Below, piece by piece: positions 1-64,000 of a stretch of DNA of 64,000 nt. How positions within the stretch are numbered: position 1 is the stretch's first letter; every line of letters begins with the position of its first letter. Origin of the DNA: an uncultured delta proteobacterium (lineage in GTDB: Bacteria > Desulfobacterota > Binatia > Binatales > Binataceae). The translations under genes and the position numbers were made by a program. Under the pieces are notes generated by a model. That model was not told where the DNA came from and did not search any database. It was given only the letters and a program-made list of their open reading frames with translations. Location of the stretch: the NCBI GenBank assembly GCA_963842085.1, contig CAWJET010000002.1, positions 1,600,001 to 1,664,000 on the forward strand, written 5' to 3'.

Positions 1-158
1 TTCCTGGACATTGATGCATTAGGCGCCACAGGAATGTAGCGATCGGATACAGCAGGCCGTTGCTTGGGGGGTTTTCCAGTTGCTTTAAAACTGGCAAGGA
101 GTTGCTGAGTATCACAGGCGAACGGAGCAAGAATCAGCCCGTCTACTCCTGAGAGTGC

Positions 159-368
159 GTGACCATGCCGGACCGGCTCGATCTAACGGATACAGCGTGC
201 ATGGCGGCCAAGCGCGCTGGAGTGAAACTGGTGATATCAAGCGATTCGCACTCGACGCGCGAGTTCGACTCGCTCGTCTACGGAGTCAATCAGGCGCGGC
301 GCGGCTGGTTAGAAGCGGCCGATGTGTTGAATACGCGTCCGCTCAAGTCGCTGCATTTGCGGAGTTAG
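159..368 (+). pseudogene. C-terminal PHP-domain fragment of PolX/PHP-family DNA polymerase
   Basis: PDRLDL...ISSDSH...GVNQARRGWL...VLNTR matches the PolX-PHP C-terminus; the rest of the gene is absent upstream. Confidence 0.7.
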
Positions 369-440
369 ACGAGCGGTGAAAATTCCAATTAGAAACTCGA
401 TGGCGGAAGAGACGCTGCCGGACCCTCAGGAGACGGTCCC

Positions 441-866
441 ATGAAACAACTCTTTAAGACTATCGTCTGCCCGATCGATCTCGAGGCTCACATGAAGAGT
501 GCTCTTGAAATGGCTCGGCAACTGGCCGAACAAAACGCAGCAAGGGTATGCCTGATTCATGTCGTCACTCCGCAGTTGCCCGGTCCCATAGAGCCGGCTC
601 CGGGGTGGGAGAACAAAGCCCAGAGGAAACTTGACGCTATCGCGAGAGAAAATTTCGGCGACAAGGTTCAGTGGCAGGCCAGTATAGTTAAAGGCGAAGC
701 GAGTTCGGCAATTATCCGAGCCGCCAAGCAACTCGGCGCTGATCTGATAGTGATGGCAACGCACAGGTACACCGGCCTGAACCGGGTGCTTCTTGGGAGT
801 GTCACGGAACTGGTCGTTCGAGAATCGCCGATTCCCGTCCTCACACTTGGACCTGAGCGCAACTAA
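441..866 (+). CDS. Universal stress protein (USP)
   Basis: TIVCPID N-terminus; ADLIVMATH...LLGSVTELVVRESPIPVL motif. Confidence 0.93.
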   Translation: MKQLFKTIVCPIDLEAHMKSALEMARQLAEQNAARVCLIHVVTPQLPGPIEPAPGWENKAQRKLDAIARENFGDKVQWQASIVKGEASSAIIRAAKQLGADLIVMATHRYTGLNRVLLGSVTELVVRESPIPVLTLGPERN

Positions 867-944
867 AGAACGCATCGGCCGTCCACCAGCGGAATTACGG
901 AATTTTTCGGGGTTGGAAGTTCGAGAATCTCTGATTCAAGCAGC

Positions 945-2381
945 ATGGAATTAGTCAAGATCAACGATCATCTTTGGGAGATTCCCAGAACTGGCGCGAT
1001 GCTGGTCCCCGGGCGTATCTATGCCAACGCGCGGATGATCGCGGAGTTGCGAGATGATCCGGCGCTTGGCCAGGTCGCCAACGTTGCCTGTCTGCCCGGC
1101 ATCGTGGGTTACTCGCTGGCGATGCCCGACATTCATTGGGGCTATGGCTTTCCGATCGGCGGCGTAGCGGCCCTCGATGCTGACGTCGGTGTAATCTCGC
1201 CAGGGGGCGTCGGCTACGACATTAACTGCGGCGTGCGCTTGGCGCGTACAAATCTCGATTTCAAGTCGGTGCAGCCGCGAATCGATCGCCTTGCCGATGC
1301 ACTCTTCACAGAGATTCCCGCCGGCGTCGGCTCCGAGGGCGCGATTCCCGGCTTGTCGATTCAAGAACTCAAGCAAGTCGCCCGAGACGGCGCGCATTGG
1401 GCACTTGACCATGGATATGCCAGCGAGCGCGACCTCGAGCGCACGGAAGAAGGCGGAAGGCTCGAAGGCGCAGATCCTGAGAGCGTAAGCTTGCGCGCGT
1501 ACCAACGAGGATCGAAACAGATCGGCACACTAGGTTCCGGCAATCACTTCCTTGAAATCAGCCGCGTCGATCAAATTCATGACATCGAGGCTGCCGAAGC
1601 ACTAGGATTGGCGATGGATCAGGTTACGGTTCTCATCCACTCGGGCTCGCGCGGCCTGGGCCATCAGACCTGCGACGACTATCTGAAAACCGTCGAGCGG
1701 GCGATGACGCGCTACGAAATCAGACTCCCCGATCGTCAGTTAGCCGCGGCTCCGATCGACTCGCCCGAAGGGCAGGCGTACTTGGGCGCGATGGCAGCCG
1801 CTGCCAACTTCGCCTGGTGCAACCGGCAGGTCATGATGCACCTGGCGGAGCAGGCTTTCATCGAAGCGCTGTCAGTTAGTCCAAAAGAGTTGGGCTTCTC
1901 GCTGGTGTACGACGTCTGCCATAACATCGCCAAATTCGAAGAGCACATCGTGGACGGGCGCAAGCGCCGCCTTTGCGTGCATCGCAAGGGCGCGACACGG
2001 GCGTTCGCGCGCGGGAATCTCGCTCTGCCAGAGGCGCTGCGTCCGCTGGGTCAGCCCGTGCTGATCCCCGGCGATATGAGCCGCTACTCGTTCGTGCTTT
2101 TGGGACTAGAAGCGGCGATGCGCGAGACGTTCGGCTCGTCCTGCCATGGCGCGGGGCGGGTGATGAGCCGAATGAAAGCCAAGAAAGAGGGCCGCGGACG
2201 CGACCTGAGCGCCGAATTGAGAGCGGAGGGTATCACGGTGCGTGCCCACAGCCGCAGCGGAATTGCCGAGGAGATGCCCTACGCATACAAGGACGTGGCG
2301 GAGGTTGTCGAGGTTATGGAAGCGGCAGGGGTGACGCGCCGGGTCGCACGACTCAAACCTTTCGCCGTCATAAAAGGCTGA
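945..2381 (+). CDS. rtcB: RtcB-family RNA ligase
   Basis: MPDIHWGYGFPIGG, GYDINCG, GSGNHF, HSGSRG, HNIA, HRKGAT and HGAGR motifs; 478 aa. Confidence 0.97.
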   Translation: MELVKINDHLWEIPRTGAMLVPGRIYANARMIAELRDDPALGQVANVACLPGIVGYSLAMPDIHWGYGFPIGGVAALDADVGVISPGGVGYDINCGVRLARTNLDFKSVQPRIDRLADALFTEIPAGVGSEGAIPGLSIQELKQVARDGAHWALDHGYASERDLERTEEGGRLEGADPESVSLRAYQRGSKQIGTLGSGNHFLEISRVDQIHDIEAAEALGLAMDQVTVLIHSGSRGLGHQTCDDYLKTVERAMTRYEIRLPDRQLAAAPIDSPEGQAYLGAMAAAANFAWCNRQVMMHLAEQAFIEALSVSPKELGFSLVYDVCHNIAKFEEHIVDGRKRRLCVHRKGATRAFARGNLALPEALRPLGQPVLIPGDMSRYSFVLLGLEAAMRETFGSSCHGAGRVMSRMKAKKEGRGRDLSAELRAEGITVRAHSRSGIAEEMPYAYKDVAEVVEVMEAAGVTRRVARLKPFAVIKG

Positions 2382-2818
2382 TGTCCCCGAAACGCAACGA
2401 CGATGCGCCGCTATTCCGCGAGTTCGAGCACACTGGCGACGTTGGGATCGAGTTGAATGCTCCCAGCCGAGCCGGGCTGTTCCGGCGCGCGTGCGTCGCG
2501 CTCGCTTCTCTTCTGGTAAAGACAAGCGACGTCGAGCGGTCCGAAAAGCGGACTGTAAGGGTCCAAGCCGAGACCGATTCGGACCTGATGCACGATCTGC
2601 TCACTGAACTGCTCTGCCTTTTCACCGTGGAGAATTTCATCTGGCGCGATGCGTCGGTCAGGGAAGATCACGGATCTCTGCGCGTCACGCTGGAAGGCGA
2701 GCATTTCGATCCATCGCGTCACTCGTTTCGCGGCGAGATCAAAGCGGTGACTTATCATGAACTCGCGGTGACGAATTCATCCAAGGGATGGCGCGCGCGC
2801 GTAATCTTCGATGTGTAA
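2381..2818 (+). CDS. Archease (RtcB activator)
   Basis: EHTGD...IKAVTYH...VIFDV motifs; ATG at 2381 overlaps the rtcB stop. Confidence 0.93.
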   Translation: MSPKRNDDAPLFREFEHTGDVGIELNAPSRAGLFRRACVALASLLVKTSDVERSEKRTVRVQAETDSDLMHDLLTELLCLFTVENFIWRDASVREDHGSLRVTLEGEHFDPSRHSFRGEIKAVTYHELAVTNSSKGWRARVIFDV

Positions 2819-2965
2819 ATGGCAGCTGCTACGCACCCGCGCGAGTATCTGATCGTCCCTCGGTGAATCCAAGAGTCCAGACTTTTCGCTGCTTTCGGAA
2901 TTTTTGGTAAGCACACCTGCTCAATCGCACGCGCTGGGTTGGACTCATGGCTGCTCGCTACTCGG

Positions 2966-3925
2966 CTACTTACCGCGCACGATCGAGCTTGGGTTGCGTT
3001 CGAGATAGTCGGTCAGCTCGCGCATCGAGCGTGCCGAGCGGGACACCTCGATTAGGGTTTGGTTGAGCTGGTAGGCGAGCGGCGCCTGCGGATCGAAGGT
3101 CGCTTGGAGATTGGCAAGGGTGGCTTGCGCCTGCGCCAGAGTCGCATTTGCCTTGTCGGCCGTCTGGCGCAAGCTCTGGGCCAGCGGGCCGGTTTGCGCG
3201 TTCATGTTGTTGGCGAGGCGGCGAACGCTTGACGCGGTAGCTGCCAGCTCCGCCGAAGCCTCTGCTAGATTGGCCACGGCATCCTGCAATTGCTGCGAGG
3301 TCGTAAACTTTTTTAGCGCCTCCAGCGTCGCACTCAGGTCGGACAACGCCTTGTCGAAATCGGCTCGTTGCAGATGCTCAAGAATCTGCGTGACCGTAAC
3401 TTGCGCCTGCTCTAGCGCAGTCGGAATCGTCGGAATTTCTACGTACTCCTCGTTCTGCTGCTGCACAAAGTTGGCGGGTGTGTCGGGCAGCATCTCGAGG
3501 TCTACGTACAGAATCCCCGTCAGGAGACTTTCCATCGCCAGCACGCCACGCAATCCGTGCTGCACGGCGCGCTTGATATGCTCTGGGTCGGCCAAATCGG
3601 TGTTACGGACGCCGCGCGTGCGCATTCTCTTCTCGTCGAGCTCGACGATCACCGCGATTTTGACTTTTGCTGGAATTTCCTCCACCGGCTCGCCGTGCGG
3701 ATTGAAGCCGAGCTGAATTTCCTTGACCGTGCCGACAGGCACACCTTCCATCTTCACAGCCGCCCCCACCAGTAGGCCGTTCACGCTGCCCGAAAAATAC
3801 ATCACGTATTGCTGGGTCTTTCGGAAGAGGCGTCCCGAGCCAAGCGCGATGATCGTGATGACGACGATCGCGATGGCTCCGACCAAGAATGCTCCGATCA
3901 GCGTCGGGCTTACGCGCCTACCCAT
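2966..3925 (-). CDS. mlaD: MlaD/MCE-family substrate-binding protein
   Basis: N-terminal TM (IGAFLVGA), FSGSVNGL..GA.V...GVPVG MCE motif, C-terminal LERNPSS; likely start MGRRVSP at 3925. Confidence 0.85.
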   Translation of the reverse strand: MGRRVSPTLIGAFLVGAIAIVVITIIALGSGRLFRKTQQYVMYFSGSVNGLLVGAAVKMEGVPVGTVKEIQLGFNPHGEPVEEIPAKVKIAVIVELDEKRMRTRGVRNTDLADPEHIKRAVQHGLRGVLAMESLLTGILYVDLEMLPDTPANFVQQQNEEYVEIPTIPTALEQAQVTVTQILEHLQRADFDKALSDLSATLEALKKFTTSQQLQDAVANLAEASAELAATASSVRRLANNMNAQTGPLAQSLRQTADKANATLAQAQATLANLQATFDPQAPLAYQLNQTLIEVSRSARSMRELTDYLERNPSSIVRGK

Positions 3926-4739
3926 CGGTCCGAGCCTCCGCGCGCTCTTCGAAGTCAGGACGGAGAAATCTTTGTACAGCCGGAATGTCGCAATGGTCGC
4001 GCAGTTCGCGCGGATCGCCTTGCGCAATCATCCGGCGCGATATCCCATCGAGGAACACGGAGTTGTTTGCGATCATGAAGATGCTGGCGAGGTCATGCGT
4101 GACGACCATGATCGTCGCGCCCAGACTGTCGCGGAGCTCGATGATCAGTTCATTGAGGAGTCGGGTGCTTATCGGATCGAGTCCCGCCGACGGCTCGTCA
4201 AAGAAGAGCACGTCCGGATCCAGCGCCATGGCGCGCGCCAGCGCGGCGCGTTTCTGCATGCCGCCGCTGATTTGGCTTGGATAATACTCTTCGAAACCCT
4301 TAAGTCCGACCAAAGCGAGCTTGAGCCGCGCGATTTCACGAATCTCGTCCTCGCTCAGATCGGTGAACTCGCCGAGCGGCAATCCGATGTTCTCTGCGAG
4401 TGTCATCGAACTCCAGAGCGCACCTGACTGATAGGTTACCCCGAAGCGCCGGAGCATCCGCTGGCGTTCCTCCGCTGACGCTCGGGTGAAGCTCACTCCT
4501 TCGTACAGGATTTCGCCGCGCGCCGGCTCGAGCAGCCCGATCATGTGACGCAGCAGCGTAGACTTGCCACATCCGCTCCCGCCCATCACAGTGACGATTT
4601 CACCGCGACGCACGATGAAGTTCAGGTCGCGCATCACCACAAAGTCGCCAAACGCCATTGTGAGGTCGCGAACTTCGATTCGCGCCTTGGAGGTGTCGGT
4701 GCGTGCCAGCGTCGCGCCTGCTTCGTTCGGTTTCGCCAT
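3918..4739 (-). CDS. mlaF: MlaF-type ABC transporter ATP-binding protein
   Basis: GGSGCGKS Walker A, SGGMQKR signature, FFDEPSAGLDP. Confidence 0.9.
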   Translation of the reverse strand: MAKPNEAGATLARTDTSKARIEVRDLTMAFGDFVVMRDLNFIVRRGEIVTVMGGSGCGKSTLLRHMIGLLEPARGEILYEGVSFTRASAEERQRMLRRFGVTYQSGALWSSMTLAENIGLPLGEFTDLSEDEIREIARLKLALVGLKGFEEYYPSQISGGMQKRAALARAMALDPDVLFFDEPSAGLDPISTRLLNELIIELRDSLGATIMVVTHDLASIFMIANNSVFLDGISRRMIAQGDPRELRDHCDIPAVQRFLRPDFEERAEARTDG

Positions 4740-4752
4740 TCGCTGTCCGGGC

Positions 4753-5904
4753 TCATATACCAAGCGCGTGATAGATGAACGCAAAGATGCCGCACGCAAT
4801 GACAATCATCACGATTCCGGTCGCGACCGCTGCGGTGGTCGCCTCGCCGACCGCCGACGAACTGCTGCCGCATTGAAATCCGCGCATGCATCCGGATAGC
4901 GCCACCAGCGCGCCGTAAACGGTGGCCTTGACGAGTCCGCCAATTATGTAACCTGCGGTTATCGAGCGGGCGGTTTCGTGCAAATAGACGGTCAGCGAAA
5001 TACCGAGCATCAGCGATCCGATGGTCGCACCGCCAAAGATGGCGATCAGATCCGAGTAGAGGCACAGCAGCGGCATCATCAATGTCAGCGCGATCATGCG
5101 GGGCAGCACGAGAAACTCGAGCGGCGAAATTCCCATCGTCGACAGCGCGTCGATTTCCTCGGTCACCTTCATCGTGCCGAGCGCCGCCGCGAACGCGGCT
5201 CCGGTGCGCCCGGCCATGATGATCGCCGTCATCATCGCGCCCATCTCGCGTGTGACGCCGATTCCAACCAGGTCGGCGACGTAGATTTGAGCGCCGAACT
5301 GACGGAGTTGGATCGCGCCCATGAAGGCCAAGATGATTCCGACCAGGTAGCTGATTAGCGCGACGATTCCGAGCGCGTCCGCGCCGCACTGCTGAATCGC
5401 GAGCATCAAGTCCGACCTGCGAAAGCGAGCCTGCCCGCGCATCATTCGGCCGAACGCAAGGATCACTTCTCCGATGAAATCCAGAGAGTCGGCGACCGAT
5501 TGACCGTAACCGATACTGACGGTACCAAGGCGCTCGAGAATCCCAGCGTGCCGAACCTCGCGGCGCGCACCTTCCGTTTCGGGCACCGCTCGCGCCAAAT
5601 CGAGCAGGCGTTGTACGCCCTCGGGCAAGCCGGCGCGGTCGACGGCGATCGAGCGCACATCGCAAGCTTCGATCAGTACTTCTACATAAGCGACGAGCCC
5701 GCTTCCCCACCCGCGCAGAGCGGTGGTGTCGAAGGTGATTCGTGCGGGGCGTGGCGCAGTGTCGAGTACTCTTTCGAACGGCACATCGGCCACGCCGGCG
5801 AGGTGGAGGCGCCACTCGCCCGCGAGCCGAACCATCACGCTCGCGTCAGTCGTGCGCGAAAACGAAACGTGAGCGGAGGCGGCGGTGCTTGGGGAAGAAA
5901 CCAT
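4753..5904 (-). CDS. mlaE: MlaE-family ABC permease with N-terminal STAS-like domain
   Basis: REMGAMMTAIIMAGRTGAAFAA.LGTMKVTEEIDAL motif. Confidence 0.9.
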   Translation of the reverse strand: MVSSPSTAASAHVSFSRTTDASVMVRLAGEWRLHLAGVADVPFERVLDTAPRPARITFDTTALRGWGSGLVAYVEVLIEACDVRSIAVDRAGLPEGVQRLLDLARAVPETEGARREVRHAGILERLGTVSIGYGQSVADSLDFIGEVILAFGRMMRGQARFRRSDLMLAIQQCGADALGIVALISYLVGIILAFMGAIQLRQFGAQIYVADLVGIGVTREMGAMMTAIIMAGRTGAAFAAALGTMKVTEEIDALSTMGISPLEFLVLPRMIALTLMMPLLCLYSDLIAIFGGATIGSLMLGISLTVYLHETARSITAGYIIGGLVKATVYGALVALSGCMRGFQCGSSSSAVGEATTAAVATGIVMIVIACGIFAFIYHALGI

Positions 5905-5915
5905 TGGCTTTCAGG

Positions 5916-5985
5916 TGTGCTTATTCAAAACCTCAACCCCGGACATATTGGTGCAAAGCTGGCCGAGGATTGGCATCGCCGTGAC
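5916..5985 (-). mobile_element. Terminal remnant of an rve-integrase (IS481-like) element
   Basis: Degenerate PILGGLHHxY C-terminus followed by end GGTTTTGAATAAGCACA; near-identical ends at 47227 and 53249-53265. Confidence 0.55.
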
Positions 5986-6710
5986 GCTAACAAAACTCGT
6001 GCGCCCGCTGAATATCTGTAGCATCTTTATTTTCGCAGTTGCGAGAATCTCCCCAGACAGTTCGTCGCGGTCTGTACGCCTCTTGCTGCCGCAAGAGCCG
6101 AAGCATTGCTCTTGCCTTAAAGTTGCCGATCGGCGGATAGACTTTTTCAGGGTCAAGATGACGAAGCGCCAGAGAATCGCGTCGAGCATCCAAGAGGGAG
6201 CGGTGCGGGACTGAATATTACCGATGGCTTCGGCTTCCCTAGTCCGTAATCCTCACACTCAACATAGGGCTCGATGATGTGTCGACCTTCGATGCCTTAC
6301 CTCTCTGGCATTGCTCCATTGCTTTGGTCGACTCGAGTGGCGCTCTCCTGGCGCTTTATCTCTGGAACGACAACGCATTCGTGAAGTGTCAGCGATTGTT
6401 TAAACATGAACTTCTTGCCGGCATTGGTGATCCGGCGCTAGAGCCGGTTGAGATTGTCGAATGCGCGCTTCACCTCTGCCGATGCTGCTCTGATCCGGAA
6501 ACCGAAGAACTGAATTCCGGGGCGCTTGGCCTCAGTCTCAGGACCACGCAGGCTGGAACTGAACAGCGTCATTACGTTTCGGCCGAGTCGTAAACCAAAC
6601 GATCACCGGCGCTCGGGATTTCAGTGCCTCGACGCGACGCGCAAACTTGACTCTTGCAGGTGCCGATGTGTGAACGAGAATTATCGATCGCGAATGTGAG
6701 CCCGCGCCTA

Positions 6711-6929
6711 TCATCCTCTCTTCCTTGTTTCCGCGCACCGTTTCTTCATCGCAAGTGATATTCGCTTCCTGGCCGCTGCAGACATGCGGCGGCGGGATGC
6801 CTCAGCTTTTGCTCTACGTGCTTTACGTGGAGTCGCTGCGGGCGATGCTGCTCCCGCCAGAGCTGCGATCGCGCGCACAAGCCGGTCTCGTTGGCTCTTC
6901 AATTCCGCTACGATGCCATCAAGATTCAC
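6711..6929 (-). CDS. Small basic coiled-coil/histone-like protein
   Basis: IVAELKSQRDRL..AIAAL followed by K/R-rich RRRMSAAARKRIS.AMKKR; GGAGG RBS upstream. Confidence 0.6.
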   Translation of the reverse strand: MNLDGIVAELKSQRDRLVRAIAALAGAASPAATPRKARRAKAEASRRRMSAAARKRISLAMKKRCAETRKRG

Positions 6930-7384
6930 GAATGTACCTCCCCATGGGCCCGGCGCTCGAGGTCGTCTAAGGCGACGATAACGCTGAGCGCGCTTCGCTG
7001 AATAGGTCTATAAGCTGACAAAAGAGTCCACAACGTTCAACGTTTCGGCGCAGAGCCCATTGAAGGGCAAGTTTCACCCTGCGCCAAATAAATTTATTGG
7101 CCCGCTTTTTTTCGCAAATCACTGAACTCCAATCCTGAGCCGCCCCTTTCCCACTTTTGAGACCGCGGTACGCGCCTCCTGCTCCCTCAGCGCTCTGCGG
7201 ATACCAGCGCGCCATCGCACCCAACTCAGGAGTGCTTTTCGGCAGGGCCCTAAGATGTATTTTCGCGTGCGCGCGGATTAAATCTTGCGATCGAGTTAAA
7301 GAATACCGAAAGGTCCGTGCTTGCGACCTGGTGCCGCATCCGGCCAACTGGCGGAGCCATCCTGACAATCAGGCATCGGGGGGC

Positions 7385-7987
7385 AGGCCAGCTCTCCCGC
7401 CAGATCACAGAGGCATTTCCGTGGGACACCGCGCCACGCCACCTGCTGCGAGACCGCGACACCTCGTACGGGGGATACTTTCAGGAGCGAGTTCGGGTCA
7501 TGGGGATCACAGAGGTAGTTACGGCGCCACGATCGCCCTGGCAGAATGCCTACGTCCAGCGCGTCATCGGCTCGATTCGCGGCGAGTGTCTCGACCATGT
7601 GGTCGTGATTAACGAGCGGCACCTGCGCCGGGTCCTGATCTCGTACGCCAATTACTATCACCACTGGCGCGCCCATCTGTCGCTTGACAAAGACTGCCCG
7701 GATGCTCGCCCCGTCCAACCGCCAAACCGCGGCAAGGTCATCGCAATTCGCAAGTCGGCGGACTTCACCATCGTTACGAACGCCTCGCCGCCTGACCCTC
7801 TTTTAAGGCAGCGCAATCTCCAATAGTTGCCCTGCGTGGAGACCTTGCCATCGCATGCAAAATCCACATGGGGAATACCAACTACCCGGACTGACCAGCG
7901 CGATCGGGGATCAGGTCATACGTTTCATCGCACAGTACTCGCCGCAACTCGGAATCTCACGCGAAGATGGAGTTTTGCGCAACCACA
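7385..7987 (+). mobile_element. Truncated IS481-like transposase (integrase core) with right end
   Basis: EAFPWDTAPRHLLRDRD, PRSPWQNAYV.R.IGSIR.ECLDH; ends GATGGAGTTTTGCGCAACCACA. Confidence 0.8.
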
Positions 7988-8249
7988 AGAGGTTCTGCGT
8001 TAATCCCTTCCTTGCGGCACAACTCGGCCACACTGTCCTCGCCGCGCAGGCTCACGATCCTGACCTTGTCCTCGGCCGAGAAGTGCCGCCGGGTCGGCGC
8101 GCCTTATATCGCGTACCGCCTTCTCCGCCTCTTACGACTGCGTATCGATTTTCGATCTCATCTCCCGCTCCTTCCGCGGTTAAAGATGAGCCAAAAATCC
8201 TCTCTTCCTCAATCGTCAGAAACTGTCCAACTTGTGCTGACGGGGAGCA
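7988..8249 (-). mobile_element. Degenerate left-end copy of the IS3 element at 60634-62146
   Basis: Near-identical to ~61880-62146, including the terminal TG.TCCCCGTCAGCACAAGTTGGACA, with indels. Confidence 0.88.
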
Positions 8250-8646
8250 CGGCGAAGGCACGCGGTCGTGTGGTATAAAGAAAAGAATGCGTGCCAGGGC
8301 TCAAGCGGGGACCAAAGCGTACTTGTCAACAGCTGAAATGATCAGACGGTGACTCATACTTCTCACCGAGTAAACTGACCGCGAAGCATGGAGTGGTGGC
8401 GATGAGAAAAGCGCAAAGTATCACGACGTTTCAACGCATTGAGCGTTATCTTGCAGCTGGACACTGAAGCGCGGTCGAGGAGCCGACCCTTTCGATCTCC
8501 TGGGATCAATTGAAATCACGTGAGGTAATTTGAAGGGGGCGCTGCATTTGATTCACCATCGTGGTCGTCGAGTTTTGAGAGACAGTCGAACCTCAAACGT
8601 GCATCGGATTGTGCAGCATCGGCGATCGCTCCCGTCCTGCTTTCTG

Positions 8647-8892
8647 CTAGTGAGTGCGCGAGCGCAGGTAGGCAACGCAGCCGCTTAAGCTGGTCATTTT
8701 GGGATAGTCCGCCTCCGGAATATCGACTCCGGTCGCTTCGTGAATAGCGATCGCGAGGTTCAGGATGTCCATCGAGTCGAGGTCGACTTGTTCGCGCAGA
8801 TCGACCGCCGGGTCGATTTCGCTCAGCTCGACCTCGGGTGCGATCTTGTGCAGCTCGCGCAGGTAGAGCGCTTTTATCTCGTCGTCGGTCAC
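8647..8892 (-). CDS. Acyl carrier protein
   Basis: DLDSMD phosphopantetheine motif, GVDIPEADY. Confidence 0.88.
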
Positions 8893-9490
8893 AGCTTCTC
8901 CGGCTCCTGCAATAGACGCTCGATGGCGGCCAGGAACAATGCGCCGCGATGACCGTCGCTCGCGCGATGGTCACCCGACAAGCTCGCCATCACGACGGGC
9001 CGCGCGCCGACCATTCCGCCGCTTGCCCACGGGCGCTCAACAATCTTGCCGAAACCGACCAGCGCAACCTGCGGCGGATAGATGGCTCCGAAGACGGTTT
9101 CGACGCCCTCGTCGCCGAGACTGGTAACGGTGATTGTTGCATCGGCGATCTCGGAACTGCGAAGCATGCCGGCGCGCACGCGCTTTACCAGATCGCGCAG
9201 ACTCACCATGATCTCGCTGAGGCTCTTCTGGTCAACATCGTGAATCGCCGGCGCGATAAGGCCGCCTTGCCGGATCGATATCGCGACGCCGACGTGAACC
9301 GCCGCGCTCGGCTTGAACGCACCATCGATCCAGAAGCCGTTCATCTCCGGTATCTCATGAACGGCGACTGCGACGGCCTTCAGCAGAAGCACGGAGTAGA
9401 GCAGCCTCTCCGTCACCGGCCGCCTAAGGTTCTCCGCCTGCAGCCACCCCATCGCCTTGCTCATGTCGACGTGCGTGCCGAGATAGTAAC
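8889..9490 (-). pseudogene. pdhC: 5'-truncated 2-oxo-acid dehydrogenase E2 (catalytic domain only)
   Basis: [25 protein letters not shown] catalytic motif; lipoyl domain missing. Confidence 0.8.
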
Positions 9491-9612
9491 CCGAGAATTA
9501 GCCGTTCAGAAACCGTTCGAAAGAACCACCAGGCGTTTGGCGGCTGTATCCGAACGCGCCACCTATCGGCATCTATAGCCTGCGTTGCCGTTATTCGACT
9601 TCACTAATGCGA

Positions 9613-9628
9613 TGGCATGATCGATGCT
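9613..9628 (+). promoter_or_regulatory. Putative sigma54 -24/-12 promoter
   Basis: TGGCATGATCGATGCT (GG-N10-GC), ~175 bp upstream of the CBS gene. Confidence 0.55.
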
Positions 9629-9802
9629 GCGCTATAGATCGTGTTGAATCTTGATTACTGCCCTCGCGAACACACGAAGCAAAAATTGGTGCCAAGGAGA
9701 AAGCCAAAGCGCCAGTACTCACCAGCGCATTTCGTACATTCCGCACCTGCGATAGGGCGGGCGTGCAAAATATGAGGGCGACTCCCTCAAAGGAGAATCA
9801 AA

Positions 9803-10399
9803 ATGATAGTTGCTGACTTGATGACCCCAAGCCCGGCGACCGTCGTGCCAAATGATACGCTGGAAGCAGCACGTAAGAAGATGGAAGCCGGCCGATTCCG
9901 ACAGGTTCCAGTAGTGGATCAACAACGGCTAGTCGGTATTCTGACGGACCGTGATATGCGCCAGCATATCGGGCAGCTGGCTCATACGCGGGTCCATGCG
10001 GTTATGAGTGCCCATCCATTTTCGGTCCATCCTTCTACGCCCGTCGAGAAAGCCGCTCACCTGCTGACGGCCAATAAGATTGGCAGTGTTCCTGTGATCG
10101 AGGATGGCAAGCTGGTCGGCATCATAACCGCCACCGACATGCTGCGGGCGCTGGAGGCGGTTCTCGGCGCGAGTTCCGAAGCCACTTCCAGAATTGTTCT
10201 AGATCTGGATGGTTCCGGGGACATATCAGCCGCAATCAGTCTCGTCCGGTCGATTTGTCCTCTCATCAGTGTCGGGACGTACCGACGAAATGACTCGCAA
10301 GATGTGGTTCTATATGTGCTAGTTCCTTCGACCAGCGCCCAACGCGCGGCGCACGAGTTGAACGAATACGGCTTTAAGGTCCTTGCCGTCCGTCAGTGA
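9803..10399 (+). CDS. CBS-domain protein (AcuB-like)
   Basis: Two CBS repeats (LVGILTDRD, LVGIITATD) plus a C-terminal domain; AGGAG RBS. Confidence 0.9.
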   Translation: MIVADLMTPSPATVVPNDTLEAARKKMEAGRFRQVPVVDQQRLVGILTDRDMRQHIGQLAHTRVHAVMSAHPFSVHPSTPVEKAAHLLTANKIGSVPVIEDGKLVGIITATDMLRALEAVLGASSEATSRIVLDLDGSGDISAAISLVRSICPLISVGTYRRNDSQDVVLYVLVPSTSAQRAAHELNEYGFKVLAVRQ

Positions 10400-10491
10400 C
10401 GGAGGCGATAACGTTCCCGCGAGTTGGCCGGGAATGGCGTCTCGATCAAGCCCGTGCCGGAACTTCGCCATCGCGGCAAGATTCGGAGAGG

Positions 10492-10720
10492 ATGGATAAC
10501 TACGAAGTTGCGAAGGTCCTTGATGAAACCGATATGCTGGAGTTGGCGGTCTCAAATTTCTTTCTCGCGCGGGCATCTCGCGACGCGGCTCCAGCGATTC
10601 GCGATCAAACGGTGCAAGTCGCGGATCTGAGCGAAGAACAGATCGATTAAATCCCTGGCATCGGCGACGATCTGGCGGGGAAAATCACGACAATCCTTTA
10701 AAGACTGCAGCCTGGGTCGA
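10492..10720 (+). pseudogene. N-terminal fragment of PolX
   Basis: MDNYEVAKVLDE..MLEL...NFF....R.AA, an internal stop, then IPGIG.DLAGKI (HhH). Confidence 0.65.
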
Positions 10721-11901
10721 AATAGATGAGGTGCTCAAGATCCGACCGCGGAAAATTATGGCCCCGAGTCTGAAGCAGCCTATGTATCCTTCGGAAACAG
10801 CGCTGAGGCCTAAGGCAACAGCTGCTCCGAAGATCTTTTTGACAAATCTGCGTCAGGCAAGACGACAGCAGAACGACGGCGAGGTCATCGCTGCCGCAAT
10901 ATCGCACGTGAACACGGATACCAAACCCGTCGCTGCCACGCCGACGCCAGCGCTGCCCTCGAAACCCAGGAAGGCCGCACGGCGGCCACCGCGGTCATCG
11001 CGTGCGGCGGCCAAATCGGAGAAGTGGTCTGCCGAGTCTCCTTCTCGGGCCGGGGCTTCGGCGCGACCGGCCGTCCTCAGCACTCATTGCTCTGTCGCGC
11101 CGACATGGGAAGGCCTCTCACCTGGCGTACACTGGGACCTAGCAAAATCGTGCCCGGATAGGATTTGCCAGATTCTGGCGATTCGCGCCGGTTGACACTC
11201 AATGGCAAATTCAAACGCCGTTTGCAGACTGTGTTAACAAACGAGGCGTTCTGCACCCACCGCCCGTGCCCCGACTTATATAGGCGCCAACACTGCAACG
11301 GCCCCCTTTCAGACCCCGCCTGCCGCCTGAATTGGAATTCGCCACAGACAGGCTCCTAGGAAATCAGGTACCAGGGCTGCACTTCCAGCACAATTTCGTG
11401 TCCGGCCACTGCCGAAGTCTAGCCATGCAATGCGCGCAAGACTGTGACTGTCAGGTTCGGACCAAGCGATCACCAGCTCGGTGATGTCAGATCCGCCGCT
11501 TCAGCAGGAGAGTCTCCGGCTGCTTCCGACCCCTAGCGCCGCGCGCCCATCGTTTCCGATCTTAGGAAGAAGTCGGCCACACGAAAGTCAGCGAGCCAGC
11601 TCAGCCCCGCGCGGTCTTCATCGGTGGCCCGTTTGCTGAGACCAAGGAAGTGATGGATGGTTTTAAACCTGATTGAATTTCCCAACCGGTTGATCCTTCT
11701 CCTGAGATTAATGATCAGCCACAGCTGTCGCGTCAGGATTCGCAGATGGAGGTACCTGAATCGCGCCGGGATAGGTTTTGCCAGATTCTGGCGATTAACG
11801 CCGACCAAGGCGTTCTCCGGGTCCGCGCGTGATCGCAAATCGCGTGCGCACGCGCGGATTTCGATCGATTCTCCAAGATGTCCGGAAACCGAGAGACTGG
11901 A

Positions 11902-11926
11902 TGGTGGAGCGGAGTGGATTTGAACC
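11902..11926 (-). other. tRNA-3'-end-like motif (possible att remnant)
   Basis: GGTTCAAATCCACTCCGCTCCACCA: T-loop plus CCA, with no rest of a cloverleaf. Confidence 0.45.
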
Positions 11927-12356
11927 ATCGACCCACTTCGCCCTTTCATCGCAAAATTGTCCGCCAATTTAGCGACGAAGTTGCCTGCAGAATAAAGCAG
12001 CAGTGCTGCAGCGAACATTATCGCCCGGCATTCGCCTCCATATTCTGTTCTCCGGTCCGCATCGCGCGCATCTGCGGAGTTCAGCTAAAGCTCCGAACTG
12101 GAACAGCAGATAAGACGTCGATCGTATAGTCGCGCGCACCGGCAGAGTCAGTAGCTCATCGATGCTGAGATCTTTCAGCGAGTTCCCGCGCGGCGTTCCC
12201 GAACCAGCTTCAGCAATCTGGTTTGAGATGACTGATTAAGGCACGGGCCAACTCTCACCCCACATGCTGTTTCTTACTCTATCTTTGAGTCTGGTATCGT
12301 CTTTCGATCGTCGAAGCAGCTCAATTGAAATAGACTTAAATATCTCCGGAGGAGCC

Positions 12357-13370
12357 ATGGCAGCAAAATCACGCCCAATTCCGTCGCCGATGCAGATTTA
12401 CGCCGACCAGTGGGCAGCGTGGCGAACCTCAGCGCTCGCGGCGGCGGTCGAACTTGACATCTTCACCGCGATCGATGAAGGCAAGCGAACCGCCGACGCG
12501 GTGGCGTCACGCGCCGGCGCGAACGCGTCCACGGTCCGGCGGCTGCTCGATGTTCTGGTCGCGATGAAGTACCTGGCGCGTGGCGGAGAGCAATACGAGC
12601 TAAGCCCAGCGGCGCGAACGTTCCTTTCCCGCAAGAGCGACCTGTTCATGGAAGGCATCGACCAAGTTGTGAGAATGCTCTCGACGAGCTGGCAGCAATT
12701 GGCGCAGGCCGTTCGCGACGGACATCCAGCTGTCCAGGGCGGAGCATCCCGTGGAGAGTTTTTCGCGGTGCTGGTGAAGAGCATCTTCCCGCAGAGTTAC
12801 GCCGCCGGAAAAATCGCGGCGCGCGGGATGGCGCCCCAGACGCGCAAGCGAATCAGGAACGTCCTCGATGTCGGCGGCGGCGCCGCGTCATGGTCGATTT
12901 CAATTGCCCAGGATCTGCCCGGCGCGCGCGTGACGCTGGTGGATTTGCCGCAGGTCGTTCCGGTCGCTCGCCAATATACAGAGCGCTATGGAGTCGCGGA
13001 CCGCTTCGATTATCGCGAGGGCGACTTCCGCGAAGTGGACTTCGGCGCGGAACAATTCGACCTCGTAGTCCTCGGCCACATCATCCATGGCGAGGGCGCC
13101 GAATGGGGCAAGCGGCTCATCGCGCGATGCGCCGCGGCGCTGCGCAGCAAGGGCATGCTCCTCATCGCGGAGTTGATCCCGAACGACGCGCGAACGGGCC
13201 CCGCAATACCGATGCTGTTCGATTTGAACATGATGCTGCACACGCCGGCCGGCGCGACCTTTACGATGCGTGAGTATCGCGAGTGGCTCAAAGAGGCGGG
13301 CTTCGGTGCGCTCAAAATCATCAAGTCGGCAGCGCTGCCTTCGCCGCTGATCCTCGCCACCAAGCCGTAG
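12357..13370 (+). CDS. O-methyltransferase (dimerisation plus Methyltransf_2 domain)
   Basis: AAVELDIF wHTH, VLDVGGG SAM motif, GDF, GHIIH; GGAGG RBS before 12357. Confidence 0.88.
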   Translation: MAAKSRPIPSPMQIYADQWAAWRTSALAAAVELDIFTAIDEGKRTADAVASRAGANASTVRRLLDVLVAMKYLARGGEQYELSPAARTFLSRKSDLFMEGIDQVVRMLSTSWQQLAQAVRDGHPAVQGGASRGEFFAVLVKSIFPQSYAAGKIAARGMAPQTRKRIRNVLDVGGGAASWSISIAQDLPGARVTLVDLPQVVPVARQYTERYGVADRFDYREGDFREVDFGAEQFDLVVLGHIIHGEGAEWGKRLIARCAAALRSKGMLLIAELIPNDARTGPAIPMLFDLNMMLHTPAGATFTMREYREWLKEAGFGALKIIKSAALPSPLILATKP

Positions 13371-13548
13371 CAGGGGTTTTGAGCCGGCTGGTGGTTTAGC
13401 CCCTGTGACACTGAGTTGTCCCCTGTCCAGAGAAGCGAATTGAAAAACAAGAACGGCCTCTGCCATGGCGACGCGAGGACCGAGAATATTGCGCAAAAGG
13501 AAAGGGACCGAGGGTTTGAGCGCCCGATCCCTCCTGTAGCTCCCGGCA

Positions 13549-13788
13549 CTACTTCTTGGTCTTCGTCGTCTTGGTCCGCGACGCCGAGCCGTACCGCTTG
13601 CCGAAACACTTCCGGCAGCGGCGATCGCGTCGCTTGATGAAGCTCGGAGCGAGATCGTCACTCCCGCAGTAGCGGCACACGAGCTTCTCTGCTTTGGGCT
13701 TGCCCTCCGCCTTCTTCACCGGCGTTCTTCCAGACCTGGTGTTTAGCGCCCCAGTTTTCTTGGCGCCGACCAATTTCGCGTGTTCCAT
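13549..13788 (-). CDS. Small Lys-rich CxxC/CxxC (zinc-ribbon-like) protein
   Basis: CRYCGSDDLAPSF...CRKC; AAGGAG RBS; divergent from DUF2924. Confidence 0.6.
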   Translation of the reverse strand: MEHAKLVGAKKTGALNTRSGRTPVKKAEGKPKAEKLVCRYCGSDDLAPSFIKRRDRRCRKCFGKRYGSASRTKTTKTKK

Positions 13789-13984
13789 TTTCACGATCTC
13801 CTTCAGCCATATCGGCTGGCGTCGGATGTTTGCTCTGACGCGGCGACGAAGCGAGCGCCGAGCGCACATTTTCTCGTACCCTCAAAGGCGATGGGAAGGC
13901 GAATGAGGCGCGAACAGCGCGACTGGCTTCCGGTGCCAACCAGAGCGATGTGTGTGTCTGCCCGCGCGAGGAGGCGGGGCACAC

Positions 13985-14470
13985 ATGCAGGACGAGAGAT
14001 CTTTCAGGTCGCCGGAGCCGATCCCACAGCGGATCGCAAGGCTGAAGTCGTATTCGGTCGCCGAGCTGAAACAGCAATGGCAGGCGCTCTACCACTCCGA
14101 TCCACCACATCGCATCAGTCGCGAGCTTTTGACCCGTGCCGTGGCGTATCGCATCCAGGAGCAAGTCCACGGAGGGCTCAAACCCTCCACCCGCAGAATG
14201 CTAATTCGTCTAGCCAACGACGCGCGATCAGGACGGCCGCTCAGACCTGAGCCGGCCGCCGGAGCGCCGGCGGGGACTGTATTACTGCGCGAGTGGCATG
14301 GCGTAACTCATGAGGTGAGAGTGCTCGATTGGGGAGTGCTGTTCAAGCGAAAGCGCTATCGCTCGCTCACCGAGGTCGCCCAGCTGATCACCGGCGCGCA
14401 CTGGAATGGGCCACAGTTCTTCGGTTTGCGAGGCAGGCGAAAGCAGGAGACAAGTCATGAATCGAAGTGA
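13985..14470 (+). CDS. DUF2924 protein
   Basis: ELKQQW..LY, AYRIQE...GGL, GTVLLREWHG..HEV, YRSLT.VA..ITGAHWNGP.FFGL. Confidence 0.9.
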   Translation: MQDERSFRSPEPIPQRIARLKSYSVAELKQQWQALYHSDPPHRISRELLTRAVAYRIQEQVHGGLKPSTRRMLIRLANDARSGRPLRPEPAAGAPAGTVLLREWHGVTHEVRVLDWGVLFKRKRYRSLTEVAQLITGAHWNGPQFFGLRGRRKQETSHESK

Positions 14471-16228
14471 CGGCGCTCCGAACCGGTGTGCGATCTATAC
14501 GCGCAAGTCCTCCGAGGAGGGGCTCGAGCAGAACTTCAACTCGCTGCACGCGCAGCGCCAGGCCTGTGAAGCATTCGTCAAGAGCCAAGTCGGCGAGGGC
14601 TGGCGCCTGATCAAGACAGCGTATGACGACGGCGGATTTTCCGGCGCGACCATGGATCGACCGGCCCTGAAAGCCCCGGTCGCCCACGTCAAGGAAAAGC
14701 GCATCGACGTGGTCGTGGTCTACAAAGTCGACCGTCTCACCCGGTCGCTGGCCGACTTCGCCAAGATCGTGGAAATCTTTGATGCCCACGGAGTTTCGTT
14801 TGTCACGGTCACGCAGCAGTTCAACACCACCACGTCGATGGGCCGATTAACCCTGAACGTGCTGCTCTCATTTGCACAGTTCGAACGCGAGGTGACCGGC
14901 GAGCGCATCCGCGACAAGATCGCGGCGTCCAAGCAGAAAGGGATGTGGATGGGAGGCACGCCGCCGCTGGGCTACGACCTGCGCGATCGTCGTCTAGTGG
15001 TAAACGAAGCCGAAGCTAAGACGGTGCAATTGATCTTTAAGCTCTATCTCGAATTCAAGACCTTGCGTAGGGTCAAAAAAGAACTGGACCGCAGGTCGAT
15101 TCTCTCCAAGCAACGGGTGTCGAGAGGTAGTGTACGGCACGGCGGTTTCCCTTTCGGACGCTGCGCGCTCTATCACCTGCTCGCCAATCCGGTCTACGTG
15201 GGCGAGATCCGGCACAAGAATGTCACCTACCCGGGTCAGCACGAAGCGATAATCGAAAGAGTGACTTGGCAGCAGGTTCAGGAGATGCTGAGCCAGAAAG
15301 CCGCTCACCCTCGGGGACGAACGGTCAGAAGAAGCCCTGGCCTCCTCATGGGCAAACTCTTCGATCAGAGCGGCGAGCCGCTGTATTCCTGCTGGGCGAA
15401 AAAAGGACAGCGGCGCTACAGGTACTTCGTCTCGAAGAGGCTGGTCAGGGGAACCGCGAAGCCGGATGAACGTGGGTGGCGCCTGCCTGCCGAACGAACT
15501 GAACTGGCGGTAATGGCCGGCACAAGACCAATGCTCTCGGATCGCGGGGCGCTGGCCTCAACCCTCAGAGCTTTTGGCTTCGCTGCTGCAGAACTCAAGC
15601 AGGCGGTCGGGGCAATCGATTCGAAGGTCAAATCTCATCAGCGGGTCGAGACGGCAGAGGATACGGGGACGCTCATAGAGCGAGTCGAGCTAAGGCGGGA
15701 CGGAATGCAGATCACACTCAATCTACGAGCGCTTCTGCCACCCGATCGGTTCCCCGCCGGCGGAGCCAACCTCCGAATGACCCGTCTTGTTCCGCTGCAG
15801 ATGAGGCGTCGTGGCGTGGAAACGCGCTGGTGCTCCCAAGCGAAGCGGTCGTAGCTCCGCGGACAGATCCTGCCCTGCTTCGAGCATTGGCCCGCGGGTA
15901 CCAGTGGTTCGGCGAACTCGCGGCAGGAACTGCCACTTTAACCAGTCAGATCGCCATTCGAGAAGGTGTGAGCGAAAGCTATGTGCGTCATATGGTGCCG
16001 CTAGCCCTGCTCGCTCCAGCAGTCGTTGAATCTATCTGCGCCGGGCGGCAAGGCGTCTGCCTCTCGGCCGAGCGCCTCAAGGTTCTGGCCGGCGTTCCTA
16101 TCGAATGGGATGCACAGCAGCGACTGCTGGCGGATTTAGAAACGTCCCCCCTTTTCCTTCTCCCTTCTGAGACCTCCAGGGCCCCCATCGATTCTGGCGA
16201 AAGATCAAGCGTCCAAGGCGCCAACTAG
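14457..16228 (+). pseudogene. Large serine recombinase, frameshifted near 15830
   Basis: CAIYTRKSS, DDGGFSGATMDRP, YKVDRLTRS, FAQFERE; the C-terminal DPALLRALARG continues in another frame. Confidence 0.88.
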
Positions 16229-16504
16229 AGGAGGGCTCGGCCCGTGGGACCGAGTCTTTTCCAAACAGAGAGGAATTGCGCTGAATTGGCAATTTATGAG
16301 CATTGCTCCCTCTCTCCGGTGCCACGAATTGAGCGAATCGGCCCGTCCACGCGCCAATTTGCCGCCTTCTCCGAATTGTATGTGAATCCTACAAACTGTG
16401 TGGCGGATGAGGCAGTTCTGGATCGAACCCTTCTCTGCGATTTCGAGCGCGATCCAAGCCGACATCGACCCGAAAAGCCGTGGATCCGCCTAGGTTTTTT
16501 GGGC

Positions 16505-16595
16505 AAATTCCCTACTCAACTGAACAGGGAATTATTTTTCGGTAACAGGGATTTATTTCCGCGGATCAGGGAATTTACAGGATGGATCAGGGAAA
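16505..16595 (+). repeat. Phased CAGGGA repeat array (4 copies, 21-bp period) with an inverted copy
   Basis: CAGGGA at 16525, 16546, 16567 and 16588; AATTCCCT at 16506 is inverted to AGGGAATT. Confidence 0.8.
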
Positions 16596-16794
16596 TCAGT
16601 AATTCGCCGCACACAGTGATCTGAATCGACGACGTAACGCTGTTTCCAGTACGGCTCCATCCAGGCTCTTTTCTCCACGCTTTTGCTTGGACGATAGCCC
16701 AGATCGGCGGCCTCTTGTCAGCCACAGAAGGTCTGTTCTCGGACGCTCAGCTCCCGTGCACAACCTCCCATGACCTCGCACCTATGTCGATCCA

Positions 16795-19080
16795 TCAGAG
16801 ACCGACCTTCCTCAGCCTTAGCGCGTTGGCGATCACCGACACGGAGCTCAGACTCATCGCGGCGCTCGCGATAATTGGACTCAGCAGCACACCAAATGCC
16901 GGATAAAGAACGCCGGCTGCGATTGGTATACCAAGGACGTTGTAGATAAACGCAAAGAAAAGGTTCTGCCGGATGTTTCGCATCGTCGCGCGGCTGAGGC
17001 GCCGCGCCTTCACGATACCGCGCAGATCCCCCTTGACCAGGGTGACGCCCGCGCTCTCCATTGCCACGTCGGTGCCGGTGCCCATCGCAATCCCGACCTG
17101 TGCCTGCGCCAGCGCGGGTGCGTCGTTGATCCCGTCACCGGCCATCGCGACGATACGTCCTTCCGCTTGCAATCGCTTGACTACCGTGGCCTTCTGATCG
17201 GGCAACACCTCTGCCTCGACCCGATCGATGCCGAGTTTCTTCGCGACCGCCGCCGCTGTGATCTGGTTGTCGCCGGTCAGAAGAACGATCGTCACACCGT
17301 CATCCCGCAGCATCCTGAGTGCTTCCGGAGTGGACGGCTTGATCGGGTCGGCAACGCCGATGAGTCCGGCGCGGCAGCCATCGACAGCGACGAACATCAC
17401 GGTCTGCCCATCTTTTCGCTGAGCGTCCGCATCGGCGGAAACACCGATAGTGACGCCCAACTCGCGCATCATGTGCTGATTCCCGAGCGCAACTGGGCGG
17501 CCTTCGATGCGCCCGGTCACTCCTTGTCACGTCACGGATTTGAAGTCCTCGGCGGTCGCAAGCGTCAGCTTGCGCTCTTCGGCGCCGGCGACAATCGCTG
17601 CTGACAGCGGATGCTCGCTGCCCCGCTCAAGGCCGGCGGCGAGCCGCAACACCTCGGCGTCCGTGAAGCCGTTGAGCGCGGTGACCGAGACTAGCCGCGG
17701 CTTTCCCTCGGTCAGAGTCCCGGTCTTGTCGACGACGAGCGTGTCCACCTTTTCGAGAATCTCGAGCGCCTCAGCGTTCTTGATCAGTACGCCCGCAGTT
17801 GCGCCGCGGCCGGTGCCGACCATGATCGACATTGGAGTTGCAAGGCCTAGCGCGCATGGGCACGCGATGATCAGGACCGCGACCGCGTTCACGATTGCGT
17901 AAGCCATCCGCGGCTGCGGACCGACAATCGCCCAGACGATGAAAGTAATTACGGCCGCCAAAATGACGGCCGGGACGAAATACGATGCAACGATATCGAC
18001 GAGCCGCTGAATCGGAGCGCGGCTGCGTTGAGCATCGCTCACCATGCGGACGATCTGTGCGAGCAGAGTATCGCTGCCGACCCGCTCGGCACGCATGATG
18101 AATCCACCAGTTTCGTTGATGGTCGCTCCGATCAGCCTGTCGCCCGGTTTCTTCTCGACGGGTATTGGCTCGCCGGTAACCATCGACTCGTCAACCGAGC
18201 TGGTCCCCTCCAGAACTCCGCCGTCGATGGGGACTTTCTCGCCGGGACGAACGCGCAGCCGATCTCCGGGGACGACGCGATCGAGTGGGATGTCCTCTTC
18301 GCGTCCGTCAGGCCTGATCACGCGCGCGGTCTTCGGCGCCAATCCCAGCAACGCTCTGATCGCGCTGCTGGTGTTGCTTCGAGCACGAAGCTCGAGGACC
18401 TGTCCGAGCAGTACCAGCGCAGTGATTGCGGCAGCGGCCTCGAAGTAGACCGGAACGGTGCCATCAGCGGCGCGGAACGAATCGGGAAACAAACTCGGGA
18501 AGATAGCTGCGATCAGGCTGTAACCGTAGGCGACGCCAACGCCCATCCCGATCAACGTGAACATGTTGAGACTGCGGTTGACGATCGATTGCCAGCCGCG
18601 AACGAACAGCGGCCAGCCCGCCCACAGCACGGCGGGAGTTGCGAGCGCCAATTCGATCCAGGTCCGCAGCGACGCGGGCATCACGCGCTGAAGAGGACGG
18701 CCCGAAATCATGTCCGACATTTCGATCGCGATCAGCGGGATCGTGAGCGCGACGCTCATCCAGAAGCGCCGCGTCATGTCCGCCAGTTCCGGGGAAACCT
18801 CCTCACCGGCGCTGACAACGCGCGGCTCCAGCGTCATTCCGCATATTGGACAATTGCCCGGCTCGGAACGAACGATCTGCGGATGCTTCGGGCAGACGTA
18901 TTTGGTTTTTGAGACCGCCGGCATCGGCGCGACCGGTTCCAGCGCCATGCTGCACTTGGGACACGAACCCGGATGGTCCTGCCGAATCTCGGGATGCATC
19001 GGACAGGTGTAGTCGCGAGTCTCGCCGGCGCTCGCCACAGAATGCGCGGCCGAATTTTCGACTCCGTGCAGGTCGTTCAT
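16795..19080 (-). pseudogene. copA: Cu+-translocating P1B ATPase interrupted by an in-frame TGA (17527-17529)
   Basis: YTCPMHP metal-binding repeats, [37 protein letters not shown]; both ORFs are in one frame. Confidence 0.9.
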
Positions 19081-19087
19081 GGCACGC

Positions 19088-19335
19088 TCACCCGCCGGCC
19101 GAGGCCTCCGGGGACCGACGACTGTGTCCGCGATGCTCTGACCGCCGGACCTCGCGTGACAGCTTTTGCGATTTTAGATGTTCGTACACACTCGACCATT
19201 CGTACACACTCGACCAAAGGAAGCCGAGGGTGAACGCGAAGGCCAGCTCTTCCACGGGGATTCCCAACACCAGAGCTCCAGAGATCGCCGGCAGATTCCA
19301 TACGAGCCGTACCAGACGTGGTTCGATCGCGGCGC
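19088..19335 (-). pseudogene. C-terminal fragment of a membrane protein (GIPVEE, lycopene-cyclase-domain-like)
   Basis: WNL.AISG...LGIPVEELAFAF; contains an 18-bp tandem duplication at 19181-19216. Confidence 0.45.
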
Positions 19336-19350
19336 TCGCGATCTTGGCCG

Positions 19351-20154
19351 CTAAACGCGCCGCGCGATAAACCGCGCCTGTGCGATTTTGCCCGCGCCCG
19401 CCATCTCGCCGATGAAACGGAACCCGTCGATGAGCGCCTCCAGCAGGTCGGTGCGGAACCCTACGGTCCGCAGGGCATCGTACCCAAACTGCATCTCGAC
19501 CATGTCGAGATATAGATCCACATGGCGTGCAAACCGTCCGGTGTCTTCCGCAACGCGCACCTCGCAGCCGTTTCCTGACAGCAGTTTGGCGTAGCCCGCA
19601 ATGTCCTCGACGTTGGCGAACATCATCGTGCCGAGAAAGCGCTGGGCCTCCGAACCAGTCAGTCCCACAGGCCCTTCGACCCAATCGGTGAAAGCAATCA
19701 CGCCCCCGGGCCGAACAATGCGCACTGCCTCCGCAATCAACCTCGGCTTGTCGGGGACGTAGCACCATGCGTCCTCGCTCCAGACGAAATCCGCGCTGGC
19801 CGACGGCAGGCCGCTCTGACAGGCATCGGCTAGAACAAACCGGATTTTATCGTCCATGCCCTCTTCATGGGTCAGCCGCCGACCGCGCTCGACGATTGCC
19901 TCGGTTATGTCCACGCCGACCATCGAGGCGACATGGCGAACCCTCACCAGAAAGCGCATGTCCGCGCCGTTGCAGCAACACAGATCGACCCCGCCCATCC
20001 CGGCCCTGATTCCGGCGCGTTCCGCCAGATCGATCGACGCCTTCATTCCTCCTATGTGAATTTGCTGCCCAAATATAAGTTGAAAGAGGTCGCCCGGCGC
20101 ACTGCTATAGACGGAGACTACATCCGTCACCCCGACGCCGGTTATAGACTTCAC
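19351..20154 (-). CDS. Class I SAM methyltransferase, sarcosine/dimethylglycine N-methyltransferase-like
   Basis: FGQQIHIGG, VDLCCCNG (motif I), DFVWSEDA, RIVRPGG.IAFTD; GTG overlaps the upstream stop; AGGAG RBS. Confidence 0.8.
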   Translation of the reverse strand: MKSITGVGVTDVVSVYSSAPGDLFQLIFGQQIHIGGMKASIDLAERAGIRAGMGGVDLCCCNGADMRFLVRVRHVASMVGVDITEAIVERGRRLTHEEGMDDKIRFVLADACQSGLPSASADFVWSEDAWCYVPDKPRLIAEAVRIVRPGGVIAFTDWVEGPVGLTGSEAQRFLGTMMFANVEDIAGYAKLLSGNGCEVRVAEDTGRFARHVDLYLDMVEMQFGYDALRTVGFRTDLLEALIDGFRFIGEMAGAGKIAQARFIARRV

Positions 20155-21176
20155 GATTGTTTCCTCCTTTCACCTTGAATCGCGCCGCTGGCCGCGCGGA
20201 TACCCTCGCGCATCTGCGGATCGCCATCTTTGAAAGTGAAATTCGTCAGCCACAGACGCAGTAGGTGCCGTTTTCTCTCCGGTTCCTTCCAGTCCTCATA
20301 TTCCGTGCGCGCGTGCAGGATCACTGCGTTCTTGAGGAACTGCATGTCGCCGGGCTCGAAGTCCATTTCTTGGTAAAAGGCCGGATCGTTTGCGATCGTG
20401 TCGATCAGATCCAGTAATTCAGTCTGAGCGGCAGTCAGGCGCGGCACTTCCGGGAACCGCTGTGCGTTGCGGATATACCAACCGATATAGAACGTGCCGA
20501 GACGCCCGTTCTCGTACCTGCAAATCGGAAAATTGAAATACCGCGGCTCTCCCGGTCCCGCTTCAGCCTCCCGATCCCAGAAGAAGTTTTCGAAAAGCAA
20601 GGGCGCCAGGTCGGGCCGCCGCCGCATCAGTTCGTTGAATATCGAAACCGAGCTGGCGATTCGGCTTAGTCCTCCCGATTTCGCGCGGTTGAGGCACATC
20701 AGGCCGATGATGTCGGCGCCGTCGGTGTGAAAGTCGAGTTTCATCCGCGTGCGATATAGCCGGATTCCGGGTTGCGTTGGGTCGGCTCCATCATCGCGCA
20801 CATGGCCCAGCGCATCGCCCTTGCGATTTTGGGGAACCGGGCACCCCATTTGCAGACCGATGAGCCAGTACGCGAATGATGCTTCCGCTTCAGTGTGATC
20901 CGCCGCCGGAAATCCTCTGACCAGGAAAAAGCCCCGGCCATCGTCCAGCTCTCGCATCCACGCCGCGATGGCAGGACCGAGCACCGGAAGCGGGTAGTCC
21001 GACGCGGAGATTTCCCTCAGCGCCTTGCCCATCCGCCGATACGCTTGTATAGCGGAATCGAGCTCCGCATTCTCCGCGTCGGACAGGACATGGATCCAGT
21101 CGCTTCGCTTGCTCTGCTGGGGGCCGAGCCATGCGGCCGGGCTACTTACGAATTTATCTGGAATTCTATTGGCCAT
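20151..21176 (-). CDS. TauD/TfdA-family Fe(II)/2-oxoglutarate dioxygenase
   Basis: FHTD...HART facial triad, RHLLRLWL, GRGFFLVRG. Confidence 0.9.
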   Translation of the reverse strand: MANRIPDKFVSSPAAWLGPQQSKRSDWIHVLSDAENAELDSAIQAYRRMGKALREISASDYPLPVLGPAIAAWMRELDDGRGFFLVRGFPAADHTEAEASFAYWLIGLQMGCPVPQNRKGDALGHVRDDGADPTQPGIRLYRTRMKLDFHTDGADIIGLMCLNRAKSGGLSRIASSVSIFNELMRRRPDLAPLLFENFFWDREAEAGPGEPRYFNFPICRYENGRLGTFYIGWYIRNAQRFPEVPRLTAAQTELLDLIDTIANDPAFYQEMDFEPGDMQFLKNAVILHARTEYEDWKEPERKRHLLRLWLTNFTFKDGDPQMREGIRAASGAIQGERRKQS

Positions 21177-21191
21177 CGAATCTGTCTCGCG

Positions 21192-22004
21192 TCAGCTTCG
21201 CGCCGGCTTGCGGGCCCGGACGAAGGCGCTTATGAATTTGCCGTTCGCCATTTGCGCGAATTTCTCGAGGTCTGGATTTTCCGCAAGAAATCCTTGCGCG
21301 TCGGCCGCCGTATAGATCCGCGTCGCTTCCACTTCGATTTGTTCAAATCCCGCCGCAGCGAGCTTCGATTGGTATTCCGACTCGTTCAGCGCCCCGGCGA
21401 TGCATCCGGCCCACAGCTCGACGCGGCGACGAATCTCGCCCGGCATCTCACCGCGGACCACGATGTCCGAAACGGCGAATCGTCCCCCTGGCTTCAGCAC
21501 GCGGAACGCCTCGTGCAGCACCCGATCCTTGTCGGCCGACAGATTGATCACGCAGTTTGAGATGATTACATCCACCGAATTGTCGGGCAGCGGGATATGC
21601 TCGATCTCGCCTTTGAGGATTTCGACATTCTGGACACCCGCTTTGCGTTGGTTGTCGCGCGCAAGGGCGAGCATCTCGTCAGTCATGTCGAGCCCGTACG
21701 CCTTGCCCGCCGGCCCAACTCTTCGCGCTGAGAGCAGCACGTCGATCCCGCCACCTGAGCCCAGGTCGAGCACGATTTCGCCCGGCTTCAGCTCGGCGAG
21801 CGCTGTTGGATTCCCGCATCCCAGCGACGCCGCAAGCGCCTGGGCGGGAATCAATGCGGTCTCACTCTCGCGGTAGAGATTCGAGGTGATCGGGTTTCCC
21901 GCGGGCGCTGCCGAGCCGCAGCACGAGGCGCCCTGTTCGGTGACTCGCCGCGCCGCTTGCGCGTACTCTTCCCTGACCTTCTCCCTTATCGATTCATTAC
22001 TCAT
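21192..22004 (-). CDS. arsM: Arsenite S-adenosylmethionine methyltransferase
   Basis: SCCG, SLGCGNP, LDLGSGGG, SNCVINL, WAGCIAGA; GGAGG RBS before 22004. Confidence 0.93.
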   Translation of the reverse strand: MSNESIREKVREEYAQAARRVTEQGASCCGSAAPAGNPITSNLYRESETALIPAQALAASLGCGNPTALAELKPGEIVLDLGSGGGIDVLLSARRVGPAGKAYGLDMTDEMLALARDNQRKAGVQNVEILKGEIEHIPLPDNSVDVIISNCVINLSADKDRVLHEAFRVLKPGGRFAVSDIVVRGEMPGEIRRRVELWAGCIAGALNESEYQSKLAAAGFEQIEVEATRIYTAADAQGFLAENPDLEKFAQMANGKFISAFVRARKPARS

Positions 22005-22368
22005 CGTGACCTCCATGCCTGCCCGTTATTTTGCGGGAGAGGCGATTAGCTGATAGCGAACGATCTGGCGATGCGCCCGGCGTCTTGTGAAGACCGGCGC
22101 AACAGTCCTCGGTCATGAACTGGATCAACTTGGCGGCTTGCGGCCAATTGACTGCGTAATAGATGAATCGTCCCGCGCGCTGCGCCGTCAGCAGCCCGCA
22201 TCTGGTCAATGCGTCCAGGTGATGAGACAGCGTCGAGCCCGGCATCTTGACCCGGCGCTTGATCTCCTCCACGCAGGTTCCTTGCGGCCCGGCGCGCACC
22301 AGCAGACGGAAGATCTCGAGCCGGCCAGATTGCCCCAGAGCGCTGAATTGTTCGACGTATCGATTCAC
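21997..22368 (-). CDS. arsR: ArsR/SmtB repressor with C-terminal vicinal Cys pair
   Basis: ALGQSGRLEIFRLLV, STLSHHL..L..CGL, TEDCC (AfArsR-type site). Confidence 0.9.
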   Translation of the reverse strand: MNRYVEQFSALGQSGRLEIFRLLVRAGPQGTCVEEIKRRVKMPGSTLSHHLDALTRCGLLTAQRAGRFIYYAVNWPQAAKLIQFMTEDCCAGLHKTPGASPDRSLSANRLSRKITGRHGGHDE

Positions 22369-22374
22369 TACGAC

Positions 22375-22400
22375 TTTTCTAGTATCATCGAAATGATAAA
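22375..22400 (-). promoter_or_regulatory. Putative ArsR operator
   Basis: Imperfect palindrome TTTCGATGATACTAGAAA just upstream of the arsR start. Confidence 0.45.
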
Positions 22401-22520
22401 TAAGCAAGCGCTGTAAGCGCCGGAGAGAAAATCCCTCAGTGAAGCGGCCGGACAGGCTGGCCGCGCCGGAGTAAAACTCCAGCACGAGATAGCCCTTCAG
22501 CCTGGAGGGTTGAAGGCCAC

Positions 22521-22982
22521 TCAGTCCCTACTCCGCCAAGGCCACAAACGAGGTCGAACCGCCGAAGATTCCGCCGTAGAAGAGCCGAACCGAATCGGTT
22601 CGCGAGATTCCCAACTCCTCGAGATGCCGACCGACTCCGCGAACATCCCGCTTTGCTCATAGAGCGGCTCGGTCCAGCTCAGCACCGGCAGCCACAGCGT
22701 GTCGGCGATCTTTACCCCGACGCCCATCCTTGCCAACAACCCCTTCCAATGATCGCCGTAGAGAGTCTCCGCATCGATCGCTGTCTGGCCCAACAGCCTG
22801 GCCTCTTCGCGGCCCATCTCCTCGTACGAACCATAGAGGTACAGCACTATCAGGCCGCCTCGATCCTCACGGCGAGGCACTCTGTTGGAGGCGTGTTGGG
22901 CCGGGCCCAGATGGCAGCCGACCAAAAGCAGCCAAGCGATTGAAACGATCCTGCGAAGACCTGAAAGCTGATTAACGGTCAT
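22521..22982 (-). pseudogene. Truncated exported protein, possibly a C45 peptidase N-terminus
   Basis: Lipobox-like LLVGC; LYGSYEEMG..A.LL; frame degenerates before the ars promoter. Confidence 0.35.
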
Positions 22983-23027
22983 AGGTCTTGCAGCGGGATC
23001 CCGGTTCCCCGATCTGACCCGTACCGC

Positions 23028-23468
23028 TCAAGGCTTTCGCCGTCGGAAGACCAGGACCGAGCACGGCGCGGCGCGCACCAGCTTCTCGGCCACGCTTCCG
23101 ATCATTAGATGCTCGATGCCGGTCCGCCCGTGGGTTGCGAGCAATATCAGATCGATCTGTTGCTCCTTCGCATATTCGATCAGCTTCGGGACCGGCGGTC
23201 CGACCATCACTTGAGTGAAGACCTTGGCGGAATTTCCGCAATCGTCTTTCCTGATGCGCGCGAGTTCCTCTTCGGCCTCTTCCACCATCAGGGTCTCGCG
23301 CGCCTGCTCGCGCATTTTGTCGAATAACGCGAAATGAGGCGCGACTACATGCACGATGTGCAGCTCACCGTCGAGGTCCTTTGCCAGTTCCATCCCACCG
23401 CGTAACGCTTCCATCGAGTATTCCGAAAAGTCGATCGGAGCCAGGATTTTCTTCACATTTCGAATCAT
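23028..23468 (-). CDS. Universal stress protein
   Basis: KILAPIDFS, DLILLATHGRTG...GSVAEKLVR.APCSVL. Confidence 0.93.
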   Translation of the reverse strand: MIRNVKKILAPIDFSEYSMEALRGGMELAKDLDGELHIVHVVAPHFALFDKMREQARETLMVEEAEEELARIRKDDCGNSAKVFTQVMVGPPVPKLIEYAKEQQIDLILLATHGRTGIEHLMIGSVAEKLVRAAPCSVLVFRRRKP

Positions 23469-23619
23469 AAAGGCCTCCGAGAATTCGGCGCGGTGGCGAA
23501 GAAACCTTCGTCCCGGAAAAGGCGAAGCCGCTCAGGTCCGGGCGGCATTGGTTCAAGAAATGTGGTGCTTATCGTTAGGTCCTTTCCATTAGAATCCTCA
23601 TGCCGCTTTTTCCGAAACC

Positions 23620-23706
23620 ACGCCGCACCTCTACTTTGACGGCGCCAGTGGCGACCAACTGCTTGATCTTGTGAGCGGCGCCCTCCGAAAGTGAGATCAC
23701 AGCCAC
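23620..23706 (-). pseudogene. iscA: IscA/HesB N-terminal fragment
   Basis: VISLSEGAAHKIKQL directly downstream of iscU, with AGGAG RBS; truncated. Confidence 0.55.
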
Positions 23707-23712
23707 GAACTC

Positions 23713-24134
23713 CTATGCCTCCTTCTTGGGCGGTTGCTCTTGCGAAACGGGCTCATCTCCCTTACGCCTGCGCCAGTCGGTGATCGCAGCCTTGATCGCG
23801 TCTTCGGCCAGCACGGAGCAGTGAATCTTGACGGGCGGCAGGTTCAGCTCCTTGACAATGACCGTGTTCATGATCGCCATCGGCTCGTCGATATGCTTAC
23901 CCCTGACCAGTTCGGTGACGTAGCTCGAACTTGCGATCGCGCTTCCGCACCCGAAGGTCTTGAACCGCGCGTCCTCGATCACGCCGGTCTCGCTAATCTT
24001 CAGCTGCAGTTTCATCACGTCGCCGCACTCGGGAGCGCCGAAGGCCGGTGCCGACGCCCGGCTCGTCCTTCGCAAAGCTGCCGACGTTGCGCGGATTGTT
24101 TGTAGTGCTCGATAACCTTATCTGAGTAGGCCAT
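23713..24134 (-). pseudogene. iscU: Fe-S scaffold IscU, frameshifted near the 5' end
   Basis: MAYSDKVIEHY start is out of frame with GAPECGDVMKLQ, FKTFGCGSAIASS, LPPVKIHCS. Confidence 0.88.
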
Positions 24135-24239
24135 GATTTTTCTCGGACTGCAAATTACCTGTCACGAAACGGCCCAGGTGGCTCCATCGGATGCATCCGG
24201 ATCCGTGAGCGAAGGCGAATATCGTTCATCGCCAAACGG

Positions 24240-24593
24240 CTATCTCACCCGCGTGGCTCGGGCGCCTCGACTTCTCGGAGCGACGCCCTTCAGTACGTCG
24301 TCAATCCACGTAAGCCCGGCCATCATCCGTGGGAATCCGACCGTGGTCAGGCCCAGAAGTGCGACTTGGCGGATCTCTTCGCGTGTAGCGCCAGCTTCCA
24401 ATGCACGTCGCGCGTGAGAATGGACCGCGCCCTCTTGGGAAGAGGCGACCGCCATACCCAGTTTGATCAACTGAACCAATTTTTCATCGAGTGGGCCATC
24501 CTCAGCAGTCAGTCGCCCGATCGCATCGTAAGCCTGGCTAATCTTTGGGAACTCCTCCTTGAACTGCTGATACCTTCCCGGTAGCTTTTTCAC
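24240..24593 (-). CDS. Carboxymuconolactone decarboxylase/AhpD-family protein
   Basis: GPLDEK..QLIKLG, GAVHSHARRALEAGAT.EEI. Confidence 0.85.
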   Translation of the reverse strand: MKKLPGRYQQFKEEFPKISQAYDAIGRLTAEDGPLDEKLVQLIKLGMAVASSQEGAVHSHARRALEAGATREEIRQVALLGLTTVGFPRMMAGLTWIDDVLKGVAPRSRGARATRVR

Positions 24594-24700
24594 CTTCGAG
24601 ACACCTCCAAAGAACCGTTCCTGAAGTCCTTCATCCGCGGCCTAGCCGATGAACGGCAGAGCCAGAATAGGCAAGCGATGCCGACCTCGCGGTCGAAGCG

Positions 24701-24716
24701 TGCATACTACGTGCCA
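24701..24716 (-). promoter_or_regulatory. Putative sigma54 promoter (toward CMD-iscU)
   Basis: TGGCACGTAGTATGCA on the minus strand (GG-N10-GC). Confidence 0.6.
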
Positions 24717-24857
24717 CGACTCACGACGTGCAGATAGAGCTTTATCTCCTAAACATGGTGCCGATCGCTCCACTGGCTGCCACTATTAGTGACAGTGTCG
24801 GTGCAAACAAGAGCCGTTCAACTCGAAAACTCGATTGTCGACGGAAAGTTAATTTCG

Positions 24858-24873
24858 TGGCATGGCCGATGCA
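24858..24873 (+). promoter_or_regulatory. Putative sigma54 promoter of the molybdoenzyme operon
   Basis: TGGCATGGCCGATGCA (GG-N10-GC), 140 bp upstream of 25014. Confidence 0.6.
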
Positions 24874-25013
24874 TTTATCGCACAGACAATCGGAAGGACC
24901 GAGATTGACGACTAACACGAGCTGAGCCGCACTCCATCTAATCCGAACGAGCGAGCGGCCAAATAACGGCGTGCGAGGCAATTTGTCTTCGCGAAGGACC
25001 AAGGGGTAGTGCA

Positions 25014-26135
25014 ATGAGCCAACGGCAACTTGCGATGGTAATCAATCTCGACAAATGCATCGGGTGTCAGACTTGTACCGTGGCCTGCAGCACCCACCGC
25101 CTCAATCATCCCGGCACCGAAATGCTCCGCTACATATGGTGCGAAACCAAGCCCGGCGAAGGTTGGCCCAAGGGATGGATGGAGCTGGGGCGCAAGGTTC
25201 CGGATCGCGTGCGAGACTACGGTGGAACCTGGACCTTCAACTGGGAGGAGGTCTATACCTCGCCGGTCGGGACCAAGTACCTGCACCCAATCGTCAAAGA
25301 AACCGGCGAACCGGCGAAGTATGGGCCGATATGGGAAGAAGATCAGGGCGCCGGTGAGTGGCCCAATGGATACTTCTTCTATATGCCCCGGCTCTGCAAT
25401 CACTGCACGGATGCTCCTTGCATAGAAGTCTGTCAAGGCCACTTCGCACGAGGCGGCGGGCTGCCGACCGCCCAAGCGAACGGGCACAAGAACTCGATGC
25501 GCAAGCGCGAATCGGACGGGATCGTCATGATCGATCCGAGTTCGTGCGACGAGTGCGGGCTGTGTGCGGCTGCATGTCCCTACAAAATCCCGATGGAGAA
25601 CCTGCTGGCGGGCACCTACGAGATGTGCGACTTCTGCGCGGGCCGGGTGGAAAACCAGTACGCTCCGGTATGTGCGAAGAGCTGCCCCGCGCGCGCGATG
25701 TACTTCGGTTACCTGGACGACAAGGAGAGCTACGTCTCCAAGCTCGTCAACGAATACAAAGTTGCCTTGCCGCTGCGTCCGGACTTCGACACGGGTCCGA
25801 ATGTCTACTACATACCTCCCTTCATCCGGCCAACAACTTTCGCAGCCGACAATAAGCCGACCGGTCAGGCCGATATTCCGACCGATCTGCTTCGTAAGTA
25901 CTTCGGACCGGGCGTTGATCAGGCGATGGCAACGCTCAAGGAGCATCGCGCACGCGCCGAGCGCGGAGAACATTCCGAATTGATGGATCTGCTCATCATT
26001 TACAAATGGTCGGACGCCTTCGCCCCGTTCAACGTCTTGGCTCCCGTTGAGCCGATCGAACAGGGTGTCGAGGCTAGTAGGGGAAGCCAGCCGATCGAGC
26101 AGGGTGTCGAGGCTAGTAAGGGGCACCGGTCATGA
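25014..26135 (+). CDS. Type II DMSO-reductase-family Fe-S beta subunit (NarH/EbdB-like)
   Basis: QLAMVINLDKCIGCQTCTVAC, GP.WEEDQG, FYMPRLCNHC, CDECGLCAAACPY, PL.PDF.TGPNVYYIPP. Confidence 0.92.
   Translation: MSQRQLAMVINLDKCIGCQTCTVACSTHRLNHPGTEMLRYIWCETKPGEGWPKGWMELGRKVPDRVRDYGGTWTFNWEEVYTSPVGTKYLHPIVKETGEPAKYGPIWEEDQGAGEWPNGYFFYMPRLCNHCTDAPCIEVCQGHFARGGGLPTAQANGHKNSMRKRESDGIVMIDPSSCDECGLCAAACPYKIPMENLLAGTYEMCDFCAGRVENQYAPVCAKSCPARAMYFGYLDDKESYVSKLVNEYKVALPLRPDFDTGPNVYYIPPFIRPTTFAADNKPTGQADIPTDLLRKYFGPGVDQAMATLKEHRARAERGEHSELMDLLIIYKWSDAFAPFNVLAPVEPIEQGVEASRGSQPIEQGVEASKGHRS
26050..26127 (+). repeat. 39-bp tandem duplication (PIEQGVEAS x2) at the beta-subunit C-terminus
   Basis: AGCCGATCGA.CAGGGTGTCGAGGCTAGTA at 26050 and 26089. 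Confidence 0.85.
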
Positions 26136-28987
26136 GCAAGCAGAAGGGTGAAGAAAATCCTGTGGCTCGGCAAGCAACCGCCGAAGCCCCCGAGAACTAC
26201 TGGCAGTGGGATAGGTGCCGATGGGGAACGCATCGCGTCAATTGCTATCCCGGCAGTTGTCCCTTCCGTGTCTATGCCAAGGACGGCCACGTGATTCGCG
26301 AGGAAATCTCGTGCACCTATCCCGAGTTCACCGACCCCGACTACAAGGTGCCTGACTACAATCCGCGTGGATGCCAGAAAGGCTACCAGCACTCGAAGGC
26401 GATGTATGGCCCCGATCGGCTGCTATACCCGATGAAGCGCGTAGGCGAGCGGGGCAGCGGTAAGTGGGAGCGAATCAGCTGGGATCAGGCCTGCGATGAA
26501 ATCGCCGGCAAGTTTGTCGATATCATCATAAAATATGGGCCGCATGCGATCTCCGACGACCATGGAACCAATGGCGCTGGCGTGTTGCGCGGCGGGGGCG
26601 AAGGCGCCTCGACCGGATTCGTGTCGCGCTTGGGCGGGGTCAGCTACGACCTCAATTTTCTCATCGGCGATTTCAACCCCGGTCAGTACCTGACCTTCGG
26701 CCAGTTTCAGCATGCTCCGGGAATCGAGACCTGGTTCCTGGCCGACACGATCATAGCTCTTTCAAATCCGGCTTATGGGAACATTCCCGACATCCACTAT
26801 ATTCTCGAGGCGCGCTACCGCGGCGCCAAGGTAGTTGCGATCGCGCCTGACAAGAATGCCACTGCGCAGTTCGCTGACATGTGGCTGCCAGTCAACTGGT
26901 CTGCCGACCCGGCGTTGTGGCTCGGCGTCTGCAATATCCTGATCGAAAAAGGATGGCTTGATATCGAGTTCATGAAGGAACAGACCGATCTCCCGGTGTT
27001 GGTCCGCATGGACAATCAGCAGTTCCTGCGCGGGTCCGACTTACGCGAGGGCGCGGATATGGAGCAGTTCTATGCAATCGACAGCGCCACCGGCAAGCCC
27101 GAGCAACTGCCCAAAGGCACGCTTGCGATGCCGTTCGACTATGCGCTTGAGGGCAACTGGAAAGTCACCCTGAAGGACAAGAAGCAGGTCGAGGTCACAA
27201 CGGTCTACGAGCTGCTCAAGAAGCGAGTCGCTGAATACACGCCGGAAAAGGTCCATGAGATCTCCGGGGTCCATCCCGATCAGCTCGCCCAATTGGCCGA
27301 ACTGGTCAAGCCACCGCGCAAGGTGTTCGTCTTTGTCAACTGGAACGCCGGCAAGCTTTACCACGGCGATCTTCTCGAGCGCTCTTACTGTTACATGCTC
27401 GCGCTCACTGGAAACGTCGGCAAGGCTGGCACAGGATCACGAGGATGGTCGGCCGGCGCTGAGTACATCGGCGGCGCCGCGGTCGTTGGCGGGATGCCCA
27501 ATGAGGTGCTCGAGACCGGCAACCCGCTGCTTCACGCCATGAATATGTCGCAGAAGATACAGGAGGACTATCGGACGCAGTTCAAAATGGACCCGACGAT
27601 GCCTCAGGCCGAGGCTGCTTTGGGTGCGCTCCGCGAAGGTCTCAGAGCGGGCGGCACACTCTCGCCGCCGGTTTGGCTCTGGTACCACCACGCCGGGTAC
27701 AAGGAGGTGTGGGACAAGTACCTCGACGACCCGAACGCGCCCAGGAAAATCAGCGAGTACGCGGAGGAAGCGCTTGCCAACGGCTGGCAGAAAGGATTCG
27801 TTCCCAACAAGGACGTCAGTCCAAAGGGGATGCTGGTATCCGGATCGAATCCGCTCCGCCGTCACCGCGGCGGCATGAACACCTACTTGCAGACTCTGTG
27901 GCCAAAGCTCGAATGCATCGTGGTACTTGATCCGCGCTGGAGCACCACCGGACTTTACGCCGACTACGTTCTGCCTGCCGCATCGTTCTACGAGTATGCC
28001 GACTCGAAGTACTCGACTCCGGCGACGCGCTTCAGCACTTTCACGGATCAGACCGTGCCTATGCTCGGCGAGTCCAGATCAGACCGCCAGATCACGCTCG
28101 CCCTGCTCAAACGCATCCAGGAGCAGTTCCTGAAGAGAGGCGTGGAAAAGTACAAGTCAGGTGACCGCGAGATCGTGGTCAAGGATCTCTACTGGCGCGC
28201 CACCTTTGGCGGACGCTACGGCGAAACTAACGAAGACGAGGAGGTGTTGGTAAACGACACCTTTAACGCGCTTGGACAGATGGGTTGGTTCGAGAGTCTC
28301 GACGGTGAGGAACTCACGATCGACAACCTGCGCAAGAACGGGAAAGCCTGGCTTACCGGCCGCCCCGCCTGGCACGCTACCGTGGTCCAGAACTCGGACA
28401 TGGTTTCAGGCAGTATTTTCTGGCCCTTCCGCGATCAGCTCGAGCAAAAGGTGCCATACGCAACTACGACGCGGCGCATGGAGCTATACCTCGATCATCC
28501 GTGGTTCATCGAGGCCGATGAACATCTTGTTCGCTACAAGCAGCCGCCCAACATCGGCGGCGCCCAGGGCTTGCGGCTTACCAGCGGACACCTGAGATGG
28601 AGCATTCACTCTAACTGGGTAGTGTCCTACGAGATGCTGAAGCTGCATCGCGGCGAGCCATTTGCTTTCATCAACGAAACCGTCGCGAAGAAAAAAGGCA
28701 TCGCGGATCATGACTACATCCGCGTTTACAATGACTACGGCTCCTTCATAACCAGGGCGAAGCTCAGTTCCTGCACGCGGCCTGACCAGCTAGTGATCTA
28801 CCACGCGTGGGAACCGTATCAGTATCCGAATTGGATGCCGTACGACGGCTTGCTGCCAGGCCCACCCAAGGGCCTGCACTTCGCGGGCGGCTATCGCCAT
28901 TTCGAATACACGCTGTGGAACTGGTCTCCTTCGCAGTCGGATCGGCAGACCAATATCGACTTCGAAAAGGCCGAACTTCAGAACTAG
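26132..28987 (+). CDS. Type II Mo-bisPGD oxidoreductase alpha subunit 1 (EbdA/S25dA/SerA-like)
   Basis: GTHRVNCYPGSC...DYNPRGCQKG FS0 motif; IGD candidate Mo-ligand Asp; GH.RWSIH; 951 aa; no Tat peptide. Confidence 0.92.
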   Translation: MSKQKGEENPVARQATAEAPENYWQWDRCRWGTHRVNCYPGSCPFRVYAKDGHVIREEISCTYPEFTDPDYKVPDYNPRGCQKGYQHSKAMYGPDRLLYPMKRVGERGSGKWERISWDQACDEIAGKFVDIIIKYGPHAISDDHGTNGAGVLRGGGEGASTGFVSRLGGVSYDLNFLIGDFNPGQYLTFGQFQHAPGIETWFLADTIIALSNPAYGNIPDIHYILEARYRGAKVVAIAPDKNATAQFADMWLPVNWSADPALWLGVCNILIEKGWLDIEFMKEQTDLPVLVRMDNQQFLRGSDLREGADMEQFYAIDSATGKPEQLPKGTLAMPFDYALEGNWKVTLKDKKQVEVTTVYELLKKRVAEYTPEKVHEISGVHPDQLAQLAELVKPPRKVFVFVNWNAGKLYHGDLLERSYCYMLALTGNVGKAGTGSRGWSAGAEYIGGAAVVGGMPNEVLETGNPLLHAMNMSQKIQEDYRTQFKMDPTMPQAEAALGALREGLRAGGTLSPPVWLWYHHAGYKEVWDKYLDDPNAPRKISEYAEEALANGWQKGFVPNKDVSPKGMLVSGSNPLRRHRGGMNTYLQTLWPKLECIVVLDPRWSTTGLYADYVLPAASFYEYADSKYSTPATRFSTFTDQTVPMLGESRSDRQITLALLKRIQEQFLKRGVEKYKSGDREIVVKDLYWRATFGGRYGETNEDEEVLVNDTFNALGQMGWFESLDGEELTIDNLRKNGKAWLTGRPAWHATVVQNSDMVSGSIFWPFRDQLEQKVPYATTTRRMELYLDHPWFIEADEHLVRYKQPPNIGGAQGLRLTSGHLRWSIHSNWVVSYEMLKLHRGEPFAFINETVAKKKGIADHDYIRVYNDYGSFITRAKLSSCTRPDQLVIYHAWEPYQYPNWMPYDGLLPGPPKGLHFAGGYRHFEYTLWNWSPSQSDRQTNIDFEKAELQN

Positions 28988-29005
28988 CGCCGGGAGGGCG
29001 GAAAA

Positions 29006-31861
29006 ATGGCAACCCAAGTGGACACGTCCGCCGTGCATCCCTCGCGACGAAACTCTGTGCAGGAGCAGCGCCAATATTTTGAATGGGATAGCTGCAAGTG
29101 GGGTACCCATCGGGTGAACTGCTACCCGGGAAGTTGCCCCTTCCGGGTCTACGTCAAGGACGAGAAGGTGGTGCGCGAAGAAATCTCGTGTACCTATCCG
29201 GAGTTCAACGATCCCGAGTCTAAGGTGCCCGACTACAATCCGCGCGGATGCCAGAAGGGCTATCAGCATTCGCGTGCGATGTACGGGCCGGACAGGATAT
29301 TGCATCCGATGAAGCGCGCGGGCGAGCGCGGCAGCGGAAAATGGGAACAGATTTCCTGGGAGCAGGCTTTCGAAGAAATCGGCGAGAAGATCGCTAATGT
29401 TATCCAGAAGTACGGACCCAAGGCGCTGGTTGACGACCACGCCGCCAACGGCATCGGAGTGTTTCGCGGCGCCGCCGAGGGCTCGACCACCGGCATGACT
29501 TCGTTACTCGGTGGAGTGAGCTTCGATCTCGACTTCGTGACCGGAGACTTCAAGGTCGGCCAGTGGCTGACTTTTGGGGAGATGCATCACGCGCCAGGCA
29601 TCGAGAACTGGTTCCTACCGGATACCATCATCCTGATGTCCAACCCGGTCTATGCGAACATTCCGGACGTCCATTACCTCCTGGAAGCCCGGTATCGCGG
29701 CGCCAAGATAATCGCCGTCGCACCGGACAAGAATCCTTCCGCCCAGTTCGCCGACATCTGGGTACCCATCGACTGGTCGGCGGATCCTGCGCTGTGGCTC
29801 GGGGTGGCAAAGATTCTGATCGACAACGGATGGATCGACACGGAGTTCGTCAAGGAACAGACCGATGCGCCAATCCTGGTTCGATCGGATGATGGCCGGT
29901 TCTTAAGAGACTCCGACTTGCGCGAGGTCGGAGACCCCGAGCAGTTCTATGCGATCGACAGCGCGAACGCGCAGCTGGTGCAGATGCCCAAGGGCACGCT
30001 TGAAATGGCCGCCGACTATGCTCTCGACACGCGCACCGGTGTGCTCCTGAAAGACGGCACTAAGGTCGAGGTCCGAACCGTTTTCAATCTGCTCAAGGAG
30101 CGTCTGCTCGAGTACACGCCGGAGAAGGTCCACCAGATGTCGGGGGTTCACCCGGACATGCTCCACCAGATCGCCGATCTCTGCCGGCCGCCCCGGAAGA
30201 TTTTCGGCTATATCAACTTCATTACCGGCAAGCTCTATCACGGCGATCTGCTCGAGCGCTCCTATTGCTACATCCTTGCGCTGACCGGGAACGTCGGCAA
30301 ACCGGGTACCGGCACCCAGGGCTGGTCGCCGGGAACGGAGATCTCGGCCTCGATGGCGGCGGTCGCCGGGATGCCCAAGCAGGTGATCGAATCGGAGAAC
30401 CCGATCGCCGCGGCCGCGACCTTGTCCCAGCTGATGATGGAGGATTACAAGACGCGCCTTAAGATGGACCCCACGATGCCGCCGGTCGAGGCCGCTAACG
30501 GCGCGACGCATGAGGGCCTCAAGTCGTCGGGCACGCTCACGCCCGGGGTTTTTCTCTGGTATCGCCACGCCGGATACAAGGAAGTCTGGGACAAGCATCT
30601 GCACGATCCATATACCGACAAGAAGATCAGTGACTACGCCGAAGACGCAGTCGCCAGGGGCTGGTGGGACGGATTCGACCAGAAAGTCACGCCGCGCGCC
30701 ATGTTCGTATCAGGATCGAATCCGCTGCGCCGTCATCGCGGCGGCATGAATACCTATATAAAGACCCTATGGCCGAAGCTCGAAACGATCGTCGTATTCG
30801 ATCCGCGCTGGAGCACGACCGGTCTTTATGCGGACTATGTATTGCCGTCCGCGTCCTACTACGAATATGCGGACGTTAAGTATTCGACCCCCGACACACG
30901 GCTGCTATGCTTCACCGATCAGTCGGTGCAGCCGCTTGGCGAAAGCAGGTCGGATCGCCAGATTGCCCTCGGCGTGTTGAGCAGCATCGCGAAGCACCTG
31001 AAGGCCCGCGGCATCGAAAAGTACAAGGCGGGCGAAAACCGTGAGGTCATCGTCGACGACCTGTACTGGCGCGCGACCTACGGCAACCGCTATGGCGAGA
31101 CCAACGCGGACGAAGAGCGCATGGTCGATGACTGCCTCCATGCTCTTGGCGAACTGGGATGGCTCAGCAGCCTGGACGGTGAAGACGTTAACCTCGACAA
31201 CATGCGCAAGAACGGCAAAGCCTGGCTGAGCGGGCGCCCGCCCTGGCACGGTATGGTATGCCAGAGCTCGGATATGGTCCCGCGCCAGGTCCATGTGCCG
31301 ATGAGAGACCAGGTCGAAATGAAGGTCCCCTACGCGACTACCACGCGGCGCATCGAGCTCTACATCGATCACCCGTACTTCGTCGAGGCGGACGAGGCTT
31401 TGGTGCGGCATAAGCGGCCGCCCGATATTGGCGGTCACCAGCCGCTGAGAATCACCGGTGGTCATGTCCGATGGAGCATTCACGCCAATTGGCATACTTC
31501 GCTCGAAATGATGAAGCTGCATCGGGGCGAGCCGTTCGCGTTCATCAATAATACTGCCGCGCGCAAAAAGGGCATCGAGGACCATGACTTCATTCGTGTA
31601 TACAACGACTACGGCGCATTTCTGGTGAGAGCGAAGCTGTCCGCCTGCGTGCGGCCGGATCAGTTGGTTATCTACCATGCCTGGGAGCCGTATCAGCATC
31701 CCAACGGCATGCCCGCCGACGGCCTGATGCCCGGCCCGCCCAAGGGGCTTCACTTTGCCGGCGGCTATCGGCATTTTGAGTACACGTTGTTTAGCTGGGC
31801 GCCGTCGCAGAACGACAGGCAGACCAATATCGACTACGAGAAGGCCGAGTTTCAAGGATAG
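29006..31861 (+). CDS. Type II Mo-bisPGD oxidoreductase alpha subunit 2 (paralog)
   Basis: Same motifs as alpha 1 (TGD at the ligand site); 951 aa; colinear with alpha 1. Confidence 0.92.
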   Translation: MATQVDTSAVHPSRRNSVQEQRQYFEWDSCKWGTHRVNCYPGSCPFRVYVKDEKVVREEISCTYPEFNDPESKVPDYNPRGCQKGYQHSRAMYGPDRILHPMKRAGERGSGKWEQISWEQAFEEIGEKIANVIQKYGPKALVDDHAANGIGVFRGAAEGSTTGMTSLLGGVSFDLDFVTGDFKVGQWLTFGEMHHAPGIENWFLPDTIILMSNPVYANIPDVHYLLEARYRGAKIIAVAPDKNPSAQFADIWVPIDWSADPALWLGVAKILIDNGWIDTEFVKEQTDAPILVRSDDGRFLRDSDLREVGDPEQFYAIDSANAQLVQMPKGTLEMAADYALDTRTGVLLKDGTKVEVRTVFNLLKERLLEYTPEKVHQMSGVHPDMLHQIADLCRPPRKIFGYINFITGKLYHGDLLERSYCYILALTGNVGKPGTGTQGWSPGTEISASMAAVAGMPKQVIESENPIAAAATLSQLMMEDYKTRLKMDPTMPPVEAANGATHEGLKSSGTLTPGVFLWYRHAGYKEVWDKHLHDPYTDKKISDYAEDAVARGWWDGFDQKVTPRAMFVSGSNPLRRHRGGMNTYIKTLWPKLETIVVFDPRWSTTGLYADYVLPSASYYEYADVKYSTPDTRLLCFTDQSVQPLGESRSDRQIALGVLSSIAKHLKARGIEKYKAGENREVIVDDLYWRATYGNRYGETNADEERMVDDCLHALGELGWLSSLDGEDVNLDNMRKNGKAWLSGRPPWHGMVCQSSDMVPRQVHVPMRDQVEMKVPYATTTRRIELYIDHPYFVEADEALVRHKRPPDIGGHQPLRITGGHVRWSIHANWHTSLEMMKLHRGEPFAFINNTAARKKGIEDHDFIRVYNDYGAFLVRAKLSACVRPDQLVIYHAWEPYQHPNGMPADGLMPGPPKGLHFAGGYRHFEYTLFSWAPSQNDRQTNIDYEKAEFQG

Positions 31862-31863
31862 TC

Positions 31864-33084
31864 ATGTCCAAGGTCGGCGGGGCGTTGCCATCCTGGTACT
31901 GGCCGGTGGGCGTGCCGCGTCGTGTTCCGGTAGCACAGCAGCCGCTCGGCCGAGTGTTCCGTCAGAAGTTTTTGGCGGCGAAAGATCGCCCGGCAGTCGT
32001 ATCTGAGAATTCTCGACTCAGTTATGCCGAACTGCTCGAGCAGAGTCTCACTCTCGCCGGCGGAATCCAGGCCGCGGGCCTCGAGAGCACGGTTGCGATT
32101 GCCGATCCCGATCCGGTCCAGAGCCTGCTGCTCTGCATAGCTGGATTGCTCGCGGGTCGGTGCGTCTTTCTGGCAGACCCAGCTGACTCCGCGGAGCGAC
32201 TCGTGGCTCGGCTCGCTGAGGCAAAGGCTTCGGCGCTCATCACGTCCGACGGCGCCGCAGTTGCGCAGGGTGGCGACGTCAGGATCGTCAAGAAAAGCGA
32301 GCTCAAGGGCACCTTCAGCGACGCAGCAACGGCGAAGCGAGCCACCGAGCCCGCGCTACTTATTCCCAGTGGCCGCGGGGTGGTCGCTCACTCGCATTTT
32401 TCAGCGTCTGCGATGGCTGCCTCGATGGCGGCTTTCATTCCCAAGTTGCGCGAGATTTCCTTCCTGTGCACCGAACCAGCGATAGGCTCGTGGGAAGTGC
32501 TTACCGGTATACTGCTTGCACTTTCGCAGGGCCGGCCAATTGCATTTGGCCGCGTCGAGGAGTTTGACTCCGGTGAGCTCGCTGAGTTTGCCGGCAATGG
32601 CTACCTGATTATTCGGCAAGGTCAGGCCGACAAAATGCTGATCGACGGGTGGGCACCGAAGCTGATTGGCCGGGCGGCCTATGTCTTCGTTTCGACCGGG
32701 TTCTTCACGCCACGTTGGCGGCGGCGACTGGAATCCTTATACGACCGGCCTATATTTCCGCTTTGGGGCTTGCCCGAGCTCGGTCCCCTGGTCGCGTCTC
32801 ATCCGACCTGGCTTCCGCCGCATGGCCACGGGTTCCCGCTCGTCAACGTGTCGCTGATTCCGATCGATCCGGGAAGCGGCAAGGTTTCGATCGTGCCCTG
32901 GGAGATGCTCGACGAGGCGGAAGTCGGCGTCGAGGCGCTCTCGGCGATGGTGGGCTACGTGGAAACTGCGCGCAACGTTGGGATCAAGTCCGGCACGGCT
33001 GTGAGGACGCGGCAGGTCGCGAGCATGGATCATGTCGGCGTGGTTGCTCTGCAGGCAGACCGGAGAGCGGCCAATGCCAACTGA
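31864..33084 (+). CDS. Divergent AMP-binding (acyl-CoA ligase-fold) protein
   Basis: RPAV...RLSYAEL and WGLPELGP (YGxTE-like) are present; P-loop is degenerate. Confidence 0.55.
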   Translation: MSKVGGALPSWYWPVGVPRRVPVAQQPLGRVFRQKFLAAKDRPAVVSENSRLSYAELLEQSLTLAGGIQAAGLESTVAIADPDPVQSLLLCIAGLLAGRCVFLADPADSAERLVARLAEAKASALITSDGAAVAQGGDVRIVKKSELKGTFSDAATAKRATEPALLIPSGRGVVAHSHFSASAMAASMAAFIPKLREISFLCTEPAIGSWEVLTGILLALSQGRPIAFGRVEEFDSGELAEFAGNGYLIIRQGQADKMLIDGWAPKLIGRAAYVFVSTGFFTPRWRRRLESLYDRPIFPLWGLPELGPLVASHPTWLPPHGHGFPLVNVSLIPIDPGSGKVSIVPWEMLDEAEVGVEALSAMVGYVETARNVGIKSGTAVRTRQVASMDHVGVVALQADRRAANAN

Positions 33085-33766
33085 GAGCGCCAATCTCTTC
33101 TTCGACGTTCCCGGTGGGAGTCTTTCATTCGGAAACGGCGACCTGGATGTCTGGGCGGAACACCTAACCTGGTGTTACCGGATGATGGGCATCGCGGACG
33201 GCGCAACGATCGCGGCTCAAGACTTCGGCAGCAGTCCCATTTCGTTTCTCGGCTCAAGTCTGCTGATGCCGGGGCTGCGGCGCGGAGTTGCCGAACGCAT
33301 TGACGGACGCTTCATTTGCCTTGATGCCTCGGCCGAGCGGGTCACGCTCACTCCCGCCCTGCTCGCACAACTCAAGGTTGATGCGCTGGTAGTCAGGGAC
33401 GACATCGTCGAACTGTTGGTAGCCGAGTTGCGCAACAAGGGCTCCGCCGACCTCGCCAGGCAAGCGATGAAAACAATCGTGGTGTTTGGCGAAGATCCGC
33501 CCGCGCTCAACCCGGCTGGCACGCAGCCGTGGCGCCATCTCATGCACGTCGAGGGGGCGCTGCTGCTCGCACCCGAATGCGCACAGTGCGGATGCTTCCA
33601 TCTGCGCGGCGGATTTTACGAAGTTGAGGGCGCTACGATTCGAAACCTTAAACTCGCCGTGCCGCCCTACGGCTTGTCGCTTGGTGAACTGATACCGGCG
33701 GGGCGCTGCGCTGCCGGGCCTGACGACTGGGGTATCCAGTTGCCGATTCGCCGCAGAGGCGTCTGA
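33074..33766 (+). CDS. Hypothetical protein, possibly a degenerate phenylacetate-CoA ligase homolog
   Basis: DLDVWAEHL...YRMMGI..G and ECAQCGCFHL resemble PaaK segments; no TSGT loop. Confidence 0.45.
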   Translation: MPTESANLFFDVPGGSLSFGNGDLDVWAEHLTWCYRMMGIADGATIAAQDFGSSPISFLGSSLLMPGLRRGVAERIDGRFICLDASAERVTLTPALLAQLKVDALVVRDDIVELLVAELRNKGSADLARQAMKTIVVFGEDPPALNPAGTQPWRHLMHVEGALLLAPECAQCGCFHLRGGFYEVEGATIRNLKLAVPPYGLSLGELIPAGRCAAGPDDWGIQLPIRRRGV

Positions 33767-33771
33767 TCCTT

Positions 33772-35061
33772 ATGGGTGCTAACTCGACATACCCGCAACG
33801 CGACGAAGTCGAGGCGCTCTCCGCGGCGCGATTGACCGCTTGGCAGACCGACCGCTTGCGTGAAGTGGCAGACCACGCGTACCGACACGTTCCGTTCTAC
33901 CGGGATCTCTGGGCAGGCGCGGGTATCGGCCCAGACGCGCTTCGCTCTCTTGAGGACCTCGAGCGTTTTCCGATAGTCACGAAGCGGGATCTGGTACAAG
34001 CCGGTGACCGCTGGGTAAATCCGCGTCAGGGCCGGGTCGCATTCAGCACTCGCGGTACTTCCGGGGATCCGCTGCTCGTTTGGCTGAGCGCAGAGGAGGA
34101 AGAGGCGTACATCCTGCCCACGATGCGTGGTTTTCGATGGGCCGGATTCGGCCCGGGAATGACGGCGTTGTTGATGAGTCCGGTCTGGCACCGACTCGCG
34201 GCGTGCGAGGCGCACGCGGTTGCGCGTTTGGGCGGGAGTTGCGCGTTCTTCTGGGGCAGCATGGGCCCGGAGTACCTTGAGTCGTTCTTGCGCGCGCTGT
34301 CCTCGGCACGACCCGAATTCGTCACCACCACCGCGCCGTTCCTCCTCTCCCTGATTCGACGCGGCACGGGCTCAAGGATCCCCTCGAACGAGATCTTGAG
34401 TGGGGTACGTTCGATTTCTGTAGTCGGCTTGCCGCTCACGCCGCGGATGCGCGAGTTCCTGCGCGACCGTTTGGGAGTTGGAGACGTCTTCGAGCGCAGT
34501 GGGACGCAGGAGGGAGCCGCCCTCGATGAATGCCAAGCGCACACCGCTCCGCACGTGCACGAGGATGTCTGTTATCTCGAGGTCCTGGACGATGCTGGCG
34601 CTCCGGTCGCATCCGGTGTTCGCGGCCGGCTGATCGTCACCAAGCTAAGTTCTGCGGGCAGCATCTTCGTCCGCTATGACACTGGCGACATCGCAGCGTT
34701 CGCGCCGGGCCCGTGCCCCTGCGGCTCGGAATTTCGACGGCTGAAGATTTTTGGCCGCCCTGAGAGCAGTGTCTTGGTCGGCAGCCAGCGAATCACCGCC
34801 TACGATGTCCGCATGTGTATCGAGGATAACGCTGACTTGGTCGGGCGAAACGTCTTGTTGATTCGCGAAGCGGATTCATCGGCCGGCGTCCTCACGGTCG
34901 CCGTCGAGGGCAGCGCCCACGATCAGGCGCAATTGAACGCGCGGCTCCGCGAGCGATTGGGGGTCAACGCGGTCCGTATGGTCTGGCTCGGCGACCTCAA
35001 GCTCAATTGGGGCTTCCGACAAGTGCTCGACAGTAGCGAGATTCCGATCCCAAGGAGTTGA
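33772..35061 (+). CDS. Phenylacetate-CoA ligase (PaaK)-family adenylate-forming enzyme
   Basis: AY.HVPFYR, L..FPIVTK.DL, STRGTSG, EC....HV.ED, RYDTGD, CPCG, GR. Confidence 0.85.
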   Translation: MGANSTYPQRDEVEALSAARLTAWQTDRLREVADHAYRHVPFYRDLWAGAGIGPDALRSLEDLERFPIVTKRDLVQAGDRWVNPRQGRVAFSTRGTSGDPLLVWLSAEEEEAYILPTMRGFRWAGFGPGMTALLMSPVWHRLAACEAHAVARLGGSCAFFWGSMGPEYLESFLRALSSARPEFVTTTAPFLLSLIRRGTGSRIPSNEILSGVRSISVVGLPLTPRMREFLRDRLGVGDVFERSGTQEGAALDECQAHTAPHVHEDVCYLEVLDDAGAPVASGVRGRLIVTKLSSAGSIFVRYDTGDIAAFAPGPCPCGSEFRRLKIFGRPESSVLVGSQRITAYDVRMCIEDNADLVGRNVLLIREADSSAGVLTVAVEGSAHDQAQLNARLRERLGVNAVRMVWLGDLKLNWGFRQVLDSSEIPIPRS

Positions 35062-35072
35062 TGGAGGCGCCA

Positions 35073-36176
35073 ATGAAGCTGATGCTGCCAACCAACTTTG
35101 ATCCCGAACTCATCGCTCGAATCGCCCCGTTCAAGCCCGATTACATTTACGGAAGCCTGCCGAGCGAGGCTACGCTTCGCTCGTCACTGATGCTTTCCAA
35201 CGCGAGCGAAGACGATATAGCACTTCATGTTTCACAAGCTGCGCAGCACGGAATTCGTCTCGTTTACGTCATGAATGCCACCTGTCTGGGGAACAAGGAA
35301 TTCTCCGACGAAGGCCGCGGCCAGATGCTGCAGCGTCTCCAGTGGCTTGTCGATATCGGGGCGGCGGCGGTTGTCACGGCGAATCCGTTCGTGATGGAGC
35401 TAGTGCGCGAGAATTTTCCCGAGCTCGAACTGCACATCTCCGTCCTCGCCTCGGTCAATGATGCCCGCAAGGCGAAATTCTTCGACGACCTCGGCGCCGC
35501 GGTGATCCACCTCGATCCTCAGGTTAATCGCGACTTCTGCCGCCTCAAGGCCATCCGCAAGGCGGTCGGGTGCCGTCTGTCGCTTGTCGTGAACGAGGGA
35601 TGCCTGCTGAGCTGTCCGATCCGCCAGTATCACTCCAACATGATCTCCCATTCGGGAGAAAGTATCACGCAGCGATACTACGTGGACTACTGCTACTACC
35701 GCTGCTCGCTTATCAAGGCGAACGACGCCACCGAGTATGTCCGTTCACCATGGGTCAGGCCCGAGGACGTGGCAATCTACGAAGACTTGGGGATCGACCT
35801 CTTCAAGATTGCCGGCCGCGAAAAGATGGAAGAGGGGCCGAGTTCGCACACCGATTGGATCGCTATGGTCGCGAACGCGTACCACTCGAGGCACTGCGAG
35901 GATGTCGCCCGCCTCCTCGTCGGCATCCAGCCGCCTTATAAGCTTTTCGGCGGCGAGCCCGAGCCGTTGAGCGTCCGAATCGACAGTGCGGAGTTGGATG
36001 GCTTCCTGCGCTTCTTCGAGGACGACCATTGCATGCTCGATTGCAACCAGTGTGACTACTGCGGGAATTGGGCGCGGCGTGCCGTCCACGTGAGCGGCAG
36101 GCCGCTGGAATGCGCACAGGCGCTCGCTAATGACCTGCAGACCATTCGGGTCGGAAGTTATCGGAGTGGCAGATGA
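35073..36176 (+). CDS. U32-family (peptidase U32-like) Fe-S protein
   Basis: MNATCLGN, NEGCLLSCP...YCYYRC, WVRPED, FKIAGR, C-terminal C..DC..C..C; GGAGG RBS before 35073. Confidence 0.88.
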   Translation: MKLMLPTNFDPELIARIAPFKPDYIYGSLPSEATLRSSLMLSNASEDDIALHVSQAAQHGIRLVYVMNATCLGNKEFSDEGRGQMLQRLQWLVDIGAAAVVTANPFVMELVRENFPELELHISVLASVNDARKAKFFDDLGAAVIHLDPQVNRDFCRLKAIRKAVGCRLSLVVNEGCLLSCPIRQYHSNMISHSGESITQRYYVDYCYYRCSLIKANDATEYVRSPWVRPEDVAIYEDLGIDLFKIAGREKMEEGPSSHTDWIAMVANAYHSRHCEDVARLLVGIQPPYKLFGGEPEPLSVRIDSAELDGFLRFFEDDHCMLDCNQCDYCGNWARRAVHVSGRPLECAQALANDLQTIRVGSYRSGR

Positions 36177-36703
36177 AGGCTCTCGATCTGCAGATCATTG
36201 TTTCGATGCATATTCTTTTTGCGGCTGTGTTTGTCGGCTCCAATGTGTTTCTGGATTTCCTTTTGACCCGGCGTCTCGATCTGATTCCGCCCGGCCAAGC
36301 GGCGCGGCTCGGCGACAAGCTCGGGACCGACTTCGCTATCTTGAACTGGATCACCCTGCTGGGACTCCCGCTGAGCGGACTCCTGCAGCTGTGGCGATTG
36401 GGCCAGTTGTCGTCGTTTCTCGACCCCTCGTTCTTCGTCAGCGGTTACGGTGCCGCCCTGTTGACGATGATCACGATCTGGCTCAGCCTGGTAATAACCG
36501 CCGCAATCTTGACCTTCTATCTGCGCCCGCGCGTCGTGGTGAAACTTCCTTACGATGCCACGCGTCAGCAGGTTGAGGGCTCTCGTACCGAAGCCGTGCG
36601 GTATGCGAACTGGATGCGGCGTCTCGCGCGCTACAACGTAATCTCGTCGATGGTCGCGTTAGTCATTGGCGGGTTTCTGCGCTTCGGAGGGTTTCCATTC
36701 TGA
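36173..36703 (+). CDS. Four-TM membrane protein (CopD/DUF2269-like)
   Basis: MHILFAAVFVG TM1 and four hydrophobic segments; coupled to its neighbours. Confidence 0.65.
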   Translation: MKALDLQIIVSMHILFAAVFVGSNVFLDFLLTRRLDLIPPGQAARLGDKLGTDFAILNWITLLGLPLSGLLQLWRLGQLSSFLDPSFFVSGYGAALLTMITIWLSLVITAAILTFYLRPRVVVKLPYDATRQQVEGSRTEAVRYANWMRRLARYNVISSMVALVIGGFLRFGGFPF

Positions 36704-36704
36704 G

Positions 36705-37727
36705 ATGGCAACTTCGCTGACAGAAAGTGCATCTGCGCAGAACGAGGCGCGCAGGCTCGGCGACCGCTTCGGACGGACGATGAAAAGGTTGCGCGTCTCT
36801 CTGACCGATCGATGTAACTTTCGCTGTGTCTATTGCATGCCCGAATGCCCGGTCTGGGTCGCGAAGGAAGAGCTCCTGAGCTTTGAGGAACTCCGTGAGT
36901 TGGTGGAAATATTCGTGACTCGTCTCGGAATCGAGCAGCTACGCTTGACTGGCGGCGAGCCGCTCCTGCGCAGCGGCGCCGCTCGATTTGTCACGATGCT
37001 ATCCGAGCTCCGGTGCGAGGGCCTTCGCCGCGTATCGCTATCCACCAACGGCGTACTCCTGGCGCGCTACGCAGGCGAACTCGCCGACGCAGGGCTCGAC
37101 GACGTCAACGTCAGCCTCGATTCGCTCTCGCCCGAGCGATTTCGCCAAATCACTGGCGGCGGCAACCTGCGCGATGTCCTGCATGGAATCGATCGCGCTC
37201 GCGAAGTCGGTCTGCCGGTCAAAATTAATGCCGTCGTAATGCGCGGTACCAACGATGCCGACGTTCTGCCGCTTGCCCGCTGGGCATATCGCGAGAAACT
37301 TCCTCTGCGCTTCATCGAGTTCATGCCGCTCGACAGCCGCGGCTTGTGGAATCGAGACAGGGTCTTCACCGAGCGGGACCTGATCTCACTTTTGAGCCGC
37401 GAGTTCGAGGTCACGCCGATGGCGCGCACCAGCGAACCGGCGAGTTACTATTTTCTGAACGGCTCTTTCCGCCTCGGCGTCATTTCGACGATTTCCAACC
37501 CATTCTGTGGCCTCTGCGACCGCGTCCGGCTCACTTCGGATGGGAAACTGTTCGCCTGCTTGTTCTCTCCGGCAGGCGTCGATCTCAAGCAAGGAGTGCG
37601 CGCCAAGCTCGATAACGACCATCTAGAGTCGCGGATTCGTGCCTCGGTCTTCAACAAGCCGCGCGGATTCGTCGAGAAATCCGCACTGGTTAACGGACAT
37701 GCAAGCATGCACGTCCTCGGAGGATAA
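36705..37727 (+). CDS. moaA: GTP 3',8-cyclase
   Basis: LRVSLTDRCNFRCVYCMP, LTGGEP, RFIEFMP, FC..CDR.RL, C-terminal GG. Confidence 0.95.
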   Translation: MATSLTESASAQNEARRLGDRFGRTMKRLRVSLTDRCNFRCVYCMPECPVWVAKEELLSFEELRELVEIFVTRLGIEQLRLTGGEPLLRSGAARFVTMLSELRCEGLRRVSLSTNGVLLARYAGELADAGLDDVNVSLDSLSPERFRQITGGGNLRDVLHGIDRAREVGLPVKINAVVMRGTNDADVLPLARWAYREKLPLRFIEFMPLDSRGLWNRDRVFTERDLISLLSREFEVTPMARTSEPASYYFLNGSFRLGVISTISNPFCGLCDRVRLTSDGKLFACLFSPAGVDLKQGVRAKLDNDHLESRIRASVFNKPRGFVEKSALVNGHASMHVLGG

Positions 37728-37732
37728 TCGAT

Positions 37733-39025
37733 ATGTATCGACAAAAAGTGTCGCGGCTGACTCTGATCGCTTCCGCGGCGCTGCTGGCGCAAATCGCAGC
37801 CATCAAATTCGCCGCCGCCCAGGTCCGCCCGGGCGAACTCATAACTGCGCAAGACGCGCGCAAGGTCGAGCAACTGGTCTCGCCCGGCGTCTATCTCAGG
37901 GTAACCCACGGGATGAGCATGCAGATTGCGCCGAGCGAACGGATCGAGTGGCCCCCTCCCTACCGCGAGGCCACCGAGAAATATTCCGCGCAGGTCAGGC
38001 TCTCGCGCGACCATCGCAGTCTCGTGGGATACGTCGCGGGCCTGCCGTTTCCATTCATCGACCCCAATGACGCCGACGCTGGAAACAAAGTCATGTGGAA
38101 CAACACCTTTCGTCCCACTTCCACCGACGATTACGACGCGCGCGATTTCTCCTGCATCAGCGAGTACGAAGGGCTGAATCGGAAATATGCGCCGATTGAC
38201 TACTACGAGATGGGTCACTTGGCCAGCTACAACCTCGTCGGCCGAACCGAAGTCGAGCCGCTGCCGACCGATCCCGATTTCCGTACCAGCGGGCGGCTAC
38301 TGCTGATGGCCTTCTACCCGATGCTGGCGCCGGAAACCGAGCGCGGCCGGGGCTTCATAAGATATCGCTACGCCGATCCGGCCGAGGGCGACGACACCTG
38401 GAGCTGGAATCCCGGCAATCGAAGGATCCGCAGATACAGCGAAGCGACGCTCGGCTCCGCCGCTGGTCCGATTACCTGGTCGCTGGACAATTTCCAGGGA
38501 TTTGCCGCCAAGAACGAAAATTACAATTGGCGCTTCCTTGGCGAGAAACCCATGCTCGCCTCGATCGCCGCCGGTCATGTGCCTGAAGTCACCTGCCCAA
38601 CTGACGGCGGCGCCAGCGCCTGTCCCGAGCGTTGGGAATTGCGCCGAACTTATGTTGTCGAGGGTGTAGCTCGACGCGATCGAGTCCCACAGGAGTTGTT
38701 CGGACGCCACGTCATGTACATCGACGCTGAAGCGCAATGCATCGTGTACCAGGATCTATACGACCGTGGCGGCGAGCTCTGGAAGAACTACATAAGCTGG
38801 ATGGCTTATCGCGATCGCTCCGTACCCGCTGCGCGCGTCGCCATTTACCCATTCAGACGAGTCTTTCAGGTAGGCGCCAGCATTGATGATCTCAAGGACG
38901 GATTCGCGACCATGTGCTATTTGCCCGCGCAGGACACTGCTGAGCACGAATGCTGGTATATAAACATGGGCGCCGTAGACAAGAGCTTTTTCACCGTTCA
39001 GGCACTCACTGCGGCCGCGCCCTGA
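37733..39025 (+). CDS. DUF1329 exported protein
   Basis: Signal peptide; Y.EATEKY, YVAGLPFP.IDPND..AG.K.MWN, YDR.GELWK. Confidence 0.8.
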   Translation: MYRQKVSRLTLIASAALLAQIAAIKFAAAQVRPGELITAQDARKVEQLVSPGVYLRVTHGMSMQIAPSERIEWPPPYREATEKYSAQVRLSRDHRSLVGYVAGLPFPFIDPNDADAGNKVMWNNTFRPTSTDDYDARDFSCISEYEGLNRKYAPIDYYEMGHLASYNLVGRTEVEPLPTDPDFRTSGRLLLMAFYPMLAPETERGRGFIRYRYADPAEGDDTWSWNPGNRRIRRYSEATLGSAAGPITWSLDNFQGFAAKNENYNWRFLGEKPMLASIAAGHVPEVTCPTDGGASACPERWELRRTYVVEGVARRDRVPQELFGRHVMYIDAEAQCIVYQDLYDRGGELWKNYISWMAYRDRSVPAARVAIYPFRRVFQVGASIDDLKDGFATMCYLPAQDTAEHECWYINMGAVDKSFFTVQALTAAAP

Positions 39026-39068
39026 AGCGAGGACTTTGAGTGGCACAAAAGAGACAGGAGAAAAGACA

Positions 39069-40286
39069 ATGACCTATTCACATCTTGCGACTCCTTCGAT
39101 CAAGTTGCTCGACCGCGCTGTCGGCGGGCATCGCCTCTCCGCCGATGAGATCCTGCGCCTTTACGAACTCCCCTCGCACGAGTTGGCTGTCGCAGCGCAT
39201 GCAGTTCGGCAGCGCCGCACCGACCCAGAGGTGGCTACCTATTCGATTGGTGGCAATATCGACTACACCAACGTATGCGTGGTCGCGTGCAGATTCTGCG
39301 CATTTTATCGCGCCAGGCACCAGGACGGAGCCTTCACGCTTAGCTTCGACGAGATCGCGCGCCAGATGGACGGGATCAGGCAAATCGGCGGTCTCGACGT
39401 TCTGATCCAGGGCGGTGTGAATCCAGATTTGCCATTCACCTGGTATCTCGATCTGATGCGGTTTCTGAAATCCGACTATCCCGAGATCCACGTCGACGGA
39501 TTCAGTCCGGAGGAGATTCTCGGACTGGAAAAACTTACCGGGCGCGATGCGCTGGATGTTCTCTCCGATCTCAAGGAGGCAGGCCTCGATGGAATGCCCG
39601 GCGCGTCGGCCGAGATCCTGGTGGACGAAGTGCGCGAGCGCTCCGCGCCAACCCGGATGAAAAGTGGCGATTGGTTCAGAATCATCGACGCAGCCATGAA
39701 GCTTGGGCTGCACAACCCGTGGGTGGCGATGGTCACAGGTTTCGGCGAAACGCTGTCGCAGCGCGTCGAGCACTTGATCGCGCTGCGCGACCAGCAGGAT
39801 CGCGGATTGGAATATTACGGCTGCGGCTTTTCGGCTTACAAGGTGTGGCCGGCACGTCTCGAACACACCCGCCTGCGCGGCCAGGCCGCCCAAGCTGCCG
39901 AGAAAGCGATCGTCAAGGACTATCTGCGTAACGTCGCGGTCGCGCGCCTTGCTCTGGACAACATTCAGAACCATCGTACCGTTTGGCGAACGATGGGATT
40001 CCCGGTGGCGACGCAAGCACTGCGCTCGGGAGCCAACGACGTCTGCGGCACCGGCTCGATCAACGCGATCAATGCTTGCATCGAGGCGGCCGGAAAGGAT
40101 CTACCCGACCTAACCCAGGCGTTGATTCGCCAGGTTTGCGAATGCATCGAAAATGCCGGCGTCACCGCGGCGCTACGCGATCCTTACTACAATATTATTT
40201 TCCGCCCTGGCTTGGGGAACCCATATGCCGCTCATGGACCCAATCCTCCGCCCGCAGGTATGCCCTCATGCCCGCGGCAGCCATGA
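39069..40286 (+). CDS. MqnC/CofH-family radical SAM enzyme (divergent)
   Basis: [35 protein letters not shown]; AGGAG RBS before 39069. Confidence 0.82.
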
Positions 40287-41546
40287 TCCGTAGGGGCTCC
40301 GGCGGCCAAGGGATAACGCGGCGGTTAACGAACGGACAATCGAGCAGCTCGCTTTTGCGTCTCAGAAGCAGATCGCGCAGAACCTGCGCGTTCAGATGCG
40401 TTAGCGAAACCCCGTGGCCAATACAGCCGACGCTGTAAACCGCGCGCTCGTCTCGCAAATAGCCGAGTGCCGGCGCCAGATCCAACGTGACCGAGAACGG
40501 CCCACCCCATCGATGAGTGATACGGACGCCTCTCAACGAAGGAAAGAGGAAGCCGAGGTGCTCCTCGAGATGACGCCACGCGGCTTGATTGCTATCCGCG
40601 TCGAGACTGTTCCGGTAGGTCAGCCCGACCGGGCCGCCGCCCATCACCAGGCGGTTATCCGGCGTGCGGCGGTAATAATGAATCAGGTTGCGCGCGTCCT
40701 CTACCCCCTCGAAACCCTTCCAGCCGATCGGCCCCAACTGCGCGGGCGTCAGAGGCTCGGTCGCGATCATGTAGGTGAAGGCGGGAATCTGCTTGCGCCT
40801 TAGTTGCGGGAAGAGATGCGAGTAGGCGTTGGTTGCGAATACCAACTTCTGCGCGCTGACGGTTCCGTCCGGCGTCTTCAGCCGGAAGATGGGCTGCGAT
40901 GTGATCTCCGTTACCGGCGTGTTCTCATACACCGATACGCCGAGCTTCAGCGCCAGCCGCTTTTCCTCCCGAACCAGCTTGGCCGGATTGACCAGCAGCA
41001 GGCGTGGCTCCCACATCGCACCGATATAACGCGGTGAGTTGACTCGGCCCTGACCGCCTCCGCGTCGATCCAGTCGATCCCGCCGAAACCCAGCGACTTC
41101 ATCAACTCCACTTCGTGATGGAGCCGGGCGACGTAGGCCGGCGCCGTCGCCACCCTCAAAAAGCCGGGACGAATCCGGTCGCAGTCCAGCTTCTCCCGCT
41201 GGATAAGATCGTCCAGCGTGTCCACCGCCCGCTCCATAAAGGCGTGCGCTTCCTTTAGGAACTGCTTTCCGCGAATCATCGCGGTCGTCCCGAAGCCAAG
41301 CCCGACCACCGTCATCGCGAACGAACCATTCCTGCCACTCGCGCCGTGCCCGATCGTGCGGGCCTCCAGCACCGCGACTTTCAGCGCAGCATCGGCGCGT
41401 CTCAGTTCGCAGGCCGTCGCAATCCCGGTAAAGCCGCCGCCGATCACCGCGACATCGACCGCGATATCGCCCCTGAGCGAAGGCTCGGGCGTATACGGCC
41501 CGTAGGCATCGAGCCACAGCGACAAAGGTGAATCGGGTAATCGCAT
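40195..41546 (-). pseudogene. FAD-dependent amine oxidoreductase (PuuB/DAO family), frameshifted near 41050
   Basis: [11 protein letters not shown] and GASGRNG in one frame; ATNAYS, WGGP and GC.GHGV in another. Confidence 0.85.
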
Positions 41547-41641
41547 GGAGTCCTCCTGCTGTCGTCTCCCGCGCGTTCCACCCCGTGCCCGTACGCGGCG
41601 AGATGCGCCCCCTCGAAGACAGTCTTCTGTATGCGCAGCGC

Positions 41642-42430
41642 CTACCGATTCGGCGACGTCACCGCCAATTCCATCCGTTCTTTGCCAACGGGATCCGCAA
41701 AGTACTCGATGTATCGAAGCACCAGCGCGCTCTCCCGAGCACTCAGAAGATCCCCGAAGGCCGGCATCGCTGTATTCGGCTTGCCGTTGGTTATGATTGA
41801 GAAGAGATAGACCTCGCTCTGCTTGCTCATCCAGAGCGTATCGGTAAAATCGCGAGGCTCCGGAGAAAGAAGGTTCCCAACCGGGCCCGCCCCGTTTCCC
41901 CACTGCCCGTGGCACCCTATGCAATTGTTTGCATAGATGCTGCGGCCCGCTTTGTATTCGGTGAGTCCGTTTCGAGTCTCAGGAATTGAGCCGGCCGAAA
42001 CTGGTTGTAGCGCCGGAGTGACTGATTCGCGGTTGAGATGCTGCAAGTAGGCAATCAGTCCTTCGATTTCAGGGCCAGAAAGCCTTTTGAAAGGTGGCAT
42101 CCGACTTTGAGGCATGACCGCTCCGGGATCAATCAGATAAGCTCGATACCAGTCGGCCGTCCGCCGCGGCGTCTTGCGAAGGTCAGGAGGTAATCCGGCA
42201 CGAGCGTCGCGCGCACTGTAGGGACGACCCGCGATAATTCCATACATGTGACAGTGATATAGGCATTCCTCTCGAACAAAGACTTGGTATCCGAGGCGCT
42301 CAGTTGGACTGAGCCCGCCTTGCGAATCAGACCTGCAACCGGCCGCCAAAGCTGCCGTGAGCAAGACGGTAACGAAGAGCATTAGTGAATTGAAAAGAGT
42401 TGCTGGTTTGCGCGATAACACGTGCGGCAC
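41642..42430 (-). CDS. Diheme cytochrome c lipoprotein (FixO-like domain plus c domain)
   Basis: LAAGC lipobox, CLYHCH, S.MPPF, CIGCHG, PRDFT, TAMPAF. Confidence 0.8.
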
Positions 42431-42434
42431 CCTG

Positions 42435-43517
42435 CTATCGCAGCGTGGTCAGGTAGGCTGTTAAGGCCTCTGTCTGTTGTTGAGTAAGATTGAGCTGGGG
42501 CATCTTCCCGCCGGGCAGGGCCTCCTCGGGATCACGAAGCAGCCTGGCCAGGTCTTTCGCGTTCCGCTTCCTGCCGATGTATGTCAATTCCGGTCCAACT
42601 TGTCCGCCCCTTCTCCCGATCGAGTGGCACATGATGCAACCGGCTCCATCGAAGAGCTCTCTTCCGTCATAGGTCACCAGGCCCGGGCCGGTCATCTCCC
42701 GGCCGGCTTCAGCGGCAACGCCGGACAGTCCGGTCGAATTGGATCCTGCGTTGTTCATCGGCGCTATCGTGCGAGGAGATTGCTCCGAGCCACCGCGCAG
42801 TGTCAGCAGGTAGATGGTGATGTCTTTTATCTGATCCCGGGAAAACGGGAACACGGGCATGGTAGAACCCACGACCACAGACTGGGGCCGGGCCAGATGT
42901 GCATATAGCCAGAGCCAACTTCGCTGGCTTCCAACCGCAGTGAGGTCGGGTCCTTCCTGCCCGCCGGCGCCTTCGATCTGGTGACAACCCATGCACAAGT
43001 TGCGATTCACCAATTGCCTGCCGCGGATCACCGCCGACGTGACCTGAGTCGGCAAGGTCCCGGACCCGTGGCAGTTGTAACATGCAGCCTGAAGGTATTC
43101 TCCCTTTATCAATGGATTTGACGAACCTTCGACTTGGCCGTGAGCCTCCAACGTGGTCACGGCCCGTCCCTCGCCGCCATGACAAATGACGCAACCGAAC
43201 TTCTCCGGGGGATGACTGCGTAACAGCGCAGAGTGTTGCCTCAAGGGTTCCTGGCCGTCCTTGAACGCCGGGTCGTCAATAGCTATGTGGCAGGTCACGC
43301 AACGCTCGACCGTACCGACCTGAGTCGGAAGGATTTGCTTTATCTCGACCACCTGGCTTCTCGCCCATGCCCTCTGCCCAGCGGTGTGCGTCCGAAGAAG
43401 AGCCAAATGGTAGTAAGTTCTTTGATACTTTGGCCACTCCTGGTCGAAGTTGTCGCGGAGAGCCCATCCGAGGGTGACCGTGAGAAAGAGACCGGCCGCA
43501 ACGACCCACTTTTCCAT
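42435..43517 (-). CDS. Pentaheme cytochrome c
   Basis: CVTCH, CVICH, CYNCH, CMGCH, CIMCH; N-terminal anchor. Confidence 0.9.
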   Translation of the reverse strand: MEKWVVAAGLFLTVTLGWALRDNFDQEWPKYQRTYYHLALLRTHTAGQRAWARSQVVEIKQILPTQVGTVERCVTCHIAIDDPAFKDGQEPLRQHSALLRSHPPEKFGCVICHGGEGRAVTTLEAHGQVEGSSNPLIKGEYLQAACYNCHGSGTLPTQVTSAVIRGRQLVNRNLCMGCHQIEGAGGQEGPDLTAVGSQRSWLWLYAHLARPQSVVVGSTMPVFPFSRDQIKDITIYLLTLRGGSEQSPRTIAPMNNAGSNSTGLSGVAAEAGREMTGPGLVTYDGRELFDGAGCIMCHSIGRRGGQVGPELTYIGRKRNAKDLARLLRDPEEALPGGKMPQLNLTQQQTEALTAYLTTLR

Positions 43518-43535
43518 ACTATCCAGAGCGGGCTG

Positions 43536-44807
43536 CTAAGCCGGGGCACCGGGCCAGGCCTGCCACGGCCAATAGAACTTCCAGTTGGGGCCGCGGCAGA
43601 AGATTCCGATCGCTGTAGTCAATACAATCACTATCAAGATGAGAGTCCATACAACGAGTATCGGCGTGCGTTCCCGCGCGAACCACACGCCGATTCCTTT
43701 TGGTCTCCGATCTACGTAAGGCAGCGCGACGAGGAATGTCGTGAGCAGCACCGGAGCGACGACACCGCCCCAGAAGGCCGAGTAACTCACCATCTCTTGC
43801 AGGCCAAGGAAGTACCATGGCGCCTTGGAGGGATTGTTCGGCTGAAGAGGGTTGGCCTGTTGCTCGAGCGGGGCGTTGAACAACAGCGAGGTGGCCATCA
43901 GAGCCCCCATCAGAACTAGGAAAACTGCGAGCTCAACGTAGAATACGGTAGGAAAGGTCTGGACTACCGGCTCGGCTTGCGGAGCTGCGGCAGCTTTTGC
44001 CCCCGCCGGTGCGAGATTTTCGTGTGGATGGGCCAGGCCACCATCCTTGATGACCCGCCAGATGTGATAGTTAATGATCAGGGCGGCAAAGCAAGGTATT
44101 GCTATCACGTGTAGCGCATAAAAGCGCAATAGCGCGTCGCTCCCGACCGCGTTGCCGCCTAACAGCAGATACCGGAGCTTTGGCCCGACAAGCGGAGCGT
44201 AGCTCGCGATGTTCGTGCCTACCGTCACAGCCCAAAACGAAAGCTGATCCCAAGGCAGAAGGTAACCGGTAAAGCTCAGCGCTAGGGTCAGAAAGAGCAG
44301 CGTCACCCCGAGAATCCAGTTGAACTCTCTGGGCGGTTTGTAGGACCCCGTGTAGAATACCCGACACATGTGAAGCGCGACGGCAGCCACCATCGCTTCA
44401 CCACCCCAACGGTGTAGGTTGCGCATCAACTGCCCGAAGGCTACTACGTAGTCGATGTCCAAAATGCGGCCATAGGCCCCAGTAGTTGAGGGCTCGTAGT
44501 AGAACATGAGATAGACGCCGGTTATCCACTCGATGATAAATAGGTAGAAACAGATCAAGCCGAGTCCGAAGGTGGACGTGGGCCTGATGCTTCGGCGGTA
44601 AACCCTGGTTGGATGGACGTGAAGAACCAGGTTGCTTACTACGACGGCCAGCCGCTGTCGCGCGCTCCGCGGGTATGGTCCCCGGAAAATCGATCGATAG
44701 ATGACGCCAAGGGCCTCGTGCGCGGCCGTAGGCGAGCCCTTCAGCACTCGGCCGAACGCGGCGACGTGACCACGAGCCTTCTGGTCTTGCGGCTCGCCCT
44801 GATTCAT
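43536..44807 (-). CDS. Cytochrome b of a Rieske/cytochrome b complex (b6 plus subunit IV fused)
   Basis: [38 protein letters not shown]...H, KAPWYF. Confidence 0.93.
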
Positions 44808-46117
44808 AGGCCGGCGGCCTCCCACCCGGTGGCTTGCTTGAGCACGCCGCTTTTAATGCAGCCGAGGACTCTAATATCTCCGTCATCAAGAGTGAGCAGC
44901 GTCGCTGGTTCAGAATCTGCGCCGGCGCCGCGCAGCCTGGTTCCCCAAGCGCCCTTCTCTACCCAGAACAGAGAACTGTTTTCGCACCTCGCTATGTCGG
45001 TGACAGTGGAGTCAGGGGACGGGGAAAATCCGGTTGTCCTCAACTGGAAGGCTGATTCCTTTGCTCCCGCCAGAAAGCCCCGGTCGCGAAAGCGGCCGTT
45101 CAGCCAATGGCGGCGAACCACGAGGATTTCATTGCTGGTCGCGGACCAGCGCAGGCAGCCAAATGCCGCATCTGGCTCCTCCGCAACGCTGATGTTCCGG
45201 CCCGTTCGAAGGTCAGTCACCACCAGAACGTTTCCGGGCGGAGCACCGGGCGCTGTGATGTCGCTGACCGGTAATGACTGCGGGTTCGATGACAAGTAGG
45301 CGAGAAAATCGCCGTCCGAAGAGAGCCGGGGACGCCCGACATAAGCAGTCTCCGCAAGGATCTCTTTCGGGCTCTGCCCATTGAAGCTCATCGCCCAGAG
45401 GCCACTATCGATCATGCCGCGGAAAGGCAGCAGCCCCTGGAAATAAGCTTCCCCTGTTTCCGCAGACCACCCGAGCGGGACAGGAATAGCCTCTGCCATC
45501 GTCTTCCTCGAATCTGACGAGATGACGACGCGGCCATCTCCCGCGCCAATGTCGGCCAGTACGGTGCGCCAGTGCGCATGACGGCTTCGGCTCTCTCGCA
45601 AATTCATCTCGGTGAAGATCAATTCCGTGGGGCGTGAACCGAAAGAAAACCCCAGAATCGCGAATCCGTTCTCGGGCTTGACCCGGTAAATGCAGCCCTC
45701 CCTGAAATTCAGGATCTCTAAATAGTTCCGACACGGATCCACTCCTTCACGCGCCAGATACGCGACCTGGTCCGGGGCACCGGTAATATCCATTTCCCCG
45801 GAGGGCCGCGTGACGAGCGCAACCAGCGCTCCGCTGCGAAGATCGAGCGAGGCCAGTGTAGTAGAGCCCCATCGAATAGTAGCTACCAGCAATCCCTGAC
45901 CGGGGAGGACAGGCCAGGCACGCGATTCGCGGCTGAACACCTCGCGAATTCCATCACCTCGCGAGTGCAGATTCTGAGAGTCGGAGTTCGAAGAAGGGCT
46001 TTCAGATACTATTGAGGGACTCGGGGCGCAACCTGAGAATAGAATCGAGAGCGCGGCAATGGCCGCAATGTTAGCGCAAGTCTTCAAAACAGATCGGTCA
46101 CAGAAAACACTAAACAA
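44804..46117 (-). CDS. TolB-like beta-propeller lipoprotein
   Basis: LFSGC lipobox; PLGWS, PRLSSDG..LAYL and LRWS blade motifs. Confidence 0.55.
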
Positions 46118-46580
46118 ACTTGAAATAAGTTTCTCTGGGAACGCTGAAACTTGTGTCCACTACCAGTTGTCCGTCGGGAGCCTGAAGAATCCTGAACCAG
46201 GGCAGCGGCCTCGGAGCGGGTCCCGAGAGCACCACACCGTTCGCGTCGTACTTGCTGCCATGACAGGGACATTGGTAGCCCCACTCGACTCTGGCGACTG
46301 CGCAGCCGAGATGAGTGCAGGTCGCAGACATCGCCCTGATGCCGCGCTCGGTCGATATGAGGAACAGCCGGTCTTTGCCGAAGAATACCTCGGTCCCCGG
46401 CGGAAAGTCTTCGGGTTTTCCGACCTGGATCGCGGCAGGGGAACCGAACGTGACATTCGGCACCAGAAATCGGAGCGAACCGGCCCCCATAATGGCCACC
46501 GGCAGACTCACTCCGCTCCAGGCCAGTAAGGTCAGGAACTCCTCACGCGTTAGCTTCTTCACTCTTGCGCCCCGAGACAA
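46110..46580 (-). CDS. Rieske 2Fe-2S protein
   Basis: [21 protein letters not shown]; Tat-like TREEFL plus TM. Confidence 0.93.
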
Positions 46581-46607
46581 CCAACCACGCCCGATGTCCC
46601 CGCGCTA

Positions 46608-47150
46608 TCAGGTGGCAGTGCCAACTACGCAGTTGCGGCCCAGATTATTGTAGTGTGTGTCACGCAGCGCGGGCGCAAAGCCGGCGGCATCGATGCAGCC
46701 TTCCACTTGCTGTATCAGGAGTTGCGTCGGGTCCGGGAGTTGTTTGCCGGTGGCCATCATGACCGCGTTGGTCGCGCTTATCGAGCCGGTCCCGCAAAGA
46801 TCAGAAGTCGCACATCTGAGACGCGCTGGTCCGCAGATTACGCACCGGAATCTCGTAAGGACAGGCCGCCGATCAGACGCCACACTCGTCGCACAACCTT
46901 TCATTGGATGATGACGCGTCTTCTTCGCATTTGCGCATCGCGGAGGACACGTGACCTTGGCTTGAAGACATCCCTCCGCCTTTGCCGAAATGCGCTCCAG
47001 AAGCCGTTACACAGGTAGCATTCGTGCAGTGATTGCACAAGCGCGGCATGTAAAAGAAGTATCGGTTGGGCCATTCTCCCGCGCCTTGGTCCTTCTCCCA
47101 GATCGGACCCAATTTGACCCCGGCTGGCCGTTTTCTTTCGTGACCGAATG
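46608..47150 (-). pseudogene. Chimeric relic: beta-subunit fragment fused to a radical SAM C-terminus
   Basis: GPIWEKDQGAGEWPN.YFFYMPRLCNHC...MCDF joined at ~46802 to DLCGTGSI...LPD.TQ.LI.QV..CI..AG...ALRD.HYN. Confidence 0.85.
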
Positions 47151-47334
47151 GAGGGCGCGATCACGCTTACCAAAACGCCGAAGATCAACCGAAGGAAGCA
47201 GGTGTGCTCCGCAAAATTATTCGGGTTGTGCCTATTCAAAACCTAAAGTCTGACGCATTGACTATACAGGCCGCCGAGGATTGGAATCGCCACGCACACC
47301 GCAAGGCTAATCCTGCCATCGTCCGTGCCTCTAG

Positions 47335-47995
47335 CAGGCTGTTGAAAAATTCCCTTCTGATGGGATCGACGAAACGTTTTGCATCTGTATAGTGGAACGA
47401 AGCGATGTGGGATGAGGTTGAGGAGGAAGCGGAAGATGCGGGGACACGATCGGCCACAGGCTACAATGCTGACCTTGGTGAACCCCGAGCAGCGGGTCCC
47501 GGCCAACCATCCGATCAGACTGATCAAGGCGCTGGCTGAGGTGGCGCTCAAGGAACTCTCGCCGTTGTTCGAGCAGATGTACAGTGAAGTGGGCCGACCC
47601 TCGATCCCGCCGGAGCGGTTGTTGAAAGCCTCGCTGTTGATGGCGCTCTACACGGTGCGCAGCTAGCGGATGTTCTGTGAGCAGTTGGACTACAATCTCT
47701 TGTTCCGCTGGTTCCTGGATCTGAACTGGGACGAGCCGAGCTTCGACCACTCCAGCTTTAGCCGCAATCGGGCGCGGTTGCTGGAGCACGACGTGGCGGG
47801 CGAGTTTTTCCGCACCGTAGTTGCAGAGGCCCGCGAGCTTAGGCTGACCAGCGACGAGCACTTCACGGTGGACGGCACGCTGATCGAAGCCTGGGCTTCG
47901 CTCAAGAGCTTCAAGCGTAAGGATGAGGGTCCGACTGAAACACCTGACGACCCGGGCAACCCAAGCGTGAACTTCCACGGCCAACGGCGCCAAAA
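47335..47995 (+). mobile_element. IS5-family element, truncated, with a nonsense codon
   Basis: CTAG|CAGGCTGTTGAAAAA end; GRPSIPPERLL, TAG at 47664, DYNLLFRWFL, HFTVDGTLIEAWAS. Confidence 0.88.
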
Positions 47996-49237
<1,242 letters not shown>

Positions 49238-49304
49238 TAGGCCAGCTAATATCGCGATAAAAGCGCCACATCCCTGTCAACTCAAGGAGGACTTCTCCTC
49301 CGGC

Positions 49305-50471
49305 CTACACAACCTCGCGAAACGCCATCGCCGGAACGACGCGCATCGCGCGAATCACCGGACCCAGCGCGCTCGCGATACTCACTAGGACCGCCGAGAC
49401 GATCGCCGCCGCCGCTGTTTCCGGACGCACCTCGAGATAGCCCAGCATCCCGGTTATCTCGCCGAGCCTGATACCGTGCGCAAACATCCAGAGTGCGAGG
49501 CCCGCACCGACGATCGATCCGAAGAGCCCGATGAGCGCCGCCTCGGTGAACAGCAGGACCGCGATATGCGTCCGCGTGAATCCAAGCGCGCGCATCACTG
49601 CCACTTCATTGATTCTGTCGCGCACCATCATCGCCATCGAGTTGGCAGCGATCAGCAGAACCGTCAGCAGCACTACCATGCACAGGCTGTAGACGATCGC
49701 ACGGATGTTGCCGATTGCGCTGACCACGTTGGCCACCGAATCGGACTCGGTCGTCGTTTCGGTTTCCGCGTCGGAGTTGTGAAAATTCTCGTCGATCTCG
49801 TCAGCCACCAATCCCATGTTTTCTTCACGATCGACACGCACCATGATGAACGAGGCCCGGTCCTGGATATTGGCGCCGTAGAGATTCTTCACCGCGTCGT
49901 CCAGCATCCTGCGATCGAACAAAAACGCACGTGACAAATATTCGGTCGGAAACTCGACAATCGGAATGAACGTCAGCGCGAGCTTCGCATCGCTGGGATT
50001 GCGCAGCGTAAGCGGTTCACCGAGTTTCCATCCGTACTCGCGCATTAGCGCGTATCCGACCAGCGCGCTGCGGCGATCCGTCTGCATCATCTTCACCTTG
50101 TCCGCAGGTATCTGGTAGTCGCTGCTCCCGGTGACGCTCGCGATGTCGGCATTTATTCCATAAGTGATGATCGGGTCCTTGGGATCGCGATAGATCGCGC
50201 CCCAGAGGATCTCCGGCGCGCATCCCATCACGTGCCGCAGCTTTTTGATCGGATCGCAGTATCGCGCCGGCAGCCGGCCGTTATTGCGCTCGGTCACCAC
50301 CAGGCGCAATCCCTTCGATGCATTGTCGGCGATCCGATCCATCGACCACGGCACCGCGACCAGCACCGTGAAGATGAACACCGCGACGGCAAAGGTCAGC
50401 CCAGTCAGGATCGTGCGTCGAAGCTGACGGCGCATGTTGCGCAAGGCGATCGTCAGCAGCCTGGCCGTCAT
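49305..50471 (-). CDS. MacB/FtsX-family ABC permease
   Basis: ALRN..R..RRT.LT; NSMAM.VRDR..EVAVMRALGF. Confidence 0.87.
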   Translation of the reverse strand: MTARLLTIALRNMRRQLRRTILTGLTFAVAVFIFTVLVAVPWSMDRIADNASKGLRLVVTERNNGRLPARYCDPIKKLRHVMGCAPEILWGAIYRDPKDPIITYGINADIASVTGSSDYQIPADKVKMMQTDRRSALVGYALMREYGWKLGEPLTLRNPSDAKLALTFIPIVEFPTEYLSRAFLFDRRMLDDAVKNLYGANIQDRASFIMVRVDREENMGLVADEIDENFHNSDAETETTTESDSVANVVSAIGNIRAIVYSLCMVVLLTVLLIAANSMAMMVRDRINEVAVMRALGFTRTHIAVLLFTEAALIGLFGSIVGAGLALWMFAHGIRLGEITGMLGYLEVRPETAAAAIVSAVLVSIASALGPVIRAMRVVPAMAFREVV

Positions 50472-50473
50472 CG

Positions 50474-51634
50474 TCACGTCTCCCTTAGAGCGTTGACGAT
50501 TTGGATTCGCGAAGCGCGCAGCGCTGGCATCAGCCCGCCCGCGACACCGATAATCGCGGCCACCACGACGCCGGCCGCGATTGCACCCGCCGTCGGCCGA
50601 TATGAAAAGAACATCGCGCCGACACTCATCGTGCGGCTGGTCAATCCGGTCGCCCATGCGACCGCGGTTGCCAGCACGACACCGGCGACACCGCCAGCGA
50701 TGCCCAGGATGACGCTCTCGATTACGAAGCTGCTCAGGATGTTGGCGCGCGAGAAGCCCAATACACGCAGCACTCCGATTTCGCGCCCGCGGCGGGTCAC
50801 CGCTGTATACATCGTGTTCATGCCGCCGAAGGTCGCGCCAATGGCCAACGCGAGCGCCACTATCAACCCGAGCATCCGCAGTTGCAACGCCACCGCCGCC
50901 TGCGCGGCGTAGTATTCGGTTTCGGTTTCGACCTGGAGGCTCAGGCGGCCGTCGGCCTTGAGTGCCTGCGCAAATTCAGCGGCCCTCCCGGGCTTCAGCA
51001 CCAGATGCAGCGCCGCGGCACCGCCGGCGTCCCAGTGAAAGTCATTGATCAGGTCGTCAAGGTCGGTCCAGGCTTCCGATTCGCGCGCGCTGTCGTTGTC
51101 GGAGAAGACCCCTACGATCTTCCAATCGCGATGCTCATAGTGAAAAGAGCTGCCCGGCGTGAGATAGGGGAACCGCGCCAGCAGCCGTCGCCCGACGACC
51201 CATTCCCCATTGCCGCGCTCCGGCCAATGCCCATCCACGAGACGAAGGTTCGGATGCACTTCGTAGGCGGTTGGCTCGACGCCGCGAAGCAGCGCGAATT
51301 CCTTGGCGCCGCGCGTCCTGCTGACGTTTACGCCGACGATACTCTCGCGCGAAAGCAGCGGTTGATGCTGTCGGTCGGTCGCAATTTCCGGACGCACCCG
51401 GAGGATCTCGACGGCCTGATGGGGAACGAAGCTCTCGTTCTCGCTGGTCACTCCACGCGCCATCACGATCACGTTACGATCTTCGCCGGTATTGAGCAGC
51501 GATTGCCTGAGCCCGGCGGCAAATCCGAAGACGAGGACGAAGATCATCGCGACCAGCGCGACGCCCAGTATCGTCATCAGAGACGTCGCGCGGCGCTCCA
51601 TCACGCTGCGAAAGTTGTAGCGAATCGGCACCAT
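50474..51634 (-). CDS. MacB/FtsX-family ABC permease
   Basis: PIRYNFRSV..R; NTMY.AV..R.REIG.LR.LGF; GGL.PA.RA. Confidence 0.9.
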   Translation of the reverse strand: MVPIRYNFRSVMERRATSLMTILGVALVAMIFVLVFGFAAGLRQSLLNTGEDRNVIVMARGVTSENESFVPHQAVEILRVRPEIATDRQHQPLLSRESIVGVNVSRTRGAKEFALLRGVEPTAYEVHPNLRLVDGHWPERGNGEWVVGRRLLARFPYLTPGSSFHYEHRDWKIVGVFSDNDSARESEAWTDLDDLINDFHWDAGGAAALHLVLKPGRAAEFAQALKADGRLSLQVETETEYYAAQAAVALQLRMLGLIVALALAIGATFGGMNTMYTAVTRRGREIGVLRVLGFSRANILSSFVIESVILGIAGGVAGVVLATAVAWATGLTSRTMSVGAMFFSYRPTAGAIAAGVVVAAIIGVAGGLMPALRASRIQIVNALRET

Positions 51635-51837
51635 CGCCCCACACCCGCATTGCCGACCTGCTGAAACCGGAAGTTAACTCTGACGATTTGCCATCCTAAT
51701 GGGAATCCCGCTTGGCCAAAAGGCCCCTTCGGCTCCCGCCCCCGAGCAAAAGGAAAGAACCCAATCTCGAAGAGCGAATTGGCGACGGTTGAGGCTGCGG
51801 ATGAGAGCCTTGCTGGTGTTGCCATTGGTCTGCTGCT

Positions 51838-52278
51838 TCATTCGATTCTCTTTCCTTCGGGTTCATCCGCGTCGATGAATGCGTCGAGGATGTCGCTGCG
51901 AGTGATGATCCCGGCCAACGCGTTGTGCTCGACGATTGGTATTGCACCGATCCTCTCCCGCCGCATCAGCCGCGCTGCGTCCGCGACCGTATGCTCAGGC
52001 GTCAGTGTCAGCACGTTGGTGGTCATCACCGACTCTACCGTAATCTTATCGGCGGGCGGCGCGCTCAAATGCGCACGAGTCGCGGCTTCCGCAGCACTCG
52101 CTACGGCAGATCGGGCGTCGCGCAGATCGCGATCCGTGACGATGCCGACGAGGCTGCGGTTCACGACCACGGGTAGCTGGTTGATCCGATACTCCTCGAT
52201 CAGCGTTCTTGCGCGCGCCACCGTGTCGCGCGGTTTCACCGTGTGTACGGGGATCTTCATGAGCCGTCTGATACGCAA
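51838..52278 (-). CDS. CBS-domain protein
   Basis: LVGIVTDRD, LAGIITRSD. Confidence 0.88.
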   Translation of the reverse strand: MRIRRLMKIPVHTVKPRDTVARARTLIEEYRINQLPVVVNRSLVGIVTDRDLRDARSAVASAAEAATRAHLSAPPADKITVESVMTTNVLTLTPEHTVADAARLMRRERIGAIPIVEHNALAGIITRSDILDAFIDADEPEGKRIE

Positions 52279-52300
52279 TTTGTATTCTCCTTGCGTGCCC

Positions 52301-52693
52301 TTAGCCGTTCATGATCTGGCTGGCTCCGGCAACGACCTGTAAAAACGCCCTGAGCAGATCACTCGTGGTGACGATGCCGACCAGCTTTCCGTCGGCGACA
52401 ATCGGCAGTCCACCGATTTTGTGCTTCAGCATCAGGCGGGCCGCGTCTTCCACTGTATTGTGTGGCGTGACCGTGATGAGCGCTGTTCGCATCGCGGCGT
52501 TCACACGCGTGGATCCAAGGTAGCCCAAGTGCTCACGTATATCGCGCTCGGTAAGGATCCCAACGAGTTGCCCGCCGTCCACCACCGGCAAACGCCTGAA
52601 CCGCCCGTCATCCATAACGGCCTTTGCGTTCGCCAGCGTGTCGTCAGGGTTGATTACGATTGGGTCCCGCGTCATCAGATCGACAATGTTCAT
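52301..52693 (-). CDS. CBS-domain protein (paralog of 9803..10399)
   Basis: GRFRRLPVVD..LVGILTERD, KIGGLPIV..GKLVGIVT. Confidence 0.9.
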   Translation of the reverse strand: MNIVDLMTRDPIVINPDDTLANAKAVMDDGRFRRLPVVDGGQLVGILTERDIREHLGYLGSTRVNAAMRTALITVTPHNTVEDAARLMLKHKIGGLPIVADGKLVGIVTTSDLLRAFLQVVAGASQIMNG

Positions 52694-52720
52694 GTTGTCC
52701 TCCGTGGCAGCCCATTGATT

Positions 52721-52736
52721 AGCAATTCGCTTGCCA
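52721..52736 (-). promoter_or_regulatory. Putative sigma54 promoter
   Basis: TGGCAAGCGAATTGCT on the minus strand, 28 bp upstream of the CBS start. Confidence 0.65.
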
Positions 52737-53356
52737 TGGGGGCTGAACGTCGATCACCAAGAGTTACGCTGAGATGCAGAAAGATTCCGTCGACAGGCGG
52801 AATTAACGCGCCTCTTCCGCAGCATCAATTGGAAGCATCAGCATTTGTGAGTGATGCGATCGGACACACCACAGCGCGGCCGGCGCTCGGATGATCGGCC
52901 ACGGAATCGGACATACGAAGCGGGTTGTTACGCGAAGAGCGCTGTCGACCACACTCCTTGGCCATGCGCGACGGAAGATTCTGCATCTGAATGTCACCCA
53001 GCATCCGACCGCAGGTTGGCTCTCCCGCCAGATCACATAGGCATTTCCCTGGGACACCGCGCCGTGTCCATTGGCTGAACGTTCGACTCCGAAGCTATAG
53101 GTTCTCAAACAATAGGACGAAGTACGCGAGGGCATTCTGACTGTCTCGTCACCCGGGATCAGGTTTTCGGTACCGACAGCGGTTCCTTGCGGTCAGCGTC
53201 CAAGGGGAACATTCGGCACAGCCGGACGAACATCAGCCGATGGCTTTAGGTTTTGAACAAGCACAACCGAAATTGTGTTCCATCGGGAACGAATGCTGTG
53301 AGGAGAGTGTGAAATTCTAGTGGCGGGTGAGGTTTGACCGCGGGGAGTTTCCGCTT

Positions 53357-53708
53357 TTACTTTTCCTTGAGGCGCGGATCGTCGCCCGCGATGCATCGAG
53401 CAAAGAGTATCCGCCCCAAATAGGATTCATGGTCCAAATCTTCCCAAGTAATTTTTGCATGAGCGTAAATCGCTTGAATTCTGCTGTTGACGTCCGCGTT
53501 CAAATGGGTCAGCTGCGACTCGCATTCATGGAGCGATTCAAATTCGTCTAATTGAACCCGCGATAGGCGCATTAGAATCGAATTCTTTGACCAAATGACG
53601 GCTGAACACCCAAGCAGAGGCCTGAGCAAATAGCGATGGCTCCTTTGGCGGCGGCACCATCAAATACCAGCCCACCAGCGCGAGCGCGGCGGCGTGGCGC
53701 GGCTTCAT
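53357..53708 (-). pseudogene. WYLMxPP...CIAxDDPRL small secreted protein, frameshifted
   Basis: MKPRHAAALALVGWYLMVPP is out of frame with the C-terminal RCIAGDDPRLKEK. Confidence 0.75.
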
Positions 53709-53760
53709 TCTACTTTTCCTTCTCTTGTTTCCGCCGAAGGCTGGGAAATCCTGTGATGTC

Positions 53761-54021
53761 CTACTTAGCCAAGCGCGGATCGTCGGTCGCGATGCACTTC
53801 GCGCTCCAAATGTATCCGCTCACAACTTTGCCATTTTCTTGACGAAGTGCGTATCTCAGGAGCGAAGCCTTTTGGCACTGAGCTGCGGAATCGTACGACC
53901 ATTGTAGGTCCCACTGCGAAAGGGGCGCTCGATAGTCACGCTCTCCATTCTTGAGAACAGGCGGCATCATCAAATACCAGCCTACAAGCGCGAGCGCGGC
54001 GGCGGCGTGGCGGGGGTTCAT
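53761..54021 (-). CDS. WYLMxPP...CIATDDPRL small secreted protein
   Basis: MNPRHAAAALALVGWYLMMPP...APLSQW...YDSAAQC...CIATDDPRLAK. Confidence 0.8.
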   Translation of the reverse strand: MNPRHAAAALALVGWYLMMPPVLKNGERDYRAPLSQWDLQWSYDSAAQCQKASLLRYALRQENGKVVSGYIWSAKCIATDDPRLAK

Positions 54022-54260
54022 TTCGAGAACGATTTGACAGACGGGCCCGCGACCGACAAATGGGCGCGCGGAGAGTCTTTGCGGTATTGGCGTCATTTCA
54101 GCCCCGCTGACGGGAGTGGCGTCTTTTGAAATCCAAGGTGGCTTTTTTTCGCCAAAAGTGCTATATAGCAGTGGTCGGTCCTTTCATCCCTCGATGAAGC
54201 CGAAGGCACGCGTGGAAAATATGCCCTCATGGTGAAGCCAACGCGTGCCTCGCCCTCTCG

Positions 54261-54299
54261 GCCGACAAGCGCGAGCGCCACTGCGTGGCGGGGGTTCAT
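54261..54299 (-). pseudogene. Truncated N-terminus of the same family
   Basis: MNPRHAVALALVG, then unrelated sequence. Confidence 0.65.
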
Positions 54300-54625
54300 T
54301 TCCACTTTTCCTTGAGGCGCGGGTCGTCGGTCGCGATACAAGCGGCGTTATCGACGCGCGCTCGTGCGAGTTCGGGATCAGCCGGTTGCCGTCTCTGAAA
54401 GCGCCTCAGCTTCCCAGTAGCGTCAAGCTTCGCCGGATCGCCATTCTTGTTTTGGAGTTCCGTGAGCGCCTCCTTGCAAATATCAGCGCTGTTAAAGCTG
54501 GTTACGATGGTCCAGCGCGAAATTGGAGCCGCCGAATCAATGGAATGAGGACGACCCGTGAAATTGGGCGGCACCATCAGATACCACCCCACAAGCGCGA
54601 ACGCGGCGGCGTGGCGCAGATTCAT
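54296..54625 (-). CDS. WYLMxPP...CIATDDPRL small secreted protein
   Basis: MNLRHAAAFALVGWYLMVPP...APISRW...FNSADIC...CIATDDPRLKEK. Confidence 0.8.
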   Translation of the reverse strand: MNLRHAAAFALVGWYLMVPPNFTGRPHSIDSAAPISRWTIVTSFNSADICKEALTELQNKNGDPAKLDATGKLRRFQRRQPADPELARARVDNAACIATDDPRLKEKWK

Positions 54626-54769
54626 CGAGAATGCCATTGAGCGGTGGAAGGTTCTCTTGCCCCGCGATATTCCACGCCCTCGTCATGAGCGGAAGGGTCA
54701 TGAATCACATGGAAAATGACAGGGTAGCCGCCAAGTGTCGGCCTTCTGAAGAATAACCAAGCCGTAGAG

Positions 54770-54862
54770 CAGCTGGGCGACTTCGATGCCGAGCATTAGC
54801 AATTCACCGTGTATTCGCGGCGCTCCCCAGAGTGGGTTCTCCTCACTCATCCGTCGGATGAG
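54770..54862 (-). mobile_element. IS481-like transposase fragment
   Basis: LIRRMSEENPLWGAPRIHGELLMLGIEV. Confidence 0.65.
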
Positions 54863-57175
54863 TGTCGGGGCTGATGATGCTCAATCGAGCGACGATGAAC
54901 TATCAGAGCCGAAGAGATCGGCAACACGCATTACGAACGCGGATGCGGGAGCTGGCCGCGAGCCGGGTGCGGTTCGGCTATCGACGGTTGACGGTGCTGC
55001 TCAGGCGCGAAGGCTGGGCGGTTAACCCCAAGCGCATCTATCGACTCTACACCGAAGACGGACTTGCGGTGCGGACCAAGGTGCGCAAGAAGATCGCGCG
55101 GCGCGCGCGGGTGCTGCTGCTAGCGGACAGCTCGCTGAATGGTCACAAGGTGGCATTGGCGCTATCGCAGGTAATCGCAGAGCGCGGAGCGCCGGTTTCG
55201 ATCACAGTCGACAACGAACTAAGTAAGAAAGCAATGGCCGGGAGCGAACACACATCTGCGAGGGCTCGCGAAGCGAGCAGTGGGCTACGATTGCGCAATA
55301 GTCTAGGGACGGTGAACCGGCGCTGTAGCCTCCGTGTCGGCGCACCGTCAAGGGTTCGCTCGCGGAGCTCGCCGGCTGATGCCGCCCTTGACCGGCGCCG
55401 CCACTGCGGCTGAGTGGGTAGTTAGCGGGAGCTAAAGCTCCCGGACTGCTACGCAGCCGTACTGATGCGAACAGGCAATCCAAGTGGTTCCACCTCAGGT
55501 GTGGGCGCGGCTCTCACCATAGTAAACACAGGATCCAGCAGGCCAAGCGCTGTGGTCCTCACCGAACTCAAAACAGATATGCCAACCCAGGTGGAAGGCC
55601 CGAACATTATCGACGGGGTCGAAACCGCCCCAACGGCACTTGCACGAGAGGGCTCCTCCACCTGGAACTGGTGTTCAAAAAACGGCCGATAATCGACCTG
55701 ATGCTTGATCAACCCGAAGATCACTCGCGCCAGCTTGGCAGCGACCGCAGTGTAAGCCTTACGCCGGAGGTCCGCATCGAGCGGATTGCCGCGAACGTAG
55801 TTGTCGAACTTGCGACGGAAACTGTTCTCCCGCAGTCGGACCGCGGTCTGCGCCGCCATCCACAAAGCGGTACGCAGCCTGGCATTGCCGTACTTCGAGA
55901 TGTGGCTCTGACCACGCGATTTACCCGACTGCAGGGTGGAGAGGTTCAAGCCGCAGAAATTCAGGGACTGGCGATGGTGCCGGAAGCGGCGTAGATCGCC
56001 GGCCTCGGCAAGAATGGTTAGGGCGTTGGCCGGCCCGATGCCCGGCACGGTCATGAGTCGCCGGCTATCGGAATTACCTTCCAACAGGAGCGCAGCCTGT
56101 TCGGCGATCCGCTCACGCAACTGATGCAGGATCAAATACTGCTCGAGAACCAGGCGGAACATTGCAATGGCGGCACTATCGATCGCCATCGGCACACCGA
56201 TCGACCGTTTCGCGGCAGTGTAGATCTCCGCCAGCAGCCCCGCTTGCTCACTTTGCGGCCGACCAGGTTCCACGCCCGCGTCTGGAACTCCTCTTCGCTC
56301 AACGCGGTAATCGAGGCCGGCGTCGGAAAGCTGGCCAACAGTTGGATCAACCAAACGCTATGGTCCGAGCGAACGAAGCGATCAATCTCCGGGAAATAGA
56401 GCGAGAAGTAATGGTTGCGCAGCGTGTGCCAGACCCGTACCCGCGCCAGCGTCACCTGGAAATGGGTCTTCGAGAGTTCCTGAATATCGTTGATGCCGTT
56501 GACGACTGGATCGTGCCAGGTCTGCGCCAATCCGGTCTTCAACAGATGGAGGATCACTTGGGCGTCCTTCGGATCGTTCTTATCCCATGAGTTGTGCATG
56601 GCTTCGCGAGTACGGGCCAGCGCCAGAGTAGAAATCAGACGCAGCTCGCAACCCTGGCGGTGGAGAAAATACGCCAGCGGCCGATGATAGTTCCCGGTCG
56701 CTTCAAAGCCGACCAACACCGAACTCTTGAACCCTCTCAGATAACCGGCCAAGTGCTCAAAATCCTCGAGATTGTTCGCCAGTCGCAGCCGACATCGTCG
56801 TTTCGGAGCCGGCGGTTCGATAAGAACATCGTGATAGTGCTTGGCGATGTCCACCGCTACCAGTGTCACGCTGGGGCGTATCGTTGCTCTCGGTCATGGC
56901 TGGAGATCCTCCCGCTAAAGGTTGGGCTCGCACCGCAACCATCGCAGGAGTGTTAATCGTCGGCCATGACCGCTTCCCGACGTATTACGGGACGGAGTTT
57001 GCAAGCAAAGCGATGGACGCGTGAGCGTATCAGTACGGCGTGCAACTCAACTTCATCCGGCCGGGCCGGCCGGTGGAAAACTGCTACATCGAATCGTTTA
57101 ACGGTCGGCTGAGGGATGAGTGCTTGAACGTCGACGTATTCTTTGCGCTCATCGACGTGCGTGACAAGCTCGAGC
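54862..57175 (+). mobile_element. IS3-family orfB remnant split by IS110
   Basis: RFGYRRL...SITVDN | GTEFASKAM...FIRPGRPVENCYIESFNGRLRDECLN. Confidence 0.82.
55217..56989 (-). mobile_element. IS110-family element, frameshifted transposase, long 3' non-coding end
   Basis: AVDIAK, GFEATG.Y, KNDPKDA (DEDD); VPGIG, SGKS..SKYGN.RLR; ACG core at both junctions restores IS3 VDNGTE. Confidence 0.87.
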
Positions 57176-57446
57176 CACCGGTCACCCAGGATCAGATTCT
57201 GACGAGGCACAGCCGACAGGTTCGTTCGATTCACCATATGTTCGCCGATACTGTCTGGCTGGCTAGCCGGTCCGTTGAAACTATCCATGCCGGCGTCATG
57301 TCGATGAATCTCGAAACCCTAGACTTTTCGCTTTTCAGAGTCTTTGGTAGGCACAACCGCCAGCTCATCGAAACCACCAACCAATTTGGGCGGATTAAGT
57401 TTTGAGGAGCCACAGGTTTCGTTTTCAGCGAGAACCCCGCTTCCTG

Positions 57447-59102
57447 TTAGCGACCCTCGCTCTTGCCAGTGGATTCATTCAATCCGGACTGTACCGCGCT
57501 TCGTACCGACGGATGAAAGGTTTCACCAATCCGTTCTGCGAAGCCCGAGCGGATCAATTTATCCCGGATTTCGTTTTTGACGCGCGCGACCACGAATGCG
57601 ATTCCCTTTGCAGCCAGCTCTGACCGGATCTCCTCCAACGCCTCCAGGCCGGTCATGTCGATTACATTGATCGCCTCCATATCGAAGACAAAAAGGTGTA
57701 GCGATTGACCCGACAAAGCTACCACATCGCGCACTCGCTTCTTGAAGTAATCAGCATTGAAGAACAAGAGCGCCGCGTCGAAACGATAGACCAGGAGCCC
57801 TGGGATTGTCTGTGCGTTGGGGTATTCGCTGATGTCGGTAAATCCATCGACGCCGGGAACTTGCCCAAGGATCGCGTCGTAGGGACTCGAAGCGCGTCTT
57901 ATGAGAAGAATGAGGCTGAGCATCACAGTCAGGGCGATCCCCGGCAAGACTCCGATTGTCGCGACACCTAAGGTCGCGATGAGGGAAAGCGCAAATTCCG
58001 ATCGGCTGATATCGCGCATCTTCCACACAGTCTGAAAATCGAAAAGCGATGCGCCCGCCAAGACGAGTACCGCGCCCAGCGAAGCAGTCGGAATGTAGGC
58101 GAGCGGGCCAGTACAGACCATGAGAACCAATGCCATAACAAGGGCAGCCGTCAATCCGCTCACCTGCGACCGGCCGCCAGTAATATCGTTAATTGCCGTG
58201 CGTGAGTCCGTGCCCGCAATCGCGAAGCCGCTCGAAAGACCGGAAGTAACGTTTGCCAGGCCGAGGGCGATGAATTCTCGATCTGCCGCGACTTCGTATC
58301 CGTTCCGTACAGCAAAGCTCTTTGCCGCTACCATCGAACCGCAGAAGCAAATCAGAACGATGCCTCCTGCGTCGGGTAGAAGACGGACCGCGTCAAGGAG
58401 AAAGCCAGCCGGCACGTGAGGCCACAGGAATCCCGCCGGAACCGCGCCCAACGTCTTCACTGCCCATTTTTCTGAGTCCAATATGGCCATCATTGCGATT
58501 CCACCGCAGACACCGACCAGCGCGCTCGGAAGGCGGGGAGCAAGTCTTCCTATCACGTAGATAAGTATGAGGGTAACGACTCCTACAATCAAAGTTGGGA
58601 AATGTGTACGCGGGAGCTTCGAAACAAAATCTGCAATCCGCAGGAAGAACCCGGTGTCAGTGCGTACTGCATATCCGCACAACTTTCCGAGTTGACCGCT
58701 GACGATGGTCAACGCCATTCCGTTTAGAAACCCGACGAGGACCGGACGAGAGAGAAAATTCGCAATCGCGCCCAGGCGTAGCAGCCCACCAGCTATGCAG
58801 AGAATGCCAACGAGTATGGCTAGCGTGATCGAGAGGTCCAGGTAATGCTGCGGACTTCCAAGGGCCAAGGGTTCGAGCGCCGCAGCAACCAACGCGCAGG
58901 TCGCCGCGTCAGGACCTACAATGAGCTGTCGTGACGAGCCGACGATTGCATATGCGATCAGAGGAAGAATGCTAGCGTAAAGCCCTACGACGGGAGAAAA
59001 TCCGGCCAACTCAGAGTAGGCGAGCGCTGTTGGAATTTCGACTGCGGCTACTGCGACGCCGGCGAGGAGGTCGGTACTTCTCAGCGACGTACTTCTTAGC
59101 AA
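57447..59102 (-). CDS. SulP-family anion permease with STAS domain (N-terminus probably truncated)
   Basis: DLLAG...IP.ALAY..LAG, GSSRQLIVGP, DSRTA, YRFDA.L.FFNA. Confidence 0.88.
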   Translation of the reverse strand: MLRSTSLRSTDLLAGVAVAAVEIPTALAYSELAGFSPVVGLYASILPLIAYAIVGSSRQLIVGPDAATCALVAAALEPLALGSPQHYLDLSITLAILVGILCIAGGLLRLGAIANFLSRPVLVGFLNGMALTIVSGQLGKLCGYAVRTDTGFFLRIADFVSKLPRTHFPTLIVGVVTLILIYVIGRLAPRLPSALVGVCGGIAMMAILDSEKWAVKTLGAVPAGFLWPHVPAGFLLDAVRLLPDAGGIVLICFCGSMVAAKSFAVRNGYEVAADREFIALGLANVTSGLSSGFAIAGTDSRTAINDITGGRSQVSGLTAALVMALVLMVCTGPLAYIPTASLGAVLVLAGASLFDFQTVWKMRDISRSEFALSLIATLGVATIGVLPGIALTVMLSLILLIRRASSPYDAILGQVPGVDGFTDISEYPNAQTIPGLLVYRFDAALLFFNADYFKKRVRDVVALSGQSLHLFVFDMEAINVIDMTGLEALEEIRSELAAKGIAFVVARVKNEIRDKLIRSGFAERIGETFHPSVRSAVQSGLNESTGKSEGR

Positions 59103-59181
59103 ATAACCGCTCCACCTATGCTGTTATGAATCGCTTCAGTCGAATAGCGAAGGTGTAGTCTGTTGCCTTGGCTGAACCAGC

Positions 59182-60156
59182 TTAATCGTCCACTTCCCGC
59201 CAAGTCGCGTCGGGATTGTATTCGGTTGTTTCGCTTGCCACTTTGGCCGTGTCCGCGCCAAGGTCCTTCTGAACGATAACGCCGTCCTGATTTATCATAA
59301 ACGTCATAACGCCTGACGCGCGGTATGTGGCCGGATAGGCGAGAAAGGCAAACCCCTGCGTCATTTTCTCCTCTTCCAGATAATCCTTCGCGCCGCTGGG
59401 AGCATTTTTGCCCTGCCGGGTGAGGACTCTGTAGTAGTAACCGTGGAAAGGAATGGGCGTGCCCGTTCCGGTCTTGTAGCCCTCGGCTGTCGCATCCGCA
59501 ATTAGAGGTCCAATTGGACTCTCCTCTTCCCCAGAGCTAACAGGCCAGTATAGGCCATCATGTTTGCCCGGGTCGCTCTGGATCTTCTGCGCAAAATGCT
59601 TGACGCCTCCGTCATCCAGAGTCTCGCTTGCATATTCCTGTTGCGCCTCAGCAAGGTCTGCCAGGACGTCGATTGTAAACAGCTCGTTGGGCCCGATCCG
59701 ACGGTAGAGTAGCTCTCTTTTTCCGGAGGCAGTGTTAAATACCCATCCGTCGGCCTTCTTCACTAACGGAATCGGGAAGGGCCAGTTGTCGGCCCCCAGA
59801 TACAGGGTCACTCGACCTTTGTCATCATACGCCAAGCGGTGCATCTCATCGTACTTGGCAACAAAATTGTCTCGCGCGTTGTTATCGGCAACCGGATCGC
59901 CCGACGAGAGAATCTCTTTCGCGTCTCCGCCTAGAATCGAAGAAAGAGCGGCCATATCGTCGGTATGTGCTGCCGCTACCAGTGCCTTTGCTGCTACCGT
60001 CCCTGATGGGAACACTTGCTGCCCAGCCGCCGTAGCTGCTGCGCTTGAGAGGGTCAAGAAGCTGCAGGCGAGCGCCGAGATGGCGCCTATACGTCTGCAT
60101 TTGTCCGACATCATTGAATTCTTGAAGTTGAGCATCGCTAATCTCTCTTGGTTCAC
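59182..60156 (-). CDS. DUF2950 exported protein
   Basis: WPFPIPLVK, RRIG.NEL, GKHDGLYWP, PFHGYYYR, Y.ASGVMTF.IN..G. Confidence 0.85.
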   Translation of the reverse strand: MNQERLAMLNFKNSMMSDKCRRIGAISALACSFLTLSSAAATAAGQQVFPSGTVAAKALVAAAHTDDMAALSSILGGDAKEILSSGDPVADNNARDNFVAKYDEMHRLAYDDKGRVTLYLGADNWPFPIPLVKKADGWVFNTASGKRELLYRRIGPNELFTIDVLADLAEAQQEYASETLDDGGVKHFAQKIQSDPGKHDGLYWPVSSGEEESPIGPLIADATAEGYKTGTGTPIPFHGYYYRVLTRQGKNAPSGAKDYLEEEKMTQGFAFLAYPATYRASGVMTFMINQDGVIVQKDLGADTAKVASETTEYNPDATWREVDD

Positions 60157-60633
60157 GGTTCCCTTTTACCCGTTCCGACTGCGAAGGATCCTCGGGAGCG
60201 GCCCGAATCGCCAGCTAGCGTCGTCGCCCCCCGCCTCCGCCACGTCCACCGCCGCCTCCGCCTCCTCGACCACCTCGGCCGCCACCGCCGCCTCGGCCGC
60301 GTCCTGCACCGCCGCGGCCACCGAGTCCGCCTCCGCCCAAGCTGGACCTCCCCCGGTTGCTCGAGTTTTGGGCAAGTCCACCGGGTTGATAGCCACTGAA
60401 TGCGCCGTTGCGACCGCCTCTAGCATCAGCTCCGGCGCCAAATCCTCGCTTCTGATTGTTGGCGCGATTCGCAGTTGCGGGTCGGTTAGATGCCATGCTA
60501 TTGGCCCGCTGGGCTGGGCGCATCGATGCTGGGGCCGGCCGATTTTGCCCCGGATTCCGCTGCGAATTGCCAAGCGCGGAACTGTTCGGGAGGGCTTCTG
60601 CCTTCGGGAAGGTAGGTTTCGCGATATTCGGAC
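60150..60633 (-). pseudogene. Gly/Arg-rich C-terminal tail of a DUF3300-like gene cut by IS3
   Basis: GAFSGY...SSNRGRSS.GGG..RGGG tail directly upstream of DUF2950, the usual partner gene. Confidence 0.55.
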
Positions 60634-62146
60634 TGTACGTCGTCAGAACCTATTGGACAAGTTGGCACAGGAATTAAGAGAGGATCTGGTCCATCTGAGT
60701 TGAACCTTTGGCTGCGAACGAATGATGCAGCCGGCGTCTGGCTTCGATGGTTTTCAGTTTGGCATTTTTCCTCCGTGACAGAATCGCGGGACCTCGGCCG
60801 AAGTAGACGTCGGCCGGGGTCAGGTTGTTGAGACTTTCGTGGTAGCGGCGCGAGTTGTAGTAGTCGACGAACTCGGCCAGGCGCGCTTCGAGCTGACCGG
60901 GCAGGTAGTAGTTCTCGAGCAGGATCTGGTTCTTCATCGAACGATGGTAACGTTCGATCTTACCCTGGGTCATCGGGTGATAGGGCTTGCCGCGGGTATG
61001 CATCATGCCATGCTCCGCGAGCCAGGAGCCAAGCTGGGCCGACACGTACGACGGTCCGTTGTCGCTCAGCAGGCGCGGCCGGTGCCGGACGCGGACGCGC
61101 TCCAACCCGGAGTTGCGCAGCGCCATCGCGAGGGTGTCGGAGACATCGGTGGCAGTCATGGTGGTACACAGCTTCCAGGCCAGGATATAGCGCGAGAAGT
61201 CATCAAGGACAGTCGACAGATAGAACCAGCCCCAGCCGATCACCCGCAGGTAGGTAAAGTCGGTCTGCCAGAGTTGATTGGGTGCGGTGGTTGGATGGGC
61301 GAAGCTGTCGGCTGCCTTCATCAAGATGAAGGCCGGGCTGGTGATCAGGTCGTGCGCCTTCAGCAGCCGATAAACTGAGGCTTCCGAGACGAAGTACTGC
61401 TGCTGGTCGACGAACGAGACCGCCAACTCCCGCGGCGATAGCTGCGGTTCTTTGAGCGCAAGCTCGAGCACGGCCTGAGTAACTGCAGCTGGGAGCTTGT
61501 TCCACACCCGCCGCGGCGCCGGCGTGCGATCCTCCAGCCCTTCATCATCGCGAGTTCGATAGCGATCGTACCAGCAATAGAAGGTGGACCGTGGGATGCC
61601 GATCTGCTCCAGGGTGCGCCGCACCGGCAGCGACGACTGCTCGACCAGCCGGATGATCTCCAGCTTCTCGGCGGCCGCGTACCTCATATATCGGACTCCC
61701 CATCCGCCAGCACGCTTTTTTTGAGCAGGCGGTTCTCCATCATCAGTTCGGCCAGCAGTTCCTTGAGCTGATGGCTCTCCGCCCGCAGCTCCTTGACTTC
61801 ATCGCTGGTCGCTTCACGCGCGGTATCGCCGGCCAGCCGCCTCTTGCCCGCCTCCAGGAAGTCCTTGGACCAGCGATAGTAGAGGTTCTGGTTGATCCCT
61901 TCCTTGCGGCACAACTCGGCCACGCTATCCTCGCCGCGCAGGCCGGCGATCACGATCCGGACCTTGTCCTCAGCCGAGAAGTGCCGGCGGGTCGCCCGCC
62001 TTATGTCGCGTACCGCCTTTTCCGCCCCATCCGACTGCGCATCGATTTTCGATCTCATCTACCGCTCCTTCCGCGGTTAAAGATGAGCCAAAAACCCTCT
62101 CTTCCTCAATCGCCTCGAATTGTCCAACTTGTGCTGACGGGGAACA
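60634..62146 (-). mobile_element. Complete IS3-family element (orfA 61684-62058, orfB 60674-61687)
   Basis: 27-bp imperfect IRs TGT....CGTCAG.AC...TTGGACAA; A7G -1 frameshift site at 61715-61722; WQTDFTY, SDNG, GKIER. Confidence 0.93.
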
Positions 62147-62966
62147 CCGCTGGCCCTTCGATCTCGACATCGGTGTCGCGCCACGCCTTGGAATCGCTGT
62201 CAGACACTTTTCTGCCGCTGCCGGAACCGCTCGAATAAACGTTGCTGATGTTGATACCGCCAAGGAAGGCAATCTTCCCGTCGATAATCATGAGCTTGCG
62301 ATGGTCACGATGGTTCGTGGAAAAGAAATGAAACCTTCTTTTCGCGGGGTTGAGCGGATTGAATCTGAGCGCGCGGATTCCGCTCTCCCGAAGGCGCTCA
62401 AAAAAAGCCTCGGAGGTGTGCATCGAGCCGAAGTCGTCGAAGATGATATTCACCTGCACGCCCGCACGTTGCTTCGCGATCAGCACGTCGGCAAATTCTT
62501 CTCCGATTGAGTCGTCTTCGAAGGTGAAGGTTTCGAGATGGATGTTGTCGGTCGCGCCCTCGATTGCATCGAACATCGCGCGGTAGGTGTCGGGCCCGTT
62601 CTTGAGCAGCGTCACCTTGTTTCCAACTATCAGCGGACTGCCGGTGATCGCCTGTTCGAAGGCGAGATGACGGTCCAGGATGTCGGTGTCGCCCGTTCTC
62701 TGCTCGAGTCTGGTGACGATATGCCGTTCTCGATCCTTCGCCAGGGGACCATCAGCTCCCGCGAACTTTGGCGATTGGCGATAAAGATGTGGCGAGTGGA
62801 TGGCCTCGACGGCGTCGGGCATCGTGCCGCAGCCCGCCAGACCAAGGAGAGCAAGAATCGCGACTAGAGCGACTATCCGAATTCGCTGGAGTCGCGCCCG
62901 GCACCGCGCTCGAAATTCGTCTTCAGCATGAGGCATCACGCTGCCTGCTCTTCTTATCGCGATCAA
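62147..62966 (-). pseudogene. cls: Cardiolipin synthase/PLD lipoprotein, 3'-truncated by IS3
   Basis: GN.V.LL.NG, HRKLMIIDG (first HKD), WRDTD..IEGP; second HKD missing. Confidence 0.85.
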
Positions 62967-62989
62967 CGCACACGAACGGATAATCGCGC

Positions 62990-64000
62990 CTACTGCGTTC
63001 CCTTTCCGTTGTCATGCGACGCTTGTGCGTGTTGTTGACCTCCAGCGTGCTGCTCCTGTCGGGGTTGCTCCGCGCGATGAGTTTCTGCCTGATGTTGCGC
63101 AGGGCGCGGCGCCTCTGCATGACGCGCTTCCTGATGTTGCGCGGCGTGAGCCTGCTCCGCGCTAGGCGCTTCCGCTCGGCGCTGTTCTGCGCGCCGCTGT
63201 TCAGCGCGAGACGCTTCCGCTCGGCGCTGCTCCACGCGCGGCTGCTCCGCACGAGGCGCTTCCACCCGGTGCTGTTCTTTGCGAGGCTGTTCAGCTCGGG
63301 TCGCTTCTACCGCCCGGTGCTGTTCAGCGCGCGGCTGTTCCACACGACGCGTTTCCACTTGGCGCTTTTCAGCGCGCGACTGCTCCGCTCGATGCGCTTC
63401 CGGTCTGCGCTCTTCTACGCGCGCCGGTTCCAACCGTCGCTGCGGCTCACGCGCAGCCTGCTCGCGCGTCGCTTCGTGTAATGCGCGCTCACGCCTTTGA
63501 TCCTCGAATCGTCGCTGTGCGGACCCGTTCGAGGCGAGGCGGCCTTCGGCCATGCGCTGCCGTTCGACGCGTGCCTGCGCCGCGAAAGCCTGCCGCCCCT
63601 TCATCCAATCCGGATGGTTCGAGGCGACCCATTTCGGATCTTTAGCAGTCCAATAGGAAGCGGCATGCCAGACATGGCTGCGGTCGTAATCGCCGTGCCA
63701 GTCGGGGTGACGCGAGCTTACCCAGCTTGGATCTCTCTGCACCCAGTAGATGGCCGGGCGCCACTCATGATGATCGTCGTAGTCACCCCACCATTCTGGA
63801 TGATGTCGCTCGACCCAGCTCGGCTGATTCTGCCACCACCACGCCGCTGGGTACCATTGATCCCGGTAGTAGTCGCCCCACCAGTCGGGATGATACTCGC
63901 GGCACCAACCGGGTTGGTTCTCCCACCACCAATCCGCAGGATACCAATATCCTTGATAGGGAGCGCCCCACCAGTCGGGGTGATCCCGCTCCGCCGATTC
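62990..64000 (-). CDS. Trp-rich HPDW-repeat protein with an E/Q/R-rich repeat tail (5' end beyond the window)
   Basis: Frame is open to 64000; ~30-aa HP(D/E)WWG repeats followed by RAEQ repeats. Confidence 0.75.
   Translation of the reverse strand, partial: ESAERDHPDWWGAPYQGYWYPADWWWENQPGWCREYHPDWWGDYYRDQWYPAAWWWQNQPSWVERHHPEWWGDYDDHHEWRPAIYWVQRDPSWVSSRHPDWHGDYDRSHVWHAASYWTAKDPKWVASNHPDWMKGRQAFAAQARVERQRMAEGRLASNGSAQRRFEDQRRERALHEATREQAAREPQRRLEPARVEERRPEAHRAEQSRAEKRQVETRRVEQPRAEQHRAVEATRAEQPRKEQHRVEAPRAEQPRVEQRRAEASRAEQRRAEQRRAEAPSAEQAHAAQHQEARHAEAPRPAQHQAETHRAEQPRQEQHAGGQQHAQASHDNGKGTQ

Follow-up and report, generated by a model that had tools for sequence, protein, structure and literature searches.

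The window, a 64,000-nucleotide stretch of DNA, carries four intact genes on its minus strand between positions 19351 and 22368: an arsR, an arsM, a gene for a TauD-family Fe(II)/2-oxoglutarate (2OG) oxygenase, and a gene for a class I S-adenosylmethionine (SAM) methyltransferase, which we call MT4. From upstream to downstream, the features are the following.

22377..22392, minus strand: candidate ArsR operator/promoter element, 16 nt, TTCGATGATACTAGAA, just 5' of arsR
21997..22368, minus strand: arsR, ArsR/SmtB repressor, 123 aa when read from the GTG at 22368 (NF033788)
21192..22016, minus strand: arsM, arsenite S-adenosylmethionine methyltransferase (NF008823)
20159..21202, minus strand: 1,044-bp segment carrying the oxygenase gene, missing in arsR-arsM-MT4 operons of the same type (blastn)
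20151..21176, minus strand: TauD/TfdA-family Fe(II)/2-oxoglutarate oxygenase, FrbJ/TtnM-like, of the ars-linked group (PF02668)
19351..20154, minus strand: MT4, cysteine-rich class I SAM methyltransferase with an SDMT/PEAMT-like fold (Pfam, PDB profile, Foldseek)

The arsR and arsM frames overlap by 20 nt, 15 nt separate the arsM stop from the oxygenase ATG, and the oxygenase and MT4 frames overlap by 4 nt, in agreement with the tight coupling reported in a preliminary description of this DNA. That description also pointed to the absence of arsC, acr3, and arsB from the operon, which is true locally: tblastn searches of contig C2 with ArsC-like, Acr3, ArsI-like, and aquaporin queries matched only the operon's own genes. 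Elsewhere, the genome contains an arsR-arsC-acr3 locus (C1:1067122-1069061) and a second arsR-arsM pair (C1:2584013-2585269), and the whole genome, which is rated 100% complete, has no ArsB, ArsH, or ArsI that scores at its cut-off or above. The surroundings had been portrayed as decaying, which is borne out in part: a heavy-metal P-type ATPase gene just downstream (16795-19080) has one in-frame TGA (17527-17529). On the other flank, Usp, NifU-like, CMD, and molybdoenzyme genes gave ordinary Pfam matches. A serine recombinase gene lies nearby (14406-15854).

We then looked at the regulator. ArsR scores 67.8 bits on NF033788 (cut-off, 55) and matches Pfam HTH_5 and HTH_20. Its longest open reading frame covers 21997-22485 (162 aa), and the true start is likely the GTG at 22368, because the ATG of its relatives aligns there. 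Cysteines occupy positions 71, 96, 128, and 129 of the 162-aa frame, the last two forming a C-terminal Cys-Cys pair with no third cysteine within the next 12 residues. The same pair without a third cysteine was found in all 24 arsM-linked ArsRs, and a CCxGxxxxC motif in 11 of 14 scored ArsRs from other loci, most of them beside arsC, acr3, or arsI-type genes, as well as in the ArsR encoded beside arsC-acr3 in the same genome. According to the sections of a published account that deal with these proteins, AfArsR has three C-terminal cysteines (Cys95/96/102), and SpArsR from Shewanella putrefaciens, without the third one, responds to MAs(III) only (PMC11868830). An arsenite-sensing ArsR of the AfArsR type (type 2) was rejected for the window protein because the third C-terminal cysteine is missing. 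Judged by its sequence, this ArsR is a two-cysteine form, reported elsewhere as a methylarsenite-only responder, which suggests methylarsenite rather than arsenite as the more likely inducer. The 16-nt element upstream is invariant across six aligned upstream regions with otherwise dissimilar flanks and has exact copies in 20 related loci (each place counted once). The 4.93-Mb genome contains a single exact copy, and a copy with two mismatches precedes the second arsR-arsM pair, making the element a candidate ArsR operator or promoter.

ArsM scores 365.8 bits on NF008823 (cut-off, 263), covering profile positions 2 to 270 of 272, and would methylate trivalent arsenic. Cys33, -67, -155, and -205, which we take to be the ligand cysteines of characterized ArsMs, do not vary among the 37 aligned ArsM sequences of the loci studied. 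For this operon, we rejected the known organoarsenic pathways (ArsL-ArsM for arsinothricin and ArsS-ArsM for arsenosugars), since the four-gene operon has no radical SAM gene and the pathway-specific ArsM models score far under their cut-offs (161.6 versus 500 and 120.1 versus 400 bits). The pairing of ArsM with an Fe/2OG oxygenase had been put forward as new, and our full-text literature search indeed gave no example of it, nor did it find any description of either the oxygenase or MT4.

Evaluation of the neighborhoods showed that the linkage is conserved, with arsM directly upstream of the oxygenase gene in 9/9 close loci that have flanking sequence and MT4 following it in 8/11. The order arsM-oxygenase-MT4 occurs in the window and in L002, L003, and L177 to L179, and this recurrence in other assemblies means that the four-gene arrangement is not due to chance. 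MT4 adjoins arsM (arsR-arsM-MT4) in 24 of the 28 loci where MT4 is ∼70% or more identical, at a distance of 9 to 52 nt in most close loci, and 23 of these 24 loci have no oxygenase gene. Positions 22400-21203 and 20158-19358 of the window match four such loci (L097, L101, L103, and L105) at 86 to 90% in blastn, and the two matching blocks are 12 nt apart there, at the place where the window holds the 1,044-bp segment. At the level of sequence, these comparisons show arsR-arsM-MT4 to be the usual form of the operon in this lineage and the TauD-family gene to be an additional cassette lying between arsM and MT4. Homology to the relatives stops at the operon borders. The oxygenase gene is rare in the order (5/151 genomes), and none of 43 other genomes of the genus yielded it; in most other lineages, it lies in ars islands that have neither arsM nor MT4. 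The three enzymes are therefore not an obligate trio, given that arsR-arsM-MT4 is usually found without the oxygenase and the oxygenase mostly without arsM or MT4.

The oxygenase group as a whole was examined in 81 loci, 38 of which have ars-type neighbors within 6 kb (ArsC-like, 24; ArsI-like, 23; ArsR, 17; aquaporin, 12; Acr3, 12; ArsM, 10). A branch supported at 99% by SH-aLRT divides the tree into a side that has all of them (38/53 loci) and a side that has none (0/28); the tree was searched quickly, was rooted at its midpoint, and includes related loci that are not independent. The ars-linked side comprises Actinomycetota, Alpha- and Gammaproteobacteria, Myxococcota, and Binatota, with differing gene orders. 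Fifteen of its 53 loci have no ars gene in the flank, 7 of those 15 being shorter than 9 kb. Its most frequent close neighbor is ArsI, with 12 ArsI-like genes located within ∼200 nt upstream of the oxygenase gene on the same strand, and all 23 ArsI-like neighbors contain a vicinal Cys pair. Representative neighbors exceeded the NCBIfam cut-offs for acr3 (359 to 462 bits versus 283) and for ArsI_CadI (189 versus 116 bits, on model NF041414, which covers ArsI and CadI without separating the two), and the ArsC-like and aquaporin representatives scored under theirs. Cultured carriers of the oxygenase are Archangium lansingense MIWBW (L020) and Polyangium sp. 6x1 (L023). By gene context, the window oxygenase is thus shown to belong to a group found in ars islands of several phyla.

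We then analyzed the oxygenase sequence, which scores 119.4 bits on PF02668 (cut-off, 27). No NCBIfam equivalog was matched, the three weak matches, to carnitine and trimethyl-AEP hydroxylases, giving 17 to 18 bits versus cut-offs of 268 to 415, so taurine dioxygenase proper and other named TauD-family equivalogs were rejected. H150, D152, H288, and R303 do not vary across 23 sequences and show at least 90% conservation across 82; the first three presumably form the HxD...H iron triad, and R303 is presumably the 2OG-binding arginine. Profile searches of the PDB identified TtnM (7n7v; E, 7e-67) and FrbJ (5eqn; E, 7e-64), followed by gamma-butyrobetaine dioxygenase at an E value of 2e-4, and Foldseek searches with a structure model (mean pLDDT, 86) agreed on FrbJ and TtnM (TM, 0.72 to 0.75; identity, 26 to 29%), with the amino acid hydroxylases AsnO, VioC, and KDO1 as the next relatives. 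No chain named taurine dioxygenase was present among the six PDB profile matches or the Foldseek matches listed. The ars-linked side of the tree has no cysteine specific to it and two specific tryptophans, W73 and W233, a pattern that fits a methylated oxyanion or oxide better than a thiol-bound trivalent arsenical.

MT4 matches the Pfam families Methyltransf_11, -25, and -31 and contains the IHIG and VWSEDA motifs noticed earlier. Its resemblance to sarcosine/dimethylglycine N-methyltransferases extends to the fold, with Galdieria SDMT (2o57) as the top Foldseek match followed by PEAMTs, and with 78 bits for PEAMT and 62 bits for SDMT in PDB profile searches. The resemblance fails at the SDMT model and at the motif histidine. 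MT4 scores 47.1 bits on NF041675 (cut-off, 550), and the operon's ArsM scores 46.8 bits on the same model, which led us to reject MT4 as an SDMT. HMMER alignments to 5wp4, 5wp5, and 2o57 place Tyr132 of MT4 at the His of the PEAMT/SDMT ILH/FLH motif. This residue is His132 in the Plasmodium PEAMT, where it has a catalytic role, and PDB titles include an H132A mutant. With Tyr132 in this column and the invariant Cys131 before it, an N-methyltransferase of the PEAMT/SDMT type was likewise rejected. Cys131 is one of five invariant cysteines, together with Cys59 to -61 and Cys197, and all five are kept in relatives at 57 to 65% identity. These relatives have ars neighbors in 0/52 loci, double-cubane reductase genes at 21 loci, and in some cases SelA/SelB, so the substrate of the MT4 family need not be arsenic. 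We put the chance that MT4 itself acts on arsenic at somewhat under even.

Our best guess is that the operon is an ArsR-controlled unit for methylated arsenic, with two accessory modules that, going by their distribution, are each conserved separately. Both extra genes are very probably arsenic related. As for what they do, we propose tentatively, by analogy, the oxidative dealkylation of pentavalent methylarsenicals combined with a second metalloid methylation, the substrate assignments resting on guilt by association and analogy. The oxygenase would hydroxylate the As-bound carbon of a methylarsenical in the pentavalent state (DMAs(V), MAs(V), or TMAsO, for example), and the hydroxymethyl product would then break down into formaldehyde and a trivalent arsenical one methyl shorter; we hold this particular chemistry with similar or slightly greater reserve. 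The trivalent product would pass to a co-encoded partner, either ArsM in the window, for remethylation toward volatile trimethylarsine, or ArsI or Acr3 elsewhere. MT4 would be a second methyltransferase with a thiol-binding (metalloid) substrate, perhaps acting at a late methylation step. In its most specific form, the proposal makes the ars-linked TauD group the missing aerobic demethylase, converting DMAs(V) to methylarsenite and formaldehyde and MAs(V) to arsenite, and MT4 a new family of cysteine-based metalloid methyltransferases with an SDMT-like fold, a combination that we consider rather unlikely. If true, it would provide a reductase-free return from methylated As(V) to trivalent forms usable by ArsI, Acr3, and ArsM. 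Against the dealkylation proposal in general, coupling a demethylase to ArsM in one operon would make little sense unless the rescue-cycle idea is correct, and the genome has no above-cut-off ArsI or ArsH to handle the methylarsenite arising from such demethylation. A 2023 paper, in the part relevant here, has ArsI acting on MMAs(III) and calls the mechanism of DMAs demethylation unclear (PMC10579292).

The three enzymes could instead make a new organoarsenical of the quaternary arsonium type, with MT4 adding a fourth methyl to trimethylarsine to yield tetramethylarsonium or with the oxygenase functionalizing a methyl on a route toward arsenobetaine. The nearest MT4 folds do make onium compounds, the arsM-oxygenase-MT4 order recurs, and W73 and W233 could help to form an aromatic cage; however, MT4 falls short on the SDMT model and at the motif His, and no gene of the operon would provide the carboxymethyl group. 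Furthermore, arsR-arsM-MT4 and the oxygenase mostly occur apart, the latter beside the resistance genes arsI, arsC, and acr3, a pattern that fits detoxification and not biosynthesis. A quaternary arsonium product is thus a possible but minor alternative, improbable overall, and nothing specific to the proposed arsenobetaine route emerged. From the preliminary interpretation we retain a real ars-type operon, a conserved linkage, and a betaine-methyltransferase-like fold, whereas an SDMT identity, an obligate trio, and an arsenobetaine route are not supported.

Of about the same low probability is a role of the oxygenase as a stand-in for ArsH, oxidizing MAs(III) or DMAs(III), imported or made by ArsM, to less toxic pentavalent forms. 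This would suit a genome without ArsH or ArsI at cut-off, the methylarsenite inducer suggested by the two-cysteine ArsR, both the arsM and the arsI neighborhoods, and the fact that no ArsH-like family figures among the 20 neighbor clusters listed. Yet we know of no TauD-family enzyme that oxidizes a heteroatom in the manner of ArsH, the oxygenase has no conserved cysteine pair for a trivalent arsenical, and its closest relatives are C-H hydroxylases. We give equally little credence to the view that the oxygenase, MT4, or both act on a nonarsenical substrate and are merely coregulated with ars genes, for example, in sulfonate cleavage for sulfur under arsenic stress or in methylating selenium or a different soft element. 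It agrees with the lack of ars context on the sister side of the oxygenase tree and with the distant MT4 relatives beside double-cubane reductases and, in some cases, SelA/SelB; the presence of the oxygenase within ars operons of several phyla, in the same orientation, at close spacing, and in varied orders, and the short arsM-MT4 distance in most close loci argue against it. Less probable still, the oxygenase might serve in resistance or salvage by hydroxylating a larger foreign arsenical, for example, arsinothricin, a compound from the breakdown of arsenosugars, or arsenocholine, in line with the phosphonate antibiotic substrate of FrbJ (from PDB entry titles), the amino acid hydroxylases among its structural relatives, and its location in ars islands of soil bacteria, but no arsN, arsL, or arsinothricin-typical transporter is among the frequent neighbors, identity to FrbJ and TtnM is just 26 to 29%, and no evidence singles out one substrate. 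Finally, the idea that chance rearrangements of mobile and partly decayed DNA brought these genes together without functional meaning, as the recombinase, the broken ATPase gene, the absence of the oxygenase from the 43 other genomes of the genus, and the end of homology at the operon borders might hint, is hardly credible against the same order in independent assemblies, four intact frames with overlapping or nearly abutting ends, and the family-wide ars association of the oxygenase.

Methylated arsenic species govern arsenic toxicity, its mobility, and its entry into crops such as rice, and the known bacterial kit includes ArsM, which makes methylarsenicals, ArsI, which splits methylarsenite, and ArsH, which oxidizes it, export being covered as well. 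Since the oxygenase and MT4 lie beside arsenic genes in many bacteria and their roles have not been described, each is a candidate for a step still missing from the arsenic cycle. As judged from the genomes surveyed, both families are widespread, intact, and unnamed, the oxygenase in several phyla and MT4 tied to arsM in one soil lineage. If either enzyme acts on arsenic, it would extend the arsenic cycle by one step and give soil surveys a marker gene.

Compared with arsRM-type operons such as ArarsRMC of Arsenicibacter rosenii, as far as the relevant section of PMC11868830 describes them, the window operon likewise has arsM behind arsR in what would be a single transcription unit and differs by two more enzymes past arsM, no arsC, and an ArsR that, unlike ArArsR and AfArsR, has the C-terminal Cys pair without a third cysteine. 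SpArsR, by its description in the same section, shares this AfArsR-like Cys-Cys without the third cysteine; the window ArsR, the inducer specificity of which is predicted, adds Cys71 and Cys96, which could be the source of a third ligand. MT4 has its best fold and profile matches in SDMT and PEAMT and shares with them the IHxG and W/Y-S-x-D region, but it is only ∼20% identical and has Cys-Cys-Cys in motif I where they have Gly-Cys-Gly. The oxygenase and ArsI are both iron/O2 enzymes of ars islands; however, ArsI has a VOC/glyoxalase fold and grips its trivalent substrate by a Cys pair, whereas the oxygenase belongs to the 2OG enzymes and has no such pair. The closest solved relatives of the oxygenase, the phosphonate hydroxylase FrbJ (5eqn) and the tautomycetin hydroxylase TtnM (7n7v), have the same Fe(II)/2OG core and both hydroxylate C-H bonds in small acids, but they come from antibiotic biosynthesis clusters and not from ars islands. 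TauD, of the same PF02668 family, hydroxylates the carbon adjoining the heteroatom of taurine, and the product then breaks apart; the window oxygenase would follow the same logic, with arsenic standing in for sulfur.

The minus-strand genes of the window from 19351 to 22368 form an ars operon whose two accessory enzymes, an Fe(II)/2OG oxygenase and a methyltransferase that we call MT4, are widely conserved and uncharacterised. A search of full-text literature, whose scope ended short of subscription journals and supplements, returned no description of a TauD-family or 2OG enzyme in an ars operon, nor of an MT4-type methyltransferase. Three candidate prior reports were set aside: the new determinant in PMC9144182 is folE, tauD and ars genes occur only in unrelated tables in PMC11647585, and PMC10256816 deals with arsC/arsH induction only. 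The operon and the predicted functions of its enzymes should interest arsenic biologists. The features are as follows.

21997-22485 (longest ORF), minus strand: arsR, ArsR/SmtB regulator (NF033788, 67.8 bits versus cut-off 55)
21192-22016, minus strand: arsM (NF008823, 365.8 bits versus cut-off 263)
20151-21176, minus strand: TauD/TfdA-family oxygenase (PF02668, 119.4 bits)
19351-20154, minus strand: MT4, class I SAM methyltransferase (profile searches)
22377-22392, just upstream of arsR: 16-nt element, candidate operator/promoter
16795-19080, minus strand, downstream of the operon: heavy-metal P-type ATPase (HMBD, E1-E2 ATPase and hydrolase domains)
14406-15854, plus strand: large serine recombinase, 482 aa (Resolvase and Recombinase domains, Pfam)

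All four operon ORFs are intact and on the minus strand, and their spacing is that of the preliminary description: arsR overlaps arsM, the oxygenase gene follows arsM after 15 nt, and the oxygenase and MT4 genes overlap by 4 nt. The NCBIfam profile search gave no equivalog match for the oxygenase. Since relatives carry ATG at that position, arsR most likely starts at the GTG at 22368, giving a product of 123 aa. The 16-nt element shows no variation in an alignment of six otherwise dissimilar upstream regions, is present as an exact copy in 20 related loci (each place counted once), occurs exactly only once in the 4.93-Mb genome and, with 2 mismatches, precedes the genome's second arsR-arsM pair; we infer that it is an operator or promoter. 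A promoter scan found no sigma-70-like promoter, and a terminator scan found two terminator-like sites, not above the number in shuffled sequence. A search for the operon in RNA datasets listed none, and operon DNA was present in 7 soil-metagenome runs from 2 studies, at 0.76-0.95 of words.

We compared the operon with those of its relatives. Four arsR-arsM-MT4 loci match the window at 86-90% DNA identity in two blocks, 22400-21203 (arsR-arsM) and 20158-19358 (MT4); the spacer between these blocks is 12 nt in the four relatives, whereas the window has 1,044 bp containing the oxygenase gene. The nearest relatives of ArsM (93% amino-acid identity) and MT4 (88%) belong to same-genus-type operons, and the best relatives of the oxygenase reach 80-84% identity. 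Transfer into the window's operon and loss from its relatives are both candidate origins of the oxygenase cassette's distribution. Among 151 genomes of the order (the window's own, G000, plus 150 others, including the unpublished G065), the oxygenase was found at E ≤1e-60 in five, namely, G000 and 4 of the 7 genomes of one other genus, and the window's genus, with 43 genomes besides G000, gave no further match at this threshold. MT4 is present in 33 of the 151, 23 of them among those 43. In the related genome G126, the oxygenase gene lies in two frames (G126:C2:1015330-1016323; residues 1-212 and 207-331), likely through a frameshift. The gene linkage put forward in the preliminary description proved to be conserved in the neighborhood survey, with arsM directly upstream of the oxygenase gene in 9/9 loci of the window's oxygenase clade that have flank (the window and comparison loci L001-L004 and L177-L180). 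MT4 lies downstream of the oxygenase in 8/11 loci of this clade. In the window, L002, L177-L179, L181, and L182 it abuts the oxygenase gene or is separated from it by at most about 35 nt, and in L003 the distance is 610 nt; the flanks of L001, L004, and L180 gave no MT4 match. L003 and L004 are two arsM-oxygenase copies about 1 Mb apart on one contig, CAVXGH010000002.1, the former being the copy with MT4 and the latter having none within 6 kb.

The genome consists of two contigs (C1 and C2), the window being C2:1600001-1664000, and is rated 100% complete. Downstream of the operon, the P-type ATPase gene is broken by a single in-frame TGA (17527-17529), at a place where the usual ATPase motif has Gly; either the gene is a pseudogene or the TGA is a sequencing error. 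A 132-aa ORF without Pfam match overlaps the 3' side of the serine recombinase gene, the pair spanning 14406-16228 (plus strand). The recombinase and the homology borders at the ends of the operon suggest that the region is mobile or rearranged. Its earlier portrayal as decaying is only partly apt: it suits the interrupted ATPase and the recombinase downstream, but the upstream genes (Usp, NifU-like, CMD, and a molybdoenzyme pair) give ordinary Pfam matches. This pair, a 4Fe-4S subunit (373 aa) followed by an overlapping 951-aa DMSO-reductase-type molybdopterin oxidoreductase (25014-28987, plus strand), is worth checking as a putative arsenic or selenium oxyanion reductase/oxidase because it lies only 2.5 kb from the ars operon. 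Elsewhere, G000 carries a classic arsR-arsC-acr3 set (C1:1067122-1069061) and a second arsR-arsM pair (C1:2584013-2585269), 82% and 86% identical to that of the window; a profile search of the genome found no ArsB, ArsH, or ArsI over cut-off.

The oxygenase has at least 7,360 relatives at E ≤0.001 among 8,000 candidates scored. From contigs of one genome per species, we fetched 81 oxygenase loci and ran tblastn with representative proteins as queries against the 6-kb flanks of each, using bit-score thresholds of our own setting. Ars-type neighbors were found in 38 of the 81 loci (ArsC-like in 24, ArsI-like in 23, ArsR in 17, aquaporin in 12, Acr3 in 12, and ArsM in 10), with MT4 in 2, and blind clustering of neighboring ORFs recovered the same families; this step covered the 73/81 loci where a crude gene caller found the oxygenase. 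Against NCBIfam cut-offs, representative Acr3 neighbors scored 359 and 462 bits (cut-off, 283) and an ArsI_CadI neighbor 189 (cut-off, 116), and the representative ArsC-like and aquaporin neighbors fell under theirs. All 23 ArsI-like neighbors have a vicinal Cys pair, and 12 ArsI-like genes lie upstream of the oxygenase gene, within about 200 nt and on the same strand.

A quick maximum-likelihood tree of the oxygenase (82 rows, midpoint root, kin among the rows not being independent) is divided by a branch whose SH-aLRT support is 99%. None of the 28 rows on one side is ars-linked, two of their loci having ArsR-like matches under threshold (42 and 44 bits). The window's side holds 54 rows and is ars-linked in 38/53 loci, covering Actinomycetota, Alpha- and Gammaproteobacteria, Myxococcota, and Binatota; 7 of its 15 ars-free loci are shorter than 9 kb. 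The ars label needs 10 changes on the tree versus a shuffled mean of 27.1, and no shuffle out of 500 reached so small a number. The varied gene orders argue for repeated recruitment, despite the nonindependent kin and midpoint root. Among plasmids, tblastn with the oxygenase gave 27 records, all at <60% identity (≤47% among the 25 listed), and the one locus inspected, on a Streptomyces plasmid, had no clear ars island.

All 24 distinct ArsRs linked to arsM in this lineage have a C-terminal Cys pair that no other Cys follows within 12 residues, and 11 of the 14 scored ArsRs of other loci, in most of which the oxygenase is close to arsC, acr3, or arsI-type genes, have CCxGxxxxC (eight further rows were not scorable). 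One of these 11 is encoded beside arsC-acr3 in G000, and the ArsR of the second arsR-arsM pair of G000 is of the two-cysteine form; thus, G000 has both types of ArsR. Excerpts of PMC11868830 give the AfArsR site as Cys95, Cys96, and Cys102 and report that SpArsR, which is without the third Cys, responds to MAs(III) and not to As(III). Since the window's ArsR, like SpArsR, is without a third C-terminal Cys, methylarsenite may induce the operon, a proposal that we keep conditional because Cys71 and Cys96 of ArsR could be the third ligand.

We tentatively propose, as a possibility short of even odds, that the operon handles methylated arsenic through ArsM, demethylation by the oxygenase, and MT4 as a second methyltransferase. 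ArsM would methylate trivalent arsenic species and the oxygenase would hydroxylate a methyl carbon of a pentavalent methylarsenical, with the hydroxylated product expected to yield formaldehyde and a trivalent arsenical. The latter would be re-used by ArsM here and removed by ArsI and Acr3 in other lineages, and MT4 would act on a soft, thiol-binding substrate. The proposed oxygenase reaction fits all the observed neighborhoods, although a demethylase beside ArsM seems futile. If true, it would provide the DMAs demethylation whose mechanism is stated as unclear in an excerpt of PMC10579292.

The MT4 family is strongly conserved: the matches listed include over 120 clusters with identity of 73% or higher, nearly all of 267 aa. 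We fetched 80 loci, 28 at about ≥70% identity and 52 at 57-65%. In the close set, arsM adjoins MT4 in 24/28 loci, with arsR too in 23 of these 24, usually ordered arsR-arsM-MT4, the gap measuring 9-52 nt; the records of the 24 are titled Candidatus Binatus, Binataceae, or "delta proteobacterium" MAGs, and only one has the oxygenase (L112, the same place as L003). Eight related loci contain within arsR-arsM-MT4 operons an ORF family of 174 to 207 aa (e.g., L112:5422-5946 and L100:4563-5174), placed in either the arsR-arsM or the oxygenase-MT4 interval; it is absent from the window and had no clear family match, one member giving a weak match to DUF2306 (membrane protein). The distant relatives, from Planctomycetota, Lentisphaerota, Myxococcota, Anaerolineales, and others, have ars neighbors in 0/52 loci, which speaks against our proposal. 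In 21 of the 52 (among L136-L176, e.g., L148:3521-8029), MT4 is immediately followed by a tandem set of two or three paralogs of the double-cubane-cluster reductase family (NF040772, 413 bits versus cut-off 350), a conserved module, and SelB was found near MT4 in 6 loci and SelA in 5. It is doubtful, nevertheless, that the oxygenase, MT4, or both act on a nonarsenical substrate, given the ars-type neighbors of the oxygenase and the arsM beside close MT4 genes.

The invariance of Cys59, Cys60, Cys61, Cys131, and Cys197 of MT4 in both sets suggests that the substrate is thiol-binding. The first three of these cysteines fall within motif I, where PEAMT has Gly-Cys-Gly. The preliminary description saw MT4 as a betaine-type methyltransferase, a likeness that stands at the level of the fold: the profile search gives plant PEAMTs (78 and 75 bits) and Galdieria SDMT (62 bits) as the best solved relatives, and SDMT ranked first among fold matches (E 1.6e-19, TM about 0.8) to the predicted model (mean pLDDT, 88). 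It does not extend to membership in SDMT, for which MT4 scores 47.1 bits versus a cut-off of 550 (the operon's ArsM has a similar 46.8), and Tyr132 aligns with the His of the PEAMT/SDMT ILH/FLH motif; a protein atlas placed MT4 in generic methyltransferase or "putative PEAMT" clusters only. The idea, also put forward there, that the operon makes a quaternary arsonium we consider unlikely.

In the oxygenase, H150, D152, H288, and R303 are invariant, and W73, L140, G153, A154, and W233 are conserved on the ars-linked side of the tree and not on the other. The predicted model is of good confidence (mean pLDDT, 86). Known proteins bind trivalent arsenicals mostly through cysteine pairs, and a comparison of residue conservation found no cysteine specific to the ars-linked side. 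The lack of a Cys pair, the conserved arginines, and the two extra tryptophans point weakly to a pentavalent, methyl-bearing substrate. An ArsH-like oxidation of methylarsenite by the oxygenase, with which the two-cysteine ArsR would agree, is improbable beside these residues. We regard it as rather more remote that the oxygenase hydroxylates an arsenical made by other organisms, for example arsinothricin. Chance adjacency is scarcely credible. The solved proteins closest to the oxygenase are TtnM (7n7v) and FrbJ (5eqn, "phosphonate hydroxylase"), with profile E values of 7e-67 and 7e-64 and following matches far weaker; the oxygenase resembles them with TM-scores of 0.72-0.75 at just 26-29% identity.
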